Below are positions 1-55,339 of a stretch of 55,339 bases of DNA, piece by piece. This stretch comes from Actinomycetes bacterium. GTDB lineage: Bacteria; Actinomycetota; Acidimicrobiia; IMCC26256; PALSA-555. Positions within the stretch are counted from its first letter, which is position 1; every line of letters starts with the position of its first letter. Under the pieces are notes generated by a model. It had not been told where the DNA came from. It worked only from the letters and a program-made list of their open reading frames with translations, and made no database searches. The DNA is taken from NCBI GenBank assembly GCA_037142235.1, contig JBAXBB010000002.1:1-55339 (forward strand), written 5' to 3'. The position numbers and the translations under genes are program-made.

Positions 1-60
1 ACCCCGGCCCGCGTGGCACGATGCCCGGGTCCGTCCCGCCACCACCGACCGAGGGGTCCC

Positions 61-1542
61 ATGTCCGATCTCGTCACCTCCCGAACGCCGTTCGTCGACG
101 GCGCCTTCGTCGCCGGAGCCGGCGATCCACTGACCGTGATCGACCCCTGCACCGAAGCCGTGGTCACCCGGGTCGAGGGCGCGTCCGCCGACCAGGTCGA
201 GCAGGCGATCCTCGCCGCCCGCCGGGCCTTCGACACCGGACCGTGGGCCCAGTTGGGCATCGACGAACGGTGCGACGTGATGCTCCGCTACGCCGCCGCC
301 CTTGAGGCCCGCGAAGAGGCGATCCTGGCCACCGTGGTGGCCGAAGCCGGCAGCACCGCCATGTTCGGGCGGATGGCCCAGGTCGGCATGGGGCTCGCCG
401 GTGCTCGGGAGCACGTCGAGATCGCGCGCCGGCTGCCCGCGTGGGAACACAACGAACTCCCCCTCGAGGAGTACACGGCGGGCGGCAAGGTGAAGGTATC
501 GGTGCGGGTCCACGACCCCGTGGGGGTGGTGGCCGCTATCTCACCGGCCAACTTCCCGTTCACGACCAACGTGTGGAAGGTGGTGCCGGCGCTCCTCGCC
601 GGCTGCACCGTCGTGCTGCGTCCCAGCCCGACCACCCCCCTCTCGGCGCTCGTCATGGCCGAGGCCGCCCTCGAGGCCGGGCTGCCGCCGGGCGTGCTCA
701 ACGTGGTGCCCGAGACCACCCCTGCCGGCGCCGAGCTCCTCACGACCCACGACGCCGTCGACCTCGTCAGCTTCACCGGCTCCACCGGCGTGGGGAGGCG
801 CATCGCCGCCGCCGCGGCGCCGGGCATGAAGCGCCTGATCCTCGAACTCGGCGGCAAGAGCGTGCAGCTCTACCTCGCCGACGCCCTCGCCCAGGGGCCC
901 GGGCCGGCCGCGGCCGGGGCGGCCGCGGTGTTCGTCGCGCACGCCGGGCAGGGCTGCTCGCTCCAGACCCGCATGCTCGTGCCCCACGACACCAAGGACG
1001 CCGTGCTCGACGCGCTGGCCGCCACGGCGTCGGCGTTGCCGGTCGGCGACACTCGAGATCCCGCCACCATGGTGGGTCCGGTCGTGTCGGCGGCGTCGCG
1101 CGACCGCATCGAACGCCTCGTCGCCGAGGGCGTGGCCGCGGGTGGTCGGGTGGTGGTGGGTGGTGGCCGCCCCGATCTGCCCCGGGGCTACTTCTACCTC
1201 CCCACCGTCGTCGACATCGACGACAACGCGAACCCGCTCGCCCAGGAGGAGATCTTCGGACCGGTCATCACAGTGCAGGGCTATCACAGCCTCGACGAGG
1301 CGATCGCGATCACCAACGACAGCCGCTACGACCTCTCGGGGGGCATCTACACCGCCGACCCCGCGGCGGGCCTGGCCCTCGCCCCGCGCGTTCGCACCGG
1401 CACGGTGCAGATCAACGTCGGGGCCGCCGGGTCGTACACGCCGATGGGCGGCGCCAAGCAGAGCGGCGTGGGCCGCGAACGCGGCGTGGCGGGCATCCGG
1501 GCGTTCCAGCAGGACAAGCACGTGGTGGTCGGCTCGCTCTGA
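61..1542 (+). CDS. NAD(P)-dependent aldehyde dehydrogenase
   Basis: Lies in ORF 13..1542. It has the ALDH hallmarks ELGGKS and the catalytic-Cys loop HAGQGCS. I moved the start to ATG 61 (MSDLVTS...), which is preceded by GAGGGG. Confidence 0.85.
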   Translation: MSDLVTSRTPFVDGAFVAGAGDPLTVIDPCTEAVVTRVEGASADQVEQAILAARRAFDTGPWAQLGIDERCDVMLRYAAALEAREEAILATVVAEAGSTAMFGRMAQVGMGLAGAREHVEIARRLPAWEHNELPLEEYTAGGKVKVSVRVHDPVGVVAAISPANFPFTTNVWKVVPALLAGCTVVLRPSPTTPLSALVMAEAALEAGLPPGVLNVVPETTPAGAELLTTHDAVDLVSFTGSTGVGRRIAAAAAPGMKRLILELGGKSVQLYLADALAQGPGPAAAGAAAVFVAHAGQGCSLQTRMLVPHDTKDAVLDALAATASALPVGDTRDPATMVGPVVSAASRDRIERLVAEGVAAGGRVVVGGGRPDLPRGYFYLPTVVDIDDNANPLAQEEIFGPVITVQGYHSLDEAIAITNDSRYDLSGGIYTADPAAGLALAPRVRTGTVQINVGAAGSYTPMGGAKQSGVGRERGVAGIRAFQQDKHVVVGSL

Positions 1543-1555
1543 CCGTGCCCGCGGT

Positions 1556-1571
1556 GCCGGCCCACGCCGGC
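1556..1571. terminator. GC-only hairpin between convergent genes (possible bidirectional terminator)
   Basis: The sequence gccggc-ccac-gccggc forms a 6-bp stem with a 4-nt loop. It lies between the ALDH stop (1542) and the DyP stop (1579). There is no U-tract. Confidence 0.25.
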
Positions 1572-1578
1572 GATGCGG

Positions 1579-3387
1579 TCAGCCCGTCCGGCGGCGCCGG
1601 GTCACGGCCCCGGACCGCATGCGGTCGGATCGCCCGAGGATCGGTCCGGGGCGATCGCGCCCACCGGGCGGCGCGACGGGCGACGCGGCCGATGCCCCGG
1701 GCGGGGGTGGCGGAGCCGGGGCGGCGGCGAGCAGGGTGAGGGCACGCAGCGACGGCGCGAAGAAGTACTCGCCGCCGGTGGTCGTGACGAACCGCTGCAT
1801 CAACGCCACGTGGTCGGGTCGACCCCCGGGGAGGGCGAACGAGCCGGTCGCCGGGTCCTGGGCGATGACGGGATCCTGCCCCGCCCCGGGGGCCGGGAAG
1901 GCCGCGTCGTTGACGAACTGGTGCTGCACCACCTCGAACTGACGGGCGATCGACGACTGGTAGCAGAGGAACAGCAGGCCCCGGTCGTCGGACGCCGTGC
2001 TCCTCGATCGGGCCGGCAGCGAGTCGCCGTACGGGATCCCCCGGCGGAGGAGGCGGTGGGTCTGCGTGTCGGCCTCGCCGCCGTAGGGCGTGGGGGTGTC
2101 GCGCGGGTAGGTCTTGCGGATGTGCGCGGCGAGGGGCACCACCTTGCCCTGCGCGTCGTCACCGTACTCGAAGTCGTTGATCGCCAAGTCGGTGAGCAAC
2201 GAGGCATCGGACGCGCCGGGGTCGGACGCCCGGTTGCCGGTCACCTCGAGCGGCGCACCACTCCGGTACCGACCGACCAGCTTCGCCCCCGCGAGGTCTT
2301 CGCTGATGCCCTGGCTCACCGCGGTGTGAGCCACGAAGTCGCGGAACGCCGCCACGTCCTGGCGCAGGCGACGGAACACGAGGTAGGAGCCGTTGACGGT
2401 CCACGCCGGACCCGACGCGGCGATCGGTCCCGGGCCGTCGCCACCGTCCACTCCGGGCTGTCGGGCGTACCCGACCACGAACTCGCCCGGCCAGAGGAGG
2501 TCCTGGCCGGGGACGCCCTGACCGGTGTTGGCCGGGTTGCGGCGCTCGGTGAACCCGCGGACGCCAGGCTGCGAGATGCCGTCGCGGAACCCGAAGTGCT
2601 CGTGCCCGGGCTCGTCGGCGCGCACGTCGCCGCGCTGGACGACGACGACCTCCACCCCTGTCGCCCGGGCGGTCGCGCGCTGGCGCTCCACCTCGGCCTC
2701 GACGTCGGCGGCGTCGTCAGCGGCGACGATCACCACGGCGTGCACCGGGCGCTGGAACTCGACCGGCCAGGCCGAGGGTGCGCTGGCGCCGGTGTCGCCC
2801 AGCAGCGCCGCCCGGGCCGCCATCCCGGCCCGGAACTCTTCGGGGAACGACGTCAACTCGGAGCTCGGCCGGCCGAGCGCGGCGAGCCCGGCGTGGCTCA
2901 ACGCGAGGTTCGTCCAGATCGCACGCGGGGCCGAGGACTCCGACCCCGACCGAGCGACCACGGCGCGAAAGGTCGCGTTGAAGGAGGCCACCTCCCGCGA
3001 CGACGCCACCATGGGCGCGGTGCGCGCCAGCCACGACCGGCCCGCGGCGGCCGACGCGAAGGCCACGAACACGAGGGCCTGGTGGTCCTTGTGGAACCCG
3101 GCGACGACGTTGCCCTGGATGTCGGCGAGGTCGAGCACCGGGTCGTTCGCCGGGTCCGTCGCCGAGGTCTTCGTGGTCGGGGTCGTGGCCGCTCCGGCCG
3201 CCGTGGCCGCCAGGACGGGACGGGCCGCGAGCGCGGCCGCCGCGCCACCCAGACCGGCGAGGAAGCCCCGTCGGCCGACGGCACCGCGGGATTCCGGGGA
3301 GGTGTCCGGCGCGGCGGGGTCCGTCGCGGTGGGGGCGGTGCGCAGCACCGGGCTGGAGGGTGTGCTCGACTCGTTCATGCCCGCCAT
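1579..3387 (-). CDS. Tat-exported DyP-type peroxidase (long form)
   Basis: Carries a twin-arginine leader (GRRGFLAGLGGAAAALAA). It also has DIQGNVVAGFHKDHQ and the DyP GxxDG motif in HFGFRDGISQPGVRG. The canonical end GGEYFFAPS is followed by a Pro-rich tail of about 60 aa. Confidence 0.85.
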   Translation of the reverse strand: MAGMNESSTPSSPVLRTAPTATDPAAPDTSPESRGAVGRRGFLAGLGGAAAALAARPVLAATAAGAATTPTTKTSATDPANDPVLDLADIQGNVVAGFHKDHQALVFVAFASAAAGRSWLARTAPMVASSREVASFNATFRAVVARSGSESSAPRAIWTNLALSHAGLAALGRPSSELTSFPEEFRAGMAARAALLGDTGASAPSAWPVEFQRPVHAVVIVAADDAADVEAEVERQRATARATGVEVVVVQRGDVRADEPGHEHFGFRDGISQPGVRGFTERRNPANTGQGVPGQDLLWPGEFVVGYARQPGVDGGDGPGPIAASGPAWTVNGSYLVFRRLRQDVAAFRDFVAHTAVSQGISEDLAGAKLVGRYRSGAPLEVTGNRASDPGASDASLLTDLAINDFEYGDDAQGKVVPLAAHIRKTYPRDTPTPYGGEADTQTHRLLRRGIPYGDSLPARSRSTASDDRGLLFLCYQSSIARQFEVVQHQFVNDAAFPAPGAGQDPVIAQDPATGSFALPGGRPDHVALMQRFVTTTGGEYFFAPSLRALTLLAAAPAPPPPPGASAASPVAPPGGRDRPGPILGRSDRMRSGAVTRRRRTG

Positions 3388-3534
3388 GGTCGACCCGCTT
3401 CATGAGGTTTCCGTGATGCCGAGGCGAGGAGTTCGCGAGCGCTGTCCGACCGACGCCGACCTGTCAGACTCCTCCTGCCCAGGCCCCCGATCTCCCCGCA
3501 CCCGTGCTCGTCGCCGCCGGCACCCGGAGGACCC

Positions 3535-4110
3535 GTGACCGCACCCCGCCCCCGCCTCTACGTCGTGCGCCACGGTGCGACCGAGTGGAGCGAGAACGGC
3601 CGTCACACCGGCACCACCGACCTCCCCCTCCTCCCGGCGGGCGAGGACCAGGCCCGTGAGGCCGGCGCGCTGCTCGCGGGCGTCGAGTTCTCCCTGGTGC
3701 TCTGCAGCCCCCTGCAGCGGGCGCGGCGCACGTGCGCGCTCACGGGCCTGGGCGATCGGATGGAGGTCGAGCCCGATCTGGTCGAGTGGAACTACGGCGA
3801 CTACGAAGGGATCACCACCAAGGTCATCCGCGACACCGTGCCCGACTGGACCGTGTGGCACGGGGTGTGCCCCGGAGGCGAGACCGCCGACCAGGTGGCC
3901 GATCGGGTCGATCGGGTGATCGCCCGCGTCCGCGAGCAGGCCGGCGACGCGATCGTGTTCGCGCACGGCCACGTGCTCCGGGTGCTCACCGCGCGGTGGC
4001 TCGGCTTCGACCCGCGTGCCGGTGAGCACTTCCTGCTCGACCCGTCGACGGTCAGCGTGCTGGCCTGGGAGCGCGACGCCCCGGCGGTGCAGCGCTGGAA
4101 CGCCCGCTAG
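3535..4110 (+). CDS. histidine phosphatase family protein (phosphoglycerate-mutase-like)
   Basis: Has the N-terminal RHG motif (LYVVRHGATEWS). The GTG start is preceded by GGAGGA. Confidence 0.85.
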   Translation: MTAPRPRLYVVRHGATEWSENGRHTGTTDLPLLPAGEDQAREAGALLAGVEFSLVLCSPLQRARRTCALTGLGDRMEVEPDLVEWNYGDYEGITTKVIRDTVPDWTVWHGVCPGGETADQVADRVDRVIARVREQAGDAIVFAHGHVLRVLTARWLGFDPRAGEHFLLDPSTVSVLAWERDAPAVQRWNAR

Positions 4111-4129
4111 GAACGCCCACAGCCGGCGT

Positions 4130-5263
4130 TCAGCGCTTGACCTGGAACCTGACCACCTTCGGGTCGACGTTGCGAAGCTGCTTCGCCGCCGTCACCTCAC
4201 CCTTGACGTACCGGTCGAAGAACGCCACGACGTAGCCGTCGACCAGTTTGTGCGCGGTCTCGACCGGCAAGAACTCGGCGGTGCACGCCTGGTCGGCCCG
4301 GGAGGTGATCGCGCTCGCGATGGCGGCGGGGAGGTTCGGGCGCGCCGCGACCAGCTTCGTGTAGTAGCAGAGGTCGGTGTACGACTGGTGTCCGGCGCCC
4401 TTCAGGTCGACGCGGTAGAGCGGCCGACCGGCGATGTCCTTCCACGCCCGGACGGTTTCCTTGGCGATGGGCGTGGTGGTGTCGAGGGTCCCGCTGATGA
4501 GCATCGTCGGCGCCCGGTCGTGCTTGAGGTCGGCGCCGGTCAACTGGTCGACGTAGGTCCCCATGCCCACCACGGCCTTCACGTTCGGGAGCGGGGCCGT
4601 GGTGTCACGCCCGGCGAGGCCGAGCAGCACTCCCCCACCACCCGCCGAGTGACCGACCAGCCCGATGTTCCCGACGTCGATCTTCCCGGCGTAGGGGCTG
4701 GCGGAGTCGGCGTTCGCCGCCGCGAGCGCCGCGATCTCCGCACCGATGTCGCGGATGCGGTTCCGGGCGTTGTCGGCGGCCGCGAGGGTGGTGTTGGTGA
4801 ACTGGTCGATCGCGGTGTCGCCCGCGTGGTCCACGGCCACCACCACGTAGCCGCGCCCGGCGAGCGCCTCGGTGAGGAACGCCGAGATGAAGCCCTGACC
4901 GCCGGAGCCGTGCGAGTACACCACGACCGGGAACGGACCCCCCGACGCGACGGGCGCGTCTTCGTGGGCGACGGTCGAGGTGTACGAGGCACCGGGGATC
5001 GCGTACACGGCGAAGGGCACGTCTGCCGCGGCCGCGCCGTCGGACGGGTACCAGACGTTGCCGGTGAGCGTCCGCCCGGCCTCCACCGGCACCGAGATCG
5101 ACCGGTGACCCACTGCGTACGCGGGCGTGCCGGGTCCGACGTCGCCCGGGGCGGGCGGCTCACCGGGCAGGGTCTGCGCCCCCGCAGCACCCGCTCCGAG
5201 ACTGGCGGCGAACGCCGAGCAGGCGATGGCGAGGACGACGAAGAGGATCAGGCGACGGCGCAT
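4130..5263 (-). CDS. secreted alpha/beta hydrolase (lipase / PAF-acetylhydrolase-like)
   Basis: Has a Sec-type signal peptide (MRRRLILFVVLAIACSAFAASLGAGAAGA). The nucleophile elbow is GHSAGGGG, and an HGSGG oxyanion-type region is present. Confidence 0.75.
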   Translation of the reverse strand: MRRRLILFVVLAIACSAFAASLGAGAAGAQTLPGEPPAPGDVGPGTPAYAVGHRSISVPVEAGRTLTGNVWYPSDGAAAADVPFAVYAIPGASYTSTVAHEDAPVASGGPFPVVVYSHGSGGQGFISAFLTEALAGRGYVVVAVDHAGDTAIDQFTNTTLAAADNARNRIRDIGAEIAALAAANADSASPYAGKIDVGNIGLVGHSAGGGGVLLGLAGRDTTAPLPNVKAVVGMGTYVDQLTGADLKHDRAPTMLISGTLDTTTPIAKETVRAWKDIAGRPLYRVDLKGAGHQSYTDLCYYTKLVAARPNLPAAIASAITSRADQACTAEFLPVETAHKLVDGYVVAFFDRYVKGEVTAAKQLRNVDPKVVRFQVKR

Positions 5264-5300
5264 CGCCCGACGCTAGCAACGGCCGGGGGACGCCCGCGCC

Positions 5301-5320
5301 GCGACCGACGGCCCGGTCGC
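5301..5320 (-). terminator. hairpin downstream of the amidohydrolase operon
   Basis: The sequence gcgaccg-acggcc-cggtcgc forms a 7-bp stem. It sits in the 79-bp gap between the stop at 5343 and the next start at 5263. There is no U-tract. Confidence 0.2.
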
Positions 5321-5342
5321 GTGGAGCAGCGGGCGACGGTGC

Positions 5343-6413
5343 TCAGGCCGAGACGACCAGACGGGAGGGGTCGAAGCCGAAGAGGCGGGCCGCGTTGCCC
5401 CCCAGGATCGCCGCCCGGTCGGGCTCGGCCACGCCGGCGAACTGCTCGGCCACCGCCGGTGCGGAGTTCGGCCAGGTGCCTTCCGGGTGCGGGTAGTCGT
5501 TGCCCCACATGAGCACGTCGGTGCCGGTCACGTCACGGTTGCGCACCGCCACCGGATCGACCATGAAGGTTGCCGAGCACTGCCGCCGGATGAACGCACT
5601 GGGCCGGTCGGAGAGCGTCAGCTTCGAGAACCGGGCGTGGTCGACGGCCACCTCGTCGGCCTGGGTCATCACCCAGCCCAGCCACGAGGCCCCGGTCTCC
5701 ACCACGACCACCCGCAGGTCGGGGAACCGGTCCAGCACGCCGCCGGCCGCCAGGAAGAGCAGCACCCGGGGCCCGTCCATCTGCGCGGCGAGCACGTAGT
5801 TGAGGACGTTGGCGCCCGGGCCGCGCACCATCCGGGGGTCGTGACCGGTCCCTGAATGGAACGTCAGGGGCAGCCCCAACTCGGTGGCACAGGCCCAGAA
5901 CGGGTCGTACACGGGATCGTTGTACTCGGCCTCGTCCACACGCGCCGGCAACGACAGCGCTCGGAACCCCAGGTCCGCGCAGCGGCGCGCCTCGACGACC
6001 GCCGCGTCGACGTCGGCCATCGGGATCATCGCCACCGGCAGGCTGCGGTGCTCGGTCATGAGGTGGTCGTGCGCCCAGTCGTTGTAGGCGCCCGCGACCG
6101 CGAACTGCAGCGCGGGGTCGCCCACGAACGTCACGGTCAGGGCCCAGTTCGGGTAGACCACCTCGGCCGCCACGCCGTCCTGGGCCTGCTCGCGCCGCCG
6201 CTGCTCCGGATCGGCGCCGCCCACGACCGCCAGGTCGAGCTCGCTCACCGTCATGAGCTTGCGCGGAGCGACACCCTCGGACACCAGCGTGCGCCAGCCG
6301 TCGCGCTCCACGATCCGGGGCACCCGGTCGCGGAAGCGCGCGTCGACCCGCTCCTCGTAGAGCTCGATCGGCTCGGTCACGTGCGAATCGGCCGAAACGA
6401 GGACGTCGGTCAT
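5343..6413 (-). CDS. amidohydrolase-2 family protein (ACMSD/LigW-like metal hydrolase or decarboxylase)
   Basis: The real start is MTDVLVSADSHVTEP, at ATG 6413. That ATG overlaps the upstream stop as ATGA. The upstream 112 codons of track ORF 5343..6749 are Arg/Gly-rich and overlap the DUF35 gene. Confidence 0.8.
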   Translation of the reverse strand: MTDVLVSADSHVTEPIELYEERVDARFRDRVPRIVERDGWRTLVSEGVAPRKLMTVSELDLAVVGGADPEQRRREQAQDGVAAEVVYPNWALTVTFVGDPALQFAVAGAYNDWAHDHLMTEHRSLPVAMIPMADVDAAVVEARRCADLGFRALSLPARVDEAEYNDPVYDPFWACATELGLPLTFHSGTGHDPRMVRGPGANVLNYVLAAQMDGPRVLLFLAAGGVLDRFPDLRVVVVETGASWLGWVMTQADEVAVDHARFSKLTLSDRPSAFIRRQCSATFMVDPVAVRNRDVTGTDVLMWGNDYPHPEGTWPNSAPAVAEQFAGVAEPDRAAILGGNAARLFGFDPSRLVVSA

Positions 6414-6856
6414 CGGTCTCCCTCCGCGCGGGTCCGGAACACCGGCAGCGCCACGCCGTCGCCCACCGGGTCGAAGTGCACCTCGACCGGCATCCCGATC
6501 GCGAGGTCGTCGCGCTCGGCGTCGGTCACCCGGCTCAGGATCCGGACCACACCGGTGGTGCCTTCGAGCTCGACGACCGTGGTGTTGTAGGCGCCGAGCG
6601 GTGCCAGGGCGGGCAGGATCGGACGGTCGACCCAGGTGTAACTGAACACCCGGCCCCGCCCGGAGTGTGGCTCCCAGGTCCAGTCGAGGGAGTTGCACAC
6701 GTAACAGACCTGTGTCGGGGGATGGCGATCGGTGCCACACGCCGAGCACCGCTGGACCACGAGCTCGCCGCGACCAGCCGCTTCCCAGTACCCGACGGTG
6801 GCCGGGTCGGGCCTCGGGCCCGGGAGCCCCGGCATCTGCTCGCTCATCGTGCCCAC
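6410..6856 (-). CDS. DUF35 Zn-ribbon / OB-fold protein (partner of SCP-x type thiolases)
   Basis: Has a Cys4 ribbon (CSACGTDRHPP...CYVC) followed by an OB-fold region. It lies immediately downstream of a thiolase-like gene. The start is either GTG 6856 or ATG 6847 (MSEQMPG). Confidence 0.8.
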   Translation of the reverse strand: MGTMSEQMPGLPGPRPDPATVGYWEAAGRGELVVQRCSACGTDRHPPTQVCYVCNSLDWTWEPHSGRGRVFSYTWVDRPILPALAPLGAYNTTVVELEGTTGVVRILSRVTDAERDDLAIGMPVEVHFDPVGDGVALPVFRTRAEGDR

Positions 6857-6871
6857 CCGCTCATCGTGCCC
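6841..6871. repeat. 14-bp direct repeat (cgctcatcgtgccc, two copies, 3-bp spacer) at the thiolase/DUF35 junction
   Basis: The two copies are exact, at 6841-6854 and 6858-6871. One carries the thiolase stop (tca 6861-6863). The other carries the in-frame ATG 6847 of the DUF35 gene. Confidence 0.9.
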
Positions 6872-8054
6872 CCGTCAAGATCATGCCGCTCGACGGCGAC
6901 GGCCCGGCGCCACCCACCACGAGCACGTTCGTCGCGCCCGGCACCTGGTTGATCGCGGTCCCGCGGATCTGGCGCACGGCTTCGTTCACGTGACTCATGC
7001 CGTGCGTGTAGGCCTCGGCGAGGTTTCCCCCGTGGGGGTTGACCGGCAACGGACCGTCGAGTCCGAGGTTGCCGTCCTGCACGTACGGGCCACCCTCCCC
7101 CTTGGCGCAGAACCCGAAGTCCTCCAGGCTCATGATCACCATGGCGGTGAAGTGGTCGTAGACCATCGCGACGTCGAGGTCGGCGAGCGAGAGACCCGAG
7201 AGCCGGTAGAGCTCGGCGGCGATCGCCCGCTGCCCGCTCGACGCGAAGTCCTCGTCGGGCTGGTTGTAGAAGCTCATGAGAGCGTTCCCGAACCGGTAGG
7301 GCGCACCCGACCCGGCCGCCGCGATGTAGGCGGGAGCGTTCGGGCAGTCCTGCGCGCGCTCGGCGGAAGTGATGACGACCGCGCATCCGTAGTCGGTCTC
7401 CATGCAGAAGTCGAAGAGCCGGAGCGGGTCGGCGATCATTTGGCTCTCGTGGTGGTCCTCCACCGTGATCGGCGTGCGGAACCGCGCCTCGGGGTTGTTG
7501 GCGGCCATCGCGCGTGCGTGCATCGTGACGTGGGCGAACTGCTCCGTGGTCGTGCCGTAGAGGTGCATGTGGCGCCGAGCGGCGAGGGCGAACATCTGGC
7601 CCGGCGACTGGAGGCCGTAGGGCACGCTGAACTGCATCGGGCCGCCGACGGCCGGTACCCCCTGGCCCATCTGACCGAACGCCTGGCCGTAGCGCGCGCC
7701 CGGTTCCATCGTCATGACCTTGTGCACGACCACGTAGTCGGCCTGACCGGTGGCCACGGCCATGGCGGCGTTGGAAAAGGCACCACACATCGACGCTCCC
7801 CCGCCACCCCAGGTCTGCGAGGCGTACCGGAGCCGCTCGCCCCCGAAGGCCTCGAACAGGTCCGGGGGGTCGATCGGCGTGTAGTACGAGCTGTACCCGT
7901 CGACGTCCTTCGGCGAGATGCCGGCGTCGGCGCACGCGGCCGTGATCGCCTCGACCACGAGCCGCAGGTGCCCACGGTCGGCGTACTGGCCGCGCTTGGC
8001 GAACGGCACGTAGCCGATCCCGACGATGGCGGCCTGGTTGCGCAGGTCGATCAC
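6861..8054 (-). CDS. thiolase-like / SCP-x type lipid-transfer protein
   Basis: The N-terminus (AAIVGIGYVPFAKRG) and the HGGNLAEAYTHG C-terminal motif are typical of nonspecific lipid-transfer thiolases. The GTG start at 8054 overlaps the upstream stop as GTGA. Confidence 0.85.
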   Translation of the reverse strand: MIDLRNQAAIVGIGYVPFAKRGQYADRGHLRLVVEAITAACADAGISPKDVDGYSSYYTPIDPPDLFEAFGGERLRYASQTWGGGGASMCGAFSNAAMAVATGQADYVVVHKVMTMEPGARYGQAFGQMGQGVPAVGGPMQFSVPYGLQSPGQMFALAARRHMHLYGTTTEQFAHVTMHARAMAANNPEARFRTPITVEDHHESQMIADPLRLFDFCMETDYGCAVVITSAERAQDCPNAPAYIAAAGSGAPYRFGNALMSFYNQPDEDFASSGQRAIAAELYRLSGLSLADLDVAMVYDHFTAMVIMSLEDFGFCAKGEGGPYVQDGNLGLDGPLPVNPHGGNLAEAYTHGMSHVNEAVRQIRGTAINQVPGATNVLVVGGAGPSPSSGMILTGAR

Positions 8055-10522
8055 CCGTTCCCCCGTTCTCCAGGTACCCCGAGTGCTCCGCGTGCTCGGT
8101 CCGGTGCGGTGTCACCGTCGCGCCGCGCTCCGTCGGGCTGGCGCCCGATCTCCGCCAGGACCCGCTCGGTGTCCTGCCCACAGAGTGGCGCGTCCCCGAG
8201 TACCGACCGGCTGCGCGAGAACCGCACGTGCGCCGCGGCCCGGGGGTACTCGTCGAGCGTCGGGTGGTGCCCGGTCGTGCGCAGCCCGAGCTCGTCGGCG
8301 ATGCCTCCGAGCGCGAACGTGCGGTCGAGGCCGTAGGGCGACACTGCGACCACCGTGATCCCGTCGGGCACCAAGCAATCCTGCCACTCGGTGGCGGTCG
8401 CACCGAGGAACCCGGCCGCCAGCGCGTCCGCAGGATCAGGCACCCCACCACCCACCCCGACCCGCGCCAGCAGGGCCGCGCGCGCGGCGGGGCGCTCGAC
8501 CGCACACATCACCCAGCCGTCGGCGGTCTCGTAGAGCCGGTGGAACGGACCGAGGCCGAACAAGAACTCGTCGGGTGCGGGGGTCGGGGCACCGGTCGGC
8601 CCGATCACCGTGGTGTCGGCCAAGGCGTGGGCCACGGTCGAGAGCATCGACGTGCGCAGCACGTCACCGCCGCCGTGACGCACCCGGCCGAGGACACCGA
8701 GCGCCATCGTGGTCGCGACGCCGAGCGCGGCGATCCCGTCGGAGTTGGCCGGCGAGCTCGCACCGGTGGCCAGGCGCATCGAGGTGCGCTTGACCGTGTC
8801 GAGGTCGAGGTCGGGACCGCTCGGCACCCGCTCGGCTCCTCCCACGTTGCGCACCGCCATACCGGAGGCTGCACCCATGGTCGGGGCGAAGGCGGGTCGG
8901 TGCCCACACGGTGGACCGTCGCCGTACCCGGGGGAGCTCACGTAGACGAGGTCGGGCTTGACCGCGAGGAGGTGGTCAGGAGCACACCGGAGCCGCTCGG
9001 CGACGCCGGCCCGGAAGCTCTGCAGCACGACGTCGGCGTCCCGCACCAGATCGAGCAACGCGGCGTGGCCGTCGGGCGTCGCCAGGTCGAGGACGACGGA
9101 TTCCTTGCCCTGGAGCACCTTGATGCCCGACAGGTCGGGGAACGGCATGAGGTGGCGGATGGCGTCACCCTCGGCGGACTCCACCTTGATCACCCGGGCG
9201 CCGAACTCCGCCAGCAACGTGGCCCCGAAGGGAGCGGCGAAGAACGAGCCGATCTCCACCACGGTGACCCCCTCGAGCACCGGAGCGTCGGCGGGCCGCG
9301 GGGTGGCGGGCCCGGAACCCACCGGCGCGGATCCGGCGGGCACGGGCGCGAACGACACGGCGAGCCTGGTCCCGGGGACGTCCGCCTCGCCGAGCCCGGG
9401 GGTCGGACGGGCCGGATCGACCGTCCACACCCGCGACCGCGCGAGCCCGGCCGGGACGCGCACGCCGGATGCGCTCGTCCCCACCAGGCCGTCGGCGACG
9501 AGCTGCGCGTGCTCGAGGGCGAGCGGACCGCTGCGGTAGACGTCGGCCCAGACGTCGGGGTCGGCGTCGAAGACGGCACTCCACTCGTCGGCGGTGCGAG
9601 ACCGCACGGCGCTGAGGAGCGCCTCCCAGAACGCCACGCGCACCGCGGGGTCCTCGGCGTTCTCGCGCGCCAGGACCGCCGGGTCGGTGGGGTCGAGCCC
9701 GCACGCCCGCAGGAACGCGTGCCACAGCCGGTCCGTGGTCTGCGAGAACTGCAGCCACTGCCCGTCGCCCGACAACCCCACCAGGAGCCGGAAGAACATC
9801 GGCGTGTTGGGCACGAGGAGGTCGGCGTCGATCGCCGAGGCCGCGGTGAAGGCCTGCGAGTACCGCTCGGCCAGCACGTGGAGGAGCCAGTTCCAGGTGT
9901 CGAAGGCGACCAGGGCCCCGGCGAGCGTCACCGCCACCCGCTGGCCCGTCCCGCTGCGCTCGCGCTCGACCAGGGCCCCGACGATGCCCTGGATCGTCAG
10001 GTGCGCAGCGCCGACCGACGCGTACGGCGTGGCGACGAAGGCCGGGCCGGGCCGCGAGGTCAGGCTCGAGAACCCGACCGGGCCGCCGAGCACCGCCATC
10101 ACCACCGACTCCCAACCCTCCACGCCCGCGAACCGGGAGTCGTCGCCGAAGGCACTGATCCGGGCGTGGACCAGGCGGGGGTCCGCCGCGCACAGGTCGT
10201 CGGCGGCCAGGCCCAAGCGCGCCGCTGCGCCCGGCGCCCAGCCGTCCACGAACACGTCGCTGCACGCCACGAGGTCCCGGGCCCGGGCCCGGTCGGCCGC
10301 CGCGGTGAGGTCCACGCACAGGCTGTGCTGGCCACGGCTCCACAGTTCCCACGCCGCGCTCGCCCGCAGACGAGAGCCTCCGGGCGGCTCGAGCAGCCAT
10401 ACCTCGGCCCCGGCGTCGGCGAGCTGCTGGCCGACCACCGCCGTGGGCAGGGCGTTCGCCGTGGTCACGACCCGGAGGCCGGCCAGCGGCGCGCCGGCGG
10501 TCGAGGGATCCGGGATCGGCAC
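8051..10522 (-). CDS. fused tandem family-III (CaiB/BaiF) CoA-transferase
   Basis: The 823-aa protein has two CaiB/BaiF-like halves. Each opens with the Rossmann-like signature (LAGLRVVTTANALPTAVVGQQLADAGAEV and LEGVTVVEIGSFFAAPFGATLLAEFGARVIKVE). Confidence 0.8.
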   Translation of the reverse strand: MPIPDPSTAGAPLAGLRVVTTANALPTAVVGQQLADAGAEVWLLEPPGGSRLRASAAWELWSRGQHSLCVDLTAAADRARARDLVACSDVFVDGWAPGAAARLGLAADDLCAADPRLVHARISAFGDDSRFAGVEGWESVVMAVLGGPVGFSSLTSRPGPAFVATPYASVGAAHLTIQGIVGALVERERSGTGQRVAVTLAGALVAFDTWNWLLHVLAERYSQAFTAASAIDADLLVPNTPMFFRLLVGLSGDGQWLQFSQTTDRLWHAFLRACGLDPTDPAVLARENAEDPAVRVAFWEALLSAVRSRTADEWSAVFDADPDVWADVYRSGPLALEHAQLVADGLVGTSASGVRVPAGLARSRVWTVDPARPTPGLGEADVPGTRLAVSFAPVPAGSAPVGSGPATPRPADAPVLEGVTVVEIGSFFAAPFGATLLAEFGARVIKVESAEGDAIRHLMPFPDLSGIKVLQGKESVVLDLATPDGHAALLDLVRDADVVLQSFRAGVAERLRCAPDHLLAVKPDLVYVSSPGYGDGPPCGHRPAFAPTMGAASGMAVRNVGGAERVPSGPDLDLDTVKRTSMRLATGASSPANSDGIAALGVATTMALGVLGRVRHGGGDVLRTSMLSTVAHALADTTVIGPTGAPTPAPDEFLFGLGPFHRLYETADGWVMCAVERPAARAALLARVGVGGGVPDPADALAAGFLGATATEWQDCLVPDGITVVAVSPYGLDRTFALGGIADELGLRTTGHHPTLDEYPRAAAHVRFSRSRSVLGDAPLCGQDTERVLAEIGRQPDGARRDGDTAPDRARGALGVPGERGNG

Positions 10523-10576
10523 GGACCGGATTCAACCATCTTACCCGCCCAACCGGCAAATGACCCTTCGGGGGGC

Positions 10577-11269
10577 TCAGGCGTCGGGACGACTCGCCAC
10601 GAACAGGGCCCGCCCGCGCGCCACGACGGAGCCGTCCACGACGATCTCGGCCGACAGACGGGTCTTTCGGCCCTCGACCCCGGTGCAGCGTGAACGCAGT
10701 TCGAGCGGCACCCCGAGCGGCACGCCGGCCAGATAGTCGACCTCGAGCGCCACGGTCATCCCCAGCCGACCGGCAGCCACCAGCGCCGCACCGAGCGACT
10801 CGTCGAGCAGCGCGGCTACCACACCACCGTGTGCGCGCTCCGGCGGTCCACCGGCGGCGGCCCCGAGCACGCAATGGCCACGGACCTCCGGGCCCGGACC
10901 AGCGGTGATGGCGGGACCCACCGTGAGGTCGTCGAACGCCACCGGGATCGCACGCGGATTGGCCCGGCCCGTCCCGGCTTGGGTGAGGTTCTCGAACCGT
11001 CCGTCGGAATGGCGGACCAACCGGATCAGCGGGTCGCGGGTCCGCGCACCGAGGTCGTCGACGATCCGCTCGAGTTCGGCGGTCAGGCGGACCCGCTCGG
11101 CGTCGTCGACGTCGGTGACCACGACGCCGTCGAGCAGCCGACGCACCACGTCGACCAGCGCCGCCTGCTCCGCCGTGAACGACTCCGCTCCCGGCAGCGC
11201 GTCACCCATCCGCGCGGCGAGGTCGGAGGCTGATCCCGTCGGGCGCGGCTCGAACCGAGGAGTGGTCAC
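10577..11269 (-). CDS. PaaI-family hotdog thioesterase
   Basis: The C-terminal 230 aa of track ORF 10577..12298 carry a hotdog core (HGGVVAALLDESLGAA...). The in-frame GTG at 11269 overlaps the sulfotransferase stop as GTGA. An alternative ATG (MGDALPG) lies downstream. Confidence 0.7.
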   Translation of the reverse strand: MTTPRFEPRPTGSASDLAARMGDALPGAESFTAEQAALVDVVRRLLDGVVVTDVDDAERVRLTAELERIVDDLGARTRDPLIRLVRHSDGRFENLTQAGTGRANPRAIPVAFDDLTVGPAITAGPGPEVRGHCVLGAAAGGPPERAHGGVVAALLDESLGAALVAAGRLGMTVALEVDYLAGVPLGVPLELRSRCTGVEGRKTRLSAEIVVDGSVVARGRALFVASRPDA

Positions 11270-12540
11270 GATCGGTCCGCTCCCGTCGGTCCCGCCGGCG
11301 CCGAGAGGAACCGTGCGGCCGCCCGCGCGAACCGGTCGTCGACCTCCACCGGGTCGATCCCGAAGTCGGTGGCGGTGCTGTGGTGCACCGCGCCGGTGTC
11401 GGTGCCCTGCCCGTCGAGGTAGGCGACCATGGCGGCGCGGGTCGGCGCGGGCAGGTCCCAACCGAAGTGCGCGTAGATCCCGCTCGCGACGGCGAGGGCG
11501 TCGTCGACGAAGTCGCGATGACGCGAGTGCGTGCACCGGTCCGCAGCGAGGGTCCCGTCGTCGACGAGGTCGACCAGTCGGTCGAGCGAGCGGGCGTAGA
11601 GGTCCACGTGGTAGCGGCCGATCGCCACCGGATCGACGACGTCGCTGTGGACCGAGCGCATCGTCGCGACCAGGCTCGACACCGAGGCGAGGAACGCCAC
11701 CGGGTCGCGGTGGGTGGTGGAGAGCCGGGCGTCGGGGTAGACGTGCAGCAGGGTCGGCAGCGCCTGGAGGTGCACCGGCGACTTCAGGAGCCAGCGGCGC
11801 GTCGGCGCGCCGCGCTGCAGGACCTGCAGCACCCGCCGGTGCATCTCGTAGGCCGGGAGCGGGTCGCCACGGTGCAGCCACTCGGTGTACGTGGGCACGT
11901 CGTAGCGGGCGACGAACTCCTCCGAGCGAAAGGCCAGCGACATCGCGCTCAGGCACTCCTTGGGCATCCGGGCCGAGTACTCGTGGATGGCGACCAGACC
12001 GTCGGCCACCACCTGTGGCGTCTGGAGCTCGGTGCCCGCGAGGGCGATCCGCGCCGAAGGATCGGGGTCCCGCGCGGGCGGCGGCACCGGCCGGAGGAGC
12101 TCCCAGCCCTCGGGTGCCCGCAGGCGGTCGTCGGTCGCCAGCAGCCCGAAGAGCACGGTGGTGCCGGTGCGCGGAGCGCCGACCACGAACCACGGTGCGA
12201 CGATCTCCTCGCCGCGCACCTCCGGATCGGACGCGGTGTACGCCTCCAGCGCCAGGCGCTGCTCCACCAGGCGGGCGAGGAACCGGTGGGTGATCCAACG
12301 ACCGAGCACGGTGAGGTTCGCCTCGTCCTCCAGCGCCGGCAGCAGCACCCCGAGCGCCTCGACCGAGTCGTCACCCAGGGTCGCCACGACGTCGGCGCCG
12401 CTCCGGCCCAGCCGCGAGGCCGCGTCGCCGGCCAGGCGCTCGAGGGTGAAGGGCACGGCGGCGACCTCGGCCAGCGGCCAGACGTCACCCCGGTTGACGG
12501 CGGCGACCCACTCGGCGCGCGGGCCGGGCCGCCAGGTCAC
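11266..12540 (-). CDS. sulfotransferase family protein
   Basis: Has a PAPS 5'-phosphosulfate loop (GAPRTGTTVLFGLL) and a 3'-phosphate motif (THRDPVAFLASVSS). The GTG at 12540 overlaps the upstream stop as GTGA. Confidence 0.8.
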   Translation of the reverse strand: MTWRPGPRAEWVAAVNRGDVWPLAEVAAVPFTLERLAGDAASRLGRSGADVVATLGDDSVEALGVLLPALEDEANLTVLGRWITHRFLARLVEQRLALEAYTASDPEVRGEEIVAPWFVVGAPRTGTTVLFGLLATDDRLRAPEGWELLRPVPPPARDPDPSARIALAGTELQTPQVVADGLVAIHEYSARMPKECLSAMSLAFRSEEFVARYDVPTYTEWLHRGDPLPAYEMHRRVLQVLQRGAPTRRWLLKSPVHLQALPTLLHVYPDARLSTTHRDPVAFLASVSSLVATMRSVHSDVVDPVAIGRYHVDLYARSLDRLVDLVDDGTLAADRCTHSRHRDFVDDALAVASGIYAHFGWDLPAPTRAAMVAYLDGQGTDTGAVHHSTATDFGIDPVEVDDRFARAAARFLSAPAGPTGADRS

Positions 12541-13745
12541 GTCCGGAACCGCCAGGCGAGGTGGCGCCGCCGCGCCGCCATGGTCGCGGCGCGCTCGGCC
12601 GCACCCACCCGTGCCGTCCCGGGCGCCAGGGCGCCGGCCAGGTCGGCGAGGGGGACGACCAGGGTCGAGGCGTCGGGGTCGGCCTCGGCCCAGAACCACC
12701 GCAGCGTGCACAGCCCCGCCCGCCGGCCCCCGACGTCGAGCCAGTTGGCCACCCCGGGATCCCGGTGCGCCAGCACGAAGCGCACCCGACCGTCGGCGTC
12801 GGGCACGGCCTGACGGTGGTTGAGCGACGACTGGTGCTCGGTGACGTCGACGAGCTCGTACGTGCCCAGCTCGTAGCACTGGACACTCCAGTACGGGGCC
12901 GCCGGCACGGCGACGTCGAGCACCAGCGCGTCGTCGGGCCCGAGGTCCCAGAAGCAGAACGCGTACCGGGCCGACGCCAGGCCCTTGGCCACCTTCATCG
13001 GGGGCGCCATGACGTTGTCGGTGCCCTCGGCGCGGTGCTCACGCAGATAGGTGTTCCAGTTGCGTACGGAGTGCTCCACCCCGGCGGCCGCGTCGGCGAG
13101 ACGGTCGGCGAGTTCGGGCGCGGTCATTCGGGGTGCCGGCGCGTCGCCGTCGGGATCGAGGCACTCGATCACCATCGTGGCCGGCTCGGCCGCGTCCCAT
13201 TCGTAGTAGTACTCGCGCAACGACACCATCACCGCGCCGTCGGGCAACGGCACCCACCGAGCGCCGGGTGACGTGCCCGGAGACGCGCCGGCCGCTCCCT
13301 CCGGAGGCTCGCCGCCGACGATCAACTCGAAGTCGTCGCCGGCGCCGATGCCCAGTTCGGTGGCGGTCACCTCGTGGACGGTGCCCCAGCGCTCCTGGTG
13401 CATGAACCCACAGCGCACCGCCAGCACGAACTCCTCGCACGAGTGCATGCGCCCGGTGATGCGGTACCGGCGCGCCGGGTCGACCCGGGCATGCCGATAC
13501 ACGTTGTCGGCGTTGGGACCACCCCACTGGGTGATCAGGTCGTTGTGACGCTGGAACGACGGGCGCCGCGGGTCGGCGTGGAACACCGACCATCCGGTCC
13601 AGCACAGGACCTGCTCGGCGAGGTGGGCCACGGCGTCGACGCGGTCGGCGACGTCGTCGGGGAACGGTGGCGCCACCACGTCGTCGCCGAGCGCGCCCAG
13701 GCGCGCACACAGGTCGCTCCACGCGGCACGCGCGACCTCCGCCAT
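12537..13745 (-). CDS. conserved hypothetical protein (possibly DUF1214-like)
   Basis: This 402-aa ORF has non-biased composition and sits 3 nt downstream of the BVMO stop. WGGPNADNVYRHARVD resembles DUF1214/DUF1254-type motifs. The family assignment is from memory only. Confidence 0.6.
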   Translation of the reverse strand: MAEVARAAWSDLCARLGALGDDVVAPPFPDDVADRVDAVAHLAEQVLCWTGWSVFHADPRRPSFQRHNDLITQWGGPNADNVYRHARVDPARRYRITGRMHSCEEFVLAVRCGFMHQERWGTVHEVTATELGIGAGDDFELIVGGEPPEGAAGASPGTSPGARWVPLPDGAVMVSLREYYYEWDAAEPATMVIECLDPDGDAPAPRMTAPELADRLADAAAGVEHSVRNWNTYLREHRAEGTDNVMAPPMKVAKGLASARYAFCFWDLGPDDALVLDVAVPAAPYWSVQCYELGTYELVDVTEHQSSLNHRQAVPDADGRVRFVLAHRDPGVANWLDVGGRRAGLCTLRWFWAEADPDASTLVVPLADLAGALAPGTARVGAAERAATMAARRRHLAWRFRT

Positions 13746-13748
13746 CGC

Positions 13749-15713
13749 TCAGGCGATCACGAAGTCGGCCGGGTCGGCCGCCCGGGTCCAGGTGAAGTAG
13801 GTGTCCATCGGCCAAGGCGACAACGAAAAGATCTTGCCGTCCGGGTTCTTGTAGTGCGAGTGCTCGATCGACGGGTGCGACCACACCAGCTGGTCGATCT
13901 CGGCCCGGTAGCGGGTCACGTACTCGTCGTGGACCTCGGCGCGCACCTCGATCGTGTGCGCTCCACCCGCGAGCACCCGGTGGATGGCGTCCATCGCGTA
14001 GGTGACCTGGCACTCGGAGTGGAAGAAGAGGCTGGCGCCGTGGGCCACGTTGGTACCCGGTCCGTAGCAGAGGAAGAGGTTCGGGAAGTTCGGGACGGTG
14101 ATCCCGAGGTACGCCGACGGCTCGTCGCCCCACTGCTCGCGGATCGACACTCCCCCACGTCCCGTGAACTCGATCGGGGCGAGGAACTCGTTGGCGCGGA
14201 ACCCGGTCGCGAGGCACAGCACGTCGGCCTCGTGGAGCACGCCGTCGGCGGTGACGACCCCCTCGGGCACGATGTGCTCGATCGGGGTGCGGATGAGGTC
14301 GACGTGGGGCCGCTTGAGCGTCTCGTACCAGGTGCCGTCGTCCTGCATGATGCGCTTGCCCGACGGCGGGTACGGCGGGATCGACTTCTCGACGAGGTCG
14401 GGGTGCCCGGCGAGGCGCTCACGGATGTACGTGGTGAGCTGCTCGCGACGCTGCTCGCTGCCGGCGTTGATGGCCCGGCCCGAGCCGTCGTCGACCGCCG
14501 GATCGCGCCGGTAGGGCGTGGTGCCGATGCCCACCCCCGGGTACATCATCTGGAAGCGGAACCAGCGGGCGTAGAACGGCAGGTGGACCATGGCCCACCG
14601 GTCACCCTCCGGCAGCGACGCGTGGTAGATCGGGTTGGCCAGCACCCACTGGGCGGTGCGCTGGTAGACGTCGAGGTGGGCGACGGTGTCGGCGATGGCC
14701 GGCACGATCTGGAAGCCACTGGCGCCCGCGCCGAGCAGCGCGAACCGGGTGCCGGTGAGGTCGAGGTCGGCGGGCCAACGCGACGAGTGGAAGGTGGGGC
14801 CGGCGAACGACTCGAGGCCCTCGATCTCCGGGAAGCGCGGCAGGTTGATCGCTCCCACCGCGCTGATGACGAAGGGGGCCTCGAGCGTGTCGGTGCCGCC
14901 GTCGGGCGTGCGCACCGTGACCCGCCACCGGGCCGCCGTCTCGTCCCAGGCCGCCGCGATGACCTCGGTGGAGAACCGGATGTGCGGCCGGAGACCGAAC
15001 TGGTCGACGACACGCTCGAAGTAGGCCTGCAACTCGGGCTGACGGCAGAAGTACTCCGACCAGTGGTCGGAGGGCACGAAGGAATAGGAGTAATGGTGGC
15101 TGGAGATGTCGACCCGGGCACCCGGGTAGCGGCTGTCGTGCCAGGTGCCGCCGGGCCCGTCGCTCTTCTCGACGATGGTGAAGGGGAGGCCCGCCTCGGC
15201 CAGACGGATCCCGGCCAGGATGCCCGACTCGCCGCACCCGATCACGACGACCGGCGACTCGGCCCTCACCGAGGCCGGGATCTCATCGCCCCAGCGCACC
15301 GCCCCCGGGTCGACCCCGGCGAGGTCGAGCTCGTGGCGGAACATGGGGGCCATCGCCTCGGGCAGAGGGCGACAGGCCAGGAAGGCCATCATCTCGTCGG
15401 CCACCTCGGGAGCCACCGAACAGGGCCGACACCCGCCGTCGCGGTAGGCCAGCACAGCCGGCAGGGCCTGGCGACGCACCTCGGCGCACTGCTCGGGGGT
15501 CATGCCGCTCTGCACGTCCATCGGGGTGGGCAGCGCCGGGCGCGCGTCGCCACGGATCCACGAGGGGTCACCGGTCATGTGCACGAGCGAGCAGAGGAGC
15601 GACGGGATGCTGACGTCCTCGAGCGCCCGGGCGATCGCGGCGTCGTCGTCGGTGAAAGGAGCCCCGGCGTAAGGATTGCGGTCGGCGGGAGTGCCGTCGG
15701 TCGGAGTGGCCAT
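13749..15713 (-). CDS. Baeyer-Villiger monooxygenase with N-terminal extension (HAPMO-like)
   Basis: Has an FAD GxGxxG (VVVIGCGESGILAG), the BVMO fingerprint FxGxxxHxxxWP (FAGPTFHSSRWP) and a second Rossmann motif (FALLGAGASGFQ). About 140 aa precede the FAD motif. Confidence 0.85.
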   Translation of the reverse strand: MATPTDGTPADRNPYAGAPFTDDDAAIARALEDVSIPSLLCSLVHMTGDPSWIRGDARPALPTPMDVQSGMTPEQCAEVRRQALPAVLAYRDGGCRPCSVAPEVADEMMAFLACRPLPEAMAPMFRHELDLAGVDPGAVRWGDEIPASVRAESPVVVIGCGESGILAGIRLAEAGLPFTIVEKSDGPGGTWHDSRYPGARVDISSHHYSYSFVPSDHWSEYFCRQPELQAYFERVVDQFGLRPHIRFSTEVIAAAWDETAARWRVTVRTPDGGTDTLEAPFVISAVGAINLPRFPEIEGLESFAGPTFHSSRWPADLDLTGTRFALLGAGASGFQIVPAIADTVAHLDVYQRTAQWVLANPIYHASLPEGDRWAMVHLPFYARWFRFQMMYPGVGIGTTPYRRDPAVDDGSGRAINAGSEQRREQLTTYIRERLAGHPDLVEKSIPPYPPSGKRIMQDDGTWYETLKRPHVDLIRTPIEHIVPEGVVTADGVLHEADVLCLATGFRANEFLAPIEFTGRGGVSIREQWGDEPSAYLGITVPNFPNLFLCYGPGTNVAHGASLFFHSECQVTYAMDAIHRVLAGGAHTIEVRAEVHDEYVTRYRAEIDQLVWSHPSIEHSHYKNPDGKIFSLSPWPMDTYFTWTRAADPADFVIA

Positions 15714-15775
15714 GCCGCCAGTCTCACACGCCGCCGCCCCGGACGGCCACGCCGGGGTCGGTCTAGGGTCGCGCC

Positions 15776-16270
15776 GTGGACACCAACGCCGATCCGGGCG
15801 CCGCCGGTACCGGAGACCCCGACCTCACCGCCGACCGCGTCGACCTGCGCTACCTCGTCGAGGGGTACGCCATCGCCTGCGACACCCGTGACCCCGATGC
15901 CCTCGGCGCCTGCTTCGCCGACGGCGCGGTCCTCACCGTCCACTGGCCCGACCGTGCGGCGACCCGCCTGGCGTTCCCCGAGAGCGCCGCCGCCATCACC
16001 ACCAACCTGAGTCGCTACGACCGCACCCTCCACCTCGTCGGCAACCACCGCGCCACGATCGACGGCGACACCGCCACCGGACTCACCTACTGCGTCGCCC
16101 ATCACATCACCGGCGACCAGAACTCCATCATGACGATCCGCTACCTCGACACCTACCGCCGCGACCCCAGCGGCTGGCGCTTCGTCACCCGCGACCTCCA
16201 GGTGGACTGGACCGAGGACACCACGGTCGTCCCCGGCTCACCCGGCTCACCCGGTTCCCCGGGAGCCTGA
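15776..16270 (+). CDS. SnoaL-like / NTF2-fold protein
   Basis: A 164-aa protein with a pattern typical of SnoaL_4 (LRYLVEGYAIACDTRD...YLDTYRRDPSGWRF). It uses a GTG start and ends in PGSPGSPGSPGA. Confidence 0.7.
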   Translation: MDTNADPGAAGTGDPDLTADRVDLRYLVEGYAIACDTRDPDALGACFADGAVLTVHWPDRAATRLAFPESAAAITTNLSRYDRTLHLVGNHRATIDGDTATGLTYCVAHHITGDQNSIMTIRYLDTYRRDPSGWRFVTRDLQVDWTEDTTVVPGSPGSPGSPGA

Positions 16271-16279
16271 GGCCCGACC

Positions 16280-17191
16280 ATGGGCATGCCCACCGACCTC
16301 GGGATCATCGACCTCCAGCTCGGCTTCCCGTTCACCAGCGTCGAGGAGAAGCGCGCCACCTACGACTTCTTCCGTCCCCTCCTCAAGGACGACCAGAGCG
16401 CCCGCGACTTCGAGTTCCCGGCCGAGTACCTGTTCAAGGGGGTGCCCGACCTCGTCGAGCCCGGCACCGACGTCGTGGCCTGGGTCCTCGAGCAGATGGA
16501 CCGGTTCGGCATCGCCGTGGCCATGTCCGGGCTCTCTCCCCGCAGTCTCGAGGCCCGGCGCCGCCACCCCGACCGCTTCGTGCTGCAGCTCTCGGTGAAC
16601 CCCAACGAGGGCATGGAGGCCGTACGCCGGATCAGCCGGGCGCACGAGGAGCACGGGATCGTCTCGGTGATGTGCTTCCCGTGCGGCCAGGTGCCCCAGG
16701 TCAACATCGACGACCCCCTCATGTACCCCATCTACATGCGCTGCGTGGAGCTCGGCCTCCCGATGTGCGTCAACGCCGGGATCGTCGGCCCCCGGATGCC
16801 CAGTGCCCCCCAGCAGGTCATGCGCCTCGACCGGGTCTGCTACGACTTCCCCGAGCTCACCCTGGTGACCATGCACGGCACCGAGCCCTGGGCCGACCTG
16901 GCCGTGAAGCTCATGCTCAAGTGGCCGGGCCTCCACTTCATGACCAGCGCCTTCGCCCCCAAGCACTACCCGAAGGCGGTCGTGGACTACGCCAACACCC
17001 GGGGGGCCGACAAGGTGATGTACTGCGGTTACTTCCCAGCCGGGCTCACCCTGGAGCGCCAGTTCGCCGACCTGCCCCAGGTGCCCTTCCGCGACCACGT
17101 GTGGCCCAAGTTCCTCCGGGAGAACGCCCTGCGGGTGTTCGGGATCGAGGCCGCCACCCGAACTGGGTCGGCCGGGCCATCCGCGGCATAA
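16280..17191 (+). CDS. amidohydrolase-2 family protein
   Basis: A 303-aa protein with TIM-barrel amidohydrolase-like segments (PLMYPIYMRCVELGLPMCVNAG, LTLVTMHG). It lies 9 nt after the SnoaL-like gene. Confidence 0.6.
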   Translation: MGMPTDLGIIDLQLGFPFTSVEEKRATYDFFRPLLKDDQSARDFEFPAEYLFKGVPDLVEPGTDVVAWVLEQMDRFGIAVAMSGLSPRSLEARRRHPDRFVLQLSVNPNEGMEAVRRISRAHEEHGIVSVMCFPCGQVPQVNIDDPLMYPIYMRCVELGLPMCVNAGIVGPRMPSAPQQVMRLDRVCYDFPELTLVTMHGTEPWADLAVKLMLKWPGLHFMTSAFAPKHYPKAVVDYANTRGADKVMYCGYFPAGLTLERQFADLPQVPFRDHVWPKFLRENALRVFGIEAATRTGSAGPSAA

Positions 17192-17232
17192 TGCCCATCG
17201 GCCGTCCGGCCGTCCGTCCGAGGGGGAACACC

Positions 17233-19002
17233 ATGGCTGGCAAGACACTCGACGTCGAAGCGCTGCGGGCGAAGTACGCGGAGGAGCGCGACAAGCGCCT
17301 CCGGACCGACGGCAAGACCCAGTTCCAAGAGCTGACCGGTCAGTTCGCCGACTTCGACCGGGACCCGTTCGCCGACCCGAACTTCACCCGGGACTCCGTG
17401 ACCGAAGAGGTCGAGGTCGTGATCATGGGTGGCGGCTTCGGCGGCATGCTCGCCGCGGTGGAGCTCACCGAGCGGGGCGTCACCGACTTCCGCATCGTCG
17501 AGAAGGCGGCCGACTTCGGCGGCACCTGGTACTGGAACCGCTACCCGGGGTGCATGTGCGACGTCGAGTCGTACACGTACCTCCCCCTCCTCGAGGAGAC
17601 CGGGTTCATGCCGACGATGCGCTACTCGTCGGCCCAGGAGATCTTCGAGTACTGCCAGCGCATCGGTCGGCGGTGGAACCTCTACGACCGTGCGCTGTTC
17701 CAGACCAACATCACCGACGCCGTCTGGGACGAGGCCGCCGACCGCTGGCGGATCACCACCAGCCGGGGTGACGCGCTCACCACCAAGTTCCTCATCACCG
17801 CTGGCGGCATCCTCCACAAGGCCAAGCTCCCCGGCATCGAGGGCATCACCGACTTCCAGGGTCGCACCTTCCACGCCGGCCGCTGGGACTACGGCTACAC
17901 CGGTGGGTCCTGCACCGAGCCGATGACCAACCTGAAGGACAAGCGCGTCGGCATCATCGGCACCGGCGCCACTTCGATCCAGGCCGTGCCGCGCCTCGCC
18001 GAAGCGGCCCAGGAGCTCTTCGTCTTCCAACGCACGCCGTCTCCGGTCGGCGTCCGCAACAACGCCCCCACCGACGAGGCCTGGTTCAAGAGCCAGAAGC
18101 CCGGATGGCACTGGGAGCGCATCGTCAACTTCACCGCCGCCGTGACCGGCAAGAAGCCCGAGGTCAACCTGGTCCAGGACGGCTGGACCGAGGTCATGTG
18201 GGAGAACACCGCGGCCGACGGCACCCCGGAGGAGATCGCGGCGCTCGAGCTCTCCGACTTCGAGACGATGCAGTCGATGCGTGACCGCGTCGACGCGGTC
18301 GTGCAGGACCCGGAGATCGCGGAGAAGCTCAAGCCGTGGTACGGCAAGTCGTGCAAGCGGGTCTGCTTCCACGACGAGTACCTGCAGGCGTTCAACCGCG
18401 ACAACGTCCACCTGGTCGACACCGATGGCCAAGGCGTCGAAAGGATCACCGCGAACGGCGTGGTGGCCAACGGGGTCGAATACCCCGTCGACCTGCTGAT
18501 CATCGCGTCCGGGTACGAGAACGCCGTCGCCGACTACCACCGCCAGATCGGCTTCGACGCCAAGGGTCGCGGGGGCGTGCGGCTCAGCGAGAAGTGGGCG
18601 GCCGGGCCGCGCACCCTCCACGGGGTGTTCGCGGGGGACTTCCCGAACTGGTTCATGATGAGCACGATCCAGGGCTCGTTCGGGACCAACTACGTGCACT
18701 TCCTGCGCGAGTCGGCCCGCCACATCGCCTGGCTGGTCCAGACCTGCGACGAGCGCGGCATCAACTCCATCGAGGCCTCCACCGAGGCGGAGGAGGAGTG
18801 GCTGATGACGCTCTACGGTCGGCTCGGTCGCTTCGGCGACTACTCGGCCGTGTGCACGCCGTCGTACTACAACAACGAGCAGACCGAACCCGACGAGGCC
18901 GCCGCTCGCGGCGTGATCTTCGTGGGCGCGGTCCAGGACTGGGCCGCGGTGCTCGAGGGCTGGCGCGCCGACGGCAGCCTGGCCGGCACCGTCACCACCT
19001 GA
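17233..19002 (+). CDS. Baeyer-Villiger monooxygenase (cyclohexanone-monooxygenase type)
   Basis: ATG 17233 is preceded by AGGGGGAA. The protein has GGGFGGMLAA, ADFGGTWYWNRYPG, the fingerprint FQGRTFHAGRWD and VGIIGTGATSIQ. The upstream part of track ORF 16672..19002 overlaps the previous gene. Confidence 0.9.
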   Translation: MAGKTLDVEALRAKYAEERDKRLRTDGKTQFQELTGQFADFDRDPFADPNFTRDSVTEEVEVVIMGGGFGGMLAAVELTERGVTDFRIVEKAADFGGTWYWNRYPGCMCDVESYTYLPLLEETGFMPTMRYSSAQEIFEYCQRIGRRWNLYDRALFQTNITDAVWDEAADRWRITTSRGDALTTKFLITAGGILHKAKLPGIEGITDFQGRTFHAGRWDYGYTGGSCTEPMTNLKDKRVGIIGTGATSIQAVPRLAEAAQELFVFQRTPSPVGVRNNAPTDEAWFKSQKPGWHWERIVNFTAAVTGKKPEVNLVQDGWTEVMWENTAADGTPEEIAALELSDFETMQSMRDRVDAVVQDPEIAEKLKPWYGKSCKRVCFHDEYLQAFNRDNVHLVDTDGQGVERITANGVVANGVEYPVDLLIIASGYENAVADYHRQIGFDAKGRGGVRLSEKWAAGPRTLHGVFAGDFPNWFMMSTIQGSFGTNYVHFLRESARHIAWLVQTCDERGINSIEASTEAEEEWLMTLYGRLGRFGDYSAVCTPSYYNNEQTEPDEAAARGVIFVGAVQDWAAVLEGWRADGSLAGTVTT

Positions 19003-19008
19003 TCCGAC

Positions 19009-19025
19009 CCCGGCCGTCGGCCGGG
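19009..19025 (+). terminator. hairpin after the BVMO stop
   Basis: The sequence cccggcc-gtc-ggccggg forms a 7-bp GC stem. It lies 7 nt after the stop at 19002 and 22 nt before the next start. It could be an attenuator or terminator. There is no U-tract. Confidence 0.25.
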
Positions 19026-19046
19026 CACTGATCCGAGGAGCATCCC

Positions 19047-20306
19047 GTGGCCCGACCCCGCACGCCGGCGCCCCCCGTGCTGCTCCGCAGCGCCCGACTG
19101 CTCGACGTCGTCGCCGGCGAATACCTCACCCCCGGCGACGTCCTGGTCGAGGGCGGGCGCATCGTGGCGGTGCAACCGCGCGAGGTACCCGACGACGCCG
19201 TCGTCATCGACCTCGGTGACCTCACCCTGCTGCCGGGCCTCATGGACATGGAGGTCAACCTCGTCCTCGGTGGCCAGGACCACTCGAGCCCGCTCATCCC
19301 CGTGCAGGAGGACCCGGCCGTCCGCACCCTGCGCGCAGTCACCAACGCCCGACGCACCCTGCGGGCCGGCTTCACCACCGTGCGCAACCTCGGCCTCTTC
19401 GTCCAGACCGGTGGCATCCTGCTCGACGCCGCGCTGGCCAAGGCCTCCGACCTCGGCTGGATCGAGGCGCCGCGCATCGTGCCGGCGGGCCACGCCATCT
19501 GCCCCACCGGCGGGCACCTCGACCCCACCATGTTCGCGGCGTTCGCGCCCCACGTGCTGCCCCTCACCGTGGAGGAGGGCATCGCCAACGGCGAGGCCGA
19601 AGTGCGCAAGGCGGTGCGCTACCAGATCAAGTACGGCGCCCAGGTCATCAAGGTGTGCGCCAGTGGTGGCGTGATGTCGCACACGGGTCCGGCCGGCGCG
19701 CAGCAGTACTCCGACGGCGAGCTCGCCGCCATCGCCGACGAGGCCCACCGGGCCGGCCTCAAGGTCGCCGCGCACGCCCACGGCGACGACGGCATCCGGG
19801 CCTGCCTCCGAGCCGGCATCGACTGCATCGAGCACGGTTCGCTGGCCACCGAGGACACCCTCCAGGCGATGCTCGCCCAGGGCACCTTCCTCGTGGCCAC
19901 CACCTATCTGACCGACGCCATGGACGTGTCGCACGCCCCTCCGGCGCTGCAGGCCAAGGCCGCGGAGGTGTTCCCACGGTCCCGGGCCACGATCGGACGG
20001 GCGATCGAACTGGGGGTGAAGGTGGCGTGCGGCACCGACGCGCCGGCCATCCCCCACGGCCAGAACGCGAAGGAGCTCGCGGCACTGGTGACCCGCGGCA
20101 TGACCCCGCTCCAGGCCATCCGGGCCGCCACCACCGTGGCGGCGGAGTTGATCGGCGCCGACGACCGGGCCCGGATCGAGCCAGGCCTCCTGGCCGATCT
20201 CGTCGCCGTACCCGGCGACCCGCTCGCCGACATCACGACCACCCAGCAAGTGGCCTTCGTGATGAAGGGCGGGCAGGTGTTCAAGAACGCCACCGCCGGA
20301 ATCTGA
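19047..20306 (+). CDS. amidohydrolase superfamily protein (COG1228 / prolidase-imidazolonepropionase-like) with a non-canonical first metal motif
   Basis: The GTG start is preceded by GAGGAG. Motifs present are IKVCASGGV, AHAHG, IEHG and GTDA. Where HxH is expected after LLPGLxD, the sequence reads MDMEVNL. Confidence 0.8.
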   Translation: MARPRTPAPPVLLRSARLLDVVAGEYLTPGDVLVEGGRIVAVQPREVPDDAVVIDLGDLTLLPGLMDMEVNLVLGGQDHSSPLIPVQEDPAVRTLRAVTNARRTLRAGFTTVRNLGLFVQTGGILLDAALAKASDLGWIEAPRIVPAGHAICPTGGHLDPTMFAAFAPHVLPLTVEEGIANGEAEVRKAVRYQIKYGAQVIKVCASGGVMSHTGPAGAQQYSDGELAAIADEAHRAGLKVAAHAHGDDGIRACLRAGIDCIEHGSLATEDTLQAMLAQGTFLVATTYLTDAMDVSHAPPALQAKAAEVFPRSRATIGRAIELGVKVACGTDAPAIPHGQNAKELAALVTRGMTPLQAIRAATTVAAELIGADDRARIEPGLLADLVAVPGDPLADITTTQQVAFVMKGGQVFKNATAGI

Positions 20307-20311
20307 CCCCG

Positions 20312-20414
20312 GCGCAGCGCGTCGGTCAGATCGCGGGCTCGCGCACCGCGTCGATCAGATCGCGGGCTCGCGCAGCGCGTCGGTCAGATGGCGGGCTCGC
20401 GCACCGCGTCGATC
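20312..20414. repeat. 29-bp tandem repeat, about 3.5 copies (A-B-A'-B' pattern, effectively a 58-bp higher-order unit)
   Basis: Units run 20312-20340, 20341-20369, 20370-20398 and a partial copy 20399-20414. The unit is gcgca[g/c]cgcgtcg[g/a]tcagat[c/g]gcgggctc. The array spans the stop (20384-20386) of the minus-strand small ORF. Confidence 0.95.
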
Positions 20415-20725
20415 GCCGAGGCACCGGCGTCGGGGACGCGGGGCTGGCGCCAGCACTCGACCGCGAACGACACGGTCACGAGCGAGCAGCAGACCCACAG
20501 CAGGTTGACGCCTTCGGGCGACAGGTCCTCGACCTTGTACTGCTCGAGGTACTCGCACGCGGCCGGCAGGAGCCCCATCGCGACGTCGTAGAACGTCTGG
20601 AGCTCCTCCATGGTGCACCCGATCCGCTTGGCGAACCGGGCCTTCTCGCCCTGGATCGCCCAGTCGCCGAACGGCTCGAGGGCGGCGAAGCCGTCGGGGA
20701 ACTCGATCTTCGTCTCGACCGTCAT
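20384..20725 (-). CDS. small hypothetical protein (113 aa) downstream of the Rieske oxygenase
   Basis: Has balanced composition. A GAGAGG RBS lies before the ATG at 20725. The start is 45 nt downstream of the Rieske gene stop. I recognise no domain. Confidence 0.6.
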   Translation of the reverse strand: MTVETKIEFPDGFAALEPFGDWAIQGEKARFAKRIGCTMEELQTFYDVAMGLLPAACEYLEQYKVEDLSPEGVNLLWVCCSLVTVSFAVECWRQPRVPDAGASAIDAVREPAI

Positions 20726-20770
20726 CGTGTCGACCTCTCTGAATCGTTGCTCGATCGTTCCGGATCGCCG

Positions 20771-22054
20771 TCAGACCTTCGCCGGCGGGTTGGCCGCGGC
20801 GAAGTCCTCGACGTAGCGCTGGACGGTCTGGTGCAGGTGGCGGATCAAGATCTCCTGGTCGTTGAGCGGGAACTCCTTGACCGGGGTGTACGACTCGATC
20901 ATCCGCTGGGTGGCCTCGAGCGTGTTGCCGTCCTGGAGGCCGTACTCCTTGAACGACGCGACGGCCAGCTCCTGGCGCAGCCGGACCAGCGCGTTCTCCG
21001 GCGGCACGAAGTAGCAGGCGCCCTCGAAGATGTGGGTGTTGTAGCTGGTCGGCCAGTAGTGGTACGTGATCAGCCAGTTGGGCTTCCACGTGAGGATCAT
21101 GAAGTTCGGGAAGAACAGGAAGGAGTCGAGGCCCCACTGCTTCATGCCGGAGCGGTTCACGGCGTCGAAGTCCTGGATGTCGCAGCCGACGTCGGCGTAG
21201 TCCCACATCCCGAACAGTCCGCTGCGCAGGATGCGCTCGATCGGCTTGACGATGCTCGGATCCTTGGGCGGGGCCATGCCGCCCCACGACGACACGACGG
21301 CGTGCGGTCCGTCGATCTCGTAGTGCAGCGCCTCGTAGCCCTGGCGGTTGAGCTTCGCCGACTCTTCGGCGGTGGCCTGCTTCACGTGCAGGACGGGTGC
21401 GTGGTAGAACTCGACGAACGCGTCGATGAACAGCTTCCAGTTCGCGCCGATCTCGGCGCGGTACTTGTGCACCTGGGTCATCTTGTCGAACGGGAAGCCC
21501 TCCAGGCCCTGGCCGAAGAGGCCCAGGTACTCCGAGAGCGGCTGGGGCGTGGCCGGGTCGAAGTTGATGAAGATCCAGCCCTCCCACACCTCGAGGTGGA
21601 CCGACGCCAGCGGGTAGTCGGCCTTGTCGACGTCGAAGAACTCCTCCTCCTGCTGGATGAAGGCGAGCGAGCCGTCGAGGTCGTAGCGCCAGGCGTGGTA
21701 CTTGCACTGGAACTGCCGGCAGAACCCGCTGGTCTCCTCGGCCGGGAAGTCGCTCCAGACGAGCTTGTTGCCGCGGTGGCGACAGATGTTGTGGAAGGCC
21801 CGGTACTCGTGCTCGCCCGAGCGCACGACGATCACCGAGGTGCCCACGGCGTCGAGCTCCTTGGTGAAGTAGGAGCCCACCCGCGCCAGCTGCTCGACCC
21901 GACCGACGTTGAGCCAGGTGCGCCGGAAGACGGCGTCGCGCTCGGCTTCGTACCAGTCGGGCGAGACGGAGTCGGCGTAGGTCGTCGGCGTGGTCCGCAG
22001 GTGCGGGTAGTGCTCGGTCCAGGAGCCCTCGGCGGGCTTCGGGAAGTACGGCAT
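20771..22054 (-). CDS. Rieske [2Fe-2S] ring-hydroxylating oxygenase, alpha subunit
   Basis: Has the Rieske motif CRHRGNKL...CKYHAWRY and a mononuclear-Fe region DAFVEFYHAPVLH. I moved the start to ATG 22054 (MPYFPKP), which is preceded by GGAGGA. Confidence 0.85.
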   Translation of the reverse strand: MPYFPKPAEGSWTEHYPHLRTTPTTYADSVSPDWYEAERDAVFRRTWLNVGRVEQLARVGSYFTKELDAVGTSVIVVRSGEHEYRAFHNICRHRGNKLVWSDFPAEETSGFCRQFQCKYHAWRYDLDGSLAFIQQEEEFFDVDKADYPLASVHLEVWEGWIFINFDPATPQPLSEYLGLFGQGLEGFPFDKMTQVHKYRAEIGANWKLFIDAFVEFYHAPVLHVKQATAEESAKLNRQGYEALHYEIDGPHAVVSSWGGMAPPKDPSIVKPIERILRSGLFGMWDYADVGCDIQDFDAVNRSGMKQWGLDSFLFFPNFMILTWKPNWLITYHYWPTSYNTHIFEGACYFVPPENALVRLRQELAVASFKEYGLQDGNTLEATQRMIESYTPVKEFPLNDQEILIRHLHQTVQRYVEDFAAANPPAKV

Positions 22055-22180
22055 CGGGTCCTCCCGTGGGTTCGACCCGGGGACGATAACACAGGTCTCA
22101 CCAGGCGAGAAGCCCGTTCTCACCAGCCCGGGTCGGCGACAGGGGCGCCGGCCGAGCCGGGCGGAGTGGCGGGCGCCGCC

Positions 22181-23011
22181 TCAGGCGATGGGCTCGTCGC
22201 CCTTGATGGTCGTGCGGTGCATGTCGCGGGGCGACCCCCACGCGTAGGGCAGGACCCGGTGCAGCAGTCCCCGGTTGTCCCACATCACGAGGTCCCCCAC
22301 CTCCCAGGCGTGGGTGAGGACCCGGCCCGGGCTCGTGGCCCGCTCGAGCAACTCGGCCAGCAGGGCCCGGCCGTCGGCGGGGTCGAGCCCGACCACGTGG
22401 TCGGCGGTGGCGCTGAGCACCAGGGACCGACGACCGTCACGGTGACGCCACACCAGCGGGTGCTCCTTGGCCGGGCGCTGGGCCCAGAACGCGAGCTGCT
22501 CCTCCGTGGCGTCGGGGTGGATCAGCCGCTGGGCGGCCAGGAAGGTGTGGACCACCCGCAGCCCGTCGACGCGGTCGCGCACGTCGCCAGGCAGCTCCTC
22601 GTACGCGACGTAGGTGCTGACGAACTGGGTCTCACCCCCGTCGACCGCCACCTCGTGGGCGCACAGGAGCGTGGCCATGATCGGAACGTCTTCGGTCATG
22701 CCGTCGATGTGCCAGTCGACCGTGCCGCGCAGGTAGTCGGCCGACGGGTTGCGGGCGGGGTCGAGGGTGACCCGGAAGATCTCCGGCGGGTCGCAGTGGG
22801 AGAAGGTCTCGACCTCACCGAGCCTCCGGCTGAACGCGATCTGGAGGTCGTCGTCGTGGCCGAAGCCGCGGAACACCAGCACGCCGTGCGCGGCCAGCCC
22901 CGCGAGCAACCGGTCGGGCAGGTCGGGGTCGTGCACGAGCGCGTCACGATCGACCCCGACGACCTCGACCCCCACCGTGTCGCTCAACGGACGCAAGGTC
23001 ATCGCGGTCAT
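22181..23011 (-). CDS. TauD/TfdA-family Fe(II)/2-oxoglutarate dioxygenase
   Basis: Has an HxD motif in VDWHIDG and a C-terminal WDNRGLLHR. The ATG at 23011 overlaps the upstream stop as ATGA. The rest of track ORF 22181..23704 is out of context. Confidence 0.85.
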   Translation of the reverse strand: MTAMTLRPLSDTVGVEVVGVDRDALVHDPDLPDRLLAGLAAHGVLVFRGFGHDDDLQIAFSRRLGEVETFSHCDPPEIFRVTLDPARNPSADYLRGTVDWHIDGMTEDVPIMATLLCAHEVAVDGGETQFVSTYVAYEELPGDVRDRVDGLRVVHTFLAAQRLIHPDATEEQLAFWAQRPAKEHPLVWRHRDGRRSLVLSATADHVVGLDPADGRALLAELLERATSPGRVLTHAWEVGDLVMWDNRGLLHRVLPYAWGSPRDMHRTTIKGDEPIA

Positions 23012-23895
23012 CGGTCCTCCTCGTGGGTGGCACCTTCCACGAACACGAAGATGCGGGTGAAGTCGACGCCGGGCTCGGCGCCGGCGAAGCGCTGCCAGAC
23101 CGCCGCGGTGGACGAGCCCAGCTCGTCGGGCGCGCCCGCGACCGCCACCGCGCTCGTGTAGAGGGCGAGGTCCTTGGCCATCAGGGAGTTGGAGAACCCC
23201 GACGCGTACGTGCCGGTCAGCACGTGGTTGGGGAACTTGTCGTTCGTGGCGGTGTTCCGACCGCTCGAGGCGTCGAGCACCTCGATCATCGTGGCCGGGT
23301 CGAGCCCCACCGAGACCCCGAAGGCGACCGCCTCGCTGGTGGCCACGAGCGCGGTCGCCGACAAGAAGTTGTTGGCGAGCTTCATCGCCTGGGCCAGACC
23401 GGCCCGGTCCCCGACCCGCAGCCAGCGGTCGGTGAGGCCTTCCAGCACCGGCTCGACCGCGGCGCACGCGGCGTCGTCGGCGGCGTACATCAGCGCCAGC
23501 GTGCGGGCGCGCGCACCGGCCGGGCCACCGGAGACCGCGGCGTCGACGAACCCGACGCCCGCGGCACCGAGAATCCGCTCGACCGACCGGGCGACCTCCA
23601 ACCCCACGGTGGAGGTGTCGACGACGTGCGTGCACCGTCGGTCGGTGGTGAGCGCGACCTCGCGTGCCACCGCGGTCGAGGCGGCCCCGTCGGGGAGGCT
23701 CCACACCATGATCCCGGCCCGGCGGGCCACGTCGGCGACGCTCGGCACGAACGTCACGCCGACGGGGGCGACCTCGGGGCCGCGCCGGTCGGTGGCCACG
23801 AGCGAGAACCCGCGCGCCACCAGGTTGGCGGCCAGCACGCCACCCATGTTGCCCAGGCCGACGAACCCGACTGCCCGATCGGGGACTGCGCTCAT
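23008..23895 (-). CDS. NAD(P)-dependent oxidoreductase (3-hydroxyisobutyrate / 6-phosphogluconate dehydrogenase-like)
   Basis: Has the Rossmann motif VGFVGLGNMGGVLAANL. Length and pattern are typical of beta-hydroxyacid dehydrogenases. Confidence 0.8.
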   Translation of the reverse strand: MSAVPDRAVGFVGLGNMGGVLAANLVARGFSLVATDRRGPEVAPVGVTFVPSVADVARRAGIMVWSLPDGAASTAVAREVALTTDRRCTHVVDTSTVGLEVARSVERILGAAGVGFVDAAVSGGPAGARARTLALMYAADDAACAAVEPVLEGLTDRWLRVGDRAGLAQAMKLANNFLSATALVATSEAVAFGVSVGLDPATMIEVLDASSGRNTATNDKFPNHVLTGTYASGFSNSLMAKDLALYTSAVAVAGAPDELGSSTAAVWQRFAGAEPGVDFTRIFVFVEGATHEEDR

Positions 23896-24284
23896 GCGCC
23901 GGTGGCCTCAGTCCGATCGGCGCGGATGGCCTTGACGACCCGGCGGGCCGACAACCCGGCGGGCCCGCCGCAGTAGGCGGCGATCTGGAAGACGAGTTCG
24001 TCGATCTCGGCGTCGGTGACGCCGGTCCCGGCCTGGCTGCTCGCGTGGGTCCGGAACTCCTCCATCCGCCCGAGGGCGGCGGTCATGGCCATGACGAGGA
24101 GGCTGCGGTCGCGGGTGCTTAGCGCCCCACCGCGGGCCCAGACGCCCCAGGCCTGCAGGGTGATGTGGTCCTGGAACTCCTGGCCCACCGGGTCGGGGTC
24201 GGCGGTCTGGGCGTCGACGTAGGCGTCGCCGAGCACCGCCCGCCGCATCGTCCGGGCCGCCTCCAGGCGGTCGTCGGTGCTCAT
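23892..24284 (-). CDS. carboxymuconolactone decarboxylase (CMD) family protein
   Basis: A 130-aa protein with a CMD-like core (WARGGALSTRDRSLLVMAMTAALGR...ELVFQIAAYCG). Confidence 0.75.
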   Translation of the reverse strand: MSTDDRLEAARTMRRAVLGDAYVDAQTADPDPVGQEFQDHITLQAWGVWARGGALSTRDRSLLVMAMTAALGRMEEFRTHASSQAGTGVTDAEIDELVFQIAAYCGGPAGLSARRVVKAIRADRTEATGA

Positions 24285-24318
24285 CGTGGCGTCTCCTCCT
24301 CCGGTCGCGCGGACCGGG

Positions 24319-25749
24319 TCAGCCCAGCCCCAGGCTCACGGTCTTGACCTGGGCGAAGTCGTGCAGGGCCTCGAGACCCTTCTGACGACCGTAGCCACTC
24401 TGCTTGAACCCGCCGAAGGGCGTCTCGATCGTGAGGGCGCCCCCGTTGACCGACACCTGACCGGCGTCGATCCGCTCGGCCACCCGCAGACCCCGGGCGA
24501 CGTCGCCGCTCCAGACCGAAGCGACCAGGCCGAACTCGGTGTCGTTGGCCACCGCGACGGCGTCGGCCTCGCCGGTGAAGGGGAGCGTGACCAGGACCGG
24601 CCCGAACACCTCGTCGCGGGCGATGCGCAGCGAGGGGTCCACACGCGCGAAGAGGGTCGGTGCCACGTACTGGCCGCGCGCCCCGGGGCCGTCGGGATAG
24701 GCCGCGCCCCCCGTGACCGGCACGAGTCCGTCGGCGCGCGCGGTGGCGAGGTGGTCGAGGACCTTGGCGAACTGGGCCTCGGTGATGATCGGACCGAAGT
24801 CGACGCCCGGCTGCAGACGCTCGAGGATCGCCACCACCCGCGCCACGAACTCGTCGTGGACGGACTCCTCCACCACCAGCCGAGTGGTGGCCGAGCAGAC
24901 CTGGCCGGCGTTCGCGCTCGCCGCGCCCGCCGCAGCGGCGGCCGCCCGATCGAGGTCGGCATCGGCGAACACCACGACGGGCGACTTGCCGCCCAGCTCG
25001 AGGGTCACGGAGACGAGGCGATCGGCGGCCACGTGAGCCAGGTGCCGACCGGTGGCGACCGATCCGGTGAAGGCGACCCGCCGCACCAGCGGATGTGCCG
25101 CCAGCGGGGTGCCGACGTCGGGGCCGAGGCCGGTGACGACGTCGAGCAGCCCGTCGGGCAGACCGGCCTCCGTGGCGAGCCGCGCCAGGTGCACCGTGGA
25201 GGCCGACGTGAACTCCGAAGGCTTGACCACCACCGCGTTGCCCACGGCCAGGGCGGGTGCCACCGCCCGGCACGCCTGGTTCAGCGGGAAGTTCCACGGT
25301 GTGATGACGCCGACGACTCCGTAGGGTTCGAGCCGGGTGTAGGTGTGGTTCCCCGCTCCGAGGTCGACGGTGTGACCGTGGTGCGCGCCGAGCACACCCG
25401 CGTAGTACCGCACGTACGCCACCGCCGTGTCGAACTCGGTGCGCAGTTGTGCGTCGGTCTTGCCCGTGCAAGCGCGCTCGAGTCGGGCGAGGAGGTCGAG
25501 GTCGGACTCGAGCGCGTCGGCGACCCGGCGCAACACGCGGGCACGCTCGGAGGCCGGTGCCGCCGCCCAGGCCGGCTGGGCCGCCGCGGCCGCGGCCACC
25601 GCCTGGTCGACGTCGGCGGCGCTCCCGGCGGCGATCTCGTCGCCGGCCTCACGAGTCGCGGGCACGAGCGTGGGCAGGTAGGCACCGCTCGCCGGGGGAA
25701 CGCTCCTTCCCCCGATCCAGTGGTCGTGACGCACGGTGGTTCCACTCAC
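24319..25749 (-). CDS. NAD(P)-dependent aldehyde dehydrogenase
   Basis: Has ELGGKSP and the catalytic-Cys loop NAGQVCSATTR. Length is 476 aa. Confidence 0.9.
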   Translation of the reverse strand: MSGTTVRHDHWIGGRSVPPASGAYLPTLVPATREAGDEIAAGSAADVDQAVAAAAAAQPAWAAAPASERARVLRRVADALESDLDLLARLERACTGKTDAQLRTEFDTAVAYVRYYAGVLGAHHGHTVDLGAGNHTYTRLEPYGVVGVITPWNFPLNQACRAVAPALAVGNAVVVKPSEFTSASTVHLARLATEAGLPDGLLDVVTGLGPDVGTPLAAHPLVRRVAFTGSVATGRHLAHVAADRLVSVTLELGGKSPVVVFADADLDRAAAAAAGAASANAGQVCSATTRLVVEESVHDEFVARVVAILERLQPGVDFGPIITEAQFAKVLDHLATARADGLVPVTGGAAYPDGPGARGQYVAPTLFARVDPSLRIARDEVFGPVLVTLPFTGEADAVAVANDTEFGLVASVWSGDVARGLRVAERIDAGQVSVNGGALTIETPFGGFKQSGYGRQKGLEALHDFAQVKTVSLGLG

Positions 25750-25753
25750 GGGG

Positions 25754-26785
25754 TCAGAGCTCCACCAGCGTCGGGACGCGACGCATCGCGATCGCCCGGC
25801 GGCCGAGGTCGAGGGCCAGCTCGTCGGCCGAGCCGAGCACCCCTTCGAGCACCATCATGCGCTTGAGCGTCCGGTGGAACGGGTGGTCGGTGGTGAAGCC
25901 GATGCCCGCGAGCACCTGCTGAGCCTGCGTGGCCACCACCCGGGCCGAGCGGGCGGCGATCGCCTTGGCCAGCGCGGCGGTGAGGTCTCCCCCGTCGTCC
26001 CAGGCGGCGAGGAGGGCCGACTCGATCGCCTCGGCGGCGACGAAGGCCTCGGCGAGGCGGTGGCGCAGCGCCTGGAAGCGAGCGACCGGGCCGCCGAACT
26101 GCTCGCGCGCCAGGGCGTGGTCGCGAGCCTGGTCGAGGGCCGTACGGCACGCGCCTTCGATCTGATGGGCGATCGCCCGCTGCCCGGCGGCCACCGCGGC
26201 GGCCGCCACGACCGGGTCGAGCGGAGTGAGGTCAGCCGGGGCGGCGACCTGGACGCGCTGCCAGCCGAACCACGGGTCGAGTCCGTGGACCCGGGTGGCG
26301 TCGACCGCGGCGCCCGGGAGCGTGGCCAGGGCCGGGCCGTCGCCGCCCGTCACGACGACCAGCACCTCGGCGGCGGCGGCGATTCGCGAGGTGGCCAGTC
26401 CGGTGGCCTCGACCGCGGTGCCCGGTCCGGAACCCGCCGCCACGCCGGCCGTGCCGACGTGGCCCCACCGGGGCAGCACGACCGCGAGGTCGGGGCGCGG
26501 GGTCAGCCCCAGCCCGGCGACCACGACGTCGTCGAGGACGGTCGCGACCCCGTTGGTGGCCCCGAGCGCGCCGAACACCACGCCGATCGCATCGCGAGGT
26601 TCGGCCTCGAGCATCTCGAGCCAGCCGATCCCGGCGAGCACGTCGTCGAGGAGGACGTCTTCGCCGTCGACGTCGCCGACGCCCAGGCCGACGCCCAGGC
26701 CAACGCCCACGCCCGCGGCCTGCGCGGCGGCGATCGCGCCGCGCACGGCCTCGTCGAGGAGCGCGCGTTCCGCGACGTCCATCAT
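25754..26785 (-). CDS. acyl-CoA dehydrogenase family protein, beta-type (short, degenerate N-terminal half)
   Basis: The start MMDVAERALL is at ATG 26785, preceded by GGAGG. The C-terminal ACAD helices (REQFGGPVARFQALRHRLAEA) are present. The low-complexity insert GVGVGLGVGLGVG is encoded by a 12-bp repeat. Confidence 0.75.
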   Translation of the reverse strand: MMDVAERALLDEAVRGAIAAAQAAGVGVGLGVGLGVGDVDGEDVLLDDVLAGIGWLEMLEAEPRDAIGVVFGALGATNGVATVLDDVVVAGLGLTPRPDLAVVLPRWGHVGTAGVAAGSGPGTAVEATGLATSRIAAAAEVLVVVTGGDGPALATLPGAAVDATRVHGLDPWFGWQRVQVAAPADLTPLDPVVAAAAVAAGQRAIAHQIEGACRTALDQARDHALAREQFGGPVARFQALRHRLAEAFVAAEAIESALLAAWDDGGDLTAALAKAIAARSARVVATQAQQVLAGIGFTTDHPFHRTLKRMMVLEGVLGSADELALDLGRRAIAMRRVPTLVEL

Positions 26786-26873
26786 GGTCGGGCCTCCAAG
26801 GTCGCACCTCGTCCGGCCGACACGACTGCCGCCCACACCGGCGACACCCCCGAACCACCTCGGGCCTCGCGCC

Positions 26874-28028
26874 TCACGAGCCTTCGTCCCCGAGGTCGAG
26901 CAGCCGACGGGCGACGATGTTGCGCTGCACCTCGGCGGACCCGCCGTAGATCGTGGAGGCGCGCGAGTAGAGGAACTCGGCGCGCCATGCCTCACCCACC
27001 GGCGTGTCGTCGAGCTCGACCACCCCGGGAAGCAGACGACGCACGGCGTCGTAGACGGCGTACTCGCCCTGGGCGACGAGCACCTTGTCGACCGACGTCT
27101 CGGCGCCGATGGTCTCGCCCGCACCGAGGCGCTGCTGGGTCTTGCGCGAACGAGCGCGCAGGGAGTGGAGGGCGATCCAGGCGTTGCCCAGGGCCTCGGC
27201 GGCCCGGTCGTCGTCGGCGGGCACCCGCTCGGCCAGCCAGTTCATCCGGACGTAGAGGTAGGCGATGCGCTGCCAGAAGCACGACGACCGCTCGAACGGC
27301 AGCAGGTGCATGGCCACGGCCCAGCCGCCACCCACCCCACCGAGGATGCGGTCCGACGGGATCACCACGTCGTCGTAGAAGACCTCGCAGAACTCGAGGT
27401 CGCCGTTGATCATCTCGATCGGCGAGATGGTGATGCCCGGGGTGTCGAGATCGACGAAGAAGGCGGTGATGCCCTTGTGGCGCGACTCGGGCGTACCGGT
27501 GCGGGTGAGGAGGACGCAGCGGTCGGAGTACTGGGCGAGGCTCGTCCAGACCTTCTGACCGTTGACCACCCAGTGGGTGGCGGTCTCGGGGTCGCCCCCC
27601 TGGGGCACCGCCCGACACGACAGGCTGGCCAGGTCGCTGCCCGAGCCGGGCTCGGAGAAGCCTTGGCACCACATCTCGGCCCCGGAGAGGAGGAGCGGCA
27701 CCACCGCGGCGGCGAGCTCGGTGGGGGCGAAGTCGACGAGGGTCGGGACCAGGACCTCGATCAGGGAGTAGACCCCCGGGTCGACGATGCCCCGGGCCAT
27801 GAGGGAAGCGCCGAGTTCGGTCCGCAGGATCGGGGCACCGCCGAGGCCGCCCACCCGCTCGGGCCAGCCGAAGCGGATCCAGCCCGCCTCGTAGAGCAGG
27901 CCCTTGACCCGCTGCATCTGCTCCATGTGCTCGTCGAGCGTGCCGGGGAAGGCGAAGCGGGGCGCGAGCTCGTCGGAGTGGGCGTCGAGCCAGGCGTGGA
28001 ACCCGGTCCGGAACTCGGCGATGTCCAT
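26874..28028 (-). CDS. acyl-CoA dehydrogenase, alpha-type
   Basis: The start MDIAEFRTGF is at ATG 28028. The canonical C-terminal catalytic region STIYGGSAEVQRNIVARRLL is present. Confidence 0.85.
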   Translation of the reverse strand: MDIAEFRTGFHAWLDAHSDELAPRFAFPGTLDEHMEQMQRVKGLLYEAGWIRFGWPERVGGLGGAPILRTELGASLMARGIVDPGVYSLIEVLVPTLVDFAPTELAAAVVPLLLSGAEMWCQGFSEPGSGSDLASLSCRAVPQGGDPETATHWVVNGQKVWTSLAQYSDRCVLLTRTGTPESRHKGITAFFVDLDTPGITISPIEMINGDLEFCEVFYDDVVIPSDRILGGVGGGWAVAMHLLPFERSSCFWQRIAYLYVRMNWLAERVPADDDRAAEALGNAWIALHSLRARSRKTQQRLGAGETIGAETSVDKVLVAQGEYAVYDAVRRLLPGVVELDDTPVGEAWRAEFLYSRASTIYGGSAEVQRNIVARRLLDLGDEGS

Positions 28029-28180
28029 GGGAGCGACTCCGCGCAGCGGTGGAGGGTCGGGCCTGGCCCGGGGCGGGTTCCACCGGCTCGGGCGGAAAGC
28101 CCGTCTCCGGAGGACGCAAGACAGATTCTCGTTCCGACGTCCGACGCTACCCCAATCGGCCACCGGCGGCGCACGGCCCG

Positions 28181-28224
28181 GCTCACTCCCAGCTCACTCC
28201 CAGCTCACTCCCAGCTCACTCCCG
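28181..28224. repeat. 11-bp tandem repeat (gctcactccc[a/g]), four copies, non-coding
   Basis: Four head-to-tail copies lie between the HNH gene stop (28238) and the ACAD operon start (28028). Confidence 0.95.
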
Positions 28225-28237
28225 GACCGCTCCTGGC

Positions 28238-29422
28238 TCAGCCCGACGGCCCGGCCCGGGCGCCGACCGAGGCGGCCCCATGGTCCCGGTCGCCATGGTC
28301 CCGGTCGCCATGGTCCCGGTCGCCATGGTCCCGGTCGCCATGGTCCTGATCCTGGGCGATGCGGTGGAGTTCGAGTCCGTCGGGGCGGTTCGGGTTGCCG
28401 GTGAGCACCCGGGTGCCGTGCGGGACGAGGCGGTGGTGATGCATCGCACACACAGCGGCCAGGTTGGTGAAGTGGTCGGAGCCGCCCTGGCTGCGCGGCA
28501 CGAGGTGGTGGACCTCGAGGCCCCAGCGGATCTGGCAGCCCGGCCAGCGACACCTCCCGTCGCGCCGGACGACCGCCCGACGGACCTTGGCGTTCAGCGG
28601 ATGCACCGCCCGGGAGATCCCCACCACGGAGCCGGCCTCGTCGACCACGGCGACCTCGACGGTCGAATTGGCGCGCAGCTGCTCGACCTGCTCGACCCCG
28701 AGCAGCACGCCGTCGGCGACCTCGGCCGGACCGTCGACGGGCACGCTGACCACCACCTTGGGCCGCACACCGTCGGCAGCCGTGCCGGTCTTCCCGGCCG
28801 CGCGGTCCACCAGCGCCGTCAGGGCATCGGCGGCGCGCCGTTCGGGACGCTCCCACGGCTCACCTCGGGCCGGGCGCATCTGCTCGGTGATCTGGTGGAT
28901 CACACTCTCGAACGCCGCCCCCTGGAGGTCGGGCAACGCGAACCGACCTTCGAGCATGCCCCGATCTTCGGTCCACCAGGTCCGGAGGAGCCGGGCCTCG
29001 TGCCGCCGCCGGGTGTCCTCCACGCTCGGCGGGCGCGCCCGGCGGGCTTCGCGATTCAGGTCGGCGGGCGACATGTGCTGGGCGCGCTCGGCCCACTCAC
29101 GGTCCGATCCGGCGTCGGCGACCTTCACCGCCGCCTTGGCCTGCTCCACACTCAAGAGCCCCTCACCGGTTGCGGAGGCCACCTCGGGCAGGGCGTCGAA
29201 CGCTCGGGCCGTCTCGACCGTGGCGCGCAGGTCCCGCAGGTCCACCCCGTCACGCGCGGCCAACGAGTCGTCGATCCGACCGCGTTCGTCGAGCACGAGC
29301 GTGACCGCCAGGATCTCCGTCTCGATCCGCCGCTGCTCGACCAACAGCGCATCACGCCGCGTCGCCAACGCCGGGGTCTCCCAGCACCGGAGCCTGTCGA
29401 CCACTTCCGACCACTCGAACAT
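28238..29422 (-). CDS. DUF222-type HNH endonuclease (REP13E12-like family)
   Basis: Has the HNH core GLEVHHLVPRSQGGSDHFTNLAAVCAMHHHRL. The N-terminal DUF222-like region is typical of actinobacterial 13E12-type proteins. The start is ATG 29422 (MFEWSE) or ATG 29455. Confidence 0.8.
   Translation of the reverse strand: MFEWSEVVDRLRCWETPALATRRDALLVEQRRIETEILAVTLVLDERGRIDDSLAARDGVDLRDLRATVETARAFDALPEVASATGEGLLSVEQAKAAVKVADAGSDREWAERAQHMSPADLNREARRARPPSVEDTRRRHEARLLRTWWTEDRGMLEGRFALPDLQGAAFESVIHQITEQMRPARGEPWERPERRAADALTALVDRAAGKTGTAADGVRPKVVVSVPVDGPAEVADGVLLGVEQVEQLRANSTVEVAVVDEAGSVVGISRAVHPLNAKVRRAVVRRDGRCRWPGCQIRWGLEVHHLVPRSQGGSDHFTNLAAVCAMHHHRLVPHGTRVLTGNPNRPDGLELHRIAQDQDHGDRDHGDRDHGDRDHGDRDHGAASVGARAGPSG
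28279..28353. repeat. 15-bp tandem repeat (catggtcccggtcgc), four perfect copies plus one degenerate, coding
   Basis: On the minus strand it encodes the (DRDHG)n tail of the HNH protein (...DQDHGDRDHGDRDHGDRDHGDRDHG...). Confidence 0.95.
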
Positions 29423-29489
29423 GAAGCCATCATCCCAGCGGGGTGTGACACTCATCCCCCGTCGCCGGTGCCGGGATAGGGTTGGCCCG

Positions 29490-30728
29490 ATGACGACGCA
29501 CGACGCGGCCCGGCCCACGGTCGACTTCGACCTGCTCGACTCGCCCAGCCGAGCGAAGTCCGACACCGACTGGGAGGCGCTCCTCGACGGAGGCTGCCCG
29601 GTCGTCTGGTCGGAGCACAACGGCGGCATGTGGGTCGTGAGCAGCTACGAGGCGATCTCGGCCGTGTTGCGCGACTGGGAGCGGTTCTCGTCGGAGCGCT
29701 TCGACCCCGACCGCTGCGCGATCTCGTTCTCCACGGGCAAGGTCCCGCTCATGCTCCCCGAGGAGGCCGACCCACCGCGCTGGTACGAGCTGCGGCGGGC
29801 GCTGGCGGTCATCCTCTCCCCGCAGGCGTCGGAGCGCCTGCGCCCCCGGGCGCGCTCCTGGGCCCACCACCACCTCGACCGGGTGTGCGAGCAGGGCCAC
29901 GCCGACCTGGTCGACGACCTCGCGGTGCCGGTGCCCTCGGCGGTGGTGATGGAGTGGATGGGCTTCCCGCCCGAGGAGTGGGACTGGTTCCGGGCCGCCT
30001 TCCACGGCGTGCCCGCCTACCCCAACGGCTCGCCCGAGCGCCGGAAGGCCTCCGAGGCGTACGGACACGTGCTCGACCGGATCGTCGAGGAGATCGCCGA
30101 CCGGCGGGCGAACCCCCGCGACGACATCCTCACCGTGATCGCCCACCACGAGATCGACGGCGAGCGCGTCCCCGACGAGATCGCCCATTCCCTCGCCTTC
30201 ATCACGCTCACCGGTGGCGTCGACACCACCACGTCGCTCACCGGGGCCGCGATCGCCCACCTCGCGACCCATCCGGCCGACCGGCAGCGGCTCCTCGACG
30301 ACCCGTCGCTGCTGACCACCGCCACCGAGGAGTTCCTGCGCTACTACCCGCCCGCGCGCACCCACGCCCGCACCGTGGCCGTCGACACCGAGTTCGCCGG
30401 CGTGGAGATGAAACGGGGCGAGCGGGTGTGCGTGAGCGAGGTCGCGGCGGGCCGCGACGAGGCGGCGTTCCCCGACGCCCGCGAATTCGTCATCGACCGC
30501 AACCCCAACCGACACCTGTCGTTCGGGGTCGGCATCCACCGCTGCCCCGGCTCGCACCTCGCCCGGATCGAGTTCGTGGAGATGATCACGGCGCTGCTCG
30601 AGCGGATGCCCGACTTCGCGATCGACCCCGATGCGATCGTCGAGTACCCCGACTGGTCGATGTCGGGGGGCTACCGCAGCCTGCCCGCCACGTTCACGCC
30701 GAGTGCCCCGTGGGGGCTCACCGCCTGA
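29490..30728 (+). CDS. cytochrome P450
   Basis: Has the heme-Cys loop FGVGIHRCPGSHLAR, ExxR (EEFLRYYPP) and the I-helix LTGGVDTTT. The start is ATG 29490 (MTTHDAARP). Confidence 0.9.
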   Translation: MTTHDAARPTVDFDLLDSPSRAKSDTDWEALLDGGCPVVWSEHNGGMWVVSSYEAISAVLRDWERFSSERFDPDRCAISFSTGKVPLMLPEEADPPRWYELRRALAVILSPQASERLRPRARSWAHHHLDRVCEQGHADLVDDLAVPVPSAVVMEWMGFPPEEWDWFRAAFHGVPAYPNGSPERRKASEAYGHVLDRIVEEIADRRANPRDDILTVIAHHEIDGERVPDEIAHSLAFITLTGGVDTTTSLTGAAIAHLATHPADRQRLLDDPSLLTTATEEFLRYYPPARTHARTVAVDTEFAGVEMKRGERVCVSEVAAGRDEAAFPDAREFVIDRNPNRHLSFGVGIHRCPGSHLARIEFVEMITALLERMPDFAIDPDAIVEYPDWSMSGGYRSLPATFTPSAPWGLTA

Positions 30729-30734
30729 TCGCGG

Positions 30735-31754
30735 TCACGACGGATCGACGCCCCCCGGAACCTCCCCCGGGTCGGAGTAGAACTGCGCCGCCCACTTGCG
30801 GAACGCCACGATCGGGCCGTCGCCCTGGACGAGCAGGGGCTTGTCGACGAAGCGCTTGGCGTTCCAGATCGGGATGTCCTGGTAGATCCCGCTCTTGGCG
30901 AAGCGGTCCATCATCGCCCGGCCGGCGTCGTCGCCGAGCGCCTTGGGCCAGGCGAACAGCCACTGCTGGTGCGTGTGGGACTCGTCGACCGGCGACGACG
31001 CGTACATGAACGTCAGCACGCCGGGGATGCGCAGGATCCCCATGCCGAGCTGGTGGGTCTCCCGGTCCATCGGGAGTCCCTCGCCGTTGGTGCCCGCCGT
31101 GGTGCGCACCCGCCCCTCGAACGTCGTCTGCTGCTCGGGGATCTCGTCGAGGCCGTGCACGTAGCGGAAGTGGACGGTGTCCTGGTCGTTCTCGGTGATG
31201 TCCTGGACGCTCGCGCCGATGTACCGGTCGGTGTAGACGGGCCCGGTCCAGTCGGGGTCGGAGAACTCGGGGATCTCCGGGAGGTCCCACGCCGGCGGCT
31301 CGCCGAGGAGGTGGTGCCAGGCGAACACCATGCCGTTGAGGTCGCGTGCCGGGTAGGCGCGCACCTGCGCCCGGGCCGGGATGTTGGCGGTGCTGTACGG
31401 AATCTCGACGCAGCGACCGTCGACGTCGAAGCGCCACCCGTGGAAGGGGCACTGGATGCAGTTGCGGTGGACCGTGCCCGGGCCCGGCTCCACCGACTCC
31501 GGTGCGCCCGACCCGACCCCGAGGTGCGCGCCGAGGTGCGGGCAGTAGGCGTCGAGCACGCCGGGCGTGCCGTCCTCGCCCCGGAACACGACGAGGTCAC
31601 GCCCGAAGTAGTGGACGTTGCGCACCTGCCCCGGCGCGACCGCGTCGCTCGGGCTCACCCCGAACCACCCGTTGGGCACCGGCAGCGGGAAGCCACCCCC
31701 GCCGACGTACCCGCGCCCCAGCACGAGCGAAAGCTCCTCGTCGGTCAACGCCAT
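30735..31754 (-). CDS. KshA-like Rieske non-heme iron oxygenase
   Basis: Has the Rieske motif CPHLGAHL...CPFHGWRF followed by DGRCVEIPY, and an Fe motif ENDQDTVHFRYVHG. ATG 31754 is preceded by GGGGAGGGG. Confidence 0.8.
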   Translation of the reverse strand: MALTDEELSLVLGRGYVGGGGFPLPVPNGWFGVSPSDAVAPGQVRNVHYFGRDLVVFRGEDGTPGVLDAYCPHLGAHLGVGSGAPESVEPGPGTVHRNCIQCPFHGWRFDVDGRCVEIPYSTANIPARAQVRAYPARDLNGMVFAWHHLLGEPPAWDLPEIPEFSDPDWTGPVYTDRYIGASVQDITENDQDTVHFRYVHGLDEIPEQQTTFEGRVRTTAGTNGEGLPMDRETHQLGMGILRIPGVLTFMYASSPVDESHTHQQWLFAWPKALGDDAGRAMMDRFAKSGIYQDIPIWNAKRFVDKPLLVQGDGPIVAFRKWAAQFYSDPGEVPGGVDPS

Positions 31755-31782
31755 GGTCGTCCCCTCCCCCGGGTGCGCGGGC

Positions 31783-32145
31783 TCAGCCCGCGGCGTCCTC
31801 CTGCGCCGCCAGCTCGGCGGCGGAGTACCGGGTGTTGACGTCGACCGCGACGGCACCCAGGCGGGCCACGGCGAACCAGCTCAGCAGGAACGCCGGGCAG
31901 TTCTCGAGCAGGATCATCACGCCGTCGCCGCGCCGGACGCCGCACGCCACCAGGCCCGCCGCCACGCGGTCGACCGCCGCGTTGAACTCGGCGTAGGTCC
32001 AGCGCCCCGCCTCCCCACCGGGCGGCTCCCAGATCACGAAGTCGTGGTCACCGCGGCTCGCGGCCCGGGACGCCAGCAGCGTGGTGACGTCCTGCCCCGA
32101 GAACGGGTGGACGGCAGGCAGCGTGATCGACGTCGTGATCGGCAC
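31783..32145 (-). pseudogene. 5' fragment (about 120 codons) of an AMP-dependent acyl-CoA synthetase gene
   Basis: The GTG at 32145 is preceded by GGAGGA. The translation matches only the N-terminal region of FadD-type ligases (WTYAEFNAAVDRVAAGLVACGVRRGDGVMILLENCPAFLLSWFAVARLGAVAVDVNTRYSAAELA). It stops at 31783, long before any AMP-binding motif. Confidence 0.65.
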
Positions 32146-32185
32146 GGATCCTCCGCAAGGGCCGGGACGCCCAGTGTCCCACAGG

Positions 32186-32285
32186 ACGCCAGTTCCGGGG
32201 AGGACGACGGTGGGACGGTTCGACGGCAGGGTCGTGACCGTGACCGGCGCCGGGCGGGGCATCGGTCGGGCCCACGCCCGGGCGT
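32186..32285 (+). pseudogene. orphan 5' fragment of an SDR gene (copy of 35621-35720)
   Basis: This 100 bp has 2 mismatches relative to the RBS, GTG start and first 25 codons (GRFDG[R/K]VV[T/I]VTGAGRGIGRAHARA) of the SDR at 35645. Similarity ends abruptly at 32285. Confidence 0.85.
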
Positions 32286-32308
32286 CCGGCGTCGGGCGTG
32301 CCCGACAC

Positions 32309-33514
32309 CTACATGAAGTTGCGGGTGTGCAGATCGGCGATGGTCTCGGCCTCACCGGCGGTGAACCCGAGCCGGGCGAGCCGACCCCGACGCCCGTCGG
32401 CCATGTCGCGCTGGAGGTCCTGGACGCAGTCCCAACCCAACCGGACGGCGTCCGGGGTGGCGGACCCGGCGGCGAGGAGCACCAGGGCGTCGAAGACGTC
32501 CTCGTTGAGACCCGAGGTGTGCTGCAACGCCCGGTGACGGGCCTCCACGGCCCGGGCCAGACGCGGGCGCAGGTCGGGATCGAGGGTGGTGTGGCGCTCG
32601 AGGTGCGCCAGCGCGAACGCGACGTGGCGGGCCTCGTCGGCGCGGGTGCGCGCCGCGATCTGGCGGGTGAGCGGATCGGGGGCGTGGTGCTCGAGGAAGG
32701 TGAGCAACGACACGAACGTGCCCTCGCCCATCACCGAGAGCAGGAACGCCGCCGTGGCGTAGTCGGGCTCGTCGAGCAGGGTCTGCAGCGAGGCGCGGCC
32801 CCCCGAGGTGGACAGCGCGAGCGGGCGCCCCGCGAGCCGGGCCCGTCGGGTGAAGACCTCGACGTGGCGGGCCTCGTCGGCCACCGTCACGGCCAGGACC
32901 TGTTGGATCTCGCGGAAGTGGGGGTGGACCTGGCCGAGGAAGCGGGCCGGCACCACCAAGGCGGCCTCCTCGTTCTCGATCAGGAACGTCATCACCTGCA
33001 CCACTGCCGCCTCCACCTCGGGCGGGTTGTCGACCGGCACCGACCAGTCGACTGCGGTCGCCGGGTCCCACTGGCCTGCGGCCGCCTGCGCGTAGAGGGC
33101 GGCCGCCCGGTCGGTCCAGACGTCGTCCCGGTGCGCGAGCCGGAACCGGGGGGAGGGCCCACCGGGCTCGACCGCGGCACCGCGTGCAGCCAACCCCCAG
33201 TCGGGGACCGCCGTCGCGGCGATCCCGTCGGGCTCGCCGTCGCCCTCCGCCCGGGCGGCGCCTCGCCAGCGGGCCCCGGCGGTCGCCCCGCGCTCGACCC
33301 AGCCGACGACGCCCGGCGGGTCACCGACCTCGACCGACCGCCAGGTGTGCCCCTGCTGACGGCACCAGGCGGCGAGGTGCGCGGACAGCGCAGGGTGGTC
33401 CCCCCGCACGGCGATCCGCTCCCCCGCCGCCCGGTCGGACAGGGCCAGCGCGACAAGCACGTGCGCGCCTCCGTCGAGCCCGAGCGCACCCAGGTCGACG
33501 ACCGCGGTGCTCAC
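32309..33514 (-). CDS. ferritin-like diiron protein with N-terminal TusA-like domain
   Basis: Has two E...DEARH four-helix-bundle motifs (ENEEAAL...ADEARHVEVF and GEGTF...ADEARHVAFALAHL). The N-terminal 70 aa or so follow the TusA pattern (VVDLGALG..GERIAVRGDHPALSAHLAAWCRQQGH) without the Cys-Pro. The GTG at 33514 overlaps the upstream stop as GTGA. Confidence 0.7.
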   Translation of the reverse strand: MSTAVVDLGALGLDGGAHVLVALALSDRAAGERIAVRGDHPALSAHLAAWCRQQGHTWRSVEVGDPPGVVGWVERGATAGARWRGAARAEGDGEPDGIAATAVPDWGLAARGAAVEPGGPSPRFRLAHRDDVWTDRAAALYAQAAAGQWDPATAVDWSVPVDNPPEVEAAVVQVMTFLIENEEAALVVPARFLGQVHPHFREIQQVLAVTVADEARHVEVFTRRARLAGRPLALSTSGGRASLQTLLDEPDYATAAFLLSVMGEGTFVSLLTFLEHHAPDPLTRQIAARTRADEARHVAFALAHLERHTTLDPDLRPRLARAVEARHRALQHTSGLNEDVFDALVLLAAGSATPDAVRLGWDCVQDLQRDMADGRRGRLARLGFTAGEAETIADLHTRNFM

Positions 33515-34365
33515 CGCGGATAGCCCGCCGTGAGGATCTGCCCGTCGGTCCCGTAGAACCCGAGTCGGTCGACTGCCGCCTCGAGCTGGTCGTACCCGGA
33601 CGTGCGGCCCGGCCGCCACTCCCGCAGCCCCTCGAGCTCGAGGAGCGGCCGGACCTCGGGATCGTCGAACGACATCCCGAGCAGCAGGTCGGTGAACCGG
33701 TCGACCAGGGCCGGGTCCACACCGTCGAGCACCGTCATCGTGCAGTGGTCGTAGGGCGCCGTGCAGGTCAGGATCCGCAACGTGTCGGCGTCGACGGTGC
33801 CCTCACGGGCGAAGAGCAGCTGGTTGCCGTCGATGACGCACGCGGCATCTGCCCGACCCTCGACCAGCGCGACGACCGCGTCACGCTCACCGCCGATGTG
33901 GTCACCGTGCTTGGTGACCATGACGTCGTGGCGCAGGACCGTGACGTCGGACCCGGGGTCGAGCCCGGCCGCCGCCAGGTGTGCGAGCGGCAAGAGCGTG
34001 GCCTGGGGCGAGTCGACCGCCCCGACCGCGACCGTCCGGCCCGCGAGCGCGCCGACGTCGTCGAGGCCGGCATCGGCCCGCACCAGGACCACCGACGTGA
34101 GGTCCTGGTCGGTGTCGCGCATCGCGACCGACCGGGCCGTCCGGCCCACCGCCGCGGCGAGCCGCCGGGTGCGGACCCACGCCAGGGGTGAGTCCCAGGT
34201 GACGTCGACGTGCCCGGCGAGGTGCGCCTCGGCCTGCGCCTCGTAGCCCGAGTAGAGCACGTAGTCGAAGTCGAAGCCCCGGTCGGCGAACCAGTCACCG
34301 AAGCCCTCCCAGATGGTGACCACCTTGGGGTCGTAGGCCACCGCGCCGAGCGTGAACGGTCGCAT
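33511..34365 (-). CDS. PhnD/SsuA-type periplasmic-binding-protein-fold protein lacking a signal peptide
   Basis: ATG 34365 (MRPFTLGAVAYDPKVV) is preceded by GAGGAGGG. The PhnD-like pattern begins at residue 4, so there is no room for a leader. The upstream part of track ORF 33511..34797 is Arg-rich and overlaps the ACAD gene. Confidence 0.7.
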   Translation of the reverse strand: MRPFTLGAVAYDPKVVTIWEGFGDWFADRGFDFDYVLYSGYEAQAEAHLAGHVDVTWDSPLAWVRTRRLAAAVGRTARSVAMRDTDQDLTSVVLVRADAGLDDVGALAGRTVAVGAVDSPQATLLPLAHLAAAGLDPGSDVTVLRHDVMVTKHGDHIGGERDAVVALVEGRADAACVIDGNQLLFAREGTVDADTLRILTCTAPYDHCTMTVLDGVDPALVDRFTDLLLGMSFDDPEVRPLLELEGLREWRPGRTSGYDQLEAAVDRLGFYGTDGQILTAGYPR

Positions 34366-34376
34366 CACCACCCTCC

Positions 34377-35504
34377 TCACCCGAACAGGGGCAGGCCGCA
34401 CAGCGCCCGCCCGATGAACTCCTGGAGGGCGTCGACCGTCGGCGCCATCACCGCCGATGCACGGGCGTCGCGGAAATGACGCTCGATGCCGATGTCCTTC
34501 CGGAAGGCGGCACCGCCACCGACGCGCATGGCGAGGTCGAGGACGTCGAGCGCCGTCCCGCCCGCCACCGCCTTCGACTGGAGCATGCGCAGCGGCGCGT
34601 CCTCCCGCCCGGCGAGCAGGGCGGCGACGGCTTCGGCGACGAGCGTGTCGGCGGCGTCGGCCCGGTTCTTCATCTCGGCGAGATGCTGGCGCACCACCGG
34701 CTGGTCGGCGAGCGACTGACCGAGGTGCTCGAGGCGCGCACCGGAGGCGTGGGCGACCGCCTTGCCGATCCCGGCGTCCATCAGCCCGAGGCTGCACGAC
34801 GCGTTGAGGATCTGGAACACGGGCAGGACCACGCCCAGCGCCAGGTCGAGCCCGGCGCCGTCGGCGCCCAGCCGTGCCCCGACGGGGATGCGGACCCCGG
34901 TGGCCCGCACCGGGCTCGAGGCGTTACCGCGCAGGCCGAGACCGTCGAAGGCGCCGACGACGTCGAGGCCCGGTGCGTCGGCCGGGACCAACCACAGCGT
35001 GGCACCGTCGGGGGCGGTGGCCGGCCGGCTGGTCCAGACGTAGGAGTCGGCCTCGCCGGCGGACGTGACCCAGCTCTTCGACGCGTCGAGGACGACGTCG
35101 CCACCGTCGGGGGTGGCGGTGCCGAGGGGTGCCCAGAACTGACTCCGCGATCCGGTCTCGGAGAAGGCGAGGGTGCTGAGGTGCTCGCCGGCGGCGATGG
35201 CCCGGCGGACGTCGTCGGGACCCTCCGCCTCGATGATGGCGACTGCGCTGTAGTGCATGCACACCACCATGGCGCTGCTCCCGCACACCCGGGCGAGCGA
35301 GCGCACGACGAGCGCGGCGTCGGCGAGGGTGCCGCCCAGCCCGCCGACCTCGGGAGCACTGATCAGGCCGAGCAGTCCGGTCTGGCCCAGTGCGGTGACG
35401 GTGTGGCGGGGAAAGGTGCCGTCGGCGTCGACATCGGCGGCGACGGGCTCGACCACGGACGGGATGAGTTCCTCGAGCACGTCGAGGACGGGACGGGCGG
35501 TCAT
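34377..35504 (-). CDS. ACAD-fold flavoprotein lacking the canonical catalytic-Glu motif (monooxygenase/oxidase-like)
   Basis: A 375-aa protein with ACAD architecture. The C-terminal region reads FRDARASAVMAPTVDALQEFIGRAL, where the neighbouring ACAD has STIYGGSAEVQRNIVARRLL. Confidence 0.75.
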   Translation of the reverse strand: MTARPVLDVLEELIPSVVEPVAADVDADGTFPRHTVTALGQTGLLGLISAPEVGGLGGTLADAALVVRSLARVCGSSAMVVCMHYSAVAIIEAEGPDDVRRAIAAGEHLSTLAFSETGSRSQFWAPLGTATPDGGDVVLDASKSWVTSAGEADSYVWTSRPATAPDGATLWLVPADAPGLDVVGAFDGLGLRGNASSPVRATGVRIPVGARLGADGAGLDLALGVVLPVFQILNASCSLGLMDAGIGKAVAHASGARLEHLGQSLADQPVVRQHLAEMKNRADAADTLVAEAVAALLAGREDAPLRMLQSKAVAGGTALDVLDLAMRVGGGAAFRKDIGIERHFRDARASAVMAPTVDALQEFIGRALCGLPLFG

Positions 35505-35567
35505 GACCGCATCGACTTCGTGACGGTGGCCATCGGGGCCTCCTTTCGGTGGGTGAGCCTGCAGTGT

Positions 35568-35577
35568 GACACGTGTC
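35568..35577. promoter_or_regulatory. perfect 10-bp palindrome GACACGTGTC in a divergent promoter region
   Basis: Lies in the 140-bp gap between ACAD-fold gene start 35504 (-) and SDR start 35645 (+). It overlaps a GTGTGACAC 9-mer that also occurs at 29443-29451. Confidence 0.25.
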
Positions 35578-35620
35578 GCGGCCCGGCACCGCTCCGGTAC
35601 GGTTCCGGCATTGCATCGGC

Positions 35621-35720
35621 ACGCCAGTTCCGGGGAGGACGACGGTGGGACGGTTCGACGGCAAGGTCGTGATCGTGACCGGCGCCGGGCGGGGCATCGG
35701 TCGGGCCCACGCCCGGGCGT
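35621..35720 (+). repeat. parent copy of the 100-bp duplication (SDR RBS and 5' end)
   Basis: Matches 32186-32285 at 98 of 100 positions. Confidence 0.9.
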
Positions 35721-36568
35721 TCGCGGCCGAGGGCGCAGCGGTGCTCGTCAACGACCCGGCCCAGCGGCCCGGGTCGGACGCGGTCTCGGTCGTGGCCGAG
35801 ATCACGGCCGCCGGTGGCATCGCCGAGCCCGACACCCACTCGGCCACCCTCGACGGCGCCGAGGCGATCGTGGCCCACGCGCTCGAGGCGTTCGGCCGGG
35901 TCGACGCCCTCGTCAACAACGCCACCGCGTTCGGCAACGGCGACCTCTGGCGCCTGGCGCCCGCCGACTGGGAGCGCACCATCGCCGTCAACCTGTCGGG
36001 CTACTTCGCCATGACCCGGGCGGTCGTGCCGGCCCTGGCCGACGCGGGCGGCGGAGCGATCGTCAACACGTCGAGCCAGTCGGGATTCGGCCATCCGTCG
36101 CTGGTGGCGTACTCCGCGGCCAAGGAGGGGGTGATCGGGCTGACGCGCACCACCGCGAAGGAAGTGGGTCGGTTCGGGATCCGCGCCAACGCCATCCGCC
36201 CGGTCGCCATCACCCCCGGGGTGACCGAGTACCACGGCCGGGCCAACGAATGGCTCGAGCTCATGGACCTCACCATGGGCGCGCGCACCGGCGGGCTCGA
36301 CCCCGAGAAGTTCTCACCCGCCAAGATTGCGCCGTTCGTGGTGTGGCTGTGCAGCGCCGCGGCGCACGACGTCAACGGCCGGACGTTCCTGGTGATGGGC
36401 GACCGCATCACGCTGCTGACCGAGCCCGAGCCGGCCGCGGCCATCGCGCAGCGCGGCGGCTGGACGCTCGACGCGCTCGACGAGATCGCCCCACGTGATC
36501 TCGTCGCGGGCCTCGAGAACCCGTTCCGCCTCGACGGCCACCCCCACCTCCAGGGCTTCCCCGACTGA
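35645..36568 (+). CDS. short-chain dehydrogenase/reductase (MFE-2 / hydroxyacyl-CoA-dehydrogenase-like)
   Basis: The GTG at 35645 is preceded by GGAGGA. Motifs are RFDGKVVIVTGAGRGIGRAHARAFAAEGAAVLVND, NNATAFG and YSAAKEG (YxxxK). Confidence 0.85.
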   Translation: MGRFDGKVVIVTGAGRGIGRAHARAFAAEGAAVLVNDPAQRPGSDAVSVVAEITAAGGIAEPDTHSATLDGAEAIVAHALEAFGRVDALVNNATAFGNGDLWRLAPADWERTIAVNLSGYFAMTRAVVPALADAGGGAIVNTSSQSGFGHPSLVAYSAAKEGVIGLTRTTAKEVGRFGIRANAIRPVAITPGVTEYHGRANEWLELMDLTMGARTGGLDPEKFSPAKIAPFVVWLCSAAAHDVNGRTFLVMGDRITLLTEPEPAAAIAQRGGWTLDALDEIAPRDLVAGLENPFRLDGHPHLQGFPD

Positions 36569-36602
36569 GCGCACCCCGGTGCACCGATAGGCTCCCATCC
36601 GC

Positions 36603-37820
36603 GTGGAACGTCTCGACCTCGTCGACCCCGGGCTCTACCTCGACGGGGTACCCCGCGACTACTTCCGGTCCCTGCGCGACCACGACCCGTGCGCGTGGCA
36701 CGACGAGTCCGACGGCCCCGGCTACTGGGTGCTGTCACGCTTCGACGACGTCGTCGCCGCCAACCACGACTGGGAGCTCTACTCGAACACCCTGAAGGGC
36801 TCGTCGATCGAGGAGGCCCGCTCGGAGGCCGAGCTCACGGTGCGGCGGCGCATCTTCGTCAACCAGGACCCCCCCGACCACACCCGCCACCGGAAGCTCG
36901 TCAGCGCCGCCTTCACCCCCGGGCACGTCCGGCGCATGGCCCCCCTCGTCGAGCAGACCTGCGCCCGGCTGGTGGATCGCCTCCTCGACGGGGGGGTCCA
37001 CGACTTCGTCACGATCGCCGAGGAGCTGTCGTTCCAGATGGTCGCCACGCTCTTCGGCGTCCCCGAGGACCACTGGCCCGAGTTGACCGCGATCACCCGG
37101 GAGATGGCCGACTTCCAGGACCCCGAGGTGAACCCCGGGCTCGCCCCACGCCCCGAGATGCAGCGGGCCATGTTCGAATACGGCACCCGCCTCCTCGCCG
37201 AGGTCCGCCACGACCGGGAAGCGCACTCCGGTGTGATCGTCGACCTCGTCGACGCCACCATCACCGAGGGCGGCACGGTCCATCGGCTCTCCGACGAAGA
37301 GATCGTGTCGTTCTTCCCCGCGGTGCTCGTCGGCGGCCTCAGCACGACGGCCCACACGATGGTCGAGTTCGTGCAGGCCTGGATCGAGGACCCGACCCGC
37401 TTCGCAGCGTGGGCCGGTAGCGACTGCCCCCCACCACTCGTCGAGGAGCTCCTGCGCTGGCGCGGACCGGTGATGTACTTCCGTCGGACCGCCACCCGTG
37501 ACCACGCGCTGCACGGTCAGACGGTGCACGCCGGCGACAAGGTGCTCCTCGCCTACGCGGCGGCCAACCGCGACGAGCGCCACTTCCCCGACCCCGACCG
37601 CTTCGATCCGGCACGCGACCCGCTCGACCACGTCGCGTTCGGTGGCGGTGGACCGCACTTCTGCATCGGCGCTCAACTCGCCCGGCTCGACCTGCGCCTG
37701 GTCTTCTCCGAGCTCCTGCGTCGGGTCGACCGGTTCGAGGCCGCCGGCGAGCCCCGCCGCCTCCGGGCCAACCAGTTCGCCGGTTGGCTCCACGCCCCCG
37801 TGCGCGCGTTCGCGCGCTGA
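36603..37820 (+). CDS. cytochrome P450
   Basis: Has the heme-Cys loop FGGGGPHFCIGAQLAR, ExxR (EELLRWRGP) and the I-helix LVGGLSTTA. It uses a GTG start. Confidence 0.9.
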   Translation: MERLDLVDPGLYLDGVPRDYFRSLRDHDPCAWHDESDGPGYWVLSRFDDVVAANHDWELYSNTLKGSSIEEARSEAELTVRRRIFVNQDPPDHTRHRKLVSAAFTPGHVRRMAPLVEQTCARLVDRLLDGGVHDFVTIAEELSFQMVATLFGVPEDHWPELTAITREMADFQDPEVNPGLAPRPEMQRAMFEYGTRLLAEVRHDREAHSGVIVDLVDATITEGGTVHRLSDEEIVSFFPAVLVGGLSTTAHTMVEFVQAWIEDPTRFAAWAGSDCPPPLVEELLRWRGPVMYFRRTATRDHALHGQTVHAGDKVLLAYAAANRDERHFPDPDRFDPARDPLDHVAFGGGGPHFCIGAQLARLDLRLVFSELLRRVDRFEAAGEPRRLRANQFAGWLHAPVRAFAR

Positions 37821-37830
37821 CCCCCGAGCC

Positions 37831-38607
37831 TCACTCCGCGGCGTTGCGCAGGTAGGCCTCGGGATCGGCGGCGCGGGCGCGCAGCTCGTCGAGGACCTCC
37901 GGTGCGGTGAGCACCAGGAACCGGTCGGCCTCGATCGCGTCAGCGACGAGCTCCCCCACCACCGCGGCGTCGACGATCGGAAAACTCGGACCGCGGGGCG
38001 TGATCCGTTCACCGTAGAACGTCATCTGCTCCACGATGTTGGTGGCCACCCCGGCCGGGCACACGCACGACACACCGACCCCCTGCGGGCGCAGCGCGAG
38101 CGCGAGCGCCTCGGTGAGGCCCACGACGGCGTGCTTGGTGGTGGTGTAGGGCAGCCGGTCGAACCCGTAGGGCAGCAGGCCGGCCGTCGAGGCGGTGTTC
38201 ACCACGTGCCCCGAGCCCTGGGCCACGAGCAGGGGGAGGAAGACCAGGTTGGACCGGACGATCCCCATGACGTTCACGTCGAACGACCGCTGCCACGCCT
38301 CGAGCGGGATGTCCTCGACCCGACCGACGGCGAGCACACCGACGTTGTTCATCACCACGTCGACCCGACCGAACCGCTCCAGGGCGAGGTCGCGTGCCGC
38401 CACCAGTTCGGCCTCCACCGTCACGTCGCAACGCTGCGCCACGGCGGCCGGGCCGATCTCGGCCGCGACGGCGGCGGCCCGGTCGGCGTCGAGATCGGTG
38501 ACGACGACCCTCGCGCCCCGGGCGGCCAGCGAGTGGGCCGTCGCCCGGCCGATGCCACTCCCGGCACCGGTGATCACAGCGACGGCGTCTTCGAGCACGA
38601 CAGCCAC
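37831..38607 (-). CDS. short-chain dehydrogenase/reductase
   Basis: Has ITGAGSGIGRATA, NNVG and YTTTKHA. I prefer the GTG at 38607 (RBS GAGGAG, 6-nt spacing). An alternative ATG lies at 38640. Confidence 0.8.
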   Translation of the reverse strand: MAVVLEDAVAVITGAGSGIGRATAHSLAARGARVVVTDLDADRAAAVAAEIGPAAVAQRCDVTVEAELVAARDLALERFGRVDVVMNNVGVLAVGRVEDIPLEAWQRSFDVNVMGIVRSNLVFLPLLVAQGSGHVVNTASTAGLLPYGFDRLPYTTTKHAVVGLTEALALALRPQGVGVSCVCPAGVATNIVEQMTFYGERITPRGPSFPIVDAAVVGELVADAIEADRFLVLTAPEVLDELRARAADPEAYLRNAAE

Positions 38608-38713
38608 GGGAAACTCCTCTCGGTCCGAGACCGGCATCATCACACAGCCCGTGGCCCACGGATGCCCACCGGGTCTAGGTTGCCGACGTCCACCCACCGA
38701 CCGGAGGCCCGAC

Positions 38714-39472
38714 GTGCCCGAGACCGACACCGACCAGATCTTCCGGCAGGTGATGACGTCCGAGCCGCCCACCGACGACTCGCCCTTCGTCCGCGCGACC
38801 CGCGACTTCCTCTTCGGATCGGTGTGGTCGCGACCCGGGCTCTCCCGCCGCGACCGGCGCTGGGTCACCCTGGCCTGCGTCGCCGCCGCCGACGCCCCGG
38901 GGCCGATCGACGCGCACGTCCGGGCCGCCCTCGCCAGTGGCGACCTCACCCTCGACGAGATGCTCGAGTTCGTGCTGCAGTTCGCCTGCTACTCGGGCTG
39001 GCCGAAGGCATCGCACGTCGAGGGGGTCGTCCGGGCCACCTGGAGCCAGCTGTGCGCCGAGCGCGGTGACCCCGCTCCCGAGTGGCCGGTGCGTGACGAC
39101 CGCGAGCTCGCCACACCGTCGGAGCGCATCGCCGCCGGCACCGAGGAGTTCACCGCCGTGAACTGCTTCCCGCCCCCGCCCGCCGACACGCCGTTCCTCC
39201 ACGTCGGGATGCTCGACTTCGTGTTCGGACACGTGTGGCGCCGCCCTGGGCTGTCGCGCCGCGATCGTCGCCTGATCACGATCGGGTGCGCGGGCATGGC
39301 CGACGCCGCGACGCCAATCCTCATGCACGTGGGCACCGCGCTCGAGACCGGCGACCTCACCGACGCCGAGATGGACGAGGTGGTGCTGCACTTCACCGCG
39401 TACGCCGGCTTCCCCAAGGGCGCGGCGCTCCACGAGAGCGTGCAGCGCAACCGGGAACGACTCGGTCGCTGA
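38714..39472 (+). CDS. tandem carboxymuconolactone-decarboxylase (CMD) domain protein
   Basis: Has two CMD-like halves (FLFGSVWSRPGLSRRDRRWVTLA... and FVFGHVWRRPGLSRRDRRLITIG...). The start is GTG 38714 or ATG 38753. Confidence 0.75.
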   Translation: MPETDTDQIFRQVMTSEPPTDDSPFVRATRDFLFGSVWSRPGLSRRDRRWVTLACVAAADAPGPIDAHVRAALASGDLTLDEMLEFVLQFACYSGWPKASHVEGVVRATWSQLCAERGDPAPEWPVRDDRELATPSERIAAGTEEFTAVNCFPPPPADTPFLHVGMLDFVFGHVWRRPGLSRRDRRLITIGCAGMADAATPILMHVGTALETGDLTDAEMDEVVLHFTAYAGFPKGAALHESVQRNRERLGR

Positions 39473-39490
39473 GCCGTCCGGACCAGCGCG

Positions 39491-40297
39491 TCAGGCCCGG
39501 AGGTGGGCACCACCGTCGACCATGATCGACTCGCCGGTGACGAACCGGCTCGCCTCGGAGCAGAGGAAGGCCACCACCGGCGCGATGTCGGACTCGGCGT
39601 CGCCGTCGTGGGGGATGCACTGGTTGGCGTACGTGGCTCGGTACGACGCCAGGCGTGAGGGGTCGTCGTCGGGCGGGGCGCGGTGGAGCGTGGACGCGGG
39701 CAGGATGCAGTTCGCCGTGATGCCGAGCGGCCCCCACTCCCGGGCCGCCGACCGGGTGAGAGCCCGGATCGCCTCGTTGGACGCCGAGTACGGCGCGTAG
39801 CCGAGCGGGCCGGTCAACCCCGAGGTCGAGCCCATCGTCACGAGGCGCCCCCACCCCGCGTCGCGCAGGTGCGGGAACACCGCCTGGAGGCACCAGAGGG
39901 TGGCGCGCGGTCCGGTGTCGAAGAGGGTGTCCCAGTCCTTGGGGGTCACCTCGGCGAGCGGCGTGGTGGTGCGGAACGACTGCGCGTTCGCGACCAGAGC
40001 GTCGATCCGCCCGAACGTCGCCACCGTGCGTTCGACCAGCGCGTGGACGGCCGTGCGGTCGGCGACGTCGAGCGCCTCCACCAGGTGTGGTGCCCCGCGA
40101 GCGCCGAGTTCGTCGGCGAGCGCGGCCAACGCCGCGGGCCGGCGGGCGCAGCCCACGACCGCTGCGCCACGGTCGGCGAGGTGCCGAGCGATCCCGAGAC
40201 CGATGCCCTTGGAAGCACCGGTGACGATGACCACCCGCCCGCTGAGGTCGGGGCTCCCGGGCTCGGTGGACGCGGGCGGAAGAACGGTCGGGCTCAT
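39491..40297 (-). CDS. divergent short-chain dehydrogenase/reductase (YxxxN instead of YxxxK)
   Basis: Has VTGASKGIGLGIA. The active-site segment reads YSASNEA, and NNAG is replaced by ANAQ. The ATG at 40297 overlaps the upstream stop as ATGA. Confidence 0.75.
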   Translation of the reverse strand: MSPTVLPPASTEPGSPDLSGRVVIVTGASKGIGLGIARHLADRGAAVVGCARRPAALAALADELGARGAPHLVEALDVADRTAVHALVERTVATFGRIDALVANAQSFRTTTPLAEVTPKDWDTLFDTGPRATLWCLQAVFPHLRDAGWGRLVTMGSTSGLTGPLGYAPYSASNEAIRALTRSAAREWGPLGITANCILPASTLHRAPPDDDPSRLASYRATYANQCIPHDGDAESDIAPVVAFLCSEASRFVTGESIMVDGGAHLRA

Positions 40298-41346
40298 CGC
40301 AGGCGCTCCTCGACCAGGTCGACGGTGCCGAGGTGGGCCAGCGCTCGGTTGGTGCGTCGGGTGGCGCTGAGCCCGATCTCGATCGGCTGCCACCGTGACC
40401 CCATGCCGGCGGTCGCCGCCGCCGACACCCAGGAGTAGAAGGCGTGCAGACGGTGCTGCTCCCAGGCCTGGGCGAACGTGAAGGTCACCCCCCGCTCGGC
40501 GAGGAGGTCGCAGTAGCGCCGGATCAGGTCCTCCTCGATCTCCTCACGGATCTCGGGCGGCACCGAGTTGCACAGGACGTACGTGACGTCGCGCATCCCC
40601 GGCGACCGGCAGATCACCGCCCAGTCGAGGAACCCGGTCCGGCCTCCGGCGCGGGTGTCGACGTAGAGGTTGCCGAGGTGGTTGTCACCGTGGACCAGCG
40701 TGCCCGTCCCCTCCCGCTGCATCGCGACCACGTCGGGGGCGTGGGCGAGATAGCACGCCGCGATCCGTTGGAAGTCGTCGTCCATGTCGGGGCCGAGCAC
40801 CGCCACGGCCTGCTCGATGAACTTGGGGTTGCCGCCGCCACCCCGGGTCCCCCGGACCACGAGCCACTCGAGATCGCCGCCGGACGCGAACCGGGGGGAG
40901 TCCCAATAGGCCGCGTGGAGCACCGCGAGCTGCTCGACGATGTCGGCGGCCCGCTCCGCGATGTCGGGGTCCTTCGGGCTCGGGAAGGTGGCACCGGCCG
41001 CCGCGAGGTCCTCGAGCACCATGATGTAGCCGGCGCCGTCGGTGTCGGCGAACCACAACCGGGGGACGCTCACCGGCACCTCGTGGGCAAGGTCGCGGTA
41101 GAACCGGGCCTCGGCCACCCCCATGCCGGTGGCGTCGACGAGCTGGCGCTGCTCGTCACCGAAGGGCGCCAGCTTCACGAAGACCGTGGGAGGAACGTCG
41201 GGCTCGCCCTCCAGGGCCACGACCGCCCGACCGGTGGTGCCGGTGTGACGGTCGCGCACGGTGGCGGAGGTCACGTCACGCCCGAGCACCCCGGCGAACC
41301 AGGGTGCCGTCAGGTCGTCGACGTCGCGGGGCAGGGGCAGGGGCAC
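40294..41346 (-). CDS. phosphotransferase (APH / ecdysteroid-kinase-like family)
   Basis: Has HGDNHLGNLY and FLDWAV kinase motifs. GTG 41346 (VPLPLPRD) is the first plausible start. The upstream part of track ORF 40294..42069 is Ser/Arg-rich. Confidence 0.75.
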   Translation of the reverse strand: MPLPLPRDVDDLTAPWFAGVLGRDVTSATVRDRHTGTTGRAVVALEGEPDVPPTVFVKLAPFGDEQRQLVDATGMGVAEARFYRDLAHEVPVSVPRLWFADTDGAGYIMVLEDLAAAGATFPSPKDPDIAERAADIVEQLAVLHAAYWDSPRFASGGDLEWLVVRGTRGGGGNPKFIEQAVAVLGPDMDDDFQRIAACYLAHAPDVVAMQREGTGTLVHGDNHLGNLYVDTRAGGRTGFLDWAVICRSPGMRDVTYVLCNSVPPEIREEIEEDLIRRYCDLLAERGVTFTFAQAWEQHRLHAFYSWVSAAATAGMGSRWQPIEIGLSATRRTNRALAHLGTVDLVEERLR

Positions 41347-41394
41347 GCGGTCTCCCGGTGTCGGGGCCGGTACGATCCGGCGCCGCCGGGCGCA

Positions 41395-41415
41395 GGATAC
41401 GCCACCGGCGCATCC
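41395..41415. promoter_or_regulatory. imperfect inverted repeat GGATACGCC-ACC-GGCGCATCC in a divergent promoter region
   Basis: The arms match at 8 of 9 positions. It lies between phosphotransferase start 41346 (-) and thioesterase start 41447 (+). Confidence 0.2.
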
Positions 41416-41446
41416 GGGCGACCCGACCGACGACGAGGAGCAGCAG

Positions 41447-42229
41447 GTGACCGCGCAGCAGTCCGGCGAAGGGTTGCCCCGCACCGCCCTCGACGACCTC
41501 GGGCTGCGGCTCGTGCCCGACGGCGACGATGCCGTGGGCGACGCCCCCGTCCTCCCGACCATGTGGTCGCCGGGCACCTCGTGCCTCCGGGTGACCGTGG
41601 CCGCCACCTGGGCCGACGCCGTCCTCGGGATGCACGCCATCATGGCCTTCGCCCCCCGCCTGCCCGTGACCCTCGACCTCGACGTCCACCTCTTCGACGA
41701 GATCGCCGACGCCGAGCACATCGCCATGCGGGCGCGCCTGGTCAAGGCCGGCTCGTCGGTGGTCGTGTCGGAGATGGATTTCCGCGACGGCAACGGGCGC
41801 CTGGTCGGGGTGGGGGGTGCGTCGTTCATGGTCGCTCCCGACCCGACGCTGGTCCTGCCGCCGGTCGAACTGATCTTCGAGCGCTTCGCCCACCGGCAGG
41901 GCGAGTTGACCGTGCCCCTCACCGAGCGCATCGGGTGCGTGCGCGAGAAGCCCGGGGTGGCGTCGCTGCCGTGCTCACCCGCCGTGCACAACGGCTCGAA
42001 GGCCATCAACGGAGGGCTGCTCACGCTGGCCGTCGAGGAGGCGGCGCTGTCGGCCGACCCGGGCGCCACGCGCGTGGAGTCGGTGCACCTCCGCTACCTC
42101 CGCGCGATCCGCACGGGCCCGGCCGTCGCCCGCGCCGACGTCCACCACCACCTGGGCCGGGTCACGGTGACCGATGCCACCACCGGCACGGTGGCTGCGA
42201 TCGCCACCACCCGCGCGGCCGGCGCCTGA
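41447..42229 (+). CDS. tandem hotdog-fold (PaaI-like) thioesterase
   Basis: The GTG at 41447 is preceded by GAGGAG. Two hotdog-like halves are present (…ARLVKAGSSVVVSEMDF… and …GRVTVTDATTGTVAAIATT…). Confidence 0.6.
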   Translation: MTAQQSGEGLPRTALDDLGLRLVPDGDDAVGDAPVLPTMWSPGTSCLRVTVAATWADAVLGMHAIMAFAPRLPVTLDLDVHLFDEIADAEHIAMRARLVKAGSSVVVSEMDFRDGNGRLVGVGGASFMVAPDPTLVLPPVELIFERFAHRQGELTVPLTERIGCVREKPGVASLPCSPAVHNGSKAINGGLLTLAVEEAALSADPGATRVESVHLRYLRAIRTGPAVARADVHHHLGRVTVTDATTGTVAAIATTRAAGA

Positions 42230-42246
42230 GCACCGCCGCCGGTCGG

Positions 42247-43611
42247 TCAGCGCAGGTCGAGCTGGAGCGAGTAGCCGGCCTTCGGGTCGCAGGCGAAGGT
42301 GCCCGCCTTCTTCGGGAAGACCCGCACGAACTTGCCACCCTTGACCTGGCTCAGCGCGTAGCAGGAACTCGGGGACTTCGCTCCGGGGTCGAAGGCCCCG
42401 ATCATCCCGTCGGCGTCGAACGAGGAGATCCCCTTCACGGCCGCGAGGACCGACGTGCGGGTGACGGCGTTGTTGCCACCCTCGACGACCGCCTTCTTCA
42501 CCGCGTCGCGCAGGAGCAGCCCCGCCGCCCACGCCTGGGCCGCGAACCCGTCGGCCTTCGGGACGGTCGTGTACTTGATGAAGTTCGCGAGCATCGGGTT
42601 GCTCTTGGTCTCGTCGAACGGCAGGAACAGCGTCGAGACGTAGAGGCCCTCGGTCTCGGGGGCCGCGAGGATCGTCTTGTCGTAGCACTGCAGGGCGCAG
42701 TCCCAGACCTTCACGCTGGTCACACCTTGGAGCTTCGCCTCCTTCATCAGTGAGATCATCACGTTGGCCGCTCCACCCTGGGAGGCGTACGTCGAGCCGG
42801 AGTCCTTCATCGCCTGCACGAACGGCGTGAAGGTGGACTGCAGCGCACGCGACGACACGTCGAACGATGCGTCGGCCTTGATGCCGGCGTCCTGACGCGC
42901 CTTGTACTGCGGAACCCACGAGTCGCGCGCCGGCTTGAGGTCCGACGGGTACAGGTACACGCCGTGCAGCGCACCCTTGCCGAACTTCTTCACGAAGTAA
43001 CTCGTGGCGGCGAACCCACCCCGGTAGGTCTGCGGGACCTGGTCCTTGGTGGCGCAGTCGAGGAGCGGCGGGTTGATCGGGTAGGAGACCGGCGAGCACT
43101 GGTGGACGACGTCGGTGGTCAGCACCGGGAAGTCGGGCAGGCCGGTGGCGGCACCCTTGAGGTCCTTGCAGGTCACGAGGTCGTCGATGTTGTTCACGAA
43201 CAGCGCCGAGGTCCCCACGAGCGCGAAGTCCTTGGAACAGGCCTCGATGATCGACTGGCGGGCCTTGTTGGCGTCGAGCCCGGAGTCGTAGGTGTCGATC
43301 ACGATCTTGCGGCCGGCCAGCCCGCCCTCCTTGGCGTTCATGTAGCGGGCCCAGGCCTGGACGGCGTCGACCGACCCCTGGAAGAGGCCCGGCGCCAGGG
43401 AACTGCCCGTGTCGGCGATGACCCCGAGACGGATCTCACTGGGCGAGATCCCCACGTCGGTCGCGGTGAGCGCCTCGGAGCCTCCGGTCGCGGCGCCTGC
43501 AGCCCCCACCGTGCCCACCGACACGGCTCCGGCCGCCATCGTCGCCGCCGCCACCAGCACTGCCGTCCGGCGGTACCAGGGACCTCGACGCTTCGTCGTG
43601 GTGGTCGTCAT
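42247..43611 (-). CDS. secreted substrate-binding protein (LivJ/branched-chain-amino-acid type), orphan
   Basis: ATG 43611 (MTTTTTKRRGPWYRRTAVLVAAATMAAGA) is preceded by AGGGGGG. The protein shows a type-I PBP pattern. No permease or ATPase gene is adjacent. Confidence 0.75.
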   Translation of the reverse strand: MTTTTTKRRGPWYRRTAVLVAAATMAAGAVSVGTVGAAGAATGGSEALTATDVGISPSEIRLGVIADTGSSLAPGLFQGSVDAVQAWARYMNAKEGGLAGRKIVIDTYDSGLDANKARQSIIEACSKDFALVGTSALFVNNIDDLVTCKDLKGAATGLPDFPVLTTDVVHQCSPVSYPINPPLLDCATKDQVPQTYRGGFAATSYFVKKFGKGALHGVYLYPSDLKPARDSWVPQYKARQDAGIKADASFDVSSRALQSTFTPFVQAMKDSGSTYASQGGAANVMISLMKEAKLQGVTSVKVWDCALQCYDKTILAAPETEGLYVSTLFLPFDETKSNPMLANFIKYTTVPKADGFAAQAWAAGLLLRDAVKKAVVEGGNNAVTRTSVLAAVKGISSFDADGMIGAFDPGAKSPSSCYALSQVKGGKFVRVFPKKAGTFACDPKAGYSLQLDLR

Positions 43612-43690
43612 CGTCGCCCCCCTGTGGACTCGTCCAGCGCCAACCCTAGGGCCCGCCTTCCAACGGGGGCGCGCGGGCCCGGGAGCCGCC

Positions 43691-44083
43691 GCCGGGGCGA
43701 CCGCGGTCGTGGTCAACAACGCGGCCAACGCGCTCGCCCTGCCGCTCGGCCATCTCACGCCCGAGGCCTGGGAGGCGTCACTCGGCACCAACCTGCGCGG
43801 CCCCGTGTTCCTCGTCGAGCGGGCGCTCCCCCACCTCGAGCGCTCCCACCACGCCGCGGTCCTCAACGTGATCTCGGCCGGCGCCTTCCTGTTCTCCGCC
43901 AACACCGCCATGTACTCGGCGGCCAAGGCCGGCCTGATGGCGATGACCCGCTCCATGGCCGCGGCCTACGCGTCGAAGCGCATCCGCGTCAACGCCCTCG
44001 CACCGGGCACCGTCGACACCGACATGGTCCACAACAACCCGCCGGAGGTCGTCGCCTCCAACGGAGGCCTGACTCCCCACTGA
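43691..44083 (+). pseudogene. internal fragment of an SDR gene (no Rossmann N-terminus, truncated C-terminus)
   Basis: The translation starts within the NNAG region (VVVNNAAN), contains YSAAKAG and NALAPG, and stops at ...SNGGLTPH. There is no TGxxxGxG segment and no start or RBS. Confidence 0.6.
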
Positions 44084-44131
44084 CGCACCGGAGCCGGTCG
44101 ACGACGTCGGGTCGACGTGACGCGCTCGGAC

Positions 44132-44980
44132 TCAGTGACCCTTGTGCTTGACCTTCATCGCCTCGACGAGCAGGGCGGCTTCGGCTTGCATCGCTCGTTC
44201 GTTCGGGTGGAACACGAAGGCGGGCGATTCGGGGGCCGCACCCTCGATCCAGCGCTCCGCCTCGGGCGAGCACACGTCGTGACCCTTCGGCGTGTAGGCG
44301 TCGACGAAGGCGACCTTCGCGGCCTTGGCCGCAGCAATGGATCGCTGTTGCAACTGCGCCCCCAGATCGGCGATGAATCGAGAGTCCTGCGCCACCATCG
44401 GGTTCTGCGGCGGACACGTCGACCCGTCGGCGGGCAGGACGCGCGGATAGGCGACGAGGAACACCTTCGCCGATGGTGCCGCCTTCTTGACCGCCCGCAA
44501 CGTGTCGGTGAGCTGGCCCTCGAGCTGCTCGAGGTTGGCCGTCGCCGCCGCGGGGTCGACGCCGTTGCCCTGGCAACTCGTGCCCGGTGGCTGCCTGGCG
44601 CAGAGGATGGTGGACAGCGAATAGTTGATGTTGTTGCCGCCGATCGTGAGGGTCACGTACTTGGTGTCCGAGGTGACGGCGGCGAGTTGCGTCGCGAGCA
44701 CGACGTCGGTGGTGGCGCCCTGGCACGAGACGTCGGTGAGCGCGAGCCCGAGCTTGGTCGCGACGAGGTTGGCGTAGTTCCGGCTGGAGCGCCCACACGC
44801 CTGGTCGACGGTGTCGGGAATGGACGGACCAGAGGCGAACGAACTCCCCAGTGCCACGTACTTGGGTCGGTTCGCACCCTGTGCGCTCGCGTGGGCGACG
44901 CCACCCGTGAGCATCACCACCAGCACGAAGGCCGACGACCCCGCCACCAACCGTCCGCGAGCCTTGATCCGGTTCCTCAT
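44132..44980 (-). CDS. secreted SGNH/GDSL-family hydrolase (lipase/esterase)
   Basis: Has a signal peptide, block I (YVALGSSFASG), block III (GGNN) and block V (FHPN). The ATG at 44980 overlaps the upstream stop as ATGA. Confidence 0.8.
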   Translation of the reverse strand: MRNRIKARGRLVAGSSAFVLVVMLTGGVAHASAQGANRPKYVALGSSFASGPSIPDTVDQACGRSSRNYANLVATKLGLALTDVSCQGATTDVVLATQLAAVTSDTKYVTLTIGGNNINYSLSTILCARQPPGTSCQGNGVDPAAATANLEQLEGQLTDTLRAVKKAAPSAKVFLVAYPRVLPADGSTCPPQNPMVAQDSRFIADLGAQLQQRSIAAAKAAKVAFVDAYTPKGHDVCSPEAERWIEGAAPESPAFVFHPNERAMQAEAALLVEAMKVKHKGH

Positions 44981-46035
44981 GTGGCCGGAGAAGTGCCAGG
45001 GTCCTCACCGTTCCAGGACCCACCCGGCGACACGGTGGCGCGACCGCCGGCGGGAATCGCCAGCGCCGCCCGGACGTCGTCGAGCGGGAGGTCGAGGAGA
45101 GCCATCCAGTCCCAGCCGGCGTCGTAGATGTCGGTCGTGGTCTGTGCACCCCGCGCCCAGGCTTCCGCCATGGTCGTCGGGTCGAGGTGCGAGTGACCCT
45201 CGGGGAACACTCCCAGCTTGATGCCCTGGTGCCACTGGAGCAGGACCACCGTGAGCCAGCCGATCCCGGCCTCGGCGTTGGCGGCGTTGAACACCGCCGT
45301 GTACGCCTCGCCCTGGGCGGTGACGTCGTAGCCGGACAGCACGTGGTGCACGTCGTGGGACCCGAGGAACTCGACGGGCAGAGGAACCCCGGGCATCCCG
45401 GGAACGTCGAAGTTGGCATCGCCGTAGAAGCGGCGCATCTCGGCGCCGAGCGATCCTTCGGGAGCCTCGGCCAGGCGCCGGTGGTAATCGTCGATCGTCG
45501 CGGGGCGGGTGAGCTGCGCGAGCTCATGACGTTCCATGTGGTCGCGGATCGTGTCCGGATGGATGGCGATCCGCTCGGAGAGGAAGCGCCGGAACAGGTC
45601 GGCCTTGGCCGAAGCCGCGCTCTCCTCGGCGATGGCCACGACGTTGTCGATCAGCGCATCGTCACAGCCGAGCGACTGCGCGATCTCGCGCGCCACGAAG
45701 AGACCTTCCAGGTCGGGGTCGTCGGCGAACAGGGCCACCATCAGCCCGGCGTTGACGACCTCGGTGCGCTCACGCAGATCTGGGATGAGCGAATCGATCA
45801 TCGCGACGACGTCCACGATGTCGGACCACGGCAGCGTGTCGCCGAGCAGGTCGGAGAAATCGAGTGGCTCGTCGAACCCGTGACAACCCGGGCACCCGAG
45901 GAGGCCGGCGAACATCCGGACCAGATCCGCCTGGCTCCCCTCGAAGGGGCGGGTCTCACGCGCCGTGGCGACCAGCCGCATCGTGGCGACCTTGGCCCGC
46001 CGGGTGTCGTGGGTTCCAAAGGTGAGCTGGGCCAT
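44977..46035 (-). CDS. Coq4-like HDxxH zinc-motif protein with an unknown N-terminal domain
   Basis: SHDVHHVLSGYDVTAQGE fits the Coq4 HDxxH-x11-E motif. The N-terminal 200 aa or so are unassigned and contain CPGCHG. I prefer ATG 46035 (RBS AAGGAA, 7-nt spacing) over GTG 46041. Confidence 0.65.
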   Translation of the reverse strand: MAQLTFGTHDTRRAKVATMRLVATARETRPFEGSQADLVRMFAGLLGCPGCHGFDEPLDFSDLLGDTLPWSDIVDVVAMIDSLIPDLRERTEVVNAGLMVALFADDPDLEGLFVAREIAQSLGCDDALIDNVVAIAEESAASAKADLFRRFLSERIAIHPDTIRDHMERHELAQLTRPATIDDYHRRLAEAPEGSLGAEMRRFYGDANFDVPGMPGVPLPVEFLGSHDVHHVLSGYDVTAQGEAYTAVFNAANAEAGIGWLTVVLLQWHQGIKLGVFPEGHSHLDPTTMAEAWARGAQTTTDIYDAGWDWMALLDLPLDDVRAALAIPAGGRATVSPGGSWNGEDPGTSPAT

Positions 46036-46098
46036 CTTCACGTTCCTTGTGAGGGGCTTCTGGTTCCGACGGAGACCGTTCCCGAATGCCTGGGTACC

Positions 46099-46119
46099 GG
46101 AACCCGGTCTTTGGGTTCC
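46099..46119. other. hairpin GGAACCC-N7-GGGTTCC in the 262-bp intergenic region
   Basis: The 7-bp stem lies between the CFA-synthase stop (46298) and the Coq4-like start (46035). Confidence 0.3.
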
Positions 46120-46124
46120 AGGGT

Positions 46125-46141
46125 GATCGAACGTTTCGATC
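46125..46141. promoter_or_regulatory. 17-bp palindrome GATCGAA-CGT-TTCGATC (operator-like)
   Basis: Has perfect 7-bp arms. It lies about 90 nt upstream of the Coq4-like gene start. Confidence 0.3.
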
Positions 46142-46297
46142 GTAGTGGGACCTGGGGGACCCCCGGATTGCGTGTCGCCAGGGTGCGCTGGGGGCCGAGG
46201 CGCGAGCGTTCAGGGATCCTTGCGCTCGATGAGGAAGCCGTGGACGGCCCTGCTGCCGATGTTCTCCGTCGTGTGCTGGTCAGCCGGTGGACCCGGA

Positions 46298-47530
46298 TCA
46301 GAGACCGGATCTCGTCAATCGCATCTGCACGACGTCGATCATCTGCTCCTCGAATCCGGCCTCGCAGTAACAGAGGTAGAAGTCCCACAACCGGATGAAC
46401 TGTTGATCGAGACCGAGCGTGGCGAGGGTCGCCTCATCAGCATGCAGATTCACTCGCCAACGACGGAGCGTCTCGGCGTAATCGCCACCGAATCCAAAGT
46501 TCTCGTCGACCCGGAAGTCGGTGACCCGCGCGAGCGATCGCTCGATCGCCTCGATCGACGGCAGACAGCCGCCCGGGAAGATGTGCGCCTTGATGAAGTC
46601 ACGTGTGTTCTTCGCCCGTTCGAAGCGATCGGGTTCGATCACGATCGCCTGCAAGCCCATCGTGCCACCGGGGACCAGCAGATCGCAGCAGGCCGAGAAG
46701 AACGTGTCGTAGTCGCGCCAATCGACCGCCTCGATCATCTCGATCGCGACCAACCGGTCCCAGACCCCCGAAAGGTCCCGATAGTCAACGCCCAGAACCG
46801 TGATTCGCTCCTCGAGGCCGGCTGTCGCGACGAGTTCCTTCGCGTAGGTGTACTGCTCGGCCGAGATGGTGGTCGTCGTGACGTGGGCACCGAAGCGCGT
46901 CGCTGCGTGGATGGCGAAACCTCCCCAACCCGTTCCGATCTCGAGCACGCGATCACCGGGCCGGATCTCGATCATCCGACAGAGCCGATCGAGTTTGGCG
47001 ATCGAGGCATCCTCGAGTGTGACGTCCGCGGAGGCAAAGAGCGCCGAGGAGTACATCATCGTGGGGTCGAGGAGTTGGCCGAAGAACTCGTTCCCGAGGT
47101 CGTAGTGCGCACCGATGTTCTGCCGATCGCGATGCTTGTCCTGCGGACGCAGACGTCGGAGCCGGTCGGTGATCGGCCCCGCCACCGACTGCAGCAACGA
47201 CCGCGGACCGTCGGCGATGCTGGCCGCACGAGCAAGGATTCGCAGGGCGACCGTGAGCTCCGTGGTCGCCCAATACCCCTTCGACCATGCTTCGCCCACG
47301 CCCGCACTTCCACCGAGCAGGATGGCCGGCCAAGCCCTCAGGTCGGTGACCTCGATCTGGGCACGCAACGTCGGCCCTCGAGCACCTCGACCGCCGTGTC
47401 GGCGACAGGCTCGGTACGTACGACCGCCGAAGGTGACCTGGAGATCATCCCGGACGCACGAACGTGCGAGCGCGATCAGCACGAACCTGCAGAGACGTCG
47501 ATGCAGAGCGAGCAGCGCCCTTGCGAACAT
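46298..47530 (-). CDS. cfa: cyclopropane-fatty-acyl-phospholipid synthase family SAM methyltransferase
   Basis: Has HYDLGNEFF and the SAM motif VLEIGTGWGG, plus the C-terminal FxxWxxYLxxCxxxF-type region (RLWDFYLCYCEAGF). The start is ATG 47530. Confidence 0.85.
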   Translation of the reverse strand: MFARALLALHRRLCRFVLIALARSCVRDDLQVTFGGRTYRACRRHGGRGARGPTLRAQIEVTDLRAWPAILLGGSAGVGEAWSKGYWATTELTVALRILARAASIADGPRSLLQSVAGPITDRLRRLRPQDKHRDRQNIGAHYDLGNEFFGQLLDPTMMYSSALFASADVTLEDASIAKLDRLCRMIEIRPGDRVLEIGTGWGGFAIHAATRFGAHVTTTTISAEQYTYAKELVATAGLEERITVLGVDYRDLSGVWDRLVAIEMIEAVDWRDYDTFFSACCDLLVPGGTMGLQAIVIEPDRFERAKNTRDFIKAHIFPGGCLPSIEAIERSLARVTDFRVDENFGFGGDYAETLRRWRVNLHADEATLATLGLDQQFIRLWDFYLCYCEAGFEEQMIDVVQMRLTRSGL

Positions 47531-47532
47531 GT

Positions 47533-48369
47533 TCACCGACTCCGATCGGGATGGCGGACGAAGGGCACTCGCTTCAGTGCGAGCCGGATCGCATGCCGAT
47601 GGATACTCGACCACACGCGAACCGTCTGGAACGGATGGCGACGAACCTGGGCGAGCAGGGACTCGGCAGTCAGAGGAAGTCGCGTGAGACTCAGATCTGC
47701 ATCGAAGATCTTCACGTCGCCACCATCATGCGATTCGATGCTTTCGAGTCTGAACCAGACCCGATCATGGGGAGGTATCGCGGTGAACCGATAGGTCGAG
47801 TCCATCTGGAGGAACGGAGAGACGTGCAACGCTTTCGCGAACTCCGACCTGATTCGGCCGCTTTCGTCAGTCTCCGCGATCGCAACACCGTGGTCACGGT
47901 CCGCGCAAGCGCCAGGACGCGCATCGATCACGTACCAATGACGTTCCTTCCACGGCGTGTTCGTGACTTCGAGGACCACGACGTCAATCCGTTCGGATCC
48001 GTCGTCCTGAGGCTCCGCCGAGAGGCAGTAGTGAACGGTGATCGGGTTGAACACATACCCGTTCGCCCGCAGTTGGGTGAGCGTGAGGACACGACCCTTC
48101 GGCGCGTGACCGGTCCGAACCTCGACGAGGTGGCGGATCGCATCTCCGAGCGACAGAGAACGATCGCCATCGAGATAGTCAGATCGTTCGAACCGGATCG
48201 CAGGCCAGATCGACCCACCGACGGCACGAATCGATTCGGACGTCGACCGGTCCGATCCCGAACCGTCGTGCTCGAGGAGGAACAAGAAGAGTGGGAATCG
48301 AAACTCGTGAGTCACCGGGGAAAAGCGCCGATGTCGAGTCACGCCCTCGTACAGCGAGCTCGTGCTCAC
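47533..48369 (-). CDS. DUF1365 family protein
   Basis: The N-terminus (LYEGVTRHRRFSPVTHEFRF) and YVFNPITVHYC are typical of DUF1365. The GTG at 48369 overlaps the upstream stop as GTGA. Confidence 0.8.
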   Translation of the reverse strand: MSTSSLYEGVTRHRRFSPVTHEFRFPLFLFLLEHDGSGSDRSTSESIRAVGGSIWPAIRFERSDYLDGDRSLSLGDAIRHLVEVRTGHAPKGRVLTLTQLRANGYVFNPITVHYCLSAEPQDDGSERIDVVVLEVTNTPWKERHWYVIDARPGACADRDHGVAIAETDESGRIRSEFAKALHVSPFLQMDSTYRFTAIPPHDRVWFRLESIESHDGGDVKIFDADLSLTRLPLTAESLLAQVRRHPFQTVRVWSSIHRHAIRLALKRVPFVRHPDRSR

Positions 48370-49655
48370 AGCCCGACTCCGAAGTGAGCACACACGTCGA
48401 GTGCCGAGTTCACCCCATCCTCGTGGAAACCGAAACCCCAATACGCTCCGGCGAAGTAGGTCGCCTGGTGGCCCTGGATCTCTGGGCGTCGCTGTTGTGC
48501 AGCAAGCGCAGCGGCATCGAACACCGGGTGTTCGTACTGGAACTCGGCGATCACACTGTCGGGCGCGATCTCGCCCGAGCGATTCAGCGTCACCAGAAGA
48601 TCTGCAGAGGAGTCGATCGACTGCAACCTGTTCATCCAATAGGTCAGGGTCGCCTCTTCGCCTGATCCGGCACCGAGGTGATAGTTCCAACTCGCCCGAG
48701 CACGCGGCGTCCGGGGCAGGAACGCTGCATCGGTGTGCAGGGTCGCCGTGTTCGGCTGATACCTGATGTCGCCGAGCACTTCGGTCTCAGCGGTCGTCGC
48801 ATCGGCGAGGAGCGACAGGCTCTGTCCCGAATGACAGGCAAGGACCACCGCGTCGAACGTTTCAGACCGGCCGTCGTCCAAGGTAACCAAGACTTCGACA
48901 CCCAGCGATCGACTCGGATCGTCGCTTCGACGCACCCTCCGGACCGGAGATGAGAGCTGGACCGGTCGCCTCAGACGAGCGATGAGGGCGCGCACATATT
49001 CACGGGATCCCCCCGTCACCGTCCGCCACGTGGGAATGCCCTGCAGACCCAGCAATCCGTGATTGTCCATGAATCGGAAATAGGTGGCGGCCGGAAACTC
49101 CAGGAACGTTTCCGGATCCGCCGACCAGATCGCCGAACCGAACGGAATGAGAAATTCGTCGACGAACCGGCGTCCATGCTGGTGTCCAGTGATGAACTCA
49201 CGAAGGGTCATGCCAGCCGTGAACGAAGCAGCATCGGTCAGGGCGGCGCGACCCGCTCGATTGAATCGGAAGATGTCGATGAGCATCCGCGTGAACGACC
49301 AACTCAGAAGGTTGCGTCGCTGCGCATAGAGCGTGTTGAGGTTGGTGCCGCGGTATTCGAGTCCGGAAGATTCCGACATCACCGAGAAACTCATCTCGCT
49401 GGGTTGGCTCGCCACACCGAGACGATCCAGCAACGTCACAAAGTTCGGATAGTTGCCCTCGTTGAAGACGATGAACCCGGTATCCACCGCGAAGGTCTCC
49501 GATCGACCAACAGTGTCAGTCACCGTTGCATCGACCGTGTTCGTGTGACCGCCGACGCGATCTCCACGTTCGAAGACCGTCACCTCATGATCGGGGTCGA
49601 GCAGGTACGCACACGTGAGTCCCGAGATCCCGGAACCGATGATCGCGATCTTCAC
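48366..49655 (-). CDS. FAD/NAD-binding oxidoreductase (amine-oxidase / desaturase-like)
   Basis: The N-terminus is KIAIIGSGISGLTCAYLL...VTVFERGDRVGGH. The GTG at 49655 overlaps the upstream stop as GTGA. Confidence 0.85.
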   Translation of the reverse strand: MKIAIIGSGISGLTCAYLLDPDHEVTVFERGDRVGGHTNTVDATVTDTVGRSETFAVDTGFIVFNEGNYPNFVTLLDRLGVASQPSEMSFSVMSESSGLEYRGTNLNTLYAQRRNLLSWSFTRMLIDIFRFNRAGRAALTDAASFTAGMTLREFITGHQHGRRFVDEFLIPFGSAIWSADPETFLEFPAATYFRFMDNHGLLGLQGIPTWRTVTGGSREYVRALIARLRRPVQLSSPVRRVRRSDDPSRSLGVEVLVTLDDGRSETFDAVVLACHSGQSLSLLADATTAETEVLGDIRYQPNTATLHTDAAFLPRTPRARASWNYHLGAGSGEEATLTYWMNRLQSIDSSADLLVTLNRSGEIAPDSVIAEFQYEHPVFDAAALAAQQRRPEIQGHQATYFAGAYWGFGFHEDGVNSALDVCAHFGVGL

Positions 49656-50641
49656 GATGGCTGTCGACCTGCGCCACTGCTCGCCTCACACCATTGCCAG
49701 AGTCGGTCGCGTTCGCTCTGCGATGCCCCCGTCCCCGGAAGCTTGGTGATGCTCCGCCGGTGCCGATCGAGCCAGAAGCCGCCGTTCGCGCCGAGGTCCT
49801 GCTCGTCGACATCGGCCAACCAGACGATCGTGTCGGCACCCGCTTCGACCGATCGCAGGACGGGCTTCGTGATCGAGTGGAAACGAGGAAGCGACGTCAG
49901 CACTCCGGGAGTGTCGACCCAGCCTGGGTGCATGGCCTGGAAGATGGTGCCCGACCTGCACCGTCGAGCCCATTCCACATTGAGCTCGACCTGCGCTCGC
50001 TTGGCCCGTGCATAGGCGCGCACGCCGTGGTAGGACTCCGGGCCGGCGGCGAGCTTCTCGACCTCGAGTTTCTCGGGATACATGCCCCCCGAAGCGACAG
50101 TGATCACACGACCACTCGACTCCCCTCCTTCGAGCCGCGGGAGCAGCAGCGACGTGAGCAGGAACGGTCCGAGGACCTGCGAGGCCACCGTCATCTCGAA
50201 CCCCTGCGGAGACACCGTGTACCCGGGCGAGAGCGCTCCCGCGTTGTGGACCAGGACGTCGAGGTGCTGGTGGGCACCCATGATGTCGATCGCGATCGAA
50301 CGCACGGCGGCGAGATCGCCCAGATCGGCGATGCTCGTGTGCACCTCGAATCCTCGCCGAGCGAGCAGTGCTGCTGTCGAAGCGGTCCGACCCGGATCAC
50401 GACCGACGAGGTGCAACGTCGCCCCGAGTTCTCCGAACCGAGTGGCCACCGCCAAACCGATGCCGGAGGTGAAGCCGGTCACGACGGCGACCCGGCCATC
50501 CATCCGTGCCGGAACTTGGTGGGACCATCCCTCCAGACGGCGGCGGGCGGAATACCCGAGGCTGCTCCAACTCGGAACGATCACCGCTTCCATGAACGCA
50601 TCACAGAATGACGCGACAGAGCGTGGAAAACGAGCATCCAT
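49652..50641 (-). CDS. short-chain dehydrogenase/reductase (DHRS12-like)
   Basis: Has VTGFTSGIGLAVA, HNAG and YARAKRA. It is the first gene of the SDR / FAD-oxidoreductase / DUF1365 / CFA cluster. Confidence 0.8.
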   Translation of the reverse strand: MDARFPRSVASFCDAFMEAVIVPSWSSLGYSARRRLEGWSHQVPARMDGRVAVVTGFTSGIGLAVATRFGELGATLHLVGRDPGRTASTAALLARRGFEVHTSIADLGDLAAVRSIAIDIMGAHQHLDVLVHNAGALSPGYTVSPQGFEMTVASQVLGPFLLTSLLLPRLEGGESSGRVITVASGGMYPEKLEVEKLAAGPESYHGVRAYARAKRAQVELNVEWARRCRSGTIFQAMHPGWVDTPGVLTSLPRFHSITKPVLRSVEAGADTIVWLADVDEQDLGANGGFWLDRHRRSITKLPGTGASQSERDRLWQWCEASSGAGRQPS

Positions 50642-50913
50642 CAGGATTCGATCCTACCCGTGACCGATTGCCGCACCGCCCGTGGTGGTGTCGCGCCCCT
50701 ACCTCCGAGCGCGCACTCGTCGACACGCACGGGGCCGTCCCGCGGGCGCGTCAGGCAGTCATTGCCCGACACCCACACGGCGCCCATGCCTACCGCCGAC
50801 CGCTCTCAGCGGGTAGGTTGCAAGAGCGCTCGAGGGTGATGTACCGGATTTCGGCGGACCCCGCGCTTGCCTTGGGTAGAGATTCTCTGGGCCGACCCAG
50901 GAGAACCATCCCG

Positions 50914-52008
50914 ATGGCTGCGATCCAATTCCTCGATGACCCTCGTTCCTCGCGGCTCCGGATCGGTCTGGTGGCCCCGCCGTGGGTCACCGTCCCGCCA
51001 GTCGGCTACGGCGGCACCGAGCGCGTGATCGCGCTCCTCGCCGACGGCCTCGTGGCCCGGGGCCACGACGTCACCCTCTTCGCCGCCACCGGCTCCGACA
51101 CGGCCGCGACCCTCCGGTCGCCGCTGCAGTCGGCACCGCCGTTCATCAACTCGGGCCGCGACGACGAGACGTTCCACGCGCTCACCGCGTTCCTGGCGGC
51201 CGACGAGTTCGACATCGTTCATGACCACACCAACCTCGGCCCGGTGTTCGCCGCGGTCGCCGAGGGTGGACCGCCGGTGGTGCACACGCTCCACGGCCCC
51301 TGGACCCCGGGCGTGCGCCGCACCCTCGGCCTCATCGCGACGCGGGTCCACCTCGTCGCCATCAGCCACGCGCAGCGTGCCGCGAACCCCAACGTGCCCT
51401 ACGCGGGCATGGTCCACAACGGGGTGGACATCTCCACCCACCCGTTCTGTGCCGACAAGGAGGAGTTCCTCGTCTTCGTCGGTCGCATCAACGCGGAGAA
51501 GGGCCCCGAGACCGCCATCGACGTCGCCCACGCGGCGGGCCTGCCGCTCACGATGATCGTGAAGCGCTCCGAGCCCGAGGAGTGGGAGTACTGGAACCAC
51601 GTCGTCGTACCCCGCCTCGACGACGACATCACCGTGATCGAGCAGCCGCCGCACGCCGTCAAGGTCGATCTGGTGGGCCGGGCCAAGGCCGCCCTCTGCC
51701 CGATCAACTGGCCCGAGCCGTTCGGCCTGGTGCTCGCCGAGGCTCTGGCCTGCGGCACGCCGGTCATCACCCGGCCCCTGGGCGCCGCGCCCGAGATCGT
51801 GGTCGACGGGGTCAACGGGTTCCTGTGCGAGAGCAACCGCGAGATGGTGGACGCGGTCCACCACGCCGGCGACATCTCGCCCCAGGCGTGTCGCGACCAT
51901 GCGGCTGCGCTCTTCTCGGCCGACGCGATGGTGAGCGGCTACGAGCGGATCTACGACCAGGTGCTCGCGGGCACGCGCACCCGGAAGCTGTTCGCTACGG
52001 GTCGCTGA
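50914..52008 (+). CDS. family-4 glycosyltransferase
   Basis: ATG 50914 is preceded by AGGAGA. The protein has PPVGYGGTERV and the EX7E region EPFGLVLAEALACGTPVI. Confidence 0.85.
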   Translation: MAAIQFLDDPRSSRLRIGLVAPPWVTVPPVGYGGTERVIALLADGLVARGHDVTLFAATGSDTAATLRSPLQSAPPFINSGRDDETFHALTAFLAADEFDIVHDHTNLGPVFAAVAEGGPPVVHTLHGPWTPGVRRTLGLIATRVHLVAISHAQRAANPNVPYAGMVHNGVDISTHPFCADKEEFLVFVGRINAEKGPETAIDVAHAAGLPLTMIVKRSEPEEWEYWNHVVVPRLDDDITVIEQPPHAVKVDLVGRAKAALCPINWPEPFGLVLAEALACGTPVITRPLGAAPEIVVDGVNGFLCESNREMVDAVHHAGDISPQACRDHAAALFSADAMVSGYERIYDQVLAGTRTRKLFATGR

Positions 52009-54139
52009 TCGGAGCGCGCGCAGCGTGCTCCACCCGGAGATCGCCGGTGCCGGTCACCTCCACCGCACCGTGGTCCACCGAGACGGTGACCGACTTGCCA
52101 TCCATCGTGATGGCGCGTGCCTCGAGCCGGGTCATCCACGAGGGCAGCGCGGGGGCGATCTGCACCGTGCCGTTGGGAATCCAGGGCTCGAGGCGCAGCA
52201 GGGTTCGTAGCCACTGCATCGGCGACGCCGAAGCCCAGGCCTGGGGCGAGCACGACGTGGGGTAGCTCGCGGGCGTGGCCGGGCGACCCCGCTCGAAGCC
52301 CGCGAACAACTCCGGCAGACGTCCGTCGTAGGCGCCGGCCACGTCGAGCTGGGCCCGGATCACCCGGTGGGCCTCGTCGACGAATCCGTAGCGCATGAGT
52401 CCGGCCGCGATCAAGGCGTTGTCATGCGGCCACACCGAGCCGTTGTGGTAGCTCACCGGGTTGAACGCGGTCATCGACGTGGCGAGCGTGCGGACACCCC
52501 AGCCCGAGAACATCTCGGGGGACATCAGGTGCTCCACCACCCGCGGCGCCTTCTCCGGATCGATGATCCCGGTCCACAGACAGTGGCCCAGGTTCGACGC
52601 GAGCGCGTCGATCGGCTGCTTGTCGGCGTCGAGGCCGAGGGCGTACCAGCCGTGCTCGTCGAGCCAGAAGTCCTCGTTGAAGCCGGCGTACAGCGACGCA
52701 GCCTTCGCGCGGTAACGCTCGTAGGTCGGGGTGTCTTGCTGCTCCTGGGCGAAGTGCATCCGGGCGATGTAGGCGGAGTACACGTAGCCCTGCACCTCGC
52801 AGAGCGCGATCGGCGAAGCGGGGAACCGGCCGTCGAGGAAGCGGACGCCGTCCCACGAGTCCTTCCAGCCCTGGTTCGCGAGGCCGCGATCGGTGTGCCG
52901 CGCGTACTCCACGTAGCCGTCGCCGTCGCGATCGCCGAAGTCCTCGATCCAGGCGAGCGCGCGATCGGCGTGCGGAAGGAGCCGGTCGACGGTCTCGTCG
53001 GCGAGGCCCCAACGGCGCAGCTCGCCGAGCAGCATCACGAAGAGCGGCGTCGCGTCGATCGAGCCGTAATACACTTGGCCCGACGAGAGCGCCGGCCGAG
53101 CGGCGGCGCCGAAGCGCATCTCGTGGAGGATCTTGCCCGGCTCCTCCTCGGTCTCGGGGTTCACGTCGTCGCCCTGGAAGCGGGCGAGCGTCTCGAGCAC
53201 GCCCTCGGCGAGGCGCGGATCCGCGATGAGGCTCATGAACGCCGTGATGAGGGAATCGCGCCCGAACACCGTCATGAACCACGGCGCACCGGCGGCCACG
53301 ATCGGCACGTCGGGATGGTCGGGATCGAAGATGCGCAGTGCGCCGAGGTCCTCCCCCGCCTGGTGGAGCGCGTGGTCGAAGTCGCGGTCGTCGGAGGCGA
53401 CCACCGGGAGCGTCGCCCGCCACGACGCCAGGCGGCGAGCCGGGAGCGCGTCGGTCTCGGGCGCACCGCAGCCGAACCATGGCGGCAGCGCCTCCCCCGC
53501 GACCGCGGTGGTGACCTGGAAGCAGCCCTGCCACGTCTCGCTCGGCGCGAGCGTCATGGCGCGCACGAACGAACTGCCCTGGAGCTCGAAGTCGTCGCCG
53601 ACGTCGATGGCCACGGTCCGCTCCACCGGGCTCGACGCATCGCGGAAGAAGAGTCCGCCCGTGCGCACGGTGCACGTGATGCCCTCGCGCGGGATCTCGC
53701 GGTGCTCCTTCACCTCGAACAGGTCGGCGAAGTCGACGTCGGCCGTGAGCTCGATCACCACGTCGACCGGCTCGCTGCCGTAGTTGGTGGCGGTGAGCAG
53801 GTCGCGCATGCCCTGGCCGATGTTGCGTTCACGGAATACGACGACATCGGAGTCGGCCTTGCCCATCGACGGGTGGACGCGGCCCACGAACGTCGCGCTG
53901 AACGGCGAAGGCAGGTCGACGGTGAGGGGCTCGATGCGGTAGCCGTTGACCCGCAGCTGCCAGCACGAGAGCACGCGGGTGTCGAGCACGAACAGGCCGT
54001 GGGGCAGGTCGGGGTCGAGGTCGCCGGTACGGCCGGAGAGGCAGAAGGTCTGACCCTCCACAAGGGTGACGGCGCCATCGGTGTGGGCCAGCGAGGTGAT
54101 GGCGGTCGTGCCTTCGTACGGAGAGCGTGAGTCAGGCAC
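51995..54139 (-). CDS. amylo-alpha-1,6-glucosidase / glycogen-debranching-enzyme-like protein
   Basis: Shows GDE N-terminal (…LVEGQTFCLSGRTGD…) and (alpha/alpha)6 C-terminal patterns (…GYVYSAY…, …SYHNGSVWPHDN…). The start is uncertain: GTG 54139, or upstream candidates up to 54295. The 3' end overlaps the GT4 gene by 14 nt. Confidence 0.75.
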   Translation of the reverse strand: MPDSRSPYEGTTAITSLAHTDGAVTLVEGQTFCLSGRTGDLDPDLPHGLFVLDTRVLSCWQLRVNGYRIEPLTVDLPSPFSATFVGRVHPSMGKADSDVVVFRERNIGQGMRDLLTATNYGSEPVDVVIELTADVDFADLFEVKEHREIPREGITCTVRTGGLFFRDASSPVERTVAIDVGDDFELQGSSFVRAMTLAPSETWQGCFQVTTAVAGEALPPWFGCGAPETDALPARRLASWRATLPVVASDDRDFDHALHQAGEDLGALRIFDPDHPDVPIVAAGAPWFMTVFGRDSLITAFMSLIADPRLAEGVLETLARFQGDDVNPETEEEPGKILHEMRFGAAARPALSSGQVYYGSIDATPLFVMLLGELRRWGLADETVDRLLPHADRALAWIEDFGDRDGDGYVEYARHTDRGLANQGWKDSWDGVRFLDGRFPASPIALCEVQGYVYSAYIARMHFAQEQQDTPTYERYRAKAASLYAGFNEDFWLDEHGWYALGLDADKQPIDALASNLGHCLWTGIIDPEKAPRVVEHLMSPEMFSGWGVRTLATSMTAFNPVSYHNGSVWPHDNALIAAGLMRYGFVDEAHRVIRAQLDVAGAYDGRLPELFAGFERGRPATPASYPTSCSPQAWASASPMQWLRTLLRLEPWIPNGTVQIAPALPSWMTRLEARAITMDGKSVTVSVDHGAVEVTGTGDLRVEHAARAPISDP

Positions 54140-54327
54140 GCGCCCGAGGCTACGACGTGTGACCGGCAGTCCGTTCTCGCACCCCACCCTCGCCGGATCG
54201 GCCGGGCCGCCCACACGCGCCTCACCCCCGTGGCCCTCGTCCCCCTCGAGGAGGCGCCGGAACCGAGCACGCCCCGCACGAGCACGAGGGGCCATCCACC
54301 GAACCGTCCGCCGGCGATCCGGGTGGG

Positions 54328-55339
54328 TCAGCCGGTGAAGATCGGTTCGCAGTCGGTGAGGGTGACCGGGGTGCCGGCCGATTGGCCCGACACCGCCGTC
54401 GCCGAGAGGGTGTGCTCACCGCCCGGGACGGAACACGGCACGGTGAACGTGGCGATGAACGTGCCGTCGCTCGCCACGGTGACGGATCCGAGCGTGGTGG
54501 GCGTCGACGCGATCGAGACGGTGAGCGTGCTCGCGGCTGCGAACTGCGAACCGGTCACGGTCACGGTCCGACCATCGACCCCGATCGTGCCCCCGACCAC
54601 GACACACGGCGTGAACGCCACCCAGAACGGGCTGGCGCCGCCGGCGATGGGGTCACCGACCACCGTGCCCGAAGCCACGTCGATCACCCACACCGAGTTG
54701 TCGCCGGAGTTGGCGACGTAGGCCTTGGTCCCATCGGGTGTGAACGCCACTCGAACCGGAGTAGTCCCGACGGTGATGTCACGGACCGCCGTTCCCGAAG
54801 CCACGTCGATCACCGACACCGAGTTCCCGACCTTGTTGGTGACGTAGGCCTGGGAGCCATCCGACGTGACCGCCACCCCGATCGGGGTGTTGCCGACGCC
54901 GATGGGGTCTCCGACCACCGTGCTCGACGCCACGTCGATCACCGACACCGAGTTGCCGCCCTTGTTGGTGACGTAGGCCCGGGAGCCATCCGGCGTGAAC
55001 GCCACCCCCACCGGGGTGTCACCGACGGCGATGGCACCGACCACCGCGCCCGAAGCCACGTCGATCACCGACACCGAACCGTCGGTCTTGTTGGCGACGT
55101 AGGCCTGGGTGCCATCCGGCGTGACCGACACCCCGACCGGGAGGTTCCCCACGGCGATGGGATCACCGACCACCGTGCCCGAAGCCACCCCGATCACCGA
55201 CACCGAGTTGTCGCCGGAATTGGCGACGTAGGCCTTGGTGCCATCGGGCGTCACCGCCACCCCGTAGGGGCCGGTGCCCACGGTGATGTCAGCGACCACC
55301 GTGGCCGACGCCACGTCGATCACCGACACCGAGTTGCCG
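54328..55339 (-). CDS. YVTN-family beta-propeller repeat protein with C-terminal Ig-like domain (5' end outside the window)
   Basis: At least six repeats of 42-43 aa (…P.GVA.TPDG..AYV.N.G.NSVSVIDVAS.TVV…). The reading frame is open to the window edge. The track M at 55329 is a GTG inside a repeat. Confidence 0.8.
   Translation of the reverse strand, partial: GNSVSVIDVASATVVADITVGTGPYGVAVTPDGTKAYVANSGDNSVSVIGVASGTVVGDPIAVGNLPVGVSVTPDGTQAYVANKTDGSVSVIDVASGAVVGAIAVGDTPVGVAFTPDGSRAYVTNKGGNSVSVIDVASSTVVGDPIGVGNTPIGVAVTSDGSQAYVTNKVGNSVSVIDVASGTAVRDITVGTTPVRVAFTPDGTKAYVANSGDNSVWVIDVASGTVVGDPIAGGASPFWVAFTPCVVVGGTIGVDGRTVTVTGSQFAAASTLTVSIASTPTTLGSVTVASDGTFIATFTVPCSVPGGEHTLSATAVSGQSAGTPVTLTDCEPIFTG
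54671..55339. repeat. 126-129-bp tandem coding repeats (beta-propeller blades)
   Basis: The gccac[gc]tcgatcacc anchor recurs at 54674, 54800, 54929, 55055, 55184 and 55310. Confidence 0.9.

Follow-up and report, generated by a model that had tools for sequence, protein, structure and literature searches.

A conserved gene trio encoding an ACAD-fold flavoprotein, a leaderless PhnD/PtxB-fold protein and a TusA-like/diiron fusion, with recurrent placement beside selenium genes

Closest described systems

An ACAD-fold protein is paired with a leaderless ‘SBP-like’ protein in Mycobacterium tuberculosis (Rv1679, or FadE16, and Rv1680; families NF049984 and NF049985). No published function was found for these two families in the literature searched. 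DszABC (4S pathway, dibenzothiophene desulfurisation) combines a non-dehydrogenase ACAD-fold enzyme, a Cys-dependent enzyme with a binding-protein fold and a second oxygenase, and releases a chalcogen oxyanion. The periplasmic proteins PtxB, HtxB, PhnD and AioX represent the binding-protein fold, while AurF/CmlI, VlmB, aldehyde-deformylating oxygenase, R2lox and MiaE share a four-helix bundle with (E...ExxH) x2 ligands. AurF/CmlI sites typically carry an extra (third) His ligand. TusA and the SirA-like YedF are carriers associated with sulfur and selenium, and YedF-type proteins are known SelD-associated candidates (PMC5322559).

The window (the whole 55,339-nt stretch of DNA analysed here) contains a minus-strand trio of genes, g1, g2 and g3, that resembles each of these systems in part. 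The Rv1679 and Rv1680 families are the best NCBIfam matches of g1 and g2, yet both scores lie below the cut-offs (381 bits versus 600 and 230 bits, more exactly 229.6, versus 400), and the two families appear to have no diiron partner, since no NCBIfam model matches g3. In comparison with DszABC, the second oxygenase of the trio would be a diiron protein instead of a luciferase-like flavoenzyme, a flavin reductase is lacking and g1 reaches 39 bits against a DszC cut-off of 850. g2 has the fold of PtxB, HtxB, PhnD and AioX (Foldseek E 1e-20 to 1e-15, TM 0.6-0.74) and keeps the anion-motif positions in place, but it has no signal peptide or transporter genes, and its motifs differ from those of the PtxB type (STS to DSP, THD to ERD, with HGDH and DHC added). 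g3 is only 15-20% identical to the diiron enzymes named above, to which it adds a TusA-like domain at the N-terminus and, as invariant elements, a linker and an LHTRNFM tail; the trio also lacks a known partner reductase. The N-terminus of g3 has the TusA/YedF fold with a partial Pfam match, whereas the CPxP cysteine is missing in all members of the g3 family that were examined.

Gene arrangement and domain composition

The three genes are tightly packed on the minus strand, with g1 at 34377..35504 (375 aa, ATG start), g2 at 33511..34365 (284 aa, ATG start) and g3, including its stop codon, at 32309..33514 (401 aa, GTG start); the gene calls of the source pipeline agree (375/284/401 aa). The packing and coordinates given in the initial annotation were thus borne out, as was the GTGA overlap at 33511..33514 (minus strand), in which the GTG start of g3 shares letters with the TGA stop of g2. 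This overlap is predicted to couple the translation of both genes, and in related loci g2 and g3 also overlap or abut. The 11-nt gap between g1 and g2 (34366-34376, GGAGGGTGGTG) was likewise correct, but the ribosome-binding site assigned to it really spans 34371..34378 on the minus strand (GAGGAGGG, as read from the sequence), overlapping the stop codon of g1 with 6 nt from GGAGG to the ATG. GC3 is 0.92-0.94 across the three frames and drops to 0.51-0.57 in the stretches that longer ORFs would add upstream of g2 and g3, so the short starts are correct. Upstream of g1 lies a 10-codon uORF (MATVTKSMRS; 35501..35533, minus strand), the TGA of which overlaps the g1 ATG (ATGA). The uORF has a strong Shine-Dalgarno sequence (GAAAGGAGG, 35539-35547, minus strand), while no good one was found for g1 itself in the sequence upstream, so g1 is probably translated by coupling to the uORF. 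Comparable ATGA-overlapping uORFs, with peptides that are not conserved, occur in loci L003, L006 and L018.

The g1 protein matches Acyl-CoA_dh_N, _M and _1 of Pfam (PF02771, PF02770 and PF00441), all above the gathering scores, and therefore has the three-domain acyl-CoA dehydrogenase (ACAD) fold first proposed for it. Its score against PF00441 is better than that against PF08028, and among solved structures a butyryl-CoA dehydrogenase matches best (2.6e-38); g1 is nearer to the true ACADs of the short-chain type than to oxygenases with the ACAD fold. The initial annotation placed an Asp at the catalytic-base position, which turned out to be a four-residue misalignment. When g1 was aligned with solved ACADs by HMMER (three alignments), the YEG Glu paired with Ala354 (‘VMAPT’) and the non-catalytic Glu of ‘GTSE’ with Asp358. 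Among 66 orthologues, position 354 (the MCAD Glu376 position) is Ala in 64 and Gly in two, position 230, taken to be the Glu254 position of isovaleryl-CoA dehydrogenase (IVD), is Phe in every case, and no column contains an invariant Glu. Since Ala354 and the invariant Phe230 occupy both Glu positions, g1 has no canonical base, and the claim that it lacks the catalytic Glu of a classical acyl-CoA dehydrogenase stands. The motifs GxRGNxS and GGxAFR are conserved among the orthologues. Placement of g1 among the group D two-component flavin monooxygenases is not supported: the family scores fall below the cut-offs for SfnB (78 versus 431 bits) and HsaA (48 versus 450) as they do for DszC, and a flavin reductase is absent among the conserved neighbours of the trio.

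The g2 protein matches Phosphonate-bd of Pfam (PF12974; E 4e-33, 115 bits). In its AlphaFold2 model (pLDDT 90.9), strand beta-1 begins at residue 4, and all of its 120 closest homologues span 278-301 aa, so none of them has a leader. The proposal of a leaderless, cytoplasmic protein with a PhnD fold from residue 4 onward is thus upheld, and a longer isoform with a signal peptide found no support. With neither a signal peptide nor a lipobox, and with no permease or ATPase genes in the window or recurring beside the trio elsewhere, g2 would not qualify as the substrate-binding protein of an ABC transporter and is predicted to be cytoplasmic. The top Foldseek matches are PtxB (E 1.2e-20), PhnD, HtxB, AioX and ArrX, and these fold relatives bind phosphite, hypophosphite, phosphonate, arsenite or arsenate. 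The invariant residues W57, S59, D118-S-P-Q121, H153-G-D-H156, E160-R161 and D206-H-C208 fall in the ligand cleft when mapped onto the PtxB motifs. The second-best NCBIfam match is a putative selenate SBP (E 2.6e-15).

The g3 protein consists of three parts. Residues 1-75 (33290..33514, minus strand) form a TusA-like domain without a Cys-Pro motif, as had been described, with invariant W50, G55 and H56 and a beta-alpha-beta-alpha-beta-beta topology over residues 4-74 in the structure model. The match to Pfam TusA (PF01206) reaches 20.7 bits where the gathering cut-off is 28.6; a divergent family member (P0257) passes with 30.5 bits. None of the 37 aligned family members (24 + 13) has a Cys at the TusA active-site position, which reads Gly-Ala-His or Gly-Leu; persulfide or perselenide carriage at this site is excluded by the missing cysteine. 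The linker (residues 76-133; 33116..33289, minus strand) contains an invariant W106-G-L-A-x-R-G ... E116-x-G-x-P120 pattern. Since it is predicted to be disordered in the monomer (pLDDT <50 across residues 80-133), it is a candidate segment for partner docking.

Residues 134-401 (32312..33115, minus strand) are assigned to a ferritin-like diiron four-helix-bundle domain by Pfam AurF, Foldseek and conservation. The two DEARH motifs on which this assignment was originally built lie at residues 213-217 (32864-32878) and 293-297 (32624-32638) and combine with E182 and E264 to an (E-x30-32-ExxH) x2 pattern. Conservation identifies six canonical ligand positions, and E182, E214/H217, E264 and E294/H297 are the proposed diiron ligands. 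The C-terminal LHTRNFM is invariant. AurF (PF11583) is the sole domain family above its gathering score (32.0 bits, GA 29.6), but the match covers profile positions 102-212 of 282 only; there is a weak sequence match to MiaE, and in Foldseek aldehyde-deformylating oxygenase, VlmB, R2lox and desaturases rank about equal. The earlier hint of an N-oxygenase or desaturase therefore lacks specific support, with a marginal, partial AurF match and unspecific structural matches, and profile searches place g3 in no family with an assigned function.

Conservation and genomic neighbourhood of the trio

The three families are conserved neighbours. In 79 of 80 genomes, the gene immediately upstream of g3 is a g2 homologue, and a full-length g1 precedes g2-g3 in 65. 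Counted singly, full-length g1 occurs in 65, g2 in 76 and g3 in 80 of these genomes, which belong to the Actinomycetota, Pseudomonadota, Acidobacteriota, Myxococcota, Planctomycetota and Chloroflexota. Identity across the six phyla is 55-75%, and the evolution of the three proteins is correlated (r = 0.84-0.86 between their pairwise identities; mean identities 0.58-0.61). No other family is conserved beside the trio, none occurring in more than four of 140 flanking genes, and this includes reductase, ferredoxin and ETF genes. The trio is thus one conserved, uncharacterised enzyme module with a gene order that exceeds chance. As the initial annotation had supposed, it belongs to no characterised pathway that we could find: no paper or curated family assigns it a function.

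In 11 of the 80 genomes, drawn from two phyla, the trio is located inside or beside selenium genes, and the arrangements are of at least five kinds. The neighbours SelD, SelA, SelB, MnmH, the TIGR04553 ‘putative selenate ABC SBP’, SenA and SenB all score above the NCBIfam curated cut-offs. Three loci (L022, L038, L060) have the order fdh-selA-(13-34 nt)-g1-g2-g3-(13-16 nt)-selB, and in a fourth (L076) two extra genes precede selB. g3 is followed by selD after 31 nt or with a 4-nt overlap in L069 and L077 and after 118 nt in L043, whereas in L041 the trio has as neighbours selD-selA on the opposite strand and a SelB fragment. Two Actinomadura genomes (L015, L040) and one of the Pseudonocardiales (L057) have the trio adjoining senB-senA-selD. 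Among metagenome contigs, 23 of 80 show selenium genes around or beside the trio, all of a Variovorax type that repeats selA-trio-selB, in some cases with a putative selenate transporter between the trio and selB. The initial annotation had missed this recurrent embedding in selenium-utilisation operons of other genomes.

Operonic or adjacent sel/sen placement thus recurs in independent lineages, although many of the selenium-linked loci come from related Burkholderiales and are therefore not independent of each other. The adjoining pathways vary (Sec, selenouridine, selenoneine), the sole common element being SelD/selenophosphate. There is no sel or sen gene in the window, and 69 of the 80 genomes, including all Acidimicrobiia, Acidobacteriota, Myxococcota and Nitrosomonadales loci, have no selenium gene within 10 kb of the trio.

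Possible roles of the trio

The reading we favour, tentatively, is that the trio forms a flavin/diiron redox system complete in itself, which serves the selenophosphate pathway by handling a selenium (or sulfur) species. The three proteins would act together, possibly as a complex, as one cytoplasmic three-protein system. g1 would be an FAD-type ACAD-fold protein unable to use the normal Glu-base dehydrogenation, and g3 a diiron (ferritin-like) protein of the oxidase/oxygenase type, with a TusA-like domain that lacks the Cys and would serve in docking, and with a flexible linker and a C-terminal tail that are both invariant. g2 would be a transporter-derived binding protein whose cleft, rebuilt around invariant His, Asp, Cys, Glu and Arg, may hold a small anionic group like those that its relatives bind, which are of phosphite, phosphonate or arsenite type. 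Its ligand could be selenite/seleninate or selenophosphate, or a sulfur analogue in genomes that do not use selenium, and a selenium link might extend to the organism of the window. The redox steps, in whichever direction they may run, would come from g1 and g3, and the module would process chalcogen species or pass them on to the selenophosphate (SelD) pathway. Since the trio has no conserved reductase, ferredoxin or ETF gene in its neighbourhood, g1 may be the electron partner of the diiron centre.

A more specific version, which we regard as doubtful, describes the trio as a new selenium-trafficking system of aerobic bacteria, in which g2 captures selenite or selenophosphate and the flavin/diiron pair converts or protects it, so that the selenium donor shared by selenocysteine, 2-selenouridine and selenoneine synthesis is supplied or buffered. 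If true, the trio would supply the ‘selenium delivery’ step around SelD that has long been missing. The placement inside or beside selenium operons in several lineages offers a first lead on function that can be tested. Against a selenium role stand the absence of sel and sen genes from the window, the 69 genomes with no selenium gene near the trio, the relatedness of many selenium-linked loci and the setting of the trio, in the window and its nearest relatives, among KshA-like Rieske, P450, SDR, thiolase and ACAD genes. The closeness of g1 to true acyl-CoA dehydrogenases also hints at a CoA-thioester substrate, and a role in selenium supply offers no reason for a diiron O2-type centre. The term ‘oxygenase module’ used initially is inferred from superfamily membership.

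A rival reading is CoA-thioester catabolism of lipid or steroid type, in which g1 would bind an acyl-CoA, g3 would hydroxylate or desaturate it and g2 would be accessory, with the selenium context reflecting lineage-specific chance or co-regulation. We consider this unlikely. The window and its nearest relatives, among them one with 87% identity, do hold the trio between genes of the SDR, P450, KshA-like Rieske, thiolase/ChsH2 and ACAD kinds, and six Acidimicrobiia-type loci repeatedly have Family III CoA-transferases in its vicinity. The best solved relatives of g1 are butyryl/short-chain acyl-CoA dehydrogenases, and among the structural neighbours of g3 are acyl-ACP desaturases, aldehyde-deformylating oxygenase and R2lox, which binds fatty acids. 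However, these catabolic neighbours are conserved in close relatives only, g1 has no catalytic base, and the fold relatives of g2 take small inorganic or phosphonate anions, not lipids. Catabolism also leaves unexplained the insertion between selA and selB, the translational coupling to selD and the senAB adjacency in another phylum.

A Dsz-like release of the heteroatom for element scavenging seems somewhat less probable still. g1, as the counterpart of DszC or SfnB, would oxygenate an organosulfur or organoselenium compound together with g3. As the counterpart of DszB, and with Cys as its catalytic residue, g2 would then hydrolyse the sulfinate or seleninate and so release sulfite or selenite. 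The composition parallels dszABC, with an ACAD-fold enzyme, a second oxygenase and a binding-protein-fold enzyme with an essential Cys, as DszB reportedly is, and g2 has the invariant Cys208/His207 in its cleft. g1 shows weak NCBIfam matches to SfnB (6.7e-22), 3-sulfinopropanoyl-CoA desulfinase (2.6e-26) and DszC (3.6e-10), one locus (L040) has a second Acyl-CoA_dh_2-type gene after g3, and scavenging upstream of SelD would fit the selenium neighbourhood. On the other hand, g1 stays far under the cut-offs of these three families and scores better against true ACADs, no flavin reductase is conserved nearby, DszB is missing from the top 50 structural matches of g2, and the neighbours point to no substrate.

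The initial reading, in which an amine or nitroalkane oxidase of ACAD fold and a diiron N-oxygenase of AurF type act on a substrate presented by g2, is very improbable: AurF does pass its gathering score, VlmB, an azoxy synthase, ranks among the best structural matches of g3 and the ACAD-fold N-oxygenases 3m9v and 4kcf are among the solved relatives of g1 (~5e-13), but the Asp-base argument was a misalignment, the AurF match is partial, enzymes other than N-oxygenases match the g3 structure equally well, and such identity across six phyla with no biosynthetic neighbours is atypical of natural-product N-oxygenases.

Organization of the trio and its surroundings

The trio lies on the minus strand of the window, a metagenome contig (ENA ERZ27299986 k141_36952) with a G+C content of 72-74%. 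The gene of g1, an acyl-CoA dehydrogenase (ACAD)-fold flavoprotein (34377-35504, 375 aa, ATG start), is followed by those of g2, a PhnD/PtxB-fold protein (33511-34365, 284 aa, ATG start), and g3, a TusA-like/diiron fusion (32309-33514, 401 aa, GTG start). The tight packing described in the initial annotation was found again when the sequence was re-read: g1 and g2 are 11 nt apart from stop to start, with a Shine-Dalgarno sequence (GAGGAGGG; 34371-34378, minus strand) at their junction, and the stop of g2 overlaps the start of g3 as GTGA (33511-33514, minus strand). Longer isoforms of g2 or g3 are ruled out by GC3 (0.92-0.94 in the three frames, only 0.51-0.57 where the g2 and g3 ORFs extend further upstream), by the lengths of homologues, and by public pipeline gene calls, which give identical products of 375, 284, and 401 aa. 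A uORF of 10 codons (MATVTKSMRS; 35501-35547, minus strand) with a strong Shine-Dalgarno sequence precedes the trio, its stop overlapping the g1 start (ATGA). Such ATGA-coupled uORFs, encoding unrelated peptides, also occur at three related loci (L003, L006, and L018). Searches for sigma-70 and terminator consensus sequences found none, and there are no matches to Rfam families, tRNA, or rRNA anywhere in the window.

The trio is bracketed by a direct repeat of 116 nt (32186-32301 and 35621-35736, 92% identical), the left copy of which corresponds to the 5' end of an intact SDR gene (35573-36568). Together with a truncated AMP-binding (acyl-CoA synthetase) gene encoding only 121 N-terminal residues (31783-32148, minus strand), this copy occupies the region between g3 and a KshA-like Rieske gene (31783-32301). 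The 87%-identical relative L084 is arranged SDR-trio-Rieske, has just 37 nt following g3, and contains neither the repeat nor the AMP-binding fragment. This layout rules out a mobile cassette with the repeat as its insertion borders; the left repeat copy and the fragment are therefore probably the relic of a local rearrangement. No plasmid copies of the trio were found.

Elsewhere in the window, an ORF of 463 aa with an HNH-endonuclease domain (28238-29629, minus strand) is flanked by an ACAD gene and a P450 gene. It ends with about five tandem copies of the pentapeptide DHGDR (near 28270-28350) and is possibly a mobile or selfish element. The block at 46300-50650 has a G+C content of 0.62-0.63 (vs. 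about 0.72 elsewhere) and may have been acquired horizontally. By eye, its genes, all on the minus strand, are cyclopropane-fatty-acid-synthase-like, DUF1365-like, amine-oxidase-like, and SDR.

Folds and predicted sites of the three proteins

All three ACAD domains are present in g1 according to Pfam, with PF00441 (4e-19) ahead of the oxygenase-type PF08028 (2.6e-11), and its top matches among solved structures are butyryl/short-chain acyl-CoA dehydrogenases (E down to 2.6e-38). The initial annotation had placed an Asp at the catalytic-base position and had concluded that the canonical base is missing. The catalytic Glu of 'YEG' pairs with Ala354 ('VMAPT') in each of three HMMER alignments, and Asp358 is aligned with the non-catalytic Glu of 'GTSE'. 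Among 66 orthologues, position 354 is Ala (64) or Gly (two), the isovaleryl-CoA dehydrogenase-type position is Phe throughout, and no position holds an invariant Glu. Asp358 is thus ruled out as the base and the original reason falls, while the conclusion that g1 has no canonical base stands.

The second protein matches Pfam Phosphonate-bd (4e-33), and its AlphaFold2 model (pLDDT 90.9) has its first strand from residue 4. Since its 120 nearest homologues likewise span only 278-301 aa, g2 is predicted to be cytoplasmic and leaderless, as initially proposed. Its Foldseek neighbours are PtxB (phosphite), PhnD, HtxB (hypophosphite), AioX (arsenite), and ArrX (arsenate). Four invariant motifs (W57-x-S59, D118-S-P-Q121, H153-G-D-H156...E160-R161, and D206-H-C208) match in position the anion-binding motifs STS, THD, and YPQYPW of PtxB in the alignment. 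The predicted ligand cleft is thus a remodelled one, rich in His, Asp, and Cys, and would resemble a catalytic, metal-binding, or covalent-capture site more than a plain transport receptor.

The third protein starts with a modelled beta-alpha-beta-alpha-beta-beta fold (residues 4-74). Its match to Pfam TusA is sub-threshold (20.7 bits), with a divergent family member above threshold (30.5 bits), and the CPxP cysteine is absent from every family member examined, which agrees with the earlier reading of a TusA-like N-terminus lacking Cys-Pro. Residues 134-401 are predicted to form a ferritin-like bundle with the putative ligands E182, E214/H217, E264, and E294/H297. We consider this part a generic diiron oxidase/oxygenase scaffold in no assigned family, because the AurF match (Pfam) is just over the gathering score and limited to profile positions 102-212, the sequence match to MiaE is weak, and the Foldseek relatives (aldehyde-deformylating oxygenase, VlmB, R2lox, and desaturases) are only 15-20% identical. 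Two invariant elements lie outside the catalytic bundle and have no counterpart in these relatives: the linker motif WGLAxRGxxxExGxP (residues 106-120; 33154-33199, minus strand), predicted to be disordered (pLDDT below 50), and the C-terminal LHTRNFM (residues 395-401; 32312-32332, minus strand), still recognisable in members only 33-46% identical. Both may be docking elements, by analogy with the tail of ribonucleotide reductase R2, which is a docking element.

Conservation and selenium genes in other genomes

The trio family is large: among the candidates scored, non-redundant homologues of g3 number at least 5,520, and 238 clusters (50% identity) reach E <= 1e-30. In 80 genomes found by the g3 profile, a g2 homologue is directly upstream of g3 in 79, and full-length genes were counted in 65 (g1), 76 (g2), and 80 (g3); six or seven loci have no g1. 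The three genes, first seen as a unit in the window, are thus conserved neighbours in six phyla: Actinomycetota (Acidimicrobiia, Actinomadura, Streptomyces, and Pseudonocardia), Pseudomonadota (Burkholderiales, Nitrosomonadales, and others), Acidobacteriota, Myxococcota, Planctomycetota, and Chloroflexota. Across the three proteins, pairwise identities are correlated (r = 0.84-0.86) and mean divergence is equal. Neither all-against-all clustering of 6,837 ORFs nor Pfam searches on 140 flanking genes revealed a conserved fourth gene. There were no informative Rosetta-stone fusions; P0248 has a lycopene-cyclase-like tail only.

When genes called in the loci were scanned against NCBIfam at curated cut-offs, the neighbours were identified as SelD, SelA, SelB, MnmH, a putative selenate-transporter substrate-binding protein (SBP), SenA, and SenB. 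In Variovorax (L022, L038) and Rhizobacter (L060) the order is fdh-fdhE-selA-g1-g2-g3-selB with spacers of 13-34 nt, and in L076 two extra genes precede selB. The order g1-g2-g3-selD, with mnmH opposite, is found in L069 (g3-selD gap of 31 nt) and L077 (overlap of 4 nt), and in a Methyloversatilis genome (L043) selD follows g3 after 118 nt. A Peristeroidobacter genome (L041) has selD-selA on the opposite strand and, immediately upstream of g1, an 83-aa ORF (7661-7909) containing only the SelB winged-helix domain (PF09107), which looks like the remnant of an earlier selB-trio arrangement. The trio adjoins senB-senA and selD in L015 and L040 (both Actinomadura) and in L057 (Pseudonocardiales). 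Among 80 contigs from a metagenome scan that used the Variovorax g3 as seed, 23 have selenium genes adjoining the trio; L105 and L107 have a putative selenate transporter between g3 and selB. Contig L098 (Ga0307515_10000399) is a large selenium island, with mnmH, selA-g1-g2-g3-selB, a TIGR04553-like SBP, SenA-like and SenB-like genes, and selD within 21 kb.

We found selD within 10 kb of the trio at 8/80 loci, vs. about 0.1/80 expected by chance (our own estimate, with selD at most once per genome); the Burkholderiales selenium-linked loci are related to one another. The adjoining pathways vary (selenocysteine, selenouridine, and selenoneine), with SelD and selenophosphate common to all. No in-frame TGA (Sec) was seen in the trio of selenium-linked loci, and frameshifts account for the split genes of L015 and L068. 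Since sel and sen genes are missing from the window and 69 of the 80 genomes have no selenium gene within 10 kb, we infer the link for the window from orthologous trios (55-60% identical, with the invariant residues shared). In three or four further proteobacterial loci (L023, L053, L054, and L158), the gene next to the trio encodes a true EgtB (ergothioneine synthase; 566 vs. 360 bits in NCBIfam for L053), which may point to a broader connection with thio- and seleno-histidine metabolism.

Proposed function and known relatives

The functional reading starts from the established features: folds, ligand motifs, the missing ACAD base and TusA cysteine, gene coupling, and co-inheritance. We tentatively propose, at somewhat less than an even chance, that the three proteins assemble as a complex in which g2 would hold a small chalcogen- or phosphorus-centred anion, with redox chemistry from g1 and g3. 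As ligands, selenite or seleninate would parallel the arsenite and phosphite that fold relatives of g2 bind; selenophosphate has a PO3 group with one non-oxygen substituent, comparable to phosphite or phosphonate. Since nearby genes include no conserved reductase, ferredoxin, or ETF, g1 could be the electron partner of the g3 diiron site.

The trio neighbours in the window and its nearest relative are SDR, P450, KshA-like, thiolase, and ACAD genes. A CoA-thioester catabolic enzyme, which might suit this setting and the dehydrogenase relatives of g1, is an unlikely reading given the missing base. A Dsz-like oxidative chalcogen-release pathway seems somewhat less probable still with no reductase conserved nearby. 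An N-oxygenase module, to which the partial AurF match might point, is very improbable.

The closest curated relatives of g1 and g2 are the Mycobacterium tuberculosis Rv1679/Rv1680 families, from which both differ in scoring too low for membership: g1 reaches 381 bits for 'Rv1679 family ACAD' (cut-off 600) and g2 230 vs. 400 bits for 'Rv1680 family SBP-like protein', its second match being TIGR04553 'putative selenate ABC transporter SBP' (2.6e-15). No curated NCBIfam family matches g3. Each protein is a new member of a known superfamily; the combination of the three in one architecture, and its genomic association with selenium, seem not to have been described before: the literature searched yielded nothing on Rv1679/Rv1680 function, on TusA with ferritin-like and ACAD proteins, or on selD with a diiron protein, and no paper on a function or selenium association of the trio, which also goes unmentioned in comparative-genomics papers on selenium and in the selenoneine preprint.

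If the trio is a dedicated, widespread system, the source of reduced selenium for SelD could be tested by knockouts in Variovorax or Actinomadura, and the handling of oxygen-labile selenophosphate in aerobes likewise directly. Apart from selenium, it would be a new diiron architecture partnered by a base-less ACAD-fold flavoprotein and a transporter-derived binding protein, and would give relatives of the Rv1679/Rv1680 pair their first functional clue. Rv1681 (MoeX), adjoining that pair, is presumably a radical-SAM protein. In Nitrosomonadales, AmmeMemoRadiSam-like genes (by eye; radical SAM, AMMECR1-like, and MEMO-like) lie 2-4 kb from the trio (L025, 5494-8590; also L033, L045, L067, and L079).
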